In this document: positions 1 to 64,000 of the stretch, piece after piece | Numbering within the stretch: position 1 is the stretch's first letter | Layout: each line of letters opens with the position of its first letter | The notes under the pieces: generated by a model | What the model was told of the DNA's origin: nothing | The model's database searches: none | What the model saw: the letters and a program-made list of their open reading frames with translations, nothing else | DNA from: Giardia intestinalis | Lineage: Eukaryota | Direction: 5' to 3' (one strand) | Length of the DNA: 64,000 nucleotides | NCBI GenBank assembly: GCA_000002435.2 | Contig: CM018789.1 | Translations under genes and position numbers: made by a program

Positions 1-9815: not shown

Positions 9816-10890
9816 GTAGCATCCACTTAGGTAGTAAACGCGTCACTGTACAGCCTACTGCTCTTTCACGATGCCAGTAGACCCTCAAAGCCCGGTTTTT
9901 CCTAAGATCTCACCCCTTCTATGCAGCGTGAAAGAGTAGAAAATCCAAAAATAAGCAGCGGGACCGCCCGGCATGTCTACCGCTCTTCTGCCCTGGAGCC
10001 AGCAGACGACGGCCCAGATGCCCCCGTTGTGATCGGGACCTGTGTGAGCCTTCCCGGCGGCGCCCCGGCCTGGCTGGCGCTCTAGTCTCCTCAACCAGCT
10101 CTGCGCGATCCGGCCCCCCGCCGAACCCTGTGGGCCACCGTACTTCTCCGTGCCTCAATAGCGTCCTCGTCGCCCGAGACCGGCCGGGACGCCCTGGCCG
10201 CTGCAGGAGAGGCGCGTCGAGCGATGATCCTCGACCGAGGCCGCCCCCAGCTCCATGGCCATCTGAACGTGCCCGCAGTGGCCGTGCCGCGGCAGTGGAT
10301 TAGCCCGAGGGCGACCCGTGCCGCCCGATCTACGACCCCTGTTTTTGGATTTCTGCGAAGCAAGGCCTAGTTCTGTCATAGGGCGGCTATAGTAATGGTT
10401 AGCATAGCCCGATGGATACAGAGCCGGAGAAGACGCGGACCGGATCTTGTGCTAACTGATGGCGTGCCGTCTACTGTCTACAGCGCAGAGGTGATGCGTA
10501 GACGCACCTGCCCCCGCTATAGGTGGTCCTTGCAGTACCAGACCCGGTAGAGTGGGCTGCCGTCAGGAGCCAGCACAGCGGAGGGCGCCATGTGCCGATA
10601 GGAGCGTGCCCGGTCGCCCCTGGTTACACCGTAAGCGACGCAAGGGCGGGTAGGCGCGGGTCCCACTGTAGCGACACGTGCAAGACACAGCCGCGCGTCA
10701 TCAGGGCCTCAGAGAGCACTGGCTATGATACGGAAGGGCTACAGCCAGCCCGTTCCAAAGAAGGGGAGCCACACAGGCCCGAGGATCACGTCTCCGGAGA
10801 AGGGAAGTTCTGTCCCGGTGGCCGAGATAATGAAAGGGCGATAACTGGAGTGCCCGCTGACCTGAGCCTGAACAGCTCGTGGCACGCATG
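7858..10890. repeat. Left arm of a 9-kb inverted repeat (3,033 bp; VSP-1 codons about 30-681 plus 1.07 kb of 3' flank)
   Basis: Every ORF in this interval, real or spurious, has an exactly identical reverse-strand twin at the mirror position x -> 24763-x. Examples are 9464..9826(-) = 14937..15299(+), 10155..10379(-) = 14384..14608(+), and 10523..10951(+) = 13872..14240(-) up to its divergence point. Direct base comparison of 9781-9900 with the reverse complement of 14863-14982 is identical. Outer edge: perfect identity begins at AAGTGCGAGACGGTC (7858). About 45 bp of diverged but alignable sequence precede it (7815-7857). Inner edge: perfect to about 10890, then about 40 bp with mismatches and a 2-bp indel. 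Confidence 0.9.
9833..9839 (+). promoter_or_regulatory. AGTAAAC polyadenylation signal within a conserved VSP 3' block (ACTTAGGTAGTAAAC)
   Basis: It lies 18 nt after the VSP-1 stop. The same block ACTTAGGTAGTRAAY follows VSP-3 (19896-19911) and VSP-4 (minus strand, 61523-61538). The mirror copy for VSP-2 is at 14924-14930 (minus). Confidence 0.8.
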
Positions 10891-13872
10891 CAAGGCGCTC
10901 ACTCTGGGACACAAGCGGACATCCGGTTCACGGCCTCGTGTGCTCCGCTAGCGGTGGCCTCCCCTTTGGTCCTGCTTCATAGCGGGCGAGGGCGGGCCTT
11001 TGTGTTCGTTTTACAAGGCTTCCACCTGACTCGACGGCAGTAGCCGTTGGCGCTCTGGCTCCACTGGCGGTCCTGATTCGGTGAGAGTCTATCTTGGCAA
11101 TAGGAAGTGGATGAGGCCGTGGCTCGCTATGAGGGAGCGTCGTTATTTGTCTTTGGTCGCTGCTTCCCCTGGGAGCGGATATGTCTTCTGTCACTGTGGC
11201 TCTCTGGAACTAGTGATAGTCGCCTCTGTTGCCCCTCGGTGTCCGTCCAACCGTGGTTCTGGGGTAGCACGCCTTCTCAGTCGCAGTCACTCTGGTCCCA
11301 CAGTGGGTCCAGTTGGTGATTGGAAATAGGCTGACAGGCGGCAGTTGCTGGGTATTCATTGGCTGCCACAGGACAGCGAGGGCCGGACAGAACTCTCGGT
11401 GCCCGCGGGGCCCTCCTGGCGTCTCTGGAGTGGGGAGCCGTCCATCCCATAGGTGGTTGAGAACGTCCTTGTGTCCCTGTCTTCTCACTGTGGTATCCCT
11501 CTGGTTGCTGGATGACACCCACGCCCACCGCCTTGCACTTGTGACGGGCTCTGCTCTGGTCGCCGGGCTGGTCTGATCTCCAGCCTGCGTTGCACTCCCC
11601 GAGACACGGAGGCAACGATCACACAGGGCCCCTAGTTGTCCCTCTGCACCAGTGGAGGAGAGCCCCTGTCTGTTGTCTACAATCATCCCATCCTCAGAGA
11701 GCCTGGCCTGGGCGGGCTGCCGTGCGGGCTCTGAGTGCGCCCAGCAGCACAGCCCTAAAGGTAGCCGGGTGGAGTGAATCATCGTGGGATGCACGTAAGG
11801 AGCGCACAGGTCCGGGGCGCCCGAACAGGCTCAGCCCTCGCACCGGCTCCTCCCCGGCCGCCTCAGTCGCGGCGCTAACAGGAAGACGCGTGTCCTGTTC
11901 GACGACCCGGCACACGGACCGACGGCCGGCGAATGCACATGGCAAGGTGGAATAAAAAGTTTGGAACGTCGGCGCTCGCGCGGATCGGGATGCGGCGTTC
12001 TCCAGGCTGGGAGGCCGTGCGTGCGGGCATTACCTTTAACATGTTCCTCACCACGGCCCCAGGCTGATGGGCGGCCGAGGCCTTGCCAGCGTCACGCACG
12101 CCTCTTGCCGGCATTGGGCCGCTCGGGATCGTACATAGGCAGGGCTGCAGAGGCCTTCCGCGGCTCCTGCGGGCAATAGTCTGCCACGGAGAGCACGCCC
12201 AGCTTGGGAGCTCCTCAGGATCACCGTGCAGATCATCGAGACCGGTTCGACGGGCCCCACGTTGAAGGAGGCGCACGGACCGGCGAGCGTGCCGTCTTTG
12301 CAGGCAGGCCCTCGCTGGCCGGGGTGGCGGGGCTCTCCTGTATCTCCGCCGGAGGACGCCCTATCTACTGGCAGCATTTCCACAGTTGCAACGCTACAGG
12401 GACGGGCTGCAGCTCTTCCGCAGGATCTCGTCGGACAGGCAGTTCGGCGTACTCTCACGTGCACTCGCAGGAGCTCCAGGGGCTGCTCCCCGCCCTCGTA
12501 GAATAGCACCCCGCACGCCCCAAAGCCAAATCGAAATGCAGCAGGTGCAGTCGACTCTTCTCGGGTTGTGGCGCTGATCCAATCAGACGCCGCGGCACGC
12601 CCCGAGCAGGCCTCGTCCAGCAGCGGGTGCTCTAGCCGCGCCCCTGAGGCAAGTCTGCTTCTGACCCCGTCCCTGTGCCGACCCCAGCGAGCCCCCGACG
12701 GCTCCGGAGAAGGAGCGCCTTGCGGAGCCCCCTACTGATCCCTCGGTGCAGGAGGATCCCCGGATTACCGACTTGCGTGCGGCAGGCGGCGGAGCACCCC
12801 AGGCCATCCTTACATCTACATGCCCAGCGAGCGCTGTAGCGGGCCGAGATGAAGCCGCGGGCGCCGATGCCGGGGCGCTGGCCACGGAGGCTGCGGCCCT
12901 ACAACCATGCGACCCCTTGGTTCGCGTTTTAGTTTTTGGGGTCCCAAGTTAGCGCCCCCGGAGCAGCACCGGCTGTACACTGTTCACTGCACTCGGTCGG
13001 TCGCATGGTGTAGCAGCTACGGCTCCTCTAATTACGGCGCTTGATGTGTTTACTACTGGGGGTGCTGCTCTCCGTTCTACGGGGTGGCAGGAGTGCTCCC
13101 GCGTGCACGGTAGTACCAGTGGACGCCCCTCAGCTGCCGGGCCGGAGCAGCTCTTGGATGGGTGGACCTATCTTCCTCCGTGCAGCCGTTCCTCGGGCCT
13201 AGTAGACGTGCTTTGCTGTGTCCCGCAGCCCGGATCCTTGCCTTCAGACGCCAGCACGGAACTCTCTAAATTTGTCCTCCTGCGGCGTCCTATGCTACCA
13301 TGCACACTTCGTTTTCATTAAGCCCTTAGGGTTGCAGTCCAGGACTACCGGCCCCCGCATCATCAGATATGGTTGCTGACTGCGGCCGCTTACGCAGTCG
13401 CAGCTGGTTCCGCACTGCCCCTGTATCGGTAGCCTTGGCCTGCATCGCCGGTGTGCGGCCCACTTTGCTCTGCGGGCATACCACACACAGTTACTAGCCT
13501 CGTGATGTGGTGCACCGCTGGGGCAGATAATAGCAGCAGCAATCCTGCAGCCCCGTGTGGTCGTCTGGCAGTGGATGCGAAGGTTTGCAGGCGGGAGCGG
13601 AGGGCCGGGGCTGCTCTTGCTCACGTCACCGGGCGCCGTGGTCAAGGGCTCCGGAGGCACGCCCAGCCCTCTGCTGGACGAGGATCGATGGGCCGCTCAG
13701 AGCCCCGCAAGCTGCGTCCAGGCTGGTATTAGGTGGCCCAATGACGTGGCGACGGGAGCTGTGAGGCGAGACCTGTCGCGCGCCGAGCGTCGGGCCATTG
13801 CTACACCGACTCCCCGAAGGGACACACTCAGCCCGGGGCCGGATGTCCGCTTGTGCCCCAGCGTGAGCGCCT
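10891..13872. other. Unique GC-rich spacer (about 2.98 kb) at the centre of the VSP palindrome. The symmetry axis is at about 12381/12382
   Basis: No mirrored ORFs were found inside it. The spacer is GC-rich, with overlapping short ORFs in all frames and no recognisable coding signal. Confidence 0.7.
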
Positions 13873-16800
13873 CATGCGTGCCACGAGCTGTTCAGGCTCA
13901 GGTCAGCGGGCACTCCAGTTATCGCCCTTTCATTATCTCGGCCACCGGGACAGAACTTCCCTTCTCCGGAGACGTGATCCTCGGGCCTGTGTGGCTCCCC
14001 TTCTTTGGAACGGGCTGGCTGTAGCCCTTCCGTATCATAGCCAGTGCTCTCTGAGGCCCTGATGACGCGCGGCTGTGTCTTGCACGTGTCGCTACAGTGG
14101 GACCCGCGCCTACCCGCCCTTGCGTCGCTTACGGTGTAACCAGGGGCGACCGGGCACGCTCCTATCGGCACATGGCGCCCTCCGCTGTGCTGGCTCCTGA
14201 CGGCAGCCCACTCTACCGGGTCTGGTACTGCAAGGACCACCTATAGCGGGGGCAGGTGCGTCTACGCATCACCTCTGCGCTGTAGACAGTAGACGGCACG
14301 CCATCAGTTAGCACAAGATCCGGTCCGCGTCTTCTCCGGCTCTGTATCCATCGGGCTATGCTAACCATTACTATAGCCGCCCTATGACAGAACTAGGCCT
14401 TGCTTCGCAGAAATCCAAAAACAGGGGTCGTAGATCGGGCGGCACGGGTCGCCCTCGGGCTAATCCACTGCCGCGGCACGGCCACTGCGGGCACGTTCAG
14501 ATGGCCATGGAGCTGGGGGCGGCCTCGGTCGAGGATCATCGCTCGACGCGCCTCTCCTGCAGCGGCCAGGGCGTCCCGGCCGGTCTCGGGCGACGAGGAC
14601 GCTATTGAGGCACGGAGAAGTACGGTGGCCCACAGGGTTCGGCGGGGGGCCGGATCGCGCAGAGCTGGTTGAGGAGACTAGAGCGCCAGCCAGGCCGGGG
14701 CGCCGCCGGGAAGGCTCACACAGGTCCCGATCACAACGGGGGCATCTGGGCCGTCGTCTGCTGGCTCCAGGGCAGAAGAGCGGTAGACATGCCGGGCGGT
14801 CCCGCTGCTTATTTTTGGATTTTCTACTCTTTCACGCTGCATAGAAGGGGTGAGATCTTAGGAAAAACCGGGCTTTGAGGGTCTACTGGCATCGTGAAAG
14901 AGCAGTAGGCTGTACAGTGACGCGTTTACTACCTAAGTGGATGCTACTTACGCCTTCCCCCGACAGATGAACCACCAGCAGAGGAAGCCGACGAGGCCCC
15001 CGACGACGACGATGGCTGCGACGGAGATGCCAGCGATGGCGCCGGTAGAAAGGCCGCTCTTATTAGTGCCAGAAGACACACACTTACCATTGTCTAGACT
15101 GAACCCATCAGCACACTCTTCACATACGTCATCCATCGTGCAGCTCTTGCAGTTAGCATCAGGGCACGCCACACACCCGGTGCCGCTCTTGCCGGGCTTC
15201 TTGCCGTCCTCGCAGGCCGTGCACGTGGCAACCGCCATGCCGCCATCAGCTCGAGCGTCGGGGGCCGTGCACTGGGAGCACCCCTCCACTCCGACGTAGG
15301 CATTACCGCCTGCAATTGTGCCCAATGGGTTGCCACAAGCCAGCACAGATTGTTCGGCACTTATTGCCTTTGGGACAACGAAGAATCTATTGTTGGCATT
15401 GGGTGTATCACAGACACCTGCTGTTGTTGATTTGGAGCACATATAGCTTCCTGGTACTGTATCAATCTTGTAGCAGCCACCCATGTACAGGAAGAACCCG
15501 GCAGCACAGTAGCTGCAAGTATGATCAGTACACCCAGCATTTGTTCCCTTGTTATCAGTACATAGTCCATCAATGGGGAACTTATTGGTCTCTCCACAGT
15601 ATGAACAGTAATAATGCTCCTTTCCATTAGCATCGATCACTATGGCATCGCAGGCTCCAGACGTCCCCCCACACACAGTAGGGTCCTCGCAGGTCTTCAC
15701 ACATGTATAGTCATCGCCTGCATCTCCATTAGACTGCTTCCTGTAGTTCGCTTTACAATCTGTGCACTTAAATCCACCGTTGCTAGAACATAGACTACAG
15801 CCTTCACGACCACCTTTGGCTGTGTCATCACACGGGACGCACTCTTTTGTTCCACCCTCGGCTTTTAGGAAGTACCCGGGAAGGCACCCTGTACAAGTCG
15901 ATATATCATTGGCTGCGGTACACACTGCACAGTTGTTTCCACAAGACTCACAAATGGCGTCAGCACCAGACCCCTTCAGAACATACCCTTCGAGGCATGT
16001 CTTGCATTCAGGCTTGTTAGCTCCATTCTTAGTACATGTCTTGCACTGCGCTACCCCTTTATTTGGGTCTGACCCGCTGGTATCACTGCATAGCACACAC
16101 ATAGTGTTACCGTCATCTTTAAAGTGATTCTCATCCACACATTCGGATGCAACCGTCACGCACGTTGTGGCGCCGTCGATGGCTGTCTTCACCTTCTTAC
16201 TGTTACCACAGGCTGTGCACTTTGGGCCCCCAGTTGCCGGGTTGTACTCACACGTGGTGCAATCAGTTATTGCAGAATCCTTGCATGTCCTTGTCACTGG
16301 ATCAGCATAAGTGTTTCCATTACAACTACCAGCATCTACGCAAGTGTTAGTATCGGTCTTCAGGTACTTTCCAGCCTTACAAGATGTGCACTGATTATTT
16401 GCTGCGCCACTGCAAGTAGCACAATCGTCATGACACTTTGTGCATGGACCGGACCCATAAAAGCCAGCCTTGCAGGCAGTGCACGCGGCTGCTCCTGTAT
16501 TGCCACCTGGCGCCGTGCACTTGAGACAATTCTCCACTCCCATGACCCCGTTTCTATCTGTAGCATCGGAGCACAGGATGCACTCGTTACCAGGAGTCAC
16601 TGTTGCAGCCGGGTTCTTGAACAGGCCGTTCTTTGTATTACAAGTAGTACATACTCCATTACTGGCTGCTGTGCAGACTTCAGACCACAGGCTCGTCTTG
16701 TAGCACCCGCCCATGAAGAGGAAGTACCCGTCGCCGCACTTCTCGCAGGTTGCTGTCATCTTGTCGAGAGCAGCCCCGTCTGCTTTGGTGCACCCGGCCG

Positions 16801-16905
16801 CCGCGGCCTGGATGGAGCCGAAGGGTCGGCAGAAGCCGTCGACCGGGACGCCTCCGACCTTGCACTCGGTACAAATCTCGGCTGACCCGACCGTCTCGCA
16901 CTTAT
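13873..16905. repeat. Right arm of the inverted repeat (mirror of 7858-10890; VSP-2 codons about 30-681 plus 3' flank)
   Basis: See the left arm. Coordinates map as x -> 24763-x. Diverged homology continues to about 16950. Confidence 0.9.
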
Positions 16906-16993
16906 TGACCTGACAGGTCACTATGTGGTCTCCGTCTTGCTGACAAGGTGCTGCAAAAGAACTCACCACAATATAAAAGGCTGTTAATAACAT
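14948..16993 (-). CDS. Variant-specific surface protein (VSP-2). The mature region is identical to VSP-1, but it has its own 5' end and signal peptide
   Basis: From ...KCETVGSAEICTECK to the CRGKA* tail the protein is identical to VSP-1. The track start at 17035 is a GTG. The first ATG is at 16993-16991 and gives the signal peptide MLLTAFYIVVSSFA. That ATG lies in TCAATGTT. The N-terminal 30 codons and the upstream DNA differ from VSP-1. Confidence 0.92.
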   Translation of the reverse strand: MLLTAFYIVVSSFAAPCQQDGDHIVTCQVNKCETVGSAEICTECKVGGVPVDGFCRPFGSIQAAAAGCTKADGAALDKMTATCEKCGDGYFLFMGGCYKTSLWSEVCTAASNGVCTTCNTKNGLFKNPAATVTPGNECILCSDATDRNGVMGVENCLKCTAPGGNTGAAACTACKAGFYGSGPCTKCHDDCATCSGAANNQCTSCKAGKYLKTDTNTCVDAGSCNGNTYADPVTRTCKDSAITDCTTCEYNPATGGPKCTACGNSKKVKTAIDGATTCVTVASECVDENHFKDDGNTMCVLCSDTSGSDPNKGVAQCKTCTKNGANKPECKTCLEGYVLKGSGADAICESCGNNCAVCTAANDISTCTGCLPGYFLKAEGGTKECVPCDDTAKGGREGCSLCSSNGGFKCTDCKANYRKQSNGDAGDDYTCVKTCEDPTVCGGTSGACDAIVIDANGKEHYYCSYCGETNKFPIDGLCTDNKGTNAGCTDHTCSYCAAGFFLYMGGCYKIDTVPGSYMCSKSTTAGVCDTPNANNRFFVVPKAISAEQSVLACGNPLGTIAGGNAYVGVEGCSQCTAPDARADGGMAVATCTACEDGKKPGKSGTGCVACPDANCKSCTMDDVCEECADGFSLDNGKCVSSGTNKSGLSTGAIAGISVAAIVVVGGLVGFLCWWFICRGKA

Positions 16994-18271
16994 TGAGGCC
17001 CATCGAGGCACTGCTAGCGTAAGCAGACATTTCACCAGTGACTCTATTCTCTAAGTAGCCATTCAGTAACGCACTTGTTAGATATCGCGTCAAAGATGCC
17101 AAAGACCCAAAGAGCTGATCCGGTGCCAACCTTCCCGTTACGACAAAACATAGATTTAGCTATCCTCTCAGATAGCACGTAGCCCGCCCTCTGGCCAGCT
17201 AGTTGAGGACTAGCCTTGCTAGGAGAGTTTCGCGCACAAGAGCATTTCATTGATGGCAGTATCAGTGGCCGCCCTGCGTATCGGCTGGATGATCACCCTC
17301 GGCCACGACTCGAGGAACCGGGCACCCGACCAGAGGCATAGCAACGGTTTGGTTTGTCTACGGCCCTACTACCCCTCGCCAGCAGGGAGCGGGCAGCCCG
17401 AATAGCATCAAGCCTCCCCAGTGTTGCCTCTTCTCTAGTGCGCGGAGGTACCCCTCGTGTCTGGGAGACGCTGTGGTGCGGCTGGCTAGAGCCGGTCAAG
17501 TGGGGAACCACCATTTTAGGGGTGCTGGGACATCATTGCGTGCCCGAAGGCTGTCCACCGTAGCGGAACCATCCCAGATAGGAACAGGTGAGGCACCAGT
17601 TCCTTTAGAGGGGCCTGCGACCGGCGAAGGACGGTCTCTAAAGTGGTCAGTAGGGCCCTTCAGTGCGTGGGAGTCGACAGGGGGCGGGTTCACCAATAGT
17701 CTGTGGTGCAAGCGGGTTGGGTCGTATGACAGACGGCGTCCCTGAGCAGGGGGACAGTCACAGTGCGTCGCGATAGAACGTAGCCATCCTCCACGGGGCA
17801 TCGCTCCTGCCGGGCTTCAACAGTGGAATCTCGGGGGGACAGTGTTCGAGGCATGCACTGGTGACCCGTGGCTCGGGGCTGCTGGACATTGCACGGCTGG
17901 CTCCATCGGGTCGCTGGTCAGGCATTCAGGAGAATCTAGGAGTCCCTTGGCAGACCTTGTGACTGGCACAGCAGGAGAGCTGGTCGCCAGGAAACCCTCA
18001 CATCACAGCGAAGAGCGAAACATGACCGCCGTGTAGCCGTTACTATGGTATGCCTTGCAACACAAGGGAGGAAGCTTACATCGATCGGTCCGTTTCACAG
18101 CCGGCCAGTCACACGAAGGTGGAATCAGCACGGCCCCACCTCTCAACGCAGGCCCACATGAAGGGTAATCTCTGTCAGTGTGTCATACAGCATAGGCAAG
18201 CGTCATGAAAGGGTATAAGCGCGGTAAGTGGAGCTGCCATAACCTTGCGTGACAGGGCTGCGCGGGCCGCA
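16994..18271. promoter_or_regulatory. Divergent (head-to-head) intergenic region shared by VSP-2 and VSP-3, about 1.28 kb and GC-rich
   Basis: VSP-2 starts at 16993 on the minus strand and VSP-3 starts at 18272 on the plus strand. Only short spurious ORFs lie between them. Housekeeping divergent pairs in this window are only 18-56 bp apart. Confidence 0.5.
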
Positions 18272-19894
18272 ATGTTCTATGCATTTTTGCTGACCGGTCT
18301 CGCACTCGAGCTAGTACGGGCAGCGCAAGCCGGAGACGAATGCGAAGAGGTAGCTAGCAGTGAGCCCAACACTTGCAAGGCCTGTAGCGCCGTCGTCAAC
18401 GGCAAGAAATACTGCTCGCAGTGCAACGGCGGTGGGTCTCAATCTGCCCCAACGGACGGAGTGTGCTCAGCAGACAATAACGAGTGTACCCGGAAGCAAG
18501 ATGGGAAGTGCACACAGTGCGCTAATAAGTCCTTCATGTACAAGGGCGGATGCTACAAGGATAGCCAGGCACCTGGCAACACGATGTGTGAAACAGCAAA
18601 TGCTGGAGTGTGCACACAGGCTAAGGAAGGATACTTCCTGCCGCCGGGCACTGATAACGCACACGACTCGGTTGTTTCGTGCGGGGATACAACGGGCGTG
18701 ACGCTTACTGGCGATAAGAAGTACACGGGCGTGGCCGAGTGCGTCACCTGTACTCAGCCAGGGCAACTATCAATTGGTGGCACTAAGGCCGCCATATGCA
18801 CCAAATGTGCCGCAGACCTCTACTTGAAAATAGATAGAGGCGTTATGGAGTGCGTCGCGGAATCAGGATGCGGCGAGGGCTTCTTCCCGACAATCGTCGA
18901 CGGTGTTAAGAAGTGTGCTGGCTGTAGTGAAGCTGGAAGCGGTGGCATAGAAGACTGCGAACTATGCATACCTAGAGCACCTGCTCCTGAAGCAGGAGTC
19001 AAGGTCACCTGCTCTAAGTGTCATGCTAGTAAGAAGGTCAGCCCCCTCAAGGACGAGTGCATGGACAACTGCCCCGCCGGGACATACGACAAGCAAAACG
19101 TCTGCACCCCCTGCCACTCGTCGTGTGCCAGCTGCCAGACCGACGACAAGGAGACCTCCTGCACGGCCTGCTACCCTGGACACTCCCTTCTGTATGAGGC
19201 CAACGGAGCGACTGGGAGGTGCGTCAAGGAATGCACTGGTGCGTTCATTACCAACTGTGCAGACGGGCAGTGCACGGCTGACGTGGGGGGCGCGAAGTAC
19301 TGTGCCCAGTGCAAGGAGGGATATGCCCCAATCGACGGAGTGTGCACAGCAGTAAAAATTGGGAGAGACGCGAGTGTATGCACAGCTGCAAGCGGGAAGT
19401 GCACGGCGTGCACAGGAGCATACGCCCTCATTTCTGGTGGATGCTATGGTGTGGCGAAGCTTCCTGGAAAGGCTGTCTGCACGGCAGCTAACAATGGAGA
19501 GTGCACTACTTGCGCGAACGGACAACAGCCCAGTGGAAAGGTCTGTCCGACATGTCCAGCTGGCTGCTCAAAATGTACAGGAAGTGCTCCTTCACAGCAG
19601 TGTTCGGAGTGCTTCCCGGGATACTATAAGTCCGGAACAAAGTGCGTAGCATGCGACAAGGATGATGGAAGCATTAAAGGCGTACCAAACTGTCTGAGCT
19701 GCAAGGAGCCAGCCAGTTCTTCCGGGGCTGTTACTTGCTATGTCAAGACAGACGGCACTAACAATGGCGGAAGCATGAACAAGAGCGGCCTTTCTACCGG
19801 CGCCATCGCGGGCATCTCCGTCGCTGTCATCGCTGTCGTGGGGGGTCTCGTGGGCTTCCTCTGCTGGTGGTTCATATGTAGAGGGAAGGCATAG
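18272..19894 (+). CDS. Variant-specific surface protein (VSP-3), 540 aa
   Basis: It is cysteine-rich with CXXC and GGCY motifs and the tail NKSGLSTGAIAGISVAVIAVVGGLVGFLCWWFICRGKA*. The track start (18245) is TTG. The first ATG at 18272 gives the signal peptide MFYAFLLTGLALELVRAAQA and lies in GCAATGTT (18269-18276). Stop TAG at 19892-19894. AGTGAAT poly(A) signal at 19905-19911. Confidence 0.92.
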   Translation: MFYAFLLTGLALELVRAAQAGDECEEVASSEPNTCKACSAVVNGKKYCSQCNGGGSQSAPTDGVCSADNNECTRKQDGKCTQCANKSFMYKGGCYKDSQAPGNTMCETANAGVCTQAKEGYFLPPGTDNAHDSVVSCGDTTGVTLTGDKKYTGVAECVTCTQPGQLSIGGTKAAICTKCAADLYLKIDRGVMECVAESGCGEGFFPTIVDGVKKCAGCSEAGSGGIEDCELCIPRAPAPEAGVKVTCSKCHASKKVSPLKDECMDNCPAGTYDKQNVCTPCHSSCASCQTDDKETSCTACYPGHSLLYEANGATGRCVKECTGAFITNCADGQCTADVGGAKYCAQCKEGYAPIDGVCTAVKIGRDASVCTAASGKCTACTGAYALISGGCYGVAKLPGKAVCTAANNGECTTCANGQQPSGKVCPTCPAGCSKCTGSAPSQQCSECFPGYYKSGTKCVACDKDDGSIKGVPNCLSCKEPASSSGAVTCYVKTDGTNNGGSMNKSGLSTGAIAGISVAVIAVVGGLVGFLCWWFICRGKA

Positions 19895-19911
19895 GTACTT
19901 AGGTAGTGAAT

Positions 19912-19952
19912 ACTATGAGTGATGATAGTGGGGTGATAGTGTGATGATAGTG
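19912..19952 (+). repeat. Short minisatellite, three copies of an 11-12 bp unit (g)TGATGATAGTG, joining the VSP-3 3' UTR to a VSP gene fragment
   Basis: Read directly: tatgaGTGATGATAGTGggGTGATAGTGTGATGATAGTGtgat. Confidence 0.7.
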
Positions 19953-20845
19953 TGATATGCACAAAGGCTAGTGATGGAGTATGCACTACTTGTAAGACAG
20001 ATAACGGCCTGTTCAAGAACCCGGCTGCACCTCAGAAGCCTGGTAATGAGTGCATCCTCTGTCATGATGCCACGGGAGCAGATGGATATATGGGAGTCGA
20101 GGGCTGCGCTACATGCACCAAGTCAGACAGTAATAAGGGGGCAGCCACGTGTACTGCCTGTCAAGCAGGGTACTACAAGGACTCTCAGGCATGTAGCAAG
20201 TGTGATGGTACTTGTCTGACCTGCGATGGAAGTGGTCAGAATCAGTGTACATCGTGCCCAGAGGGGAAGTACTTGAAGGGTGATAAGACTTGCGTAACTA
20301 GTGATCAATGCACGAGCACCGTTTATCCAGACCCAGAGTCTGGAACGTGCAAGGAATGCAGTACGATAGATCAAGCATGTACTACCTGTAAGTACAATGC
20401 GACTGTCAGTAAGCCCCAGTGCACTGCCTGTAATAACAATAAGAAGGTGAAGACGGCCATCGATGGCATCACAACATGCGTCGATATAAGCTCTGGCTGC
20501 GAGGATGCTGATCACTTCAAGGCAGATGGTGATGCTGCGTGTGTCTTGTGCAGCGATACCAGCGGATCAGACCCAAAGAACAAAGGCATTGCTGGCTGTA
20601 AGGCTTGCACGAAGACAGCAAGTGCCAATCCAACCTGCTCGGAGTGCCTGGAGGGATACAAAAGTACCGGAGTTGGTTCAGTAACATGCACCCCCTGTCA
20701 CGCCAACTGTGCCACATGCTCAGCTGAAACTGCCGAGGATAAGTGTCTGACCTGCAAGACTGGGTTCTTCCTCGTTGAAGTTACACAACCGGCAGGAAAG
20801 TGTGTCTCATGTAGTGACACAAACAATGGGGGCATCGATGGATGT
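19952..20845 (+). pseudogene. Truncated VSP gene fragment (a paralogue of the VSP-1/2 mid-region) lacking a signal peptide, transmembrane segment and CRGKA tail
   Basis: The ORF 19952..21046 starts at GTG with no ATG or signal peptide. Residues about 1-297 align with VSP-1 residues about 115-410. For example CTKASDGVCTTCKTDNGLFKNPAAPQKPGNECILCHDATG matches CTAASNGVCTTCNTKNGLFKNPAATVTPGNECILCSDATD, and ...KKVKTAIDGITTCV... matches ...KKVKTAIDGATTCV.... Homology ends at ...GIDGCV (about 20845). The remaining 67 codons are unrelated and end without TM or CRGKA. Confidence 0.75.
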
Positions 20846-21247
20846 GTGGATACCTTACAGCATCACACCCGTCCAACTCAGCCATGCACAGGAGTCCCAT
20901 TCTTCCCCCAGGATCTGGTCCAGTGCTCAGCTGGTTCGGATGCCCTACCGCACCTTGTTGGAGACTGCATTGAAGCTACTGATCCGGCGGTGCTCTGGAC
21001 TCACTACCTACCATCAGATTGTCTTTGTTTTCGCATATTTACATAGTTGATGGCCATGGTCTTTCTCCGTTGTCCATTGAGGAATGAGACAATCAAATGA
21101 TACTTGATATGAACCTTAAAGTGTTTCATGTGAATTTCTGAATGGTTGTCTTGTTCTGCTATTAGCGAGTATATCATCTAATGCCCTTCAAAGAGCTCTT
21201 CGCATACAACAGCTGATAGGAAGTGTATACCAAAATACAAAGTTTAC

Positions 21248-22597
21248 ATGTCTGAACGCTACACCTCTTTGGCTCCAGCATATGCTGTGTATTACGAGAA
21301 CTATTACCCATATGAAGAAATTGTTGAGTGGCTCACGTACCATGGAAGCGTCCTCACTCAAAGGCGTGAATGGTCTTATGAAATAATCACAGCCACCGAT
21401 GAGACCTTTGTCACCAGATTTCGCGAGATCTCAGATGCAGAACAGCTCAGATCTATACTTCGCTTTTCCTCGAAGACATTAGAGGACTTTAAGCTCAAGC
21501 TTGACATCGGACCCGTTTATACGAGTGATATGAGTCAACGCAAAACGCAACCGGAGTTTGCACCATGTGAGCGAGAGCTTGTGTTCGATATTGACGCAGG
21601 TGACTATGATAGAATTCGTACCTGTTGTGCCGGACCAGCCATGTGTGACAAGTGCTGGCGCTTCATGGAACTGGCAGTCCCTCTCCTTATCCTCTTTTGT
21701 CGTGTTCACGGTTTCAACGACTACTTCTTTGTCTTTTCTGGACGGCGGGGATTGCATTGCTGGATATGCGATGCTCGTGCACGGAAGCTTTCTAAGGACT
21801 CTCGCAAAAGCATGGTCGACGCATTCAATATCATTAGCATAGATACAGGAAGTGTTCTTCGGGAGTCATACGATCACTCCAATTGGCTTTGTCGCTTAAT
21901 TCACGATCACATTTGTATACGTTTCTTTTCCCAAATGCTTGAAGAACAGAATTGGCTTGGTGGAGGTGTTGAAGAGCACTTAGCTAAGTACTCTAAGGAA
22001 AGCCTTCTGACAGAGCTACGACGGGCTGATTCTGCGCTGTTTTCGTCAGCGCCGATCTTTTTCTTTCTTCATATTACCTTATGCATTTACTCTTGCTTAG
22101 TTGCAGGAGGGTATCCTGTTACAACTGGTTCTGCCAAAAATTCAGACGGGCGATTTGCATCTCTTCTTACTACATTCATCGGAAAACTGACTATGATAAC
22201 ATCATCTGCCGCTCGCTGGACTGAGCTTGAGCTACTAATTAAGGATTATGATCCAATTCTTGCTGCCATCAGGGTGTACTACACATATCCCCGATTTGAT
22301 GTAGAGGTCACTCGCGGGATGAACCATCTTCTAAAGATTCCATTCTCGGTTCACTCCAAGTCTCGTAAAATATCAGTCCCCTTTCCACCCGCACCAATCC
22401 TCAAAACCTATTCCATTGATACAGGAGTTCTTCAACTGGGACCCTTAGACACCGATGACTCCTTGCCAAGGTTTCTGCCATCTGATGCACCCACTGTGGA
22501 CGATCTTTTGAGCGGACACACAGAGCACTACTTCAAGTACCGCACATATTTCTCCCGAATTGTTCATCAGGTGACAGCGCCATATGATGGAACTTAA
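21248..22597 (+). CDS. PRI1: DNA primase small (catalytic) subunit
   Basis: ATG at 21248. The blocks ...CERELVFDIDAGDYDRIRTCCAGPAMCDKCW... and ...FVFSGRRGLHCWICD... match eukaryotic PriS motifs (human ...[20 protein letters not shown]...CPKCW... and ...WVYSGRRGVHCWVCD). Confidence 0.9.
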   Translation: MSERYTSLAPAYAVYYENYYPYEEIVEWLTYHGSVLTQRREWSYEIITATDETFVTRFREISDAEQLRSILRFSSKTLEDFKLKLDIGPVYTSDMSQRKTQPEFAPCERELVFDIDAGDYDRIRTCCAGPAMCDKCWRFMELAVPLLILFCRVHGFNDYFFVFSGRRGLHCWICDARARKLSKDSRKSMVDAFNIISIDTGSVLRESYDHSNWLCRLIHDHICIRFFSQMLEEQNWLGGGVEEHLAKYSKESLLTELRRADSALFSSAPIFFFLHITLCIYSCLVAGGYPVTTGSAKNSDGRFASLLTTFIGKLTMITSSAARWTELELLIKDYDPILAAIRVYYTYPRFDVEVTRGMNHLLKIPFSVHSKSRKISVPFPPAPILKTYSIDTGVLQLGPLDTDDSLPRFLPSDAPTVDDLLSGHTEHYFKYRTYFSRIVHQVTAPYDGT

Positions 22598-22911
22598 AGG
22601 AAGACACACTGGTATATTCCAGCTCTTTTGATTCACAGGAAATCTATTTTCATAAGGTAGCTAACAATAACATTGCCAGTCGAGCACTCTGTTAAATATG
22701 TAACTAATATCAAGTAATAACTTCTACAAACCGCCATGAAAAAAGAGTTGTAAATAGAACGTCTCAAAACAATTATACTAGACTCCTGCAGCACTACAAA
22801 ACATACTCATACAACTAATCGTACGGCTCAAGGTTGACAACGAAGTATTCGCAGTAGTGTGCAAATATGATAGCATATAGTTTATTTGGCCGATGAACCC
22901 TGAGTGAGCGC

Positions 22912-24660
22912 TTACTTCTTCTTTCCGTTCTTAGCTTTGCCTTGAGCTGGTGCAGTGCCTTGCTTTTTCGAGCTCTGTTTTGGAAACAGGGGCGGCAATT
23001 TCTCACCCAGCGTCAATCCTGGCGCAATGTAGCCAATGGTCAAGACTTCCCTTTTAATAACTCGGTCTTCACTCGAAACTCCAAGTTGGTCTAAGATGAG
23101 CGGGGCCTTCTGTGGTATAAACGGAAGCAAGAGGGTTGCACAGACACGTAAAAGTTCATTAGCGCAGTACATGACGAATTCATGGCCATTCTTGGTTTCC
23201 GCCTTCTTGATCAGGACCCACGGCATCGTCAGTTGAATATAATTATTAATCCCAACTAAAATCTCAAATATCTTGGAAAGAGCTCCTGGAATGTCGATAT
23301 TGTCCATAAGGTTGGTCACTTCCTCACAAATCGCAAGTCCTTTATCCAGAAGATCAGAGATATCGTTGATTTTTATTATAGAAGAAATATTTTCACGCTC
23401 ACCCGCGTCAGCTGGCAATAGTTCTGCTATAGAGCTCCTTCTACTTTTCATCCAAAGAGACCGGATCTGTGCAAAGCTTACGCCTTCAAATAGCTTCGAC
23501 GGATCTGTCCAGGCTCTGTCCGGTAGTAACGAATCTGCGGTGCAACGCATGGTCAGGTTGCCTAGAACATTCGCTAAGTCTGATTCTGTACGCATCGAGA
23601 TAAGTTCCTCCGTAATACCGGGGTCATTTGCTGGAGAACCTTCACGCAACATGAAGTATTTAACGCCGTCCAAGCCATATGCCTCCACCAGGGACATTGG
23701 ATCGAGGGCATTACCGAGACTTTTCCCGATTTTCTGGTGATTTATTGTCCACCACCCATGGATGAAAAAGCGTCGAGGACACGGTATGCTTGCGCCCATT
23801 AGAAACGCAAGCCAATAGACACAGTGGAATCTGGCAATATCTTTCCCCAAAAACTGGACATCGGCAGGCCACAACCTACTGCTAAATGTTCCATCTGGAT
23901 TGATTGTAGAATCAGCAGCGGTTAGGTATATAGCTAGTGCGTCAATCCAGACGTACATAACGTGGTCACTGTCCCCTGGCACAGGGATCCCCCATGAGAT
24001 CTTGTCTTTGGAACGGGAAATGGAGATATCGTGAAGCCCCGAGTGAATGAAGGAGACTATTTCGGCCTGTCGAAAGGCGGGTATGATGATCTCAGGATTG
24101 TCCTGGTAAAATTTGAGCAAGGGCTCCTGAAATGACGAGAGTCTGAACTTATAGTTTTCCTCGCTCAAAAACACACAAGGTTGGCCAGACTCTGCAGACA
24201 CTTTGCATGGCTTCCCTTGAGCATCAACACCATCCTTGAGATTTGTCTCTGTTACAAAAGCTTCGTCGGCAACACAATACCAACCTTCATACTTATCTTT
24301 ATAGATCAGTCCAGCAGTACGCAGCTTCTCCCAAAGTTTGGTAGCCATCTCAACATGCTTAGGCATCGTCGTGCGCATAAAGACATCCGGGCACAGACCA
24401 AAGTTCTCCAGAAAGTACGTTTCAAATGTCTTAGCCATGTTATCACACCATTGCTGCGGTTGCAGTCCCATTTTCTCGGCAGACTGCTGGACTTTCTGGC
24501 CGTGCTCATCGGTTCCAGTCATGAGGTAAGTCTCAAAACCTTGGAGTTTTCTAAAGCGCTTCAAAGTGTCTGCAAGCAGCGTTGTGAAGACATGACCGAT
24601 GTGAGGCTTTCCATTAACATAGTAAATAGGCGTGGTAAGATATACCTTTCTTGCCTCCAT
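22912..24660 (-). CDS. MetRS: Methionyl-tRNA synthetase, bacterial-like type 1, with a Lys-rich C-terminal tail
   Basis: ATG at 24660-24658. The N-terminus [26 protein letters not shown]...[11 protein letters not shown] is closely similar to the T. thermophilus type MetRS ([26 protein letters not shown]...[10 protein letters not shown]). The KMSKS-equivalent is KIGKSLGN. The C-terminus ...[18 protein letters not shown] is Lys-rich. Stop at 22912-22914. Confidence 0.88.
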   Translation of the reverse strand: [582 protein letters not shown]

Positions 24661-24684
24661 TTTATTTAAATCATTAAATTCACC
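24661..24684. promoter_or_regulatory. 24-bp AT-rich bidirectional promoter between the MetRS (-) and Ser-rich protein (+) start codons
   Basis: The sequence between the two ATGs is tttatttaaatcattaaattcacc. Confidence 0.6.
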
Positions 24685-25458
24685 ATGTCACCTTATCAGC
24701 AAACAGACTCTCTGCAAGACGTGATTAGGCGCTATATAGCCGACATGCAAGCACGGGGGCATCCTCCAAAAGATATTCTGAGTCAGGTCCTCCATCTTAC
24801 TTTGGATGTTATCTTTCCAAGTGGGCCATGCTCTACAAGCTCATCAACTGTAGCAGCCCCACAGGCACCTCCACCCACTGCAGAAGAGGCAAAAAAGGCT
24901 TCAGGTCAAGAGGAAGGAACCTCGTCTTCTTTTTATTCTTCCTTTTCTTCTTCTTCGTCTCATCAGCCTACTCCTAGGCCACAGTCTCCCTCGTCTTCCT
25001 CCTCTTCTTCGTCTTCTTCATCCTCCTCATCTTCATCTTCATCTTCATCTTCATCCTCATCTTCCTCGTCCTCGTCCTCATCATCTTCTTCCTCTTCCTC
25101 TTCTTCGTCGAGTTCTCGCTCTAGCTCTCACTCCAGCTCTAGCCACTCTACTACTGATTCTGAAGAGTCTTCTGGGTCTCTAAGTGTGCCATCTCCGGAA
25201 ACATCATCGTCTTCGTCCTCATCGAAGTCCTCACCCAATGAGGTTATAGAGCCATCCATAAAAAGGCAAGAGAGACCGTACTCACACAGTGAGAAGACTA
25301 GTTCGACAGAGCCTCGTCGCGTAACAGAGATGTATCGTGACATGCACAATTCCACTGGTAATAGTTATCGCCAAGCAAAGGCCAAAAGAAAGAGCGGATC
25401 TTTTTCAGGGGGTTCAGTGATAGATCCCAGTGTGCGCTATAGCAAGAGCTTAAGTTGA
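24685..25458 (+). CDS. Hypothetical protein with a poly-serine tract of about 45 residues
   Basis: ATG at 24685, ORF of 257 aa. It is low-complexity and Ser-rich, with no recognisable domain. Confidence 0.55.
   Translation: MSPYQQTDSLQDVIRRYIADMQARGHPPKDILSQVLHLTLDVIFPSGPCSTSSSTVAAPQAPPPTAEEAKKASGQEEGTSSSFYSSFSSSSSHQPTPRPQSPSSSSSSSSSSSSSSSSSSSSSSSSSSSSSSSSSSSSSSSSSSRSSSHSSSSHSTTDSEESSGSLSVPSPETSSSSSSSKSSPNEVIEPSIKRQERPYSHSEKTSSTEPRRVTEMYRDMHNSTGNSYRQAKAKRKSGSFSGGSVIDPSVRYSKSLS
24991..25128 (+). repeat. (TCN)n trinucleotide microsatellite encoding poly-Ser
   Basis: tcgtcttcctcctcttcttcgtcttcttcatcctcctcatcttcatcttcatcttcatcttcatcctcatcttcctcgtcctcgtcctcatcatcttcttcctcttcctcttcttcgtcg, in frame with the CDS. 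Confidence 0.85.
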
Positions 25459-25467
25459 TACAAGCAG

Positions 25468-26475
25468 CTATGTAAATTTACCTTTGTTGTGCAAGACTTC
25501 AGCTTTGGTCTCTTCCTGGATCAATGCGCGCACGGTACCCCTTATCTCATCAACTTGCTTGAGCGTCACTGTTAGATCTTTGAGTGCTAACTTAAGAGAT
25601 CTGACCTCTCGTTCCTTCTTATCTAGCATGTCTTCTGCGATACGACAGTTTTCTCTAACCTTCAAAAGCATGTCCTCTTGCCTTCTGTAGGCCTGCTCCT
25701 TATCTTCCAACTGAGCCATCAAAAGCTTCATACTTGGTGCCATTAACCCCTGCTCTGTTACTTTCTGTGTTAAGCTCTCCAATCGTACAATTCTGTCTTG
25801 CAGAATTCTTCGCTCATCTTTCAAACTGCTGTTCTCCCGTTTGGTAGTATCCAACTCCCTGGCCAGTGAGGCAATTCTTCCGAGCAATAGATCGTTATCC
25901 TCACGTCGCAACGGGACGCCAGGTTCCGCATACTGCATGTTGCCGGTGTATACCTGGAGAAGAGTATCGACCACAGCGTCGTAGCCTGGATCTGTTGCAC
26001 CGTCATGGCCCCTAGTTAAGGCCATTATAGAAGACGCCCCTGTCATTGCCTTTCTGATCTTTAAAACCTCCTCTTCATGAAGAGACTTTTGGCGTGCTTG
26101 CTTTGTCTCTAGCTCGATGATACGCTCGCGGCTCTGCGCATTCATCCGTTGCATGTTTAAATACTCTTCCCGAGCTGCGTCAAGCCTCTTGACCAGCTCT
26201 CCTTTCTCGCTGCGTATATCCATTAGCTCTGACCGCATATCGTGAACTAGAGCAGAGAGCTGTTCAACACGTAGCTGAGATGCAGCAAGAGCGCTCTGGG
26301 CATGCAACTCTCGTGCAGACATCTCCTTCAACTCCTGCTCACGATTGAGCTGCATCTGCTGCACAAGAGTTCGCTCGTGGGCTAGCTCAGCCCGTAGGCG
26401 CGCTAAATCTTGAGCTAGGGACGCTTCTTTCGCTTGTTGAAGACCGTGGACTATCTCCCATTCTTGAGGGTTCAT
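25468..26475 (-). CDS. Hypothetical coiled-coil protein (335 aa)
   Basis: ATG at 26475-26473. The protein shows E/K/L/Q/R-rich heptad periodicity throughout, and the antisense frame has only short ORFs. Its stop lies 9 bp from the stop of the Ser-rich gene, a convergent arrangement. Confidence 0.6.
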   Translation of the reverse strand: MNPQEWEIVHGLQQAKEASLAQDLARLRAELAHERTLVQQMQLNREQELKEMSARELHAQSALAASQLRVEQLSALVHDMRSELMDIRSEKGELVKRLDAAREEYLNMQRMNAQSRERIIELETKQARQKSLHEEEVLKIRKAMTGASSIMALTRGHDGATDPGYDAVVDTLLQVYTGNMQYAEPGVPLRREDNDLLLGRIASLARELDTTKRENSSLKDERRILQDRIVRLESLTQKVTEQGLMAPSMKLLMAQLEDKEQAYRRQEDMLLKVRENCRIAEDMLDKKEREVRSLKLALKDLTVTLKQVDEIRGTVRALIQEETKAEVLHNKGKFT

Positions 26476-26583
26476 TTTATTGACACGCTACAGTCCTAAC
26501 AGACATTATTGAACGGAAAGCCAATCCATTGGCCGGCAGATTGAGGTAGGGCAGGCTTTAATCACAAGTGAATCAAAAAAATC

Positions 26584-28485
26584 ATGATTATCTCTCCCAT
26601 TCCGCGAGGATTGACGGAGCAGTTAAAGGTAATACCACTGTCTGTAATATTCTTAGGTAGTAAGGAGTATGCGAATGGAGTTAATTTGAGGGCATCTCTG
26701 CTATTTGTGTACAGTGCAACGGCCTATCTCTTGGTTTCATCAAATTTGAATATAAATGCTCTTCCCTTTTTCCTTCGTGCCTTGGTTGTCTCCACACTTT
26801 CTCTTTTCCCTGCAGCGGTCGTCTGCACGCTCTGGGTTGTTCGCTATCACGTAGAACTGGACTTTCTGCATAGCATCTCTCAGATTGTCATTCTTTCTAC
26901 TGCTTTGTTGCTGCTGCCCCCATTCCCTGGCACCACCAATGTAGTCGACTCTATAATGGTGATTCAGTATATAATTTTTATTTATAGTGTATTGATACTA
27001 TTAGATAACATACTGCTTTCTAGATTGCTCGGAGCAATCGGCTGGAATCGCTCCTTACAAGCAAGCGCACCTTACTACTGGGCTGCCCTCTCTTCTGCGC
27101 GATGCTGTCTCCAGTCTGTTTACTTGTCCCTGTGCTCTCTATATTTTATTAAATTTCGAAATGCATCTACCAAGGGCCAAAACGTGCGGTTAAGACGCTT
27201 TTTAGCCCATAAGAAAGCGCAGACCTTGCCAGCGGAGCGTTTAACTATTCTATCAACCCGTATAGACATCGACAGACAGACGAGGTCGTTCGATTTATTA
27301 TATATCGTTCTGATACTGGTTATTTATGGCCATATATGGTATACTAGTGTCTGGAAGGGAAATGCCATAGCCAAGTACCTGCCACAGTACTATGGAGTAG
27401 GAGACCTTATCCCTTTATATTTCGACCGAACGTCATCATATAAGATTGCAGGTTGTGATAATTTAACACAGTATATGTTATACTTAGTCCTATTCTTTAT
27501 TATAGGCTGGCTCTACTACCATCTTTGTCAGACAAAATTGCACCGCTTGAAGCTACAACATGCCTCCAGAGACCTTACCCAGGCATTCTGTCGTAAGGGT
27601 TTCCATCTCCTCTACATAATAGTGCTTCTATCTCTATTCTCTGATCCAATCGCCTTCTTCGTTCTTTCTTCAATAGCCGTGGGTTGCTTCTGTATATTGG
27701 AGGCCGTGCGTGGTCAGGTGCAGACCCCCTTTCACACGTATACACAGTGCTTTGTTGTAGATAAGCGCAGAAACGTGGAGCTATCCCATATCTTTCTATT
27801 ACTTAATGGGAGTGTCTTTCCTGCTGTCTACTTTCTCCTTTGGCTAGCTGCTGGCCCTCCTGTGCATACACCGGATGCTCATGGCGATACACACCATTCA
27901 TCCAATATTTGGTCCAAAACTCTTTATTTTATTCGTGCTAGAGACACTAAGCTGCAAAGCTATGACTCGTTTTTGTCGGCTGGCGTTGTGACAACTATCT
28001 GCGCGGATGCGTGCGCTGTATACGCATCTATTATTTTCACCTACATTACTGGCTTTCCTCCCCGTCGCTATAAAGATATATTCTATATTAAATTTAAATC
28101 TAATCTGATTGTAGTATCCGATTCATCAGAAAAAAAAGATTCGACGACTAAACAGTTATCACCCAAGTGCCGCTATTTTTCATCTCACTACAGAAACAGC
28201 ATTCCGGTCACCTTAGTCTCAACCAAAACGACGTGTACCGGGCTGTCTCCATTCAGTAGAGGATGTCACAACGCCTGTTTAAATAAAAACAGAACATTTG
28301 TGGGCAGCATTGGATTCTGGATATCGTCCACCCTTATTTGCGCCCTACTGTATGGGTACTCTATTGGGCAGAGCTTACTTCTAAGCATGATTACTGCCCT
28401 TGCAGAGACTGTCTCGTCCATGGATAATTTAATTCTTCCATTCATATTTATATGTTTCCGTGGACTTGTGTATCATCTACTCTGA
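26584..28485 (+). CDS. Hypothetical polytopic membrane protein (633 aa, at least 10 hydrophobic segments)
   Basis: ATG at 26584. It has many hydrophobic stretches of 20-25 residues, and I could not recognise a family. Confidence 0.55.
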   Translation: MIISPIPRGLTEQLKVIPLSVIFLGSKEYANGVNLRASLLFVYSATAYLLVSSNLNINALPFFLRALVVSTLSLFPAAVVCTLWVVRYHVELDFLHSISQIVILSTALLLLPPFPGTTNVVDSIMVIQYIIFIYSVLILLDNILLSRLLGAIGWNRSLQASAPYYWAALSSARCCLQSVYLSLCSLYFIKFRNASTKGQNVRLRRFLAHKKAQTLPAERLTILSTRIDIDRQTRSFDLLYIVLILVIYGHIWYTSVWKGNAIAKYLPQYYGVGDLIPLYFDRTSSYKIAGCDNLTQYMLYLVLFFIIGWLYYHLCQTKLHRLKLQHASRDLTQAFCRKGFHLLYIIVLLSLFSDPIAFFVLSSIAVGCFCILEAVRGQVQTPFHTYTQCFVVDKRRNVELSHIFLLLNGSVFPAVYFLLWLAAGPPVHTPDAHGDTHHSSNIWSKTLYFIRARDTKLQSYDSFLSAGVVTTICADACAVYASIIFTYITGFPPRRYKDIFYIKFKSNLIVVSDSSEKKDSTTKQLSPKCRYFSSHYRNSIPVTLVSTKTTCTGLSPFSRGCHNACLNKNRTFVGSIGFWISSTLICALLYGYSIGQSLLLSMITALAETVSSMDNLILPFIFICFRGLVYHLL

Positions 28486-28512
28486 TTTATCAGATAGTCT
28501 ATGATATAAGAG

Positions 28513-30123
28513 CTACTCTTTAACCTCCTGTATCACTCTCTTCAGAGAATCTAGTTTATATTGCATAGCTGCTTGCGCCTTATACGCATTGTCGCGCTCC
28601 TTCTCAAGTGCAGTGCATGCTTCTGCTAGTTTCAGCAGCTCAGCATCGCGAATGCTTAGCTCTCCTGTTAGGCGAGTAGTATCTGCTTTACACTTTTCGA
28701 GCGCTTCGTCGGCAGCCCTAGCACGATCTTGCTGTTCTTTTAGTGCCTCCTTCAGAGACTTTAGTTCTTTATCTAGTGCTGTACAGCGCGCTTTTCTTTC
28801 GGAACACTTCTTTTCTAGAGCAGCTAGCTCACAGTCAGCCTTATCTCTCTCTTCTTCAGTCAATTTTAAATCATGCAAGAGGCTTCCTGCCCGTGCTTCC
28901 AGCTCTACTATTCGTCGATTCAACTTTGTGCATTTATCACATTCTATTGAGCCACCGTTTTTCTGGACTGCTTCCTCTTCTGCTGTCAGCACAACAGGCT
29001 GTGTCTGGGAGCACATGTCCTTACTTTTTAGGGCTAGCGGTGGACATATAAGGCCATCTGTGTCCCGTACGTCATATTGTTGGTCACAGTCTCTCAACTT
29101 CCGCTGCTTAGTTTGACTTCCCTTAGTTCTTTCGTCGACACTGCTTTGGCTATGGATATCATCCATTGCAGTGCCCTTAGATAAGAGCTCCTTCTTGGGA
29201 CCAATACAGGAATTGTTAGCATCAAGGTCCGTGATAAGCTCACGTGTGTTTGTGTAAACCATATTGTCTTCACTGCTGCATGTTGCTTTTTCAGCTAGTA
29301 CTATTTGTGGATGCAGTTGCATAAGTGTGGATATTTGCTCATGCGCCCGTTGAAGATCTTCCTGTAGCCGTACTGCAATAATATCCTTTTGTTCTACCTC
29401 CAGCATGAGTCGTTCTTTATCCTGTATGACTGTGCGAAGATTATCTGTTAATACGTCATTTGTGCACTGGAGTTCCTTCAAGCTGGGAAGAAGCTTTTGC
29501 TCCACCCCGTCCTTATACTGACTTAGCACCTCTGCCTCCTTTTTATATTCAAGTGCCCGCTGCTCTGCAGCAGTATATTCTTTCACTAGCTCTTCATTGA
29601 GTTTTCTGGCCTCGGCAAATCTTTCCTTAAGCTGCGCATATTTTTCTGTTTTCTTTGCTAACGTGTGCGTGCATGCGTCGAGCTTTGTTGCAAGAAAAGC
29701 TGCTGCATGGTCGTCCGTTGGGCTTTGGCTAGTTGACTCCTTGTTCCGGCGCTTGTGCGTGTCAGTCTGTGAAGAGCAATACTCTTCTGTTTGTACGTAA
29801 GAGAATACTGTTGATACTGTGCATTGAACTTCATTACTTTTAGTAGAAACATAGCATTGTGACACTGCATCAGAAGTCTCGACCGAAAGTATTTCTAGAT
29901 GCCTTACTGGCTCGTACTCTAGAGTCTTCCTTGATAAAATTCTAGTTGGTGAGCGGGGAGACGATAAAAGCTGGGGTGACTGAGGAACATTGCGTGTTTC
30001 TTTGTTAAGCTTTTCCTGCCGCAGATCATACTGAGTTGTAACGTCAGTGCATTCATGGATCAATTTGTGAATGTTCTGCAGAATATTGTCGTCCGTGTAA
30101 AGAGACGACAAAGACAGGTTCAT
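28513..30123 (-). CDS. Hypothetical coiled-coil protein (536 aa)
   Basis: ATG at 30123-30121. The C-terminal half is strongly heptad and E/K/L/A-rich. The antisense Ser/Phe-rich ORFs are the usual mirror artefact of a coiled-coil gene. Confidence 0.6.
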   Translation of the reverse strand: MNLSLSSLYTDDNILQNIHKLIHECTDVTTQYDLRQEKLNKETRNVPQSPQLLSSPRSPTRILSRKTLEYEPVRHLEILSVETSDAVSQCYVSTKSNEVQCTVSTVFSYVQTEEYCSSQTDTHKRRNKESTSQSPTDDHAAAFLATKLDACTHTLAKKTEKYAQLKERFAEARKLNEELVKEYTAAEQRALEYKKEAEVLSQYKDGVEQKLLPSLKELQCTNDVLTDNLRTVIQDKERLMLEVEQKDIIAVRLQEDLQRAHEQISTLMQLHPQIVLAEKATCSSEDNMVYTNTRELITDLDANNSCIGPKKELLSKGTAMDDIHSQSSVDERTKGSQTKQRKLRDCDQQYDVRDTDGLICPPLALKSKDMCSQTQPVVLTAEEEAVQKNGGSIECDKCTKLNRRIVELEARAGSLLHDLKLTEEERDKADCELAALEKKCSERKARCTALDKELKSLKEALKEQQDRARAADEALEKCKADTTRLTGELSIRDAELLKLAEACTALEKERDNAYKAQAAMQYKLDSLKRVIQEVKE

Positions 30124-30204
30124 GTCCTCTGAGCCTTAGCTTTTTGAATTCTCAACTGAGTAAACGACAGACAGGGATGAGTAGTGGTAAAAAAGTTTAC
30201 ACCA

Positions 30205-33200
30205 TCACCACTCAGCATAATCGTTGTTATCGTCCTCATGATTGTCTCGAAGCTCTCCACTTTGACCTGAGTCTGCAGCACTGGCATCAATGTTTGTTGC
30301 GCTTTGCGAGCGCACAGAGGATGCGCTTCCGGATCTACTGGCAAACATTCCTCCACTATTTCGAATAGAAGCAGCTGTGTTCTCATAGCTCATATTAGTG
30401 GAGTGGGTAAAGATTCCATATCTACCTGCTCCTTTCACATCAACAAGATCGGACGTATCATATTGATTGCTATGCGTGCTTGCCTTAGATGCCAGTGCTG
30501 AACGGAAGCTGTTGATGCTGTTACAAGAAGTCATAGAGAATGCACTCATCTTGCTATTAACTGCACTTGTAATGGATGCTATTCTAGAGTCCCTGCCGTC
30601 AACGATGTTACTCAGTCCTCGGGACCTACTAGTGATGGTTAGCTGTGTGGGAAGACTGGACTTTGCTGAAGTCAAGGTATTGGCCGTGTAGCTTGAGAAA
30701 ATACGTGAAGCGTTTTCGGCTTGTCTTGAGCGGTTGCACCCAGGGCTGAATAGTGGATTCATATTAGCATCCACACGTCCACCTGCAGACACGACACTCC
30801 TTACAGATGAGTGTGAAGTGTACGTGGAAGTTGGTGTCACCATTGCAGTGGCAGTTGGAGAGATAAAGGTTGTTGAAAACGGCATTCCCATGCTATCGAC
30901 TGGTGTTTCTTCTGCTCCGGCTGTGGGCCTGACTTCTGTAGTCGCATTATGGACCTTAAGATAATAGGAGTTCGGGAAAAGTTCATCCTCGTTAATACTT
31001 GGAAGTTCTGCACAATTGAGCAGAAGATCAAAACAACCAGTTCCAAAGTCACCTTGCTTCCCCATAACAACACAAGAAGAGACAGACTTGAGAGGATCCA
31101 CAACACCAAACGCAGCTGCCTTGAGGACGGTTGCCCCGGGGCGCTCGAAGGTAGCTTGTGCCAGCACACCAGTATTGGTTGCTTGCATACCATATCGATT
31201 TATAGATATCATCTTGTTATTTTGGGGCCGCGAGGACATAATATCGGCCAAAATTAAGTAGTGGTGAATATTGAGGTCTACCTTGTCAAGGGTCGCTCTG
31301 ATCTGTTTTATAAATAAGGCTCGTGCTGCTTCTATTCCCAAGATTTCATAGATCTCTCGCACGTTTGTAGTCCACGTCCTGGTAAAGTCCACCTCTGGCT
31401 GCGTCAAAATCCAAAGGAGATCAGAACCGTCTGTCTGTAAATAGAGCTCGCTAATATCGCTGTTGGGTTGAGTAAATTTCCCTATCGAACCTATCTTGCT
31501 TAGATCTCCTTCTGACATTTTGTGCATAGAGAGCCCGTCACTGGAGCCCTGAGAGAAGACGTCTACGTTAGATGTGAAGCCATCATAACCATAATGAACC
31601 AGCGGATTGGACGACGCCATGAAAACCTTTCTGATTGACTCATTGCCCGATATGTGAACATTCCTGAGAAATGCATCAACGCCATCATATCGCTCCGCTA
31701 GCAATCTGCTCTTTTCCATGTCTGGCGCCCCACTACCAATGGCGCTCCCCTTGACGGCGTTATACTCATCCTCAGTGAGGCTGGGTCTAACTCGTATAAC
31801 AGTTTTGCCCAAGCCGGTATAGTAATTTATTATTGGCATTTCACGGCCAATCATGGCTTTTTGCTTAATGTTAATGTCATCTTCATCGTCCTCATCGTCG
31901 TCTTCAGACTTTGGGCGACCCGCTCTTGATGTGTATATTTGTTGCAGCATCAGTATCAACCTACTCACAAGTGTCTGAATGGTAATCCCAGCTTCGATCT
32001 TCTGCTGCATCTGTTTCAGTCCTATTTCATATCGGAGAACAAACGGAGAGTAGAAGCGAACAGCTTCGTTTGGACGCTCTCCATAGACTTGCTGTTGTAA
32101 ATGCCCTATTTCCGATTCTAGGTGGAGCCATTCCCTGTCGTCCGCAACACAGGTGAGCTCATCAAATGGATCAAAAATAAGTTTGTAGTCATCTATATAA
32201 TAGTTGAATGTTGTATGTTCTATTTTCGCAGCCAAGTTCATCCACGCCTTAGATTGTCGGATGTTTCTCCCGGTAGCCTCCTCGGCTGATGCGATATTGT
32301 AGCTGTTGGGACGAGGAGCCACAGGACGGTTGAAAAGCATCGGAGAATGGCTAGTACACCGAGTATCCACACCAGCATTGGCAGGGTCCTGGTTAGAAAT
32401 GTTAAGATATATGGTGCTGACGGAAATCTTTGGATTTCGGAAGTCGATGAGCTCCTTGAGGCGAGGAAGCCCAAGGCCTCCGAGTGCGGAGGTTCCTGCT
32501 GTATGGAACGTGTTGAGAGTAAGTTGTGTAGCGGGCTCGGAGACAGAGTGTCCAGCCAGTGGCCCAACAGGTTCTCCTGGAGAAACTTGGCCTCTAACAA
32601 ACTTTTCCTCAATGGTTGCAAGAATTCTATCCAGTTGCTCACTGGTAAGACGGTATTTATAACAGCATGACTTTGAAGACAAGCATTGCCGCAGAATGAC
32701 TCGGAATAGAGTAGATTCTTTCGGCCGAAAGGACTTTATCCTAGAGAGGAGCTTGTTCACCTTTTCTATAGCCTCAAAGGGCTTGAGATAGCATCTCCAC
32801 GCAGACTCTCGGATCAATCTACTAACCTTGTTGATAGAGCCTGCTTGGATCTCTGATTGAATTATTCTGTCCAGATTCATCCCAAAGGTGAATTTCTTGA
32901 CATCTGTGTCTAGGGTAATTCTAGAGCGCTGGAGCCAGATCCTCTCCAACAAGAGGACAATGTATTCGACAAGTATAGTGCTAATCGCAAAGTCTCGTTC
33001 TAGCACAAGTGATGATTTTACCCCAATATCCAGCCAAGAGTCGTCTATGTTTTCAGGAACATACCCAGGTGAGCTTTCTGCATCCATAAATAGCGCATAA
33101 TGGTTCTGTAGATATGACGATAATTCAGTAAAGGAAACCAGGTTATTATCCAGGACTAGATTGTCGAACCCTTTAGCTCTTAATTCGTCGTCACATACCT

Positions 33201-36200
33201 CGTAGAATGAAACTCCATCGCAGAGATGAGCGAATTGCTCGGGAGTATCACGGAGCTTGGCAATGATAACCGCGAATTTTTCCCGAACTAAAGTAGCGTA
33301 GAAATCGGTGCTCTCATCCATCTCAGTGTTCTGAAAATCGACTATCTGCGACCAATCAATATAGTGAGCACGCAAGAAGTCCATGTCACTTATGGAGAAG
33401 TCCTTGAATTCGCGGCTTTCTGATTTGTGCGGATCTATCCCGTCGTCTCCATATCGGAATGAAATAATCTCGTTGGAGTCATTGCGGACAGAGTTGTCAT
33501 AACGATAACAAACAGACTCCATTACCTTTAGGAGCTTTCTTTCAACATATCCGCTATCAGCTGTTTTGACCGCAGTGTCACACACTCCTTCACGTCCACC
33601 CACAGCATGGAAATAAAACTCTGCTGGATTTAGCCCCCTGATGAATGAGTTGAAAATGTAGCCCCGGCTCTCCATGTTTAAACTGCTGAAAGGACTGTAG
33701 CAGGGGAGAGACCTGTGGGTCTCGAACCTATGCGGCATGCGCTTGCTTTGGAGAAACTGTTGGCCCAATGACGATGAGATTTGCATCATATTGAATTTCT
33801 TCCCCTTCGACCCAGCGTTTATCATAACCAGAAGCGCATTTCTATGAGGAGCCGCATCGGTAATTACCTTCTCCAAGGCAAGAGAAGTGCCAGACACCTT
33901 TGAAATGACCTCTTGCTCAAATGCATCATTTCGGGACTGTCCTGGGGCCAGCTTAATTTTGTAATGAATAGATAGTTTAAACAGCTCACTGATGTCTTTT
34001 GAAAGCTTGGTCTGAATCTCAGCGACTTTCCTCTCAGTGTGTTCTGACGACACCATATCTCCCATTCCAACAGAGAACCCATGGTCCAGCATAAACCGAC
34101 ACACAACACGCTGACAATTATCGATGAACGCTCTGCATGGCTCAATGCCATAATCCCTAAAGAGGATGTGGATTAGTGCACTTTCAGTTCCTCCTACGAC
34201 AGATGATGCTATGCGACCACACATAACACTGCCATCCAGAAAAGAAATGTATTTGTCTGCATGTGCGGATATGTCTTTGGGATCTCCAGAGCGGTAAAAC
34301 ACACCTCTAGGTACAAACATAGAGAACACTTGTTTACCAGTCCACCGTGCTTCTGGATAGCAAATGGCGGGCTGGGAAACATTAAGGAGAACATGGTCAT
34401 TAGTATTCACGTTGCTTCCAGGGCGTTTAAAGTATGCGCCGTTATCGTTATTGATATTGTCCTCATATGCCTTTCGAGATGCGCTAGAGGCGCCATAATT
34501 GCCAGTAGAAAGATACGATCCTCGTCCATCAACTACACTACCAGTAGCAGAGTTACCCACCAAGTACGATGAAGAATCATACTCAGCAGGATTGTAAGAG
34601 CCAGAGGTGTGGTCACTAAAGTCGTAAGACATAGATGCTGAAGAGTGTCCTCGCTGGTTCACCGACCCCTTGTCGTATCTTTGCAGTTTGTGTGCATACG
34701 TAGGGTCGGAGGTTCTGCTAAATCCCATCCACATGATGTACTCACATACCCGTGCAAAGGGAATAGTTACATCCTTCCCTGTGAACAAGTAACAGCCCAA
34801 GAGAACATCCTGAACGATGTAGACGATGGGCCTGTTATCCTTGACGGAAACAACCTGGTTGCTCACCATGCAAAGCTCACTAATCTCTGCGACAGCCTCT
34901 AGACTCTGCAAGGCATGTAGGTTCATTTCGTCTCCATCAAAGTCTGCATTGTAGGAGGATGTCGCCGAAAGATTTAATCGATACGTGCTGTAAGGAAGGA
35001 CCTTCACACGGTGGCCCATAAAGGATGACTTGTGAAGGGTTGGCTGCCTGTTAAACAAGACATAATCACCATCAAGCAGATGCCTGTTAACTATGGTTCC
35101 TAGTGGAAGAGGATCGTTGGTGGTTTCTCCACCCAGTCGCCCGTCTGCGTCAGTGGAAGAGCCCCAGCCAGTTGAGTTTATTACCTGAGTGTCTATAAGC
35201 TGGACGGTGCCACTGGGAAGTGTCTTGCTGACGGCTCCAGGGTAGCGGTTGCCGTTGGAAACAAGCTTCATAAGAAAGTCACGGTTGCGTGCAGTAACAA
35301 CCTCTGGGAACGTAAGCCTACTTGCAACAGAACGAGGCACCCCTAACTCGTTGATGCTGATAGTCGGATCACCAGTAATAACGCTCCGTGAACAATAGTT
35401 AACGCGCTTTCCCATTAAGTTGCTTCTCATTCTACCATACTTTCCAGAAAGACGCTCGAAAATTCCCTTGGTGGGCACAGAACCTCCATCTGCGTTGAGT
35501 CCTTTGGCAGAGATGAGAGTCTTGTATGCGTTATAAATATCGTTGGGCCCAATTTGAGACTTAGCACCCGTGGCGCCACCGCCAGCGTTTAGACTATTAT
35601 TGTTGCAATCTCTTATATTGCGAAACAAGGAGACATACATTTCGGTCAATTGATCTTCTGCTGTTGTCCCATCTGTCCTAATTGAGGGACGAACTGCACG
35701 GGACCCTACCTGTATGGAGGAAATGATGAAGTTCTCTATATGGTCTCTCTTCAGACCCAACAGGACGATGTCATCTTTGTTGTAGCGCGTAATAAGGAGC
35801 TTACATGTGTGAGCATCCATTAGCTGATCTTGATCCTTGGCTTGCCTTGCAGTGCTTCCTCTTGTACTCTTAGAGACAGCTAGGATTAGTGGTTGTGGCG
35901 CCACGCCGTTCCTGGACGTCCCGGAAGCCTTCTTCCTGTAAAGTATATTCCTCTCACAGCAAGCAATCGTAGCTGATAGTTCCGCTAATTTTGGGAGAAA
36001 GTTCAGGGTTGGCGTAGTATCTCTGAGTCTGTTTAAAGCGTTTATGGCAAGCTCACGGTCTGTTTCCTTGAAGAGTCTAAAAAACTTTAGGTGATAGCAA
36101 TTGGGGCAAAAGCAATTCATCAAAGTAGCTAGGTCATCTATTATCATGGGGTGAAAGATGTCGTAACCAAATTTAACTACACCGAGGTGACCAGGACAGA

Positions 36201-36435
36201 GAACTGAGGGATCCTGGTCACCAGCCTTACCACTGCATGTGGGGCACTCGTTTTCTTCCTGGAAGATGACGCCTAAGCGAGTGCTGTTCAGCTCCGAGAA
36301 CATGCTCATTTGATCACTTGAAGACTCCCTTGGCACAATGGGAATAAGGGAATTCTTTTCGTTCTCGCTGAAAAGAGTAAAGCGAACACGCTTTGGGACT
36401 CCATAAGGAATCCGCAAAGCAAACTCTTTGTCCAT
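30205..36435 (-). CDS. RPB1: DNA-directed RNA polymerase II largest subunit (Rpb1) with no heptad CTD
   Basis: ATG at 36435-36433. An N-terminal zinc motif CPTCSGK...[10 protein letters not shown] is present. The catalytic block [52 protein letters not shown] is closest to the Pol II pattern ([29 protein letters not shown]...NRPVMGIVQD). The roughly 300-aa C-terminal tail is Ser/Thr-rich but has no YSPTSPS repeats. A low-complexity insertion of about 90 aa is also present (...[35 protein letters not shown]...). Confidence 0.8.
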   Translation of the reverse strand: [2076 protein letters not shown]

Positions 36436-36479
36436 TGTCTAGCTTTTTTTACACTTTTGCTTAAGCCAAAAAAAATACC
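36436..36479. promoter_or_regulatory. 44-bp bidirectional promoter between the Rpb1 (-) and LeuRS (+) start codons
   Basis: The sequence between the two ATGs is ccattgtctagctttttttacacttttgcttaagccaaaaaaaatacc. It is AT-rich, with an A-tract immediately 5' of the LeuRS ATG. Confidence 0.6.
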
Positions 36480-39400
36480 ATGAAGTGCCTTTCTCGACTT
36501 CAGGCCATTGAGAAGAAATGGCAGCGGTACTGGAGCTCCAGGAACACCTTTATGGCCGAGCCTCCGGTTGGCTCCGATAGAGATAAGCGTGACTCCAAGA
36601 AGTTTTTCGTGACTTTTCCTTACCCCTACATGAATGGCAGGCTCCACCTAGGCCATCTCTTCTCTGCCACCCGTGCTGAGTTTGCCGTGGGCTATCATTT
36701 GATGAGGGGCGACAGTTCTCTGTTCCCGTTTGGCTTTCACGTAACAGGTATGCCCATCTGTGGGGCGGCTAAAAAGCTTGCCGATGAGATAGAGCACTAT
36801 GGTTGTCCACCTGTCCTACCGACTGCAGACAGTTTAGAGTTGCCCGGGAGTGTTACCGCCTCTGAGAATGCCATCGACAAAGTAGGTCAATTCAAGGCTA
36901 AGAAGGCCAAGCTCAATGCTAAGACGGTCTCCAAGTCGCAGTGGGATATACTTATCGACCTCGGTGTCCCCGAGAAAGAGATCCCCAAGTTCGTCGATCC
37001 CTATCATTGGGTTAAGCATTTTCCTGCTCTTTGTTATAAAGATATGTGCAAGTTTGGAGCGCGGGTGGACTGGAGGCGCTCTATGATCACAACGGATGCT
37101 AATCCATACTACGATTTATTCGTTAAATGGCAGTTTAGAAAGCTTTACCGTGATGGATACATCAAGTTTGGAAAGAGAAACTGCATATGGTCTCCCTTAG
37201 ATGGCCAGGCGTGTATGGATCATGATCGCTTCTCAGGTGAGGGGGTACAGCCACAAGAGTACATAGGCATCAAGCTCGAGCTTATAAATTATACCACTCT
37301 TCTGGAAGAGCAGCGTGAACAACAACAAGAGGGAGAGGAGGAAGGTGATGGCATGGATGATAGTCTGGCAGAAAAGCTGAACATTAAGCTTCCGCGCTTT
37401 TATAGCAATCCTAAAAACAAAGCAATATTTGATCAGCTCTGGGAGAATCAGGTAGATAACGCTAAAGTTTATCTCCTCGCTGCTACGCTCCGTCCTGAAA
37501 CGATGGTTGGCCAAACTAATTGCTGGGTCTTGCCGACAGGGAGGTACGGGGCATACTATATTAATAAGGATGAGGTAATCATCGTTTCAGAACATGCCGC
37601 CGTGAACATGGCCCACCAAGGGTTGAACAACAACAAGCCGTTTGGAGAATTGGATTTTATATGCGAAATATCTGGTTCTGATCTTCTCTTGGCTACCGTC
37701 CGAGCCCCTCTCAGTCCTTACGAGCAAATCTTTGTTTTGCCTCTGGAGACAATTAAGATGGATAAAGGAACAGGGATAGTGACATCTGTTCCTAGTGACG
37801 CGCCAGACGACTACGCGTGCTATAAGGATATCCTCGAGAATCGCAACGGAATCGCCGAAAAGTATGGAGTGGACGTTGGTCTGATGCTTGAGCCATACAG
37901 TCCTCTGCCAATTATAGAGATACCCGACATAGGGACTCTCTCTGCCGTGCGTCTTTGCGAGGAAAGCAACGTATCCTCGTTACATGATAGAGCAAAGCTA
38001 ACTCAGATAAAGGAGATTTGTTATACCAAGGGATTCTATACGGGAATCATGAAGATGGGCCCATTTGCCGGCCAGTGTGTAAAGGATTGCAAGCAAAGCT
38101 GCAGAGATCTCCTCGTCCAAAACAATCAATGCATAGTGTATTCTGAGCCAGAGTCAGAGGTCATTTCCCGCTCTAATTGCGTATGTGTCGTTGCTGCAGC
38201 TGATCAGTGGTACCTCGATTACGGAAATGTCGCATGGAAGGATAAGGTGCGCTACAACATCGAGAAGTATTTAAACACCTATCACGATGAGGTGAAAAAT
38301 CAGTTTAATCGTACAGTGGACGGGTTCAGAGAATGGGCTGCCTCTCGTTCTTTTGGTTTGGGAACAAAGCTGCCTTTCGACGAGAGATACGTCATTGAGT
38401 CGTTATCGGATAGCACAATTTACAATGCCTATTACACGGTTGCTCATTACCTTCAGGGAGGAAGCTTGGATGGATCTACCAGTCTATTTCCTGTCGAGAT
38501 TGTTGATGACTCCTTCTTTGATTATGTCTTTGATTTATCCAACAATCTTCCTGAAAAGTTCATGGAATACTTTAGTACTGATCCAGCTGGAGCTGACCGT
38601 TTGCATCAGCTTAAAAAGAGCCTTCTAGTTCCGGGAGTCAACTCTCAGATAATTCTTGCTATTAGATCTGCAGAAGACCTGCTCACTGCAATGAGAGAGT
38701 CTTTTTGCTTCTGGTACCCTGTGGACTTGCGTTGTTCTGGCAAGGATCTTATTCCAAACCACCTGACGATGATGTTGTACAATCATACCGCTATCTGGTC
38801 TGATGACGAGGCAAAATGGCCCAGAGGAATGCGTGCCAACGGACACCTTCAGCTCAATGATGCAAAAATGTCGAAGGCCACCGGGAACTTCTTGACAGCT
38901 GATGAGGCCATACGCAAGTACGGTGCAGATGCCGTTCGATTTGCCCTGGCTGACGCTGGTGATGGGCTTGACGATGCCAATTTCAGAGAGGAAACAGCGA
39001 ACAATGCTGTTCTGCGTCTCTATAATCTCCTTGCAACCTGTCAAGAACTTCTAGCAGCCAGTGCCGTGTGCTACCCCGAGTCTTATGAGGACATTTACAG
39101 CACAATTGAAGCAAGCTCTGCTGATTGCATACACGAATGTGTCTTCCTGGCATCTATACTCGATTGCACACTCCGTGCTTGTTCTGCATTTGAACGATGT
39201 AGTTTCCGGGAAGGACTTATCATCTCATTCAACGAATTGGGACACTCTCGGGACCAGTATATCCATAGTTGCGAGACGAGAAGAGTGCCTTATTGCCGCT
39301 TTCTCATCGAAGAGTACGTCAGCACCCAAGCCAAGCTTTTGGCTGTTATATGCCCACATATTGCCGAAGAACTCAACGCAGAGGTACTTGGTAGGTCGAA

Positions 39401-40001
39401 CTCCATCTTCCGTGATCCGCTCCAATCTCAGGATACACTAGCAGAGGCACTGAAGCAGCTGCGTGTGTTTCTCAAGATTGATGAATACGTACAAGCTACA
39501 ATTGTGCGTCTGAAAAACTATTTGGTGGACGTACTCAAACCTCGAAAAGATGGAACTGTGAAGCTTCCCAATGGTGCCAAGATTGCTCAGGTTTATGTAG
39601 CCCAAGACTGCCCTGAATGGCAAACTCGTGTTGCGGAGTTTCTCTCTAGCATGTATTATGACGAGACGGAGGAATATGGCGGATTAGGCGCTTTGCCAAA
39701 AGATGCCTCATCCCGCGTGAGCAAGTACTGCATAGACGTCCTAGAAACACCAAAGAAAGATCTTCAGAAAGTCATGAAGTACGCTGCACAACTCATATCT
39801 GCATCCAAGACAGACGGCCCGGACGCGCTAGTAACAAAGCTGCCGTTCTCGGAACATAAAGTCCTTTCTGCATACAGTGATGCAGTCAGAACTGGCCTAG
39901 GAGTTGAACAGATTTCTTTCTACATGGTTGGAGAAGGACCCGTGCCGCCTGAGTCTTGCAAAGCTGCTACGCCAGGAAAGCCAATAGTATTCTTTGAGTA
40001 A
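36480..40001 (+). CDS. LeuRS: Leucyl-tRNA synthetase, cytosolic (archaeal/eukaryal) type
   Basis: ATG at 36480. The HIGH region is ...[26 protein letters not shown]..., the KMSKS motif is ...[11 protein letters not shown]..., and the protein is 1173 aa. Stop TAA at 39999-40001. AGTAAAC poly(A) signal at 40015-40021. Confidence 0.9.
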   Translation: [1173 protein letters not shown]

Positions 40002-40226
40002 TGGATGCTATAGCAGTAAACCTGACTAACTATATCCGGCCGATCAGACTGTTTCTAGGTATTTCTGGAGGTTTGTACGTGTATTAGAACAAAAGCTACT
40101 CTAGTTCAAGGGTGGAGGAATCGCACAAAGGTAAGCAACTGAGACGAAAAGCAAATGAAGGGGCTGCGACACTTGGCTGCTGCTTGACACACTTACAGAG
40201 AAACTAGGTCACTCATTAGCAAGAGG

Positions 40227-42179
40227 CTACAGATTAAAGCGGAGATTGCTGTCCTGCTTATCGTCTGAATTGTGACCTTCTGCAAGGTTGATATCGCTCG
40301 TGTTATACAAAGGAGCCCATAGTGTAATGACATTACCTATTTGGGTGACGAGACCACTGAATTCTTCCACAAGTTCTTTGAACAGACTGGATGTGTTCTT
40401 GCAGAGATCCAGGGAGACAAACCTCGTGGAAATGAACCTCTTTATTAGCTCATAATCCTTCATTATTTCGCTATTCTTGTGTAGCCGAACATACTTCTCT
40501 AATAATTTGTACTGATAGTCTATTCTTTTTTGAATTTCTTTGACCTCAGGATTGATATTAAAAATTATTCCGGTCTTGTTGTCCAGAAACCGAACGTATA
40601 AACCATCCTGTGTGAGGATGGGGGTCCACGTTTTGGGTAGCGGTGCCTTAAGTGCAATCTTTATGCACTTATCTCCCCAGGAACTAATAGATTGGCGGAT
40701 TTGCTCTGTGTCTACCTGCTTATTTACCAAACTGTCTTCGATTGTCGATGCCATTGTTTGCTCGAGACAAAGTAGTTGTAAGTCACTGGGATCACATGAC
40801 GCGAGATTGATCCACCGATTCTGCACCCAAGAAACCTGTGCTTTAGCCAACAGCGAGACATCAAGAGACGGGCGCTTGTTTAAAAACGCTGCATGCGGTG
40901 AGGTTGCATCCATAGTAGAGGCTGCGGTCACCAATGGTGTGGAAGAAGTGTCAGATCCCAAAGACTCCACTTCATTCTCAGACATGTTATAGGAGGTGCG
41001 AGCCATTGCAGCGCCGAATGCAGCCTTTGTCAGGCCAAACATTTCTTGGATCCCTACTCTATATCCTTTATACAATAAATCTATAGGCCCATAGCCAGAG
41101 GGAAAAATGGAGATTCCGCCCATGTCCAATAGCTTGAGAGGAGGGTCTATTTGGGTACGTGTCACCCTGCTCTCAATAACAGGTGGACTGGGGTATCTAA
41201 GTGTCTTAGGCTTTTGACGAAATGTAGTTGTTTTGTGCTCTTCTGGCTTAATAGTGGGCTGCTTGGCAGACGCTTCTCCTGTACGGCAGAGCCGTAAAGA
41301 CTGAGCTTCTACCTGTCTTTGCTTGATGCTGATATTAGAGGTAACCCGCCCACCTTCTAGTGTGTTTGCGGTTGCTGTTATGCCAGTGATGGCTGTGGCA
41401 GGCTGATGTATGGAACCATATCTTTCTAATAACCCTAAGAAAGCCCCTAGCATGTCATTAGATGAGCAACTGGAGGCCTCAGTATTTTCATTCTTGGTTC
41501 TACACGCAGCAAGAGCTCGTTTTTGCTTTCTGGTAAGGAAGTACGACTCATCAGCACCTATGTAAGAACGGACAGCTGCTACAAAACGCAAGAAAGATGA
41601 CTCTGTTTGAGAAAAGGATGCAGAAGACGTAGCAGCGGGAGTCCTGATGGCATACTTGGTTAACGTAAACATCGTAAGAAGGACCTCCACTTGAACAGTG
41701 GCTACAAGCATTGCCAGAGCACCGAATGTCATATTGAGAGAAGCAGTATCCACGTAGCTATTATACAAGGCGATTACATAGCCCGTCTCCTGCTGGGCCT
41801 TGGTGGATAATGCTACCGCTGCTGCAAATAAAGATAGGTTAGCTTCATACGCTTTCGCAGAGTCCACAAGTGACATGAATTGTGGAAGACATGAATCAGG
41901 TATTCGCTCTAAGCAGGATTGATGGGCGCTGGTAATGCTCAAGAGTTGTGCATAATCCTCCTTGATCCTAATGTTCTCGGCCTGCTGGACGGTGATTAAG
42001 TGTGCTGACAACCGTCGCTTATTACACAGACGCTTCTGATCATCGTTCTTGGAAGTTGTCTCGGAAGTTAAGATGTTTAGGACGGGCTTAGTCTCTAACA
42101 AAAAGTGCTTACGCGCATCAACATTCTGGAGCAGGAGGTCCATACTGTGGTGAAGAGAACACTCCGTAGTTAAGTTCAT
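40227..42179 (-). CDS. Hypothetical protein (650 aa)
   Basis: ATG at 42179-42177. It is a long ORF in a gene-dense block, and I could not recognise a domain. Confidence 0.5.
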   Translation of the reverse strand: MNLTTECSLHHSMDLLLQNVDARKHFLLETKPVLNILTSETTSKNDDQKRLCNKRRLSAHLITVQQAENIRIKEDYAQLLSITSAHQSCLERIPDSCLPQFMSLVDSAKAYEANLSLFAAAVALSTKAQQETGYVIALYNSYVDTASLNMTFGALAMLVATVQVEVLLTMFTLTKYAIRTPAATSSASFSQTESSFLRFVAAVRSYIGADESYFLTRKQKRALAACRTKNENTEASSCSSNDMLGAFLGLLERYGSIHQPATAITGITATANTLEGGRVTSNISIKQRQVEAQSLRLCRTGEASAKQPTIKPEEHKTTTFRQKPKTLRYPSPPVIESRVTRTQIDPPLKLLDMGGISIFPSGYGPIDLLYKGYRVGIQEMFGLTKAAFGAAMARTSYNMSENEVESLGSDTSSTPLVTAASTMDATSPHAAFLNKRPSLDVSLLAKAQVSWVQNRWINLASCDPSDLQLLCLEQTMASTIEDSLVNKQVDTEQIRQSISSWGDKCIKIALKAPLPKTWTPILTQDGLYVRFLDNKTGIIFNINPEVKEIQKRIDYQYKLLEKYVRLHKNSEIMKDYELIKRFISTRFVSLDLCKNTSSLFKELVEEFSGLVTQIGNVITLWAPLYNTSDINLAEGHNSDDKQDSNLRFNL

Positions 42180-42354
42180 AAGACCAGGCTAGCCTAAAGT
42201 TTAACAAGAACCTAAAGTTTATTGCTTATGTTCTAAGATAAGATAAAGACAAGAATACACAAAGTGGTTTGTGATCTCCCAGCTCTCAGCTCTCAGCTAG
42301 CTTATGTGATGTTTCTGACGGAGGTAGTGGAGGCAGTACGTCTGATGTAGAGTC

Positions 42355-43968
42355 TCAGTGTGCAACCTCGTTCATTTCACGTGGTTCTTTGCCTTGTTTC
42401 GATTGTAACCTATTTATTCTATCAACTAGTTGCTGACTCATGACTACAGATCCTCTTACTGATGAGCGATTGTTGGCTGAATGTGAGGACTTGTTAAGAG
42501 ATCCCCGGACGGACAACAGCACAGGTAGCCTTGTAGACATGCGCTCAGATACACGATTTGATGTCTGCAAGTTCTCGAGATCAATGACTTTACGACGTGT
42601 TGGAACCTCATCATCTGATTGCTCGTAAATTACTGTACTGCCACGCGTCGACAATCTCTTGTCAATGGAGGCTTTCTGCATATTTGAGGTGTTTGGGTTG
42701 GAAAGTGTATCGACTGAGCCGACAATATTCCGAATGCTTCTCCTTTTAATCTCTTCAACTCGCTGCACATTCACCATGGTTGCATCACGAATGAATCGCG
42801 AGCCTCTCTCTTCATTGGGGTTATCCTTTGTATCTTCTTCATCCTCTTCCTCTTCTTCGAGCTCTTCCTCAGGCTCCTCTTTTTCATCGTTTTCCCCTTG
42901 TGCAAACTCCTGTTTGATATCTGATGGAGGATTGACAATCTGAGATTTAGACATGGAAATAAGGTATTCAAACGCCTGTCCAGCAGTACGAATGTCACTA
43001 ATGCTATCGGGAAAGACTCGAGGGTTTAGGCCAGCCTTCACCAGGGCGTCGATTTCATCTTTGTTCTGAATAGCTAGCTTGTAGCTGCTGATGATCTGAT
43101 GCAAAATAGAAGGCGTTCTCATGCCTTCAAAGCAGGCAGCAAAGTTCTTTCTGAAGGACTTATGGTGGTATGGATGATTCTCGATGAGATTTGAGGCTAG
43201 ATCTTCTTTGGTTAGTAGTCCACTTGTCAATATCTCGACATGGTAACTAATAAGGTTACCTAATGAATACAGCATGTATATTCCTGATGCCAGGATAATG
43301 GCTTCACCAATGAGAGAGATAGCAAAGCCTATGCGAAACGGAATGGTTATGAAGTCATAGACCAAAAAGCCAACCAAGACTAACGAGCAAAGGATTAATA
43401 AAGAAATGTAAATGGTAACAACTAACAGCATAATGTAAAAGTATCCGTGATTTCTAAAGCCAACGTCAGTGCCCAACCAAAAACAATGGTGGTCAAAGCG
43501 ATATACGCAGCAGTTACAAGTACGACAGTGTGTTGTGCGCAAGGGTCGCAAGTAAAGACACGTCTCACAATACTTCAATCTCATTGTGTAGCCGTTGTGG
43601 CTAATAATTGGGTCCCGATGGTGATCTAGAAGCTTTGTTGATGGAGAGAGAACCGGAATGAGCTCCCGGTCAAACTGCACAGAAGGAATAATACCAGGAT
43701 CAACAAGACCTGTGACCAAGATCATGACAATTGAGGCAATAAGTGAGCCATCAAGAAGGAGGTGAGCAATAACGTGCCATGCAAGGTGCTGTGGATTTGA
43801 GTGAGAGAGGTAGAAGTCGACCCAGAAGATGGCCAAAGCGGCGATAACCAAACAAATAGTGCCAATGAGAAAGCATAACTGAGAGCCCACAACTACCCTC
43901 CCACCCATCATCACCTTATTCGCGCCATACCACCGTATTTTGATGTCTTTGGATAGCTTAATTAGCAT
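42355..43968 (-). CDS. DHHC-type zinc-finger protein S-palmitoyltransferase
   Basis: ATG at 43968-43966. The signature is ...CETCLYLRPLRTTHCRTCNCCVYRFDHHCFWLGTDVGFRNHGYFY..., flanked by four hydrophobic transmembrane segments. An acidic low-complexity stretch (EKEEPEEELEEEEEDEEDTKD) and a Ser-rich tail follow. Confidence 0.85.
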   Translation of the reverse strand: MLIKLSKDIKIRWYGANKVMMGGRVVVGSQLCFLIGTICLVIAALAIFWVDFYLSHSNPQHLAWHVIAHLLLDGSLIASIVMILVTGLVDPGIIPSVQFDRELIPVLSPSTKLLDHHRDPIISHNGYTMRLKYCETCLYLRPLRTTHCRTCNCCVYRFDHHCFWLGTDVGFRNHGYFYIMLLVVTIYISLLILCSLVLVGFLVYDFITIPFRIGFAISLIGEAIILASGIYMLYSLGNLISYHVEILTSGLLTKEDLASNLIENHPYHHKSFRKNFAACFEGMRTPSILHQIISSYKLAIQNKDEIDALVKAGLNPRVFPDSISDIRTAGQAFEYLISMSKSQIVNPPSDIKQEFAQGENDEKEEPEEELEEEEEDEEDTKDNPNEERGSRFIRDATMVNVQRVEEIKRRSIRNIVGSVDTLSNPNTSNMQKASIDKRLSTRGSTVIYEQSDDEVPTRRKVIDLENLQTSNRVSERMSTRLPVLLSVRGSLNKSSHSANNRSSVRGSVVMSQQLVDRINRLQSKQGKEPREMNEVAH

Positions 43969-44083
43969 CTGTCAATGTATAAATTTTGAAAACAAAAATT
44001 GATTGACCGCGATATCGACTCTGTAGACCTGGGCGACACAGAAAGAGCTAGATATGCTTCTAATCATGTAGCTGCACTTGTAA

Positions 44084-44674
44084 TTACTCTTCTTTATTCT
44101 TTAGGTCGATGAGGAACTTGCTTAGCTCTTTTTCACAAATCAAAGCTTGGGCCATCTCACTAGCAGAGCTAAGCCGTGTTCCATTCCGTAAAAGCCACGC
44201 TTTGGCGATGAACCTTTCGAGTGTCTCCTCCCAGCCTTTGCGGTCGTCAGACGTCAGCTCACTAGATTGTTCCTGCTGCCAGGCGGGAGGCTTTGCTGTG
44301 CACGACAGGGTATCTAGCAAATGTTCCCTTTCACATTCCTGTTGAGATAGATGGAGAATAATGCGAACAAGGATGTATGCTCCCCGTTCCTCATTAAGAC
44401 TAGCAAGATTCGTAGGCGTAAGGGCACCTCTAAGCCACTGATAGTACTCTTTAGGATTCTCCGTGGCATCCGTGACAACCAACGAGTAAACACCCCTGTG
44501 CTTCACTCTGATTGCCCGCAAGGAGCATAATGCCAACACGCCGTTTAGTTTTTCAAGCTTTTCGGCTGGTGAGGAGGCCTCAACTAAAGCAAAAATGATT
44601 CTACAGGGAACAAAGCTTTTACTCTTTGCTGCTGCTATCAACAGCTGACACGCGTGCTCCAGACCTGTATCCAT
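44084..44674 (-). CDS. Hypothetical protein (about 196 aa)
   Basis: The track start at 44692 is GTG. The first ATG is at 44674-44672 (MDTGLEHACQ...). No recognisable domain. Confidence 0.4.
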   Translation of the reverse strand: MDTGLEHACQLLIAAAKSKSFVPCRIIFALVEASSPAEKLEKLNGVLALCSLRAIRVKHRGVYSLVVTDATENPKEYYQWLRGALTPTNLASLNEERGAYILVRIILHLSQQECEREHLLDTLSCTAKPPAWQQEQSSELTSDDRKGWEETLERFIAKAWLLRNGTRLSSASEMAQALICEKELSKFLIDLKNKEE

Positions 44675-44748
44675 GATTTTATTTTGAGGCACTTAGAGTC
44701 GCAGAGAAAATTAATCTGCAACATGATAGATTGGCAGATGTAAAACCA

Positions 44749-45195
44749 TCAAGAACAATATCTGTCCAGGACGTTACCAAGCTTTTTCCATTGGTCCTCG
44801 GTTAAGCTCCTTTGCCTCATCGATGGAAGCTCAGCTTTGAGGACGTCCAATGCTGAGCTGGAAGCCACTCGGGAGCCTCCAATATCTAATCCAAGAATTT
44901 GAACAACCTCCATCTCAGTGAGGTATTGCAGATCTAGGAGCTCCCTATGAAGGTCTTTTAAGCGTGTCTTCCTCTTCCCCAGATACTCATCATATTGTTT
45001 GTAAAATCGCACTGCGTCACTAAAGTATTGGGACCTCTCGATTCCGCTACCTTGGGGAATGTCTAAGGACGGAAATTCAAGTTGTGCAAGGGGCTTAATG
45101 TATACCTTGCTTGGATCTCTGATGGCATTGTCACCGTCCTCAGAAGATAATGGAACAAAGTTGGGTGGAAGAGAAACGGTGTCTCCTAAATCCAT
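44749..45195 (-). CDS. Hypothetical protein (148 aa)
   Basis: ATG at 45195-45193. Only 18 bp separate it from the divergent ankyrin gene. Confidence 0.4.
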   Translation of the reverse strand: MDLGDTVSLPPNFVPLSSEDGDNAIRDPSKVYIKPLAQLEFPSLDIPQGSGIERSQYFSDAVRFYKQYDEYLGKRKTRLKDLHRELLDLQYLTEMEVVQILGLDIGGSRVASSSALDVLKAELPSMRQRSLTEDQWKKLGNVLDRYCS

Positions 45196-45213
45196 AAAAT
45201 TTTATAAGCGGGT
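45196..45213. promoter_or_regulatory. 18-bp bidirectional promoter (aattttataagcgggt) between two divergent start codons
   Basis: Minus-strand ATG at 45195 and plus-strand ATG at 45214. Confidence 0.5.
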
Positions 45214-47073
45214 ATGATAGCTAATGTCCAGGATTGGTTTGTGGCCATTGCTAGCGGTAACGAGGATGACGTCAGAGAATTTATGAGTGAGTACGTAGGC
45301 TCTAGAGATGAAACAGGAGACACTGCTCTCATTATAGCGGCGCGCATGGGGGAAGCAGGAATAGTGCGCCTTCTTTCTACTACTCAGGAAGTTGGCCTCA
45401 TTAACAAGGAAGGATGCACAGCGCTGATAGCAGCGGCAATGTCTAACAAGCCTGAAACATGCGAAATCTTGGTAACCCTAGAAAAGCACATACCCCTTCG
45501 GGACGGGCGCGATGCCTTAATGCTAGCCGCCTTCATGGCCAACTATGAGGCAGTGTCTGTTCTGGTAAGGCACATGGCATTGGTTGAAGATGAGAACCAG
45601 ATGAATGCTCTAGATTACGCCGTGGTAGGAGGATCGCTGAACGTTGTGAGGGCTATTGTGGAGGCCCAGGATAGCATAGATGATAAGCTAGAGTATGCCA
45701 TTTTTTTAGCAACAGAGCCCATCAGAGAAGATATCCTAGAGTATCTCAAGCAATTTAAAGGCGCTTCACCCTCCGACCACCGACAGGCAGATGCATCTGC
45801 CAGGTCTCCTGTGGGTACCCAGTCTCTCAGCAAGCTCGAAGAAGAGCTTCGGCAAGTTCTCGAAGAACGAGATACCATCGCAGATGAGCTTACCACTCTG
45901 AATCTTCATCTAGGAGCACTATTTACGTCTCTTGGAGCCCTTCGGAAGAAGCGCCTTGCCATAAGTACTACGGGGTCTACCTTCTCATCCACGCTGACAA
46001 CGGGAAATAATAGCACTTTACTGGCAGCTCAGCCACAGATAACCTCTGAGCAATCTCAACTACAAGACATAACAACACTACCGGAAGCCATAAATGAGCT
46101 AGAACTCCTCCTTACAGTGCCTTTTGGAGCCGGCTCCGCAGATATCTACGAGGAAATAGAAGACCAAATAAAACAGCTGAGCAGAGCCGTTGCTGAGCTG
46201 CAGGATCTGAATGCTGCCAAGGATGAAGAGATAGCAGAGCTCAAACGTGCGTTAGAGTGTGATATAGATGGCAATGTTACGGAGGCGATTGCCCAGAAAG
46301 ATGCGCAAATAGAGGCTCTACAAGCAAAGGTAACTGACCAGGAGGCTAAGCTCGATAGCTATGCTCTTGAATTGGAAGCTGCAAAGAGGTCTGAGAACAG
46401 TGTGCCGGCTCTTAAGGCAGAGTTAAAACTCAAGGACAAAGTTATCAGCGGATTGCTATCAACAATCCAAAAACAAGAAAAAAGTTTTTCGGCAATAAGG
46501 TCTGCCTTTCAGCAGAAAGAAGTGGAGACCCAAAAGTATAGGACTGCTATCGGCTGCTCTGAGTCGACGGTTAAGAACCTTATCACAGCCAACGACTACG
46601 AGCGAGCACGCTTCAGTGCCCGTAACTCCCTGGTGATAAACTCCCCAGTGAGGCTTTCTGGCGCATGGGGATCTATGCTTTCAGATGGCGCCACCCCTGC
46701 CATGGACAGGCCTGCAATGGCTCCGGCAAGCATTAGGCAAGCATCAGCTGCCGGCGAGCCTCCAGAGGAAGCTGCAAAGGAGCCCAATCCCGCTTCTATA
46801 GCCAGCATTTCTCGTCTGTGTGCTATAAGGTCGCCCACCTCAGGTCAGCGCAGCTCTACTCGCGTGAGGAGTACGCGTATGACTATGAGTGAAGAGGAGC
46901 GAGCGGAGCTACGGAAGAGCATACGCATGAAGATGACGGAAAACAAGATGCTGAAGGAAGCCCTTATTAATGCTAGCCCTTCGGACACAGAGGCAAGAGT
47001 CCTTCGGGAGGAAATAGATAGGCTAAAAGATTTGTTGAGAGCCAGTTCCCCAACTGGGGAGAAACGCGATTGA
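45214..47073 (+). CDS. Ankyrin-repeat plus coiled-coil protein (Giardia 'Protein 21.1'-like)
   Basis: ATG at 45214. N-terminal ANK repeats (...GDTALIIAARMGEAGIVRLL..., ...GCTALIAAAMSNKPETCEILV..., ...GRDALMLAAFMANYEAVSVLV...) are followed by a long coiled coil. Confidence 0.75.
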   Translation: MIANVQDWFVAIASGNEDDVREFMSEYVGSRDETGDTALIIAARMGEAGIVRLLSTTQEVGLINKEGCTALIAAAMSNKPETCEILVTLEKHIPLRDGRDALMLAAFMANYEAVSVLVRHMALVEDENQMNALDYAVVGGSLNVVRAIVEAQDSIDDKLEYAIFLATEPIREDILEYLKQFKGASPSDHRQADASARSPVGTQSLSKLEEELRQVLEERDTIADELTTLNLHLGALFTSLGALRKKRLAISTTGSTFSSTLTTGNNSTLLAAQPQITSEQSQLQDITTLPEAINELELLLTVPFGAGSADIYEEIEDQIKQLSRAVAELQDLNAAKDEEIAELKRALECDIDGNVTEAIAQKDAQIEALQAKVTDQEAKLDSYALELEAAKRSENSVPALKAELKLKDKVISGLLSTIQKQEKSFSAIRSAFQQKEVETQKYRTAIGCSESTVKNLITANDYERARFSARNSLVINSPVRLSGAWGSMLSDGATPAMDRPAMAPASIRQASAAGEPPEEAAKEPNPASIASISRLCAIRSPTSGQRSSTRVRSTRMTMSEEERAELRKSIRMKMTENKMLKEALINASPSDTEARVLREEIDRLKDLLRASSPTGEKRD

Positions 47074-47164
47074 AGGCATAACGAGGTAGTTTAAAATAAA
47101 ACTCCGTGTAAAATTTTACATCCATTTAATATTATATCATTTTGGCACATTCTTTTGCTGGCCA

Positions 47165-49105
47165 ATGCAGGCGGAATGGTTTGAAGCCGTGAGTGCGCGG
47201 AACCTGGACTACATTGCACAGAATTTGGAGCAGTGCTGCACTCTACACAACGAGCAGGGACTCACCGGGCTGATGATAGCTGCTAAGAACGGAGACATCG
47301 ACATTGTGAAGAAACTAGTCCCTTACGAGGCAGGACAGCAGGACCCCGATGGTATCCCTGCCGCCATCTATGCATACAATGCAAAGCATATAGAGATTAT
47401 GGAGGAGATCCTTCAAGCAGAAGCGTCTTATAGGTTTACCGATGACTCTGATATCCTCATGTATCTTATCCGGCACGGGTGCAATGATGTGCTTCTTAGT
47501 ATCGTACATCACTTCCCTTCTCACATCGACTATAATGGCTACTCTCACCTGGATCATGCAGTCATGTGCAGGAATACATACGCCATTGAGCTCTTGGTGA
47601 ATAGCTTTGAGTACGATGAGTCAGCTATTTCACGTGCTCTAGCTTTAGCCGAGGAAGTAGATAAGAAGGCTCCCGCGAAGAACTTGAGCAGTGGGGAACG
47701 GCCCATTGTTCTTATTCTTTGTGAGCTCTTTAATATTAATCCCCGAAGCATAGCATCTCCTGAAATAGATGACCTGCAGTATTATGCAAGAGGTAATGCG
47801 AGCACTCTGACGGATCCCTGTGTTGACATTGGCTCGGCGATAACCGGAATTAGCGCCCTCTCTGAACGCAATAGCGTGGCCTTTTCAGATGCGTTGGGAC
47901 TTTTCCTGCCTGACGAATACGGCCCTGCGGCCAGGGGGTCTGTCGCCAACCTGCCCCCAACTGGCCCGGTACAAGGGAATCCTGGGTCTCCTGGCCACCC
48001 CCAGTCTCCCCGGCTGTTGTCTCAGCCCGAGTATCCAGACGCAAACATCAGCTCGTTTAATAGAAAGTTCCCGCCGACCAATCCTACTAATAGGGTTAGT
48101 CTCCAGATACCCGGGACAAAGTATGGGCCTATATCGACTGGCATTTATGAGAAGACCCTACCCAACAGGCCTCTATCTATAAGCGGGCTCAAGGCTATGC
48201 AAAGTGACACCGAAAACTCCGTCATAGACACGGCCAATATCCTAGATATTACCCTTTTGAAGAAGGAGTACTCGAAGGCCATCATGGAGTGTGAAAGGTT
48301 ACGAAAGGAAGTCCAGCATCAGCGGTTGGCACGGCTCCATGCCGTCAACGCAACAGTACAAGCGGTGCCCACCAGGCGGGAGGCTATTGTTCAAACTTGT
48401 AATGAGGCTCCTGATGCACCTGCATCTCAGGAAGACGGTGTTTATCAGCAAGACCTTGCTGCGGCCAAGGTCACCCCATCTACGACCCGTGAGGAGCTTG
48501 TGGCTATAGTTCTGGCTCTGCGGAAAGAAGTGGAAGTGAAGAACAAGCTTCTCACCCTGGGGTCACAGCCCGGTAAGGCCTCTCAATCAACGATTGATTG
48601 CATGGCAACTGCACTGCGCCGTCAGACCGAAGCCAGCAAGGCCCAGCGCCAGGCAATGCAGGCCAAGAATGAGCAGTTGGCACAGCTTCATATTGCGTTG
48701 CAAAAGCGTGAGCAGCAGATCCGTAGTATTCAGATAGCAGCTCAGGCGTATAATAAGACTCATCAATCCCACATTGATGTGCCTACTGATTTGCCTACTG
48801 ACCGTGAGCCCGTAGCGACGACTTTTGCCCCTAGCCTCCCTGAGACAGGAGTAAGCACAGAGACATACGTAAAGCTGTCCAAGGAAAACAGTGAGTTGAC
48901 ACAACAGGTCAAGCAGCTAAAGCGCGAAGTTAGCAGCTTAAAGAGCAAACTAGGCCTTACTCAGGACCCAAGCCGCGTGACTGAAGATGGGGTGGGTCGA
49001 GCACAATTATCTCCGCTAATATTGCTTCAAATTGAAAACATCAAACTAAAGAAGCAGCTCAACGATAAGGTGAAGCTTCTAAGCAACCAAGAAAACCACA
49101 TCTAA
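47165..49105 (+). CDS. Ankyrin-repeat plus coiled-coil protein (Protein 21.1-like)
   Basis: ATG at 47165. ANK repeats (...GLTGLMIAAKNGDIDIVKKLV...) are followed by a Gln/Ala-rich coiled-coil C-terminus. Confidence 0.7.
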   Translation: MQAEWFEAVSARNLDYIAQNLEQCCTLHNEQGLTGLMIAAKNGDIDIVKKLVPYEAGQQDPDGIPAAIYAYNAKHIEIMEEILQAEASYRFTDDSDILMYLIRHGCNDVLLSIVHHFPSHIDYNGYSHLDHAVMCRNTYAIELLVNSFEYDESAISRALALAEEVDKKAPAKNLSSGERPIVLILCELFNINPRSIASPEIDDLQYYARGNASTLTDPCVDIGSAITGISALSERNSVAFSDALGLFLPDEYGPAARGSVANLPPTGPVQGNPGSPGHPQSPRLLSQPEYPDANISSFNRKFPPTNPTNRVSLQIPGTKYGPISTGIYEKTLPNRPLSISGLKAMQSDTENSVIDTANILDITLLKKEYSKAIMECERLRKEVQHQRLARLHAVNATVQAVPTRREAIVQTCNEAPDAPASQEDGVYQQDLAAAKVTPSTTREELVAIVLALRKEVEVKNKLLTLGSQPGKASQSTIDCMATALRRQTEASKAQRQAMQAKNEQLAQLHIALQKREQQIRSIQIAAQAYNKTHQSHIDVPTDLPTDREPVATTFAPSLPETGVSTETYVKLSKENSELTQQVKQLKREVSSLKSKLGLTQDPSRVTEDGVGRAQLSPLILLQIENIKLKKQLNDKVKLLSNQENHI

Positions 49106-49203
49106 ATTGTGTGGCTCTATCAGCTTTAACATGTGGTAAATCAATAAAATATTTGTTTTGAAAACGCCTTGTGGCAGCAATCGATCAACAGCTGCTGCAT
49201 ATT

Positions 49204-51174
49204 ATGGATTTTGGCGATGACCTAGCTGGGATGAATCTGGACTTTATGTTCGACTTGGGCTCTCCTGCGTCATCCCCGGTCACAAAGTCTAACAACACTG
49301 GAAGCATGGTCTCGCTCTTCAGTAACTTCAGTAACTGCTCCATGAGTCCACGATCAAACATCCAATGTTACACAGAAGAAACACAGAGTGTTCAGAGCCT
49401 GCATACAACCTCCCATCCTTCAGCCAATACTTTACTTCGTCCAATATTTTTTGACTCTACTGTACAAGATAGCTATTACTGCGAGAGTACAGGCAGCGAT
49501 GGGGTTGGAGCTTCCTCTATAGTGCTGGATAGTACAGCTGAACCCAGCAGCGTGGCTATTTCGGCTTGCACTCTTTCCCCCGGTACCACCCAACCCGCTC
49601 TGCATCAGAGAAACCTAACGAAAGCCAGAGAGAGGGGAGACACACGCTTGATTCATGCAGCATATGCTGGTGATGTTTCCACCGTTTCGTCTCTGATGCA
49701 CTTGGTTCAGTTGAAGAATACTCACGGGATGACGGCGCTGATGGCTGCTGCCTATAGTGATTGCGATCAGTGTGTGTCTATCCTCCTTCCGTTTGAAAAC
49801 CGTCTTCAAGCTAATAACGGGATGACGGCTTTAATGTGTGCAGCGGCGAAGGGGAGCATTAAAAGTGTATCAATGCTGATTGACACAGAACTGCGGATCC
49901 AGGATAAGAACGGGAGAAGTGCTCTTATGTATGCTGCCCAGAAAGGTAACTATGAGTGCGTGAAGATGCTGTTAGGAGAGGCTACGCTGACTGACAAGGC
50001 TGGAAACACGGCCCTTATCATAGCTACCATGATGGGATATATGCATTGTGCTCGGTGTCTTCTTAAGCACGAAGCGGGCTTTAGACTGCCATCCGGGCTG
50101 ACCGCCCTTATGATAGCAGCCCACAAAAAAGACGCAGCAATAGCATCTCTACTTCTTTCAGAGTGCAGGCTGCGTGACAATAAAGGAAAGACTGCATTGA
50201 TGTATGGTGCCGAGGCAGGCGCTGACGGATGTGTGGAGATTCTTATGACCCACGAGAGTGGTGTCCAAGATTGTAAGGGTAATACGGCATTAATGTATGG
50301 AGCTAGGGCGGGGCATTTTGGATGCGTCGAACTCCTAGCATCATTAGAGTCCCAGTGCATTAACTCTGCTGGGTACACTGCACTTATGATGGCCGCATGC
50401 GGGGACTTTTCGGACTGCGTGGACGCCCTCGTAGATCTCGAGGGGGGAATGACAGACAAGGATGGCCGTACAGCGCTGATGCTTGCGGTGTCATCAGAAG
50501 CCGTCACCTCCGCGAAACTGCTACTCAGCGAGGCTAGAATGGTCGATAAAGTAGGGAATTTCGCATTAATATATGCAGTTCACAAAAACAACGAGGCCCT
50601 GATTCGTTTGTTATCTGAAAGAGAGGTACGCATGCAGACACCTAAGGGGTATACAGCGCTTATGATTGCTGCATCAATGCCCTGTAAAGAAATAACTGAG
50701 CACCTGCTCGATGAGATAGGGCTTATCACAAAAGATGGGTATTGTGCCCTATACTATGCAATAGATGCTGGTAATAGTTGTGCAATTAACCTGCTATTAC
50801 CGTATGAAGCTTCTCTTCTGGGGATAACGTCAGACATGCGGTATGCTCTGTGCGGCGACGTAGTGTCCTTGGCACTATCCCACACTCGGGGAATACCATA
50901 CAGAGACAAGTTTGGACGGACGGCACTTGTGTATGCAATCTTAGGGAATCACCTTAAATGTGCTGAGCTGCTAACAGAAGACAGTGATATTGCTGATGTT
51001 AACGGGTGGACCCCTCTCATGTATGCGGCGAAACGAGGCTATACTCAGTACATAGATTTGCTTCGAGGCTCTAATTGCTCTGCAATAAATAAAAATGGTC
51101 ACACACTTCTAGATATCGCCAAGAAGGCCGGGCATGCTGCCTTCCTTCATGCGGCAACCCATATTCTTAGTTAA
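49204..51174 (+). CDS. Ankyrin-repeat protein with at least 12 ANK repeats (Protein 21.1-like)
   Basis: The track start at 49171 is GTG, and the first ATG is at 49204. Tandem 33-residue repeats of the form G-TALM-AA--G----V--LL run for about 450 aa. Confidence 0.75.
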   Translation: MDFGDDLAGMNLDFMFDLGSPASSPVTKSNNTGSMVSLFSNFSNCSMSPRSNIQCYTEETQSVQSLHTTSHPSANTLLRPIFFDSTVQDSYYCESTGSDGVGASSIVLDSTAEPSSVAISACTLSPGTTQPALHQRNLTKARERGDTRLIHAAYAGDVSTVSSLMHLVQLKNTHGMTALMAAAYSDCDQCVSILLPFENRLQANNGMTALMCAAAKGSIKSVSMLIDTELRIQDKNGRSALMYAAQKGNYECVKMLLGEATLTDKAGNTALIIATMMGYMHCARCLLKHEAGFRLPSGLTALMIAAHKKDAAIASLLLSECRLRDNKGKTALMYGAEAGADGCVEILMTHESGVQDCKGNTALMYGARAGHFGCVELLASLESQCINSAGYTALMMAACGDFSDCVDALVDLEGGMTDKDGRTALMLAVSSEAVTSAKLLLSEARMVDKVGNFALIYAVHKNNEALIRLLSEREVRMQTPKGYTALMIAASMPCKEITEHLLDEIGLITKDGYCALYYAIDAGNSCAINLLLPYEASLLGITSDMRYALCGDVVSLALSHTRGIPYRDKFGRTALVYAILGNHLKCAELLTEDSDIADVNGWTPLMYAAKRGYTQYIDLLRGSNCSAINKNGHTLLDIAKKAGHAAFLHAATHILS

Positions 51175-51248
51175 CTTGTTCTGATTTTTTCGTTTTTGGT
51201 TAAATAGTGCTACCACAAGTTTTAGCTCTTTACAGCGGGAGAAAAAAA

Positions 51249-51584
51249 ATGTCTCTGAGCAACTGCCTTCACAAGCCCGACGAGGAGAGGACCAAGGAGA
51301 AGCACGTCCCCGAGATGAAGCTCAGCGGGAACCACGTTGACATCAGGTGCGGCGCTACGGTCATGCACCCGGCGACTGAGAAGCACTACATCGGGACGAT
51401 CCGCCTCTTTGGCATCACTAAGGAGGGCAACGTCACCTTGGAGCTGGGCTGCCAGCAGATTTGGCCGGGTCTTGGAGAGCCTGTTGCTAGCTTCCGTGTC
51501 TGTGACCTGGAGAAGTACAAGGGCCTTTTAGCTGTTGCTTATTGCAACCTCCACGGCTGCTGGGAGAACTACATGGAGCTCTAG
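51249..51584 (+). CDS. SOR: Superoxide reductase (1Fe-SOR, neelaredoxin/desulfoferrodoxin centre II type), 111 aa
   Basis: The track ORF begins at GTG 51207. The ATG at 51249 follows an A-tract (gggagaaaaaaaATG). The ligand-bearing motifs are EKHVPEM (E and H), HPATEKHYI (H, H) and CNLHGCW (C, H). AGTAAAC at 51592-51598 lies 8 nt after the stop. Confidence 0.85.
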   Translation: MSLSNCLHKPDEERTKEKHVPEMKLSGNHVDIRCGATVMHPATEKHYIGTIRLFGITKEGNVTLELGCQQIWPGLGEPVASFRVCDLEKYKGLLAVAYCNLHGCWENYMEL

Positions 51585-51604
51585 AGAGTTGAGTAAACTC
51601 CTGC

Positions 51605-54310
51605 TCACCACCCTATCCATCGTTCCGTAGGCTCTCCTGCCTCTACCAGGGCGGATTGCAGCCGGCTTGATCCTTGGTTGCTTTGCACCATCGAGTGCTG
51701 AGCGGAGAGGGGTGTGCGCGCAGGGAATCGCTTTATATACTCCGCAGCCGAGCGAGCACATGACGGGGTGTACGAGCCATCTTGTTGAGGGCCTCCGATC
51801 TGTCGAGTAAGGTTAAGCCTGCTAGCCTGCTTTAAGTGAAGCTCGCTGGTCGCAGTCTTACTTAGACGTCCGCTACGTATTGATGACACCGTACCTATGC
51901 CTCCGCCTTTTGAATGAACAGCCTCCAGGAATTCTCGCGAACGAGGTGTCTTTTGTTCCTTTAGGGCTATCTGGAGAATTTCCCGGACCAAGCCTTCGTC
52001 AACCCCTTTCCTATTGCGAATAACGGCGCTTCCGACAATCTCGACACCATCACTGGATGCCTTCTCTAGCCCAGGGTAGAGGAGAGGGATACGCTTAGGA
52101 ACAGGTAAGTTCATTTCCTTTATGCTGATTGCAGCCCTCTTGATAGATTCAAACTTAAAGAAGAAGCGGAAAAGGGCATTGACACGAACAAAGCTAAATA
52201 GAAATCGATAAACAGGGAACATAAGGACGGCTACTAATCTAGACTCTTTTCTCACCTGTAGGTCCGGTCGTTCCTTAAACTTTATGTACTCTAGTGACGC
52301 TGCTATTATCCACTGTGCGACAAACACAAGTATGTACATCAGAAATACCACTACGTTAAATTGCCTAATAACAATGGATAGAACAATGTGATAGACTAAA
52401 AGAGGATAGCGGAAGTAGTCTTGGAGTACCGTCCAGACATCTTCAAGTGTAACTATTCGGAGATACAAGTTGTCCACAGTGCATGGAAGACAGCAGAGCA
52501 CTTGCCCATAAAACCCGCTTTTGGGACTGGCGCAGAAGCCTCCCCAAAGAAATTGCTGTGCTGCAAGATCCCACGATGTAAAGCGCTGATAATACAGATC
52601 CTTCCATGTGGTTGGAGCAACCGTGGCCACTATACAACTTGAAATAAATCCGCAGCGTTTGGTACTAAATAGCTTGCGCATGGCCAATCCCATTTGATAG
52701 TCCTCGCCATGAAAGATTCCATTGTGCTCTGCCATAATATGGTGCAATAGGGATGCTTTCCAGAGGTTAATTGCCCCATGTGGAGAAAGGACCGACGATG
52801 AGTGGGTGAAGTTGTATTGCGTAAGCTTCGACAGATCTGACAACTTGTACTCGATATCTTGAAGGCCAACTATCATTTTGCTTGTTTTGCTTAAGTTGGT
52901 TGGCTGTCCCCCTGGCCCCGTTTCATTGTAAGTTGCTGCGATTGCAATAGCGTATGCATCACATGTTAGTTCTCCGGAAAGCACGGGAGCCAATTCTCTG
53001 GGCAAGACGGTGTCGTCGTCCATAACAATGCAATACTCAAATCCAAGCCAGGAGCTAAGGATAGAGCCATAATATGCAGAGCAAGATTTGCTCCCGATGG
53101 CTAGGGGCACGTAGACTGCGCGTCCTTCGCAGCACTCCATCACAACACTATCTGGAAGTTCCTGGTCTGATGAGTTATGGATTACAAAGACATCCGTTGG
53201 GTGGAAAACATTCAAGGCGCCCTGAAGCGTATTGGTGAGAACTTCCAGTTTTCCAGCCCTTTTCCTTACCTTTTGTTCCTGTGTTAGTCCCTTGATACCC
53301 CAGCCAAGCGGAATGATCAATGCTATCTTTCCAGGAGTTATCTGATCGCTTGCATTATCCTCTTCGTTAAGCTTTGGCAGAGGCGCATATTGACCTAGTT
53401 TCATAGCAACGAACATCAGAATATATTCTAAGGAAATGAATATGTAAAATAGGACAGTCATCACTTGAAACGCTATCTTCATTCCACCTAAGACAATCAG
53501 TAAGGTTATTGCGGTTCCTATAAGAATGCCCCAAAGTGCAATCCACAAGTAGTGAGGCCACGAAGATATTAAATCCGGCCCAAACGCCGCCTTATGGTAG
53601 TCATTCACCTGAGAATTGACGCTATTGATAAAGACAGTTGCTTGGACCTTCCTTACGTCCAGGTCCACAAAGTGGTTCTTGATTTTCTTCAGTACTGTGT
53701 GAATCATATCATCTTTTATATCTAATATCTGCTTGTAGTTGCTTGCAATGGAGAGGTTTATGTCATAGCCATACGGCGTTCCTATTGATGCCTTGTAAGG
53801 TGTTGGCGCGATGCCGTCGGTTGCCAAGGGGAGTGCAGTGGGCTCTAGTGTTAAACCTGTTGTGGGTATACCAGTTGACGTTGCACCTTCAGCTAGCTTA
53901 GCTCGCTGTACACCTCCTGAAGCTATTCCAGGAGTTTGCGAATTGTTCTTGCGATACACCACCGAGTGTGTTGAGGGACTAGCGATACTATTGGTGAGCG
54001 ACGGTAGGCTATCACATTCCCCCGCCTCCTGGGCCATGGTGACTGGTACCCTGGATGGTTCTAGTGCCAACTCATTAGAGGGTTGATGAAATCCAACCTT
54101 TCCTCGTTTCCCTTTTTTCTCTTTGGGCTTCTCTAATGAGAGTGTGGGCACCGGTGGCTCAACAGCTGTTGATCCTTGTGCAGTACCAAAGTCATTTGGG
54201 AGGATCTCGTGCCTCTGGTTCACAATGTAAACCGAGCCCTTTTCCATGCGGCTCATTTCGCCCTCAAATGCATGACCTTGTAGGGCTTTGAGCTTCGACA
54301 GTGCATCCAT
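51605..54310 (-). CDS. GT2/GT21-family membrane glycosyltransferase, ceramide glucosyltransferase-like (901 aa), with an N-terminal extension of about 330 aa
   Basis: ATG at 54310-54308. Transmembrane segments lie at about aa 240-310. The GT-A catalytic core has D-rich motifs (...VFVIHNSSDQELPD..., ...YCIVMDDDTVLP...), an ...FHGEDYQMGLAMRK... block (compare human GlcCer synthase ...IAEDYFMAKAIADR...), and a degenerate Q..RW block (...YYQRFTSW...). More transmembrane segments follow. The exact acceptor specificity is not determinable from sequence. Confidence 0.55.
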   Translation of the reverse strand: MDALSKLKALQGHAFEGEMSRMEKGSVYIVNQRHEILPNDFGTAQGSTAVEPPVPTLSLEKPKEKKGKRGKVGFHQPSNELALEPSRVPVTMAQEAGECDSLPSLTNSIASPSTHSVVYRKNNSQTPGIASGGVQRAKLAEGATSTGIPTTGLTLEPTALPLATDGIAPTPYKASIGTPYGYDINLSIASNYKQILDIKDDMIHTVLKKIKNHFVDLDVRKVQATVFINSVNSQVNDYHKAAFGPDLISSWPHYLWIALWGILIGTAITLLIVLGGMKIAFQVMTVLFYIFISLEYILMFVAMKLGQYAPLPKLNEEDNASDQITPGKIALIIPLGWGIKGLTQEQKVRKRAGKLEVLTNTLQGALNVFHPTDVFVIHNSSDQELPDSVVMECCEGRAVYVPLAIGSKSCSAYYGSILSSWLGFEYCIVMDDDTVLPRELAPVLSGELTCDAYAIAIAATYNETGPGGQPTNLSKTSKMIVGLQDIEYKLSDLSKLTQYNFTHSSSVLSPHGAINLWKASLLHHIMAEHNGIFHGEDYQMGLAMRKLFSTKRCGFISSCIVATVAPTTWKDLYYQRFTSWDLAAQQFLWGGFCASPKSGFYGQVLCCLPCTVDNLYLRIVTLEDVWTVLQDYFRYPLLVYHIVLSIVIRQFNVVVFLMYILVFVAQWIIAASLEYIKFKERPDLQVRKESRLVAVLMFPVYRFLFSFVRVNALFRFFFKFESIKRAAISIKEMNLPVPKRIPLLYPGLEKASSDGVEIVGSAVIRNRKGVDEGLVREILQIALKEQKTPRSREFLEAVHSKGGGIGTVSSIRSGRLSKTATSELHLKQASRLNLTRQIGGPQQDGSYTPSCARSAAEYIKRFPARTPLSAQHSMVQSNQGSSRLQSALVEAGEPTERWIGW

Positions 54311-54506
54311 GGAATTCTTAGAGAAGTTCCTGTAGCAACCACCGTAGAATCAACTGTGAACACATAAACAGCAGCACATCACATGTAGTGTATCAATTTA
54401 CTTAGCGCTAAAACGGGTATATCATGCAGGATATAAGTCCCATGATATACTGTTCATTAGGCTGCAGTAACCGAGGAGTAAAGAGTTCCATTCATAACAA
54501 AAAGCC

Positions 54507-55361
54507 TTAGTCGTCGCGGGAGTGTTTGATGCGCACACGAGGTGTGTCACTGTCCTCACTTCCCTCAACATCGGCGTGTCGACCGCCTGCAACATGCATA
54601 GGGCACATTGCCTGCGGAGCAGCAGCTTGCATGTTCGACGGCATAGTACTTTGCCTACTCTTAAGGGTCAGTGACCCCGAGACAAAGCCTTCGGTTACAG
54701 GAGAAGTCATGCTAGAGTTGGACGTTGGGACCATTGACCCAAAGGCTGGTCTGCTAGTAAGAGAACCTGGTGGCGCAAACGGATTCTGCTGTACTGCATT
54801 GGATTGTGGCATGGGGATGCCACCACTGAAGCTCGATCGACCCGATAAAGAGCCTACTAAAGAGCCCATCTTAGTAAGGCTGCCAATGATGGCAGAAGCC
54901 GGAGCTCCAGCATTAGCCGTATCAGGCATGGGCATAGGAGGCCTGCTGAATGCAGAATTGTCACTCAGTGATCCAAACGCTGCCGCAGAGAGTCCAACAG
55001 CCGGCCCATGGCTATTTGGAGTAGAAGTAGGCGAAGAAACCATCACACCCATCGGGACTCCTTGCTCCAACATGAACTTAGTCGCGTTCATCTCAGACTC
55101 CTCTATAGCCTCTTGGGCCATGCTCATCTTTGCAATTTCGTCTCGCATGCTCTTGATCTCTGTTTCAGCCTTCTGGAGGGATCGATTGCTGGTGTCAAGC
55201 ATCGATGTCATCTCCCTTTGCTTCGTTTCGCAGCAGGAATGTTCTGTATAAAGTCTTCGGAGCGCATCCTGGAAAGACTTCAGTAGTTTCTTCAACTCCG
55301 GGATATTGTCTGGAGCGGTTGCGAGGTCCATCGTCAACAGCGGTCTAAGAGTCGAAGACAT
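54507..55361 (-). CDS. Hypothetical protein with an N-terminal coiled coil and a Ser/Pro/Gly/Ala/Met-rich C-terminal half (284 aa)
   Basis: ATG at 55361-55359. It lies 56 bp from the divergent B-box gene. Confidence 0.45.
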   Translation of the reverse strand: MSSTLRPLLTMDLATAPDNIPELKKLLKSFQDALRRLYTEHSCCETKQREMTSMLDTSNRSLQKAETEIKSMRDEIAKMSMAQEAIEESEMNATKFMLEQGVPMGVMVSSPTSTPNSHGPAVGLSAAAFGSLSDNSAFSRPPMPMPDTANAGAPASAIIGSLTKMGSLVGSLSGRSSFSGGIPMPQSNAVQQNPFAPPGSLTSRPAFGSMVPTSNSSMTSPVTEGFVSGSLTLKSRQSTMPSNMQAAAPQAMCPMHVAGGRHADVEGSEDSDTPRVRIKHSRDD

Positions 55362-55417
55362 GAGAATTTGATCAATTTTTGACCTGAAATTATACGAATT
55401 GAAAATGAAAGAGAGGG

Positions 55418-56707
55418 ATGCCCCATGAAACCTCTAGACATTCGCACAGCAAAGGTCACGACGAATCTACTAAAGAGCGCCGCCACCGGCACCGGCATCG
55501 AAGCAGTTCTGAAGCCGCTTCAGAAAAACAGCAGTCTGACAATGCCTCAGGGACGCTGGTCCACCAAGCGGCTACCGATTCTAAAAGCGAATCTGGTCCT
55601 GCATGTGAAAACTGCTCACTGAGCGCATCACCATCAGGAATGTATTGTTTAGCATGTGACCTTCTCTTGTGCCAAACATGCGATCGTATGGTGCACGCAC
55701 CCTTAGCACTATCCAAGCATGATAGGCGTTCCTTCGAAGAGGCTGCTCTCCGTCGGAAGGCCTGCAGGTTCCACGCAGACCAACAGATTTCCCATTTTTG
55801 TCTACACTGTAACACATTTCTCTGCAAAGTTTGTCTAGATGAAGGATTGCACCAAATATCTCCTCATTTTGTTGATACGTTAGATGACGCTATTCAGAAA
55901 ACGACTAGGGGACTTCTGAGTCTTGTTAACGGTCCCCTTAGGCAGCGCTATGAAACTCTACAGCATGAAGTTGTACGCATAGAAGGACTCATGCACAAAG
56001 TCCGCACTGCTGCTGGGGAGATAGAAGCCCAGGTCCGTGAGCATTACGAGGGTGTGCTAGCTAGACTTGCTCGTTCAGAGAAGGAAAAGTTAGCCCTCTG
56101 TCAGAGTGATTTAACGACCGTCAAAAGTATGATGAAGCAGATAGATGACGTCGAGCACTATGTCGCAGTCGACCATCATAGAAAAAACCCTATAGTCCTT
56201 CTTTCCCAAGCAGGAACGATCAGTGAGAGTGTCCGATCTATACTTGCACGCAAATTATGTGATGCAATCTCTGTTACTGAGGAGAGCATTAGGCCTACCG
56301 ACCTTCCTCGCGAGTCTACTGTAGGTATCTCTAGAGAGATCCGAGAAGCCAGTGGAGATCCGTGTATATCCAAATTGAATATCCCAGATGGGATTACATC
56401 GAAGTGCACCGCGTGTCAGAACAATCTAAGTACACTGTTATCAGAAGCAGAGCAAGAAATCCATCACTGGAAAGCTCTCGTGGAACAATATGCCTTCGAA
56501 TTGGCCGCGTGGGACATGACCTGCTCTCGTTGCGGTCAGCATTGCCTTCCAGAGACAATTAACTCTCCTTGCACACTTCCTAATAAGCCTCCACGTAGGG
56601 AAGACAGAGGATTAGGAGAGGAGCTTTGTAGTAACGGGTCTCTGTTCCAAGAGGATTCAGATAGCCATTCGCGTAGACACTTCTTTGTCCGCTCAGAGGA
56701 TCATTAA
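55418..56707 (+). CDS. B-box zinc-finger plus coiled-coil protein (TRIM-like, without a RING finger)
   Basis: ATG at 55418. Two B-box-like Cys/His clusters are present: ...CENCSLSASPSGMYCLACDLLLCQTCDRMVHAP... and ...CRFHADQQISHFCLHCNTFLCKVCLDEGLHQ.... A coiled-coil region follows. Confidence 0.6.
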   Translation: MPHETSRHSHSKGHDESTKERRHRHRHRSSSEAASEKQQSDNASGTLVHQAATDSKSESGPACENCSLSASPSGMYCLACDLLLCQTCDRMVHAPLALSKHDRRSFEEAALRRKACRFHADQQISHFCLHCNTFLCKVCLDEGLHQISPHFVDTLDDAIQKTTRGLLSLVNGPLRQRYETLQHEVVRIEGLMHKVRTAAGEIEAQVREHYEGVLARLARSEKEKLALCQSDLTTVKSMMKQIDDVEHYVAVDHHRKNPIVLLSQAGTISESVRSILARKLCDAISVTEESIRPTDLPRESTVGISREIREASGDPCISKLNIPDGITSKCTACQNNLSTLLSEAEQEIHHWKALVEQYAFELAAWDMTCSRCGQHCLPETINSPCTLPNKPPRREDRGLGEELCSNGSLFQEDSDSHSRRHFFVRSEDH

Positions 56708-56788
56708 CTTCTTGCAAAGATAGTATCAGTAAATTATTTCGTGGTAACCATTTCCCTGAGCCGGGTGCAGGAAAAATTCAAAAATAAA

Positions 56789-59700
56789 ATGAGTCTTACC
56801 GAGCAGCTTCTTGTTACATTACTGGAACAGACTCTGTCGAATAGCCAAGAGATGGTTTCCAGTGCAACAGAGCAAATTCTCTTACATAGACGTAATAACG
56901 ATTTTCTCGGCATCTCGTTTCTTGTTTCGGCTAATCCCCAGGTTTCCTCCAAAATTCGGTCTGCTGCAGCCATTCAGTTTTCTAATGATATCGCTACGAA
57001 GGTACAGAAGCTGGATGGCCAGATGTTAGTCAACATCTCTCTTAAAATAGTGCAGACTGTAGTTGAGGCGGCTGACTCCGGAGCCCTGATTGTTGTACGT
57101 CAGATGCTCGAATCTCTCAAGACAATCTTAGAGTTTTTTTACATGTCTTTTAATCTGCATCCCACGATCAATCCTGCAGTTTTCGCAGGGGATCTGTATC
57201 AATTGATTTTTAGCCTTATCGATAACTCGTCTGTTAGCAAAACGGATGTCTGTATCCAGATGGTAACCATTTTGTTAACCTGTATGTCCTCAGAGAGCTT
57301 AAAGGACATATATTTGAAGATTTCTGTTGACTTCTTTGATCGCTGTCTCAACCAGCTGCTTCAGTACCTTTGCAGTATTGAGGGGGAAATCACTAACTAC
57401 GTTACTCCTCCATTTATAGAGCATGTCTTTGCATGCTTGAACTCATTTTTAACATACAGCACAGTGCAATCTCTGACCTCCTTAAAGTCTTTTTCATCAA
57501 TGATTGGCACAGTTTGTCAGCTCCTAGAAAAAATAGGGATCGGTATTGCAGGCCCGGAAGTTCGTAATGCAAAGGATTATGCATTGCAAATACTTATACA
57601 ATTGTCCATCACGGCCAGATTGGTTGGACGATGTATTTCACCAGAAACAGAGCAGAGCTACTTGCTCGTTTGGAATGAGAACGAGGAGCGTATCGGGAAG
57701 TTATTGTTAGGTCAGTTTTGTCTTTGCCCCGACTATGATCTTTGGGAAGACCACTCTTCATTAGATAGTCTTTTCCGCTTGTCCTGTAGATTAATTGAGA
57801 CCAATCGAGGAGTCCCATATAATCCGAAAGCATACAATCTTCTCGTAAGCAATGGGAAAGATATTATTCAGGCAATTATAGCCATGCTCTATAACGCGGG
57901 TGACTTGCGTCTAGGACAGTTTGAGGAAAATGACCTTTTAGTAATTGACTGCTTAAAGCCGTGTCTAGATTTTCTTTCCAGTCTAACAGCAACTTCCAGA
58001 GAGCTCTTGGAACTCGTAAATGCAGACATGCATATGCGGCTAAATTCAATAATTAATAATGATACTGCTTTCTTGGATACGCCCGAGGGCCAAGTTAACT
58101 TCTTCGTTGGGATCATCCTTCTCCGTAGGGGGCTTTCTGACGACGACACCAACTACAAGGGAATGGTCATATTTGCTTCTCTTATTAATTACACCAAGCT
58201 TAACCCTATTGTGTTTGAAGAGCTCTCCAAGCTTATAATTAGTATTACTACCGAGGAGAATAGTTACATATCGGATTTTAACGAGATTGATACGGAATAT
58301 ACAGGTGATATAGAAGCTCTTTTGCAAAAAACAGTTGCGCAAGGGATCGATGCTATCAAGGCAGGACTCGACTTCAAGGCTCAGCTAGTTTATATTCTTG
58401 GCTGTTTGTATTTACTTCCTACTACATCATTCTTCCAGTGCCGTATGCTAAGTGGTATAATGGCGCGCTGCGTAAGGCACGACTTGATCAACAGAGTCAA
58501 TCAACGGCACCTACTTCTACGATCATTGGAGTTAATTGCTACCTCTCAGGAAAACAGTGCAGCTGGCGGCATGGTCACCTTCTGTCGGGTCGCGTTTCCC
58601 GGACTGGGACCTGATGTTGGGGCCGAAGTTCTCTCTATGTTCCTAAGATTGCCTGTAATCCAGAATGTCTTCTCCAATTACAATAGGATGGATCCAAAGC
58701 TACGAAAAACTGCCGAAATGATTTGCGAAACAGTCAATTTGGTTGTTACCAACGTGGACACTGTCTCGATAAGCCTTGAAGAATGTGTCTGCTCTTTTGT
58801 AGTTGGGTTTTTACAGAAAGATATTAGGGCGTCTCAAGGATGCTTCCAGCTTCTCAACTGTCTTTTACGAAAATCGTCTTCTCTTAGTTCTTCGTCCCAG
58901 AATGCTTATGATTATTCTTATGGCCCTTGGCGGACAGACCTTATCGAACTACTAATCCACTACCTGGACAGCTTTTATCAAACACCAGGGGATTTTATTT
59001 TTAGTAATGCAAGTCATGTGGAGGATATGCTTGCAGAGGCACTTCCATACTTAATCATTCAAACCCAGCGTTTCCATATGGCTTACAAGAATAGTGTTAC
59101 TCAGGGCACGCCAGAGCAGCAAATTGAGAAATTGAATGAGATATATACGCCATTCTTTACGCTTATCAACAAACTGTTGTCTCCTATGAACAGTGCAATA
59201 TTACTTAGTGTAGGTTGTTTTATCCTGACTCGCGTTATGAGTCTGGTGGCCTTGGAATCGAACAATGTTTGTCTAACCGTATTGCAGCATAGCACACAAA
59301 AATTAATTGAGCTTGTTTCTAACCTTCCTACTGTGTGTCAAGGGCTCATGACACACAACCTGACACCTGATCTTAAGCGTTGTATGCTCGTGTCCATCTC
59401 TATGGCCTTCTTCACCCTTTTGCAAATTACTGACATTCACGGTATGGCGGAGAATCTCCTCAGCACTATCGCACCTCACAACTTGAAAATAATGATCTTC
59501 ATTTCGGCGTGGTCTATAGCAGATAATGAGGGCAATCCATTTATTCCCTTACGTGCATGGATGGCCCACTTAGTTTGCTGTCTTAGTAAGATCTTTGTCA
59601 CATTGACGCAAAAGGATCCCACATTCCTATCTGTAGTTGTTCCAAACTTTGCCTGGGCGTATTCCTTATGCAAGATGTCACATTCCCCCGTTGTTACGGC

Positions 59701-64000: not shown

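What the first reader, a model, noticed from the sequence alone, without database searches (positions are those of the whole stretch)
19895..21046. Truncated VSP paralogue fused to the 3' UTR of VSP-3 through a (GTGATGATAGTG)3 minisatellite
Only 57 bp after the VSP-3 stop, and just past its poly(A) signal, a second VSP body begins abruptly at the equivalent of VSP-1 residue about 115. It is about 60% identical to VSP-1/2. It runs about 295 codons and then drifts into unrelated sequence, with no signal peptide, TM segment or CRGKA tail. The junction is a short tandem repeat. Its local origin, for example by replication slippage or end-joining, is unknown. The fragment cannot make a surface VSP. 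It could be a relic of ectopic recombination between VSP loci, a source of VSP-homologous RNA, or a donor for conversion.
Basis: seen in the sequence. Interest (0 to 1): 0.5.

Follow-up and report, generated by a model that had tools for sequence, protein, structure and literature searches.

The report
Headless VSP pseudogene in a two-gene array
This is a dead, head-less and tail-less copy of a Giardia surface-antigen (VSP) gene sitting 57 bp behind an intact one, a known arrangement ("linear array") that is already annotated and published, and it still swaps sequence with other VSP genes.

Summary
After the VSP-3 stop (19894) and its extended poly(A) signal (19897-19911) comes a 40-nt spacer with about 3.3 imperfect 11-nt repeats. 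A VSP body of 299 codons follows (19949-20845). It matches VSP-1 residues 118-413 at 55% identity and has no signal peptide, initiator, TM segment or CRGKA tail.

It is not new. The window is Giardia WB chromosome 1. The ORF is GL50803_0013728 ("High cysteine protein"), which Rodriguez-Walker et al. list among pseudogenes; they list its upstream 195 nt as "intergenic83". VSP, ~60 bp, then a promoter-less VSP is the "linear array" of Adam et al. 2010.

Three points are added here:
- The repeat junction is not a local accident. The same junction, PAS-GCTRTACAATGT-(GGTGATAGnn)2-3-GTGATATGCACA, occurs at the syntenic DH locus, in two metagenome arrays and at other WB pseudogenes.
- The 3' truncation point is shared by WB, DH and other assemblage A isolates, with 96-98% identity from 20800 rightwards. 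The interior is only 63% identical, so the relic kept recombining.
- The 63-codon WB tail is read-through of intergenic DNA, because WB has CAG where the other isolates have TAG.

Interest is low.

The parts
18272..19894 (+). VSP-3: the intact first member of the two-unit linear array (540 aa from ATG 18272).
   Evidence: The initiator motif GCAATGTTC lies at 18270. Pfam VSP E=1.7e-85. The TM window scores KD 2.52 and the protein ends in CRGKA.
19897..19911 (+). Extended VSP poly(A) signal ACTTAGGTAGTGAAT belonging to VSP-3.
   Evidence: Regex scan. It matches the published consensus ACUUAGRUAGURAAYRY. Homology to the other VSP 3' ends in the window stops at 19910/19911.
19912..19951 (+). Conserved array spacer of 40 nt. 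It contains the imperfect 11-nt repeats (repeat tract 19921-19956), which run into the first bases of the headless body.
   Evidence: TRF and pattern statistics. It aligns with the spacers of DH, L007, L008 and WB GL50803_0050035. There are three repeat units in WB, L007 and L008, and two in DH.
19949..20845 (+). VSP pseudogene body: 299 codons equivalent to VSP-1 residues 118-413, with neither head nor tail.
   Evidence: BLASTP 55% identity, E=8e-93. Pfam PF03302. 13.4% Cys over the 299-codon body; 17 CXXC in the whole 364-aa ORF; no hydrophobic segment.
20090..21046 (+). Annotated ORF GL50803_0013728 / XP_001704226.1 / KAE8301285.1, named 'High cysteine protein' (318 aa, starting at the only in-frame ATG).
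   Evidence: Exact match to P0001. It is listed in the pseudogene table of Rodriguez-Walker et al., scored as having no signal peptide, TMD or cytoplasmic tail.
19999..20799 (+). Tract replaced by recombination between lineages. WB and DH are 62.9% identical here, with an 87% island at 20160-20275.
   Evidence: Sliding-window identity and alignment A1. A third version is seen in L009.
20800..20845 (+). Last 46 nt of the VSP body, shared by all assemblage A lineages sampled. It ends at the 3' truncation point (after GGIDGC).
   Evidence: 95.7% WB/DH identity over 20800-20846. Nearly identical (one substitution, GGA/GGG) in L001, L002, L009 and L010.
20846..21046 (+). Non-VSP read-through tail of the WB ORF, which is ancestral intergenic DNA upstream of the primase gene. 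Codon 20858-20860 is CAG in WB and TAG in the other isolates.
   Evidence: for the CAG/TAG difference. P15 intergenic DNA aligns from about 20874 at 69% identity.
21248..22597 (+). DNA primase small subunit gene, used as the syntenic anchor.
   Evidence: Exact match to KAE8301286.1. 98.9% identical to DH.

Best explanation
The feature is the promoter-less second unit of a two-member Giardia VSP 'linear array': VSP-3, a 57-nt spacer, then a headless VSP. This unit has also lost its 3' third. It is a pseudogene and makes no surface protein.

Proposed history:
1. Inferred: a head-to-tail duplication in this VSP clade created units that run from the codon equivalent to VSP-2 residue about 128 (S-x-I-C-T-A-A) to about 40 nt past the poly(A) signal. 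The scar of that event is the spacer GCTRTACAATGT-(GGTGATAGnn)n-GTGATATGCACA. Its 10-11-nt repeats look like slipped copies of the first bases of the unit (GGTGATAT).
2. Shown: units with this junction occur at several loci and in several assemblage A isolates.
3. Shown by a shared breakpoint: before the WB (A1) and DH (A2) lineages split, the unit at this locus was cut after ...GGIDGC and joined to the intergenic DNA upstream of the primase gene.
4. Shown by comparison; direction and donors not known: homologous recombination or gene conversion with other VSP sequences later replaced everything left of about 20800 in at least two of three sampled lineages. The truncation point was left untouched.
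5. Shown: in WB a TAG/CAG difference lets the frame read 63 further codons (20858-21046) of intergenic DNA. That produced the annotated 318-aa 'High cysteine protein'.

Inferred present role: none as a protein. At most it is a passive member of the silent VSP sequence pool.
For: - Family and truncation.
- No initiator motif, and a single internal in-frame ATG.
- No poly(A) signal of its own between 19912 and 21247.
- Published framework for linear arrays (about 60 bp intergenic; downstream members lack an Inr; proposed silent cassettes): Adam et al. 2010, PMC2996952.
- Most annotated HCPs are pseudogenes, and GL50803_0013728 and 'intergenic83' are both in the pseudogene table: 10.1101/2022.03.07.483299.
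- Recurrent junction.
- Same layout at the syntenic locus in DH and in two metagenome contigs.
- Identity profile WB versus DH: 98.9% in primase, 97.5% in 20847-21247, 95.7% in 20800-20846 and 62.9% in 19999-20799.
- A third mosaic haplotype in L009.
- TAG in DH, L001, L002, L009 and L010 versus CAG in WB.
- The tail is orthologous to P15 intergenic DNA.
- Published strand-specific RNA-seq gives sense TPM of only 2.0-3.7.
Against: - The VSP frame is open over all 299 codons in both WB and DH despite 37% nucleotide divergence, which could be read as constraint. Conversion from intact donors, plus the short time since the A1/A2 split, explains it equally well.
- Similarity of the 5' junction between WB and DH (spacer 53%, first 47 nt 85%) is no higher than to unrelated array junctions. 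It therefore cannot be shown that the 5' boundary itself is orthologous. The whole block from inside VSP-2 (8064) to 20800 may have been exchanged.
- L009's divergent stretch lies at a short-read contig end.
- Some RNA is detected, with antisense-library TPM of 37-146, so an RNA-level role is not excluded.
- The founding-duplication and slippage steps are inferred from sequence resemblance only.
Confidence: 0.85

Rival explanations
1. The junction and fragment arose locally and uniquely at this site. A break in the VSP-3 3' UTR was repaired by end-joining or replication slippage, which captured a piece of another VSP and created the minisatellite.
For: The repeat is short and imperfect, and lies exactly between the two homology blocks. 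Repeat copy number differs between WB (3 units) and DH (2 units), so slippage does act here.
Against: The same junction sequence, including the flanking GCTRTACAATGT and the exact start GTGATATGCACA, occurs at other places. These are two junctions of a roughly 2-kb tandem unit in L008, a junction in L007, the syntenic DH locus, and WB pseudogenes GL50803_0050035/38. The string 'gtgatagtgatagtg' occurs 16 times and 'ggtgatagtg' 20 times in the published WB pseudogene table, and neither occurs in the table of complete genes.
Confidence: 0.05
2. The ORF is a real gene for a soluble or secreted 'High cysteine protein', as annotated in RefSeq (GL50803_0013728).
For: An open frame of 318 aa from an ATG, annotated in two genome releases. 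The frame is open in WB and DH. Low sense RNA-seq signal of 2.0-3.7 TPM.
Against: - No signal peptide: the first 20 residues from the ATG score KD -0.33.
- No PyAATGTT initiator or AT-rich element before ATG 20090.
- VSP homology continues 141 nt upstream of the ATG to an in-frame stop.
- The C-terminal 63 codons exist only in WB, because the other isolates have TAG there.
- Rodriguez-Walker et al. place such HCPs among pseudogenes.
Confidence: 0.04
3. The fragment is kept because it works at the RNA or DNA level. It might be a source of VSP-homologous sense or antisense RNA feeding the RNAi-type silencing of VSPs, or a dedicated donor cassette whose spacer repeats act as a recombination boundary.
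For: - Antisense reads are recorded for GL50803_0013728 (antisense-library TPM 37-146 versus sense 2.0-3.7).
- The spacer is conserved across loci and isolates.
- The fragment has clearly taken part in recombination.
- Adam et al. proposed that downstream array members may be cassettes.
Against: - Antisense transcription is general for silent VSPs in that dataset, and the sense and antisense TPM are normalised separately.
- Spacer conservation is expected from co-duplication alone.
- The comparison shows the fragment as a recipient or exchanged tract, not as a donor to an expressed gene.
- No DNA rearrangement is known to accompany VSP switching in G. intestinalis (own knowledge; Adam et al. 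call switching epigenetic).
Confidence: 0.06

Closest known systems
Downstream members of G. intestinalis vsp 'linear arrays' (Adam et al. 2010, BMC Genomics 11:424, PMC2996952)
   Same: It lies head-to-tail directly behind a complete VSP, with a 57-nt gap (published mean about 60 bp). The first member has the initiator and the downstream member has none. There is no usable start and an in-frame stop lies upstream. Such members were proposed to be silent, to be possible recombination cassettes, or to be discarded remains.
   Different: Typical array members keep the conserved 3' end (TM, CRGKA and poly(A) signal). This one is also truncated at the 3' side, so it is a body-only relic at the edge of the array next to a housekeeping gene.
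pVSP / former 'High cysteine proteins' reclassified as pseudogenes (Rodriguez-Walker et al. 2022, bioRxiv 10.1101/2022.03.07.483299)
   Same: It is literally one of them. GL50803_0013728 is in their pseudogene table, scored as an ORF with no signal peptide, TMD or cytoplasmic tail. [quoted passage not shown]
   Different: The paper treats the ORF and the upstream piece as two separate entries. In the text read here it does not describe the conserved spacer or the cross-isolate comparison.
psiVSP arrays of Giardia muris (Xu et al. 2020, Microb Genom 6:mgen000402, PMC7641422)
   Same: [quoted passage not shown]
   Different: The G. muris arrays are long (5-23 genes) and lie next to telomeres. 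This is a two-unit array internal to chromosome 1, about 212 kb from the start of the chromosome 1 record.
Silent VSG pseudogene cassettes with upstream 70-bp repeats in Trypanosoma brucei
   Same: An archive of incomplete antigen genes, with a short repeat upstream and a conserved 3' end downstream, and mosaic formation by segmental conversion. This is an analogy from general knowledge.
   Different: No expression-site conversion is known in Giardia. The Giardia repeat is only 2-3 units of 10-11 nt, and nothing here shows that it guides recombination.

Membership tests
Functional VSP (Giardia variant-specific surface protein) | Cys-rich ectodomain with many CXXC motifs and a match to Pfam PF03302 | tested here: met
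   PF03302 E=5.8e-9, above the curated cut-off. 13.4% Cys over the 299-codon body and 17 CXXC in the whole ORF.
Functional VSP (Giardia variant-specific surface protein) | N-terminal signal peptide and a start codon within the PyAATGTT initiator | tested here: not met
   The only PyAATGTT in 18000-21300 is at 18270, which is the VSP-3 start. There is an in-frame stop at 19937 and a single internal ATG at 20090, followed by a hydrophilic sequence.
Functional VSP (Giardia variant-specific surface protein) | C-terminal TM domain, CRGKA tail and extended poly(A) signal | tested here: not met
   The best 19-residue hydrophobicity window scores 0.81. There is no CRGKA. No poly(A) signal motif occurs between 19912 and 21247.
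vsp linear-array downstream member / pVSP | Head-to-tail directly after another vsp, with an intergenic gap of about 60 bp | tested here: met
   57 nt separate the VSP-3 stop from the fragment ORF, which is on the same strand. Definition.
vsp linear-array downstream member / pVSP | Lacks an initiator and a proper start, while the first member of the array has them | tested here: met
vsp linear-array downstream member / pVSP | Shares its inter-unit junction with other arrays | tested here: met
   Alignment A2 of seven junctions, the regex listing, and counts in the published pseudogene table.
vsp linear-array downstream member / pVSP | Keeps the conserved 3' end (CRGKA) | tested here: not met
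   It is truncated after GGIDGC at 20845. It is therefore a doubly truncated relic of such a unit.
High cysteine protein / secreted Cys-rich protein (SCRP) | Signal peptide present and no TM domain | tested here: not met
   It has no TM domain, but it also has no signal peptide. The published table scores the signal peptide as 'N'.
Recombination-boundary repeat (like the T. brucei 70-bp repeat) | Conversion tracts begin at the repeat more often than chance would give | not testable with these tools

The most novel reading that the evidence does not exclude
The conserved 40-nt spacer, with its 2-3 copies of GGTGATAGnn placed exactly between a VSP poly(A) signal and each headless unit, may not be a mere duplication scar. 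It could be a recombination boundary or hotspot. Together with the conserved TM/CRGKA/poly(A) signal end, it would then delimit exchangeable VSP cassettes in assemblage A Giardia, as a functional analogue of the 70-bp repeats of trypanosome VSG cassettes. This locus shows that even a dead unit is overwritten while its outer edge stays fixed.
Probability: 0.08. Interest if true: 0.6.

Novelty: already known. Interest (0 to 1): 0.2.

Why it matters
It matters little as a discovery. The kind of element (a silent, promoter-less VSP copy in a linear array) was described in 2010, and this locus is already in a published pseudogene table.

It is useful for curation:
- GL50803_0013728 should not be carried as a 'High cysteine protein'.
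- The pseudogene starts at about 19949, not at the ATG at 20090.
- Its last 63 codons are intergenic read-through specific to WB.

The locus is also a clean natural marker for how fast VSP sequences turn over. The fixed 3' breakpoint next to a housekeeping gene lets one follow replacement of the VSP body among isolates that differ by only 1-2% elsewhere. The conserved array spacer gives a simple sequence tag for cataloguing headless units genome-wide.

Tried and rejected
- Search for an intact parent: the protein search with the fragment gave, apart from the annotated ORF itself, nothing above 64% identity. Sliding 50-aa windows gave different best relatives at 60-88%, with no near-identical donor.
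- Look-ups of the WB proteins P0001 and P0007 in the contig index found nothing. The chromosome-level WB assembly could therefore not be read outside the window.
- Two JGI metagenome scans, one for the spacer and one for the VSP tail, found no Giardia contigs.
- P0061 turned out to be a paralogous DH locus (L011), not a third syntenic locus.
- One GS-B junction (L013) and one P15 gene (L012) are of other types: a TM-truncated pseudogene followed by a complete VSP, and a frameshifted VSP. Whether the GTGATAG spacer exists outside assemblage A is therefore unknown.
- Rfam found nothing in 17000-22000.
- Intron reading (VSP-3 and the fragment as one spliced gene) was rejected. VSP-3 ends with a complete TM-CRGKA-stop and poly(A) signal, six in-frame stops lie between the two, and I saw none of the Giardia intron motifs as I recall them (own knowledge, not searched for).
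- The literature search for the accession numbers gave no main-text hits. The gene was found only in supplementary tables.

Full report
**What the window is.** The ORFs at 7698-9815 (+), 14948-17035 (-) and 18245-19894 (+) end in ...FLCWWFICRGKA and match Pfam PF03302, the Giardia variant-specific surface protein family. The neighbouring 449-aa ORF (21248-22597) is identical to the DNA primase small subunit of Giardia intestinalis WB (KAE8301286.1). The ORF from ATG 20090 to 21046 is identical to XP_001704226.1 / KAE8301285.1, 'High cysteine protein', on a 1,485,438-bp contig. A published supplementary table places that gene, GL50803_0013728, on NC_051856.1 (chromosome 1). It lists window bases 19895-20089 as NC_051856.1:211894-212089, so the window starts near position 192,000 of chromosome 1.

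**Check of the observation.** VSP-3 really starts at ATG 18272, inside the only PyAATGTT initiator motif found between 18000 and 21300. It stops at 19894. The extended VSP poly(A) signal ACTTAGGTAGTGAAT lies at 19897-19911. Homology of this 3' end to the other VSP 3' ends of the window stops at 19910/19911. Tandem Repeats Finder reports 19921-19956 as 3.3 copies of an 11-nt unit with 88% matches. This is not a perfect 12-mer repeated three times, but the repeat is real: a two-unit pattern occurs only here in the 64 kb, against 0.06 expected by chance.

After an in-frame TAG at 19937, the frame is open from 19952 to 21046. It aligns to VSP-1 residues 118-413 and VSP-2 residues 128-423 at 55% identity, E=8e-93. 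DNA identity is 67% over 19958-20580. VSP homology ends after ...GGIDGC at 20845, and the rest matches no VSP. The product has 13.4% Cys over the 299-codon VSP body and 17 CXXC motifs in the whole ORF, but no hydrophobic stretch (best 19-residue window 0.81, against 2.52 for the VSP-3 TM). It has only one in-frame ATG (20090), which is followed by a hydrophilic sequence. The description stands, with the corrections 55% rather than 60%, 299 codons, and an imperfect 11-nt repeat.

**It is not an assembly error.** The same protein is in the 2007 and 2019 WB assemblies. A short-read contig from another WB-like sample (L003) covers 20704 onwards at 100% identity. Three independent assemblies of another lineage show the same layout: DH (AHGT01000012.1, locus L005) and two metagenome contigs (L001, L002). 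In each, a VSP is followed by a 304-aa headless VSP ORF, then primase.

**What it is.** Adam et al. 2010 (PMC2996952) reported that over half of the WB vsp genes lie in head-to-tail 'linear arrays' with intergenic gaps averaging 60 bp. The first member has the upstream region and initiator. Downstream members lack an initiator and sometimes a start codon, and were proposed to be unexpressed cassettes or discarded remains. VSP-3 plus the fragment is such an array with two members. Rodriguez-Walker et al. (10.1101/2022.03.07.483299) state that most annotated 'High cysteine proteins' lack a signal peptide and are probably pseudogenes. Their pseudogene table contains GL50803_0013728, scored as having no signal peptide, TMD or cytoplasmic tail. 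[quoted passage not shown] Both the kind of element and this particular locus are therefore already on record.

**The junction is a conserved array spacer.** In the same published table, other WB pseudogenes begin with a poly(A) signal followed by the same kind of repeat. GL50803_0050035 and GL50803_0050038 begin gtagtgaatgctgtacaatgtgtgataatgggtgatagt..., and GL50803_0040022 and GL50803_0040023 begin agtgaatgctgtacagtgatagtgatagtg.... Three pseudogenes on NC_051859.1 (GL50803_00114065, 00114277 and 00115085) carry the repeat in their first codons; two of them start MLYSDSDS.... The string 'gtgatagtgatagtg' occurs 16 times and 'ggtgatagtg' 20 times in the pseudogene table. Neither occurs in the table of complete genes.

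I confirmed this independently. Several database homologues start at exactly the same residue as the fragment: P0005, P0013 and P0024 all begin MICTAAS.... Their contigs show the same sequence after the CRGKA stop:

ACTCAGGTAGTGAAT-GCTRTACAATGT-GTGATAATGG-GTGATAGAAG-GTGATAGAGG-GTGATATGCACAGCAGCC

This occurs at two successive junctions of a roughly 2-kb tandem unit in L008, at one junction in L007, and, with one repeat unit fewer, at the syntenic DH locus. The alignment of seven junctions (A2) places the WB spacer in register with them.

The repeat unit GGTGATAGnn resembles the first bases of the headless unit (GGTGATATGC). I therefore infer that it arose by slippage at the scar of the founding tandem duplication and was then copied together with the unit. 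Only the copy number is local. A second subtype of leader keeps about 60 more nucleotides (...GLLFMGGCYKTESQPGS) before the same ICTAAS point.

**History of this locus.** WB and DH are 98.5% identical upstream (window 1-7111). They are 98.9% identical in primase and 97.5% in 20847-21247. In the last 47 nt of the VSP body (20800-20846) identity is 95.7%, and the breakpoint after GGIDGC is the same. In 19999-20799 identity is only 62.9%, with an 87% island at 20160-20275. At the protein level the two positional counterparts are 58% identical, no closer than unrelated paralogues, and each 50-residue window has a different best relative.

A third isolate (L009, SRR3177919) equals DH from about window 20662 to the breakpoint, but carries a third sequence upstream. 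This stretch lies at a contig end and needs long-read confirmation.

The truncation therefore predates the A1/A2 split. Homologous recombination with other VSP copies has since replaced the sequence to its left.

How far left each exchange went cannot be settled. The WB/DH similarity of the spacer (53%) and of the first 47 nt (85%) is no higher than to other array junctions. Upstream, DH has a single short VSP whose head matches the VSP-2 head at 87.8%, where WB has the VSP-2/VSP-1 inverted pair and VSP-3. In P15 (assemblage E) the fragment is absent. Intergenic orthology with WB starts at about 20874 (69% identity), and a separate degenerate VSP 3' remnant lies further upstream.

**The tail.** Codon 20858-20860 is CAG in WB and in the WB-like contig L003. 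It is TAG in DH, L001, L002, L009 and L010. The 63 extra codons of the WB ORF are thus read-through of DNA that is intergenic in every lineage.

**Expression.** In the strand-specific RNA-seq table of Rodriguez-Walker et al., GL50803_0013728 has a sense TPM of 2.0-3.7 and an antisense-library TPM of 37-146 with unique mapping. The two libraries are normalised separately. That is the profile the authors describe for silent VSPs. It does not single the fragment out as an RNA source.

**Verdict.** The proposed local origin of the junction is wrong. The element is an ordinary, already catalogued member of a known class. The conserved spacer and the fixed breakpoint next to a rewritten interior are tidy additions, and they fit the existing view that array members take part in VSP recombination. 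The only reading with real novelty is that the spacer repeat is a functional recombination boundary. Nothing here supports it beyond conservation, which co-duplication also explains.

Noticed in passing
window 7860-10926 and 13839-16903: VSP-2 and VSP-1 form a tail-to-tail inverted repeat of 3,067 bp at 99.87% identity around a 2.9-kb unique centre. The centre has no blastx match to the local VSP set. The two genes differ only in their first ~160 bp. This is the 'inverted pair' pattern of Adam et al. 2010.
   Followed up: partly
window 8064-19778 versus L005 (DH) 8080-8584: DH lacks about 11.7 kb that WB has here (VSP-2 body, VSP-1, VSP-3 head and body). DH instead has one short VSP, whose head matches the VSP-2 head at 87.8% and is joined to a C-terminal part like that of VSP-1/2. 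This looks like a deletion between the two GGCY-motif regions, or an exchange with another array. The locus is a hotspot of structural change between A1 and A2.
   Followed up: partly
L006 (P15, assemblage E) about 1530-1720: A degenerate VSP 3' remnant (...VGFLCWWFICRGKA, stop, ACTTAGGTAGTAAAC) lies on the same strand upstream of the primase gene. It is separated from the primase gene by about 900 bp of 63.5% GC DNA that has no counterpart in WB. The site therefore held VSP material before assemblages A and E split.
   Followed up: partly
homologues P0010, P0017, P0018, P0020, P0029, P0032, P0040, P0044 and others; one of them (P0018) traced to GS-B contig L013: Many VSP-like ORFs from other NCBI Giardia assemblies all begin at one other fixed point (VNDPAGVSIDSLCRP...). 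This suggests that another assemblage has its own conserved entry point for headless units. The single example traced (P0018, in GS-B locus L013) is a TM-truncated pseudogene followed 42 bp later by a complete VSP.
   Followed up: partly
window 24685-25458: An ORF of 257 aa contains a run of about 50 serines (SSSS...). It sits between the Met-tRNA synthetase-like gene and the next gene, and an ORF of similar size is called at the same place in P15 (L006 6414-7142).
   Followed up: no
L009 flank, equivalent to window 20850-21247: The single-base differences in L009's flank are a mixture of WB-type and DH-type states. This isolate is therefore a third assemblage A lineage or a recombinant between A1-like and A2-like chromosomes.
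   Followed up: no
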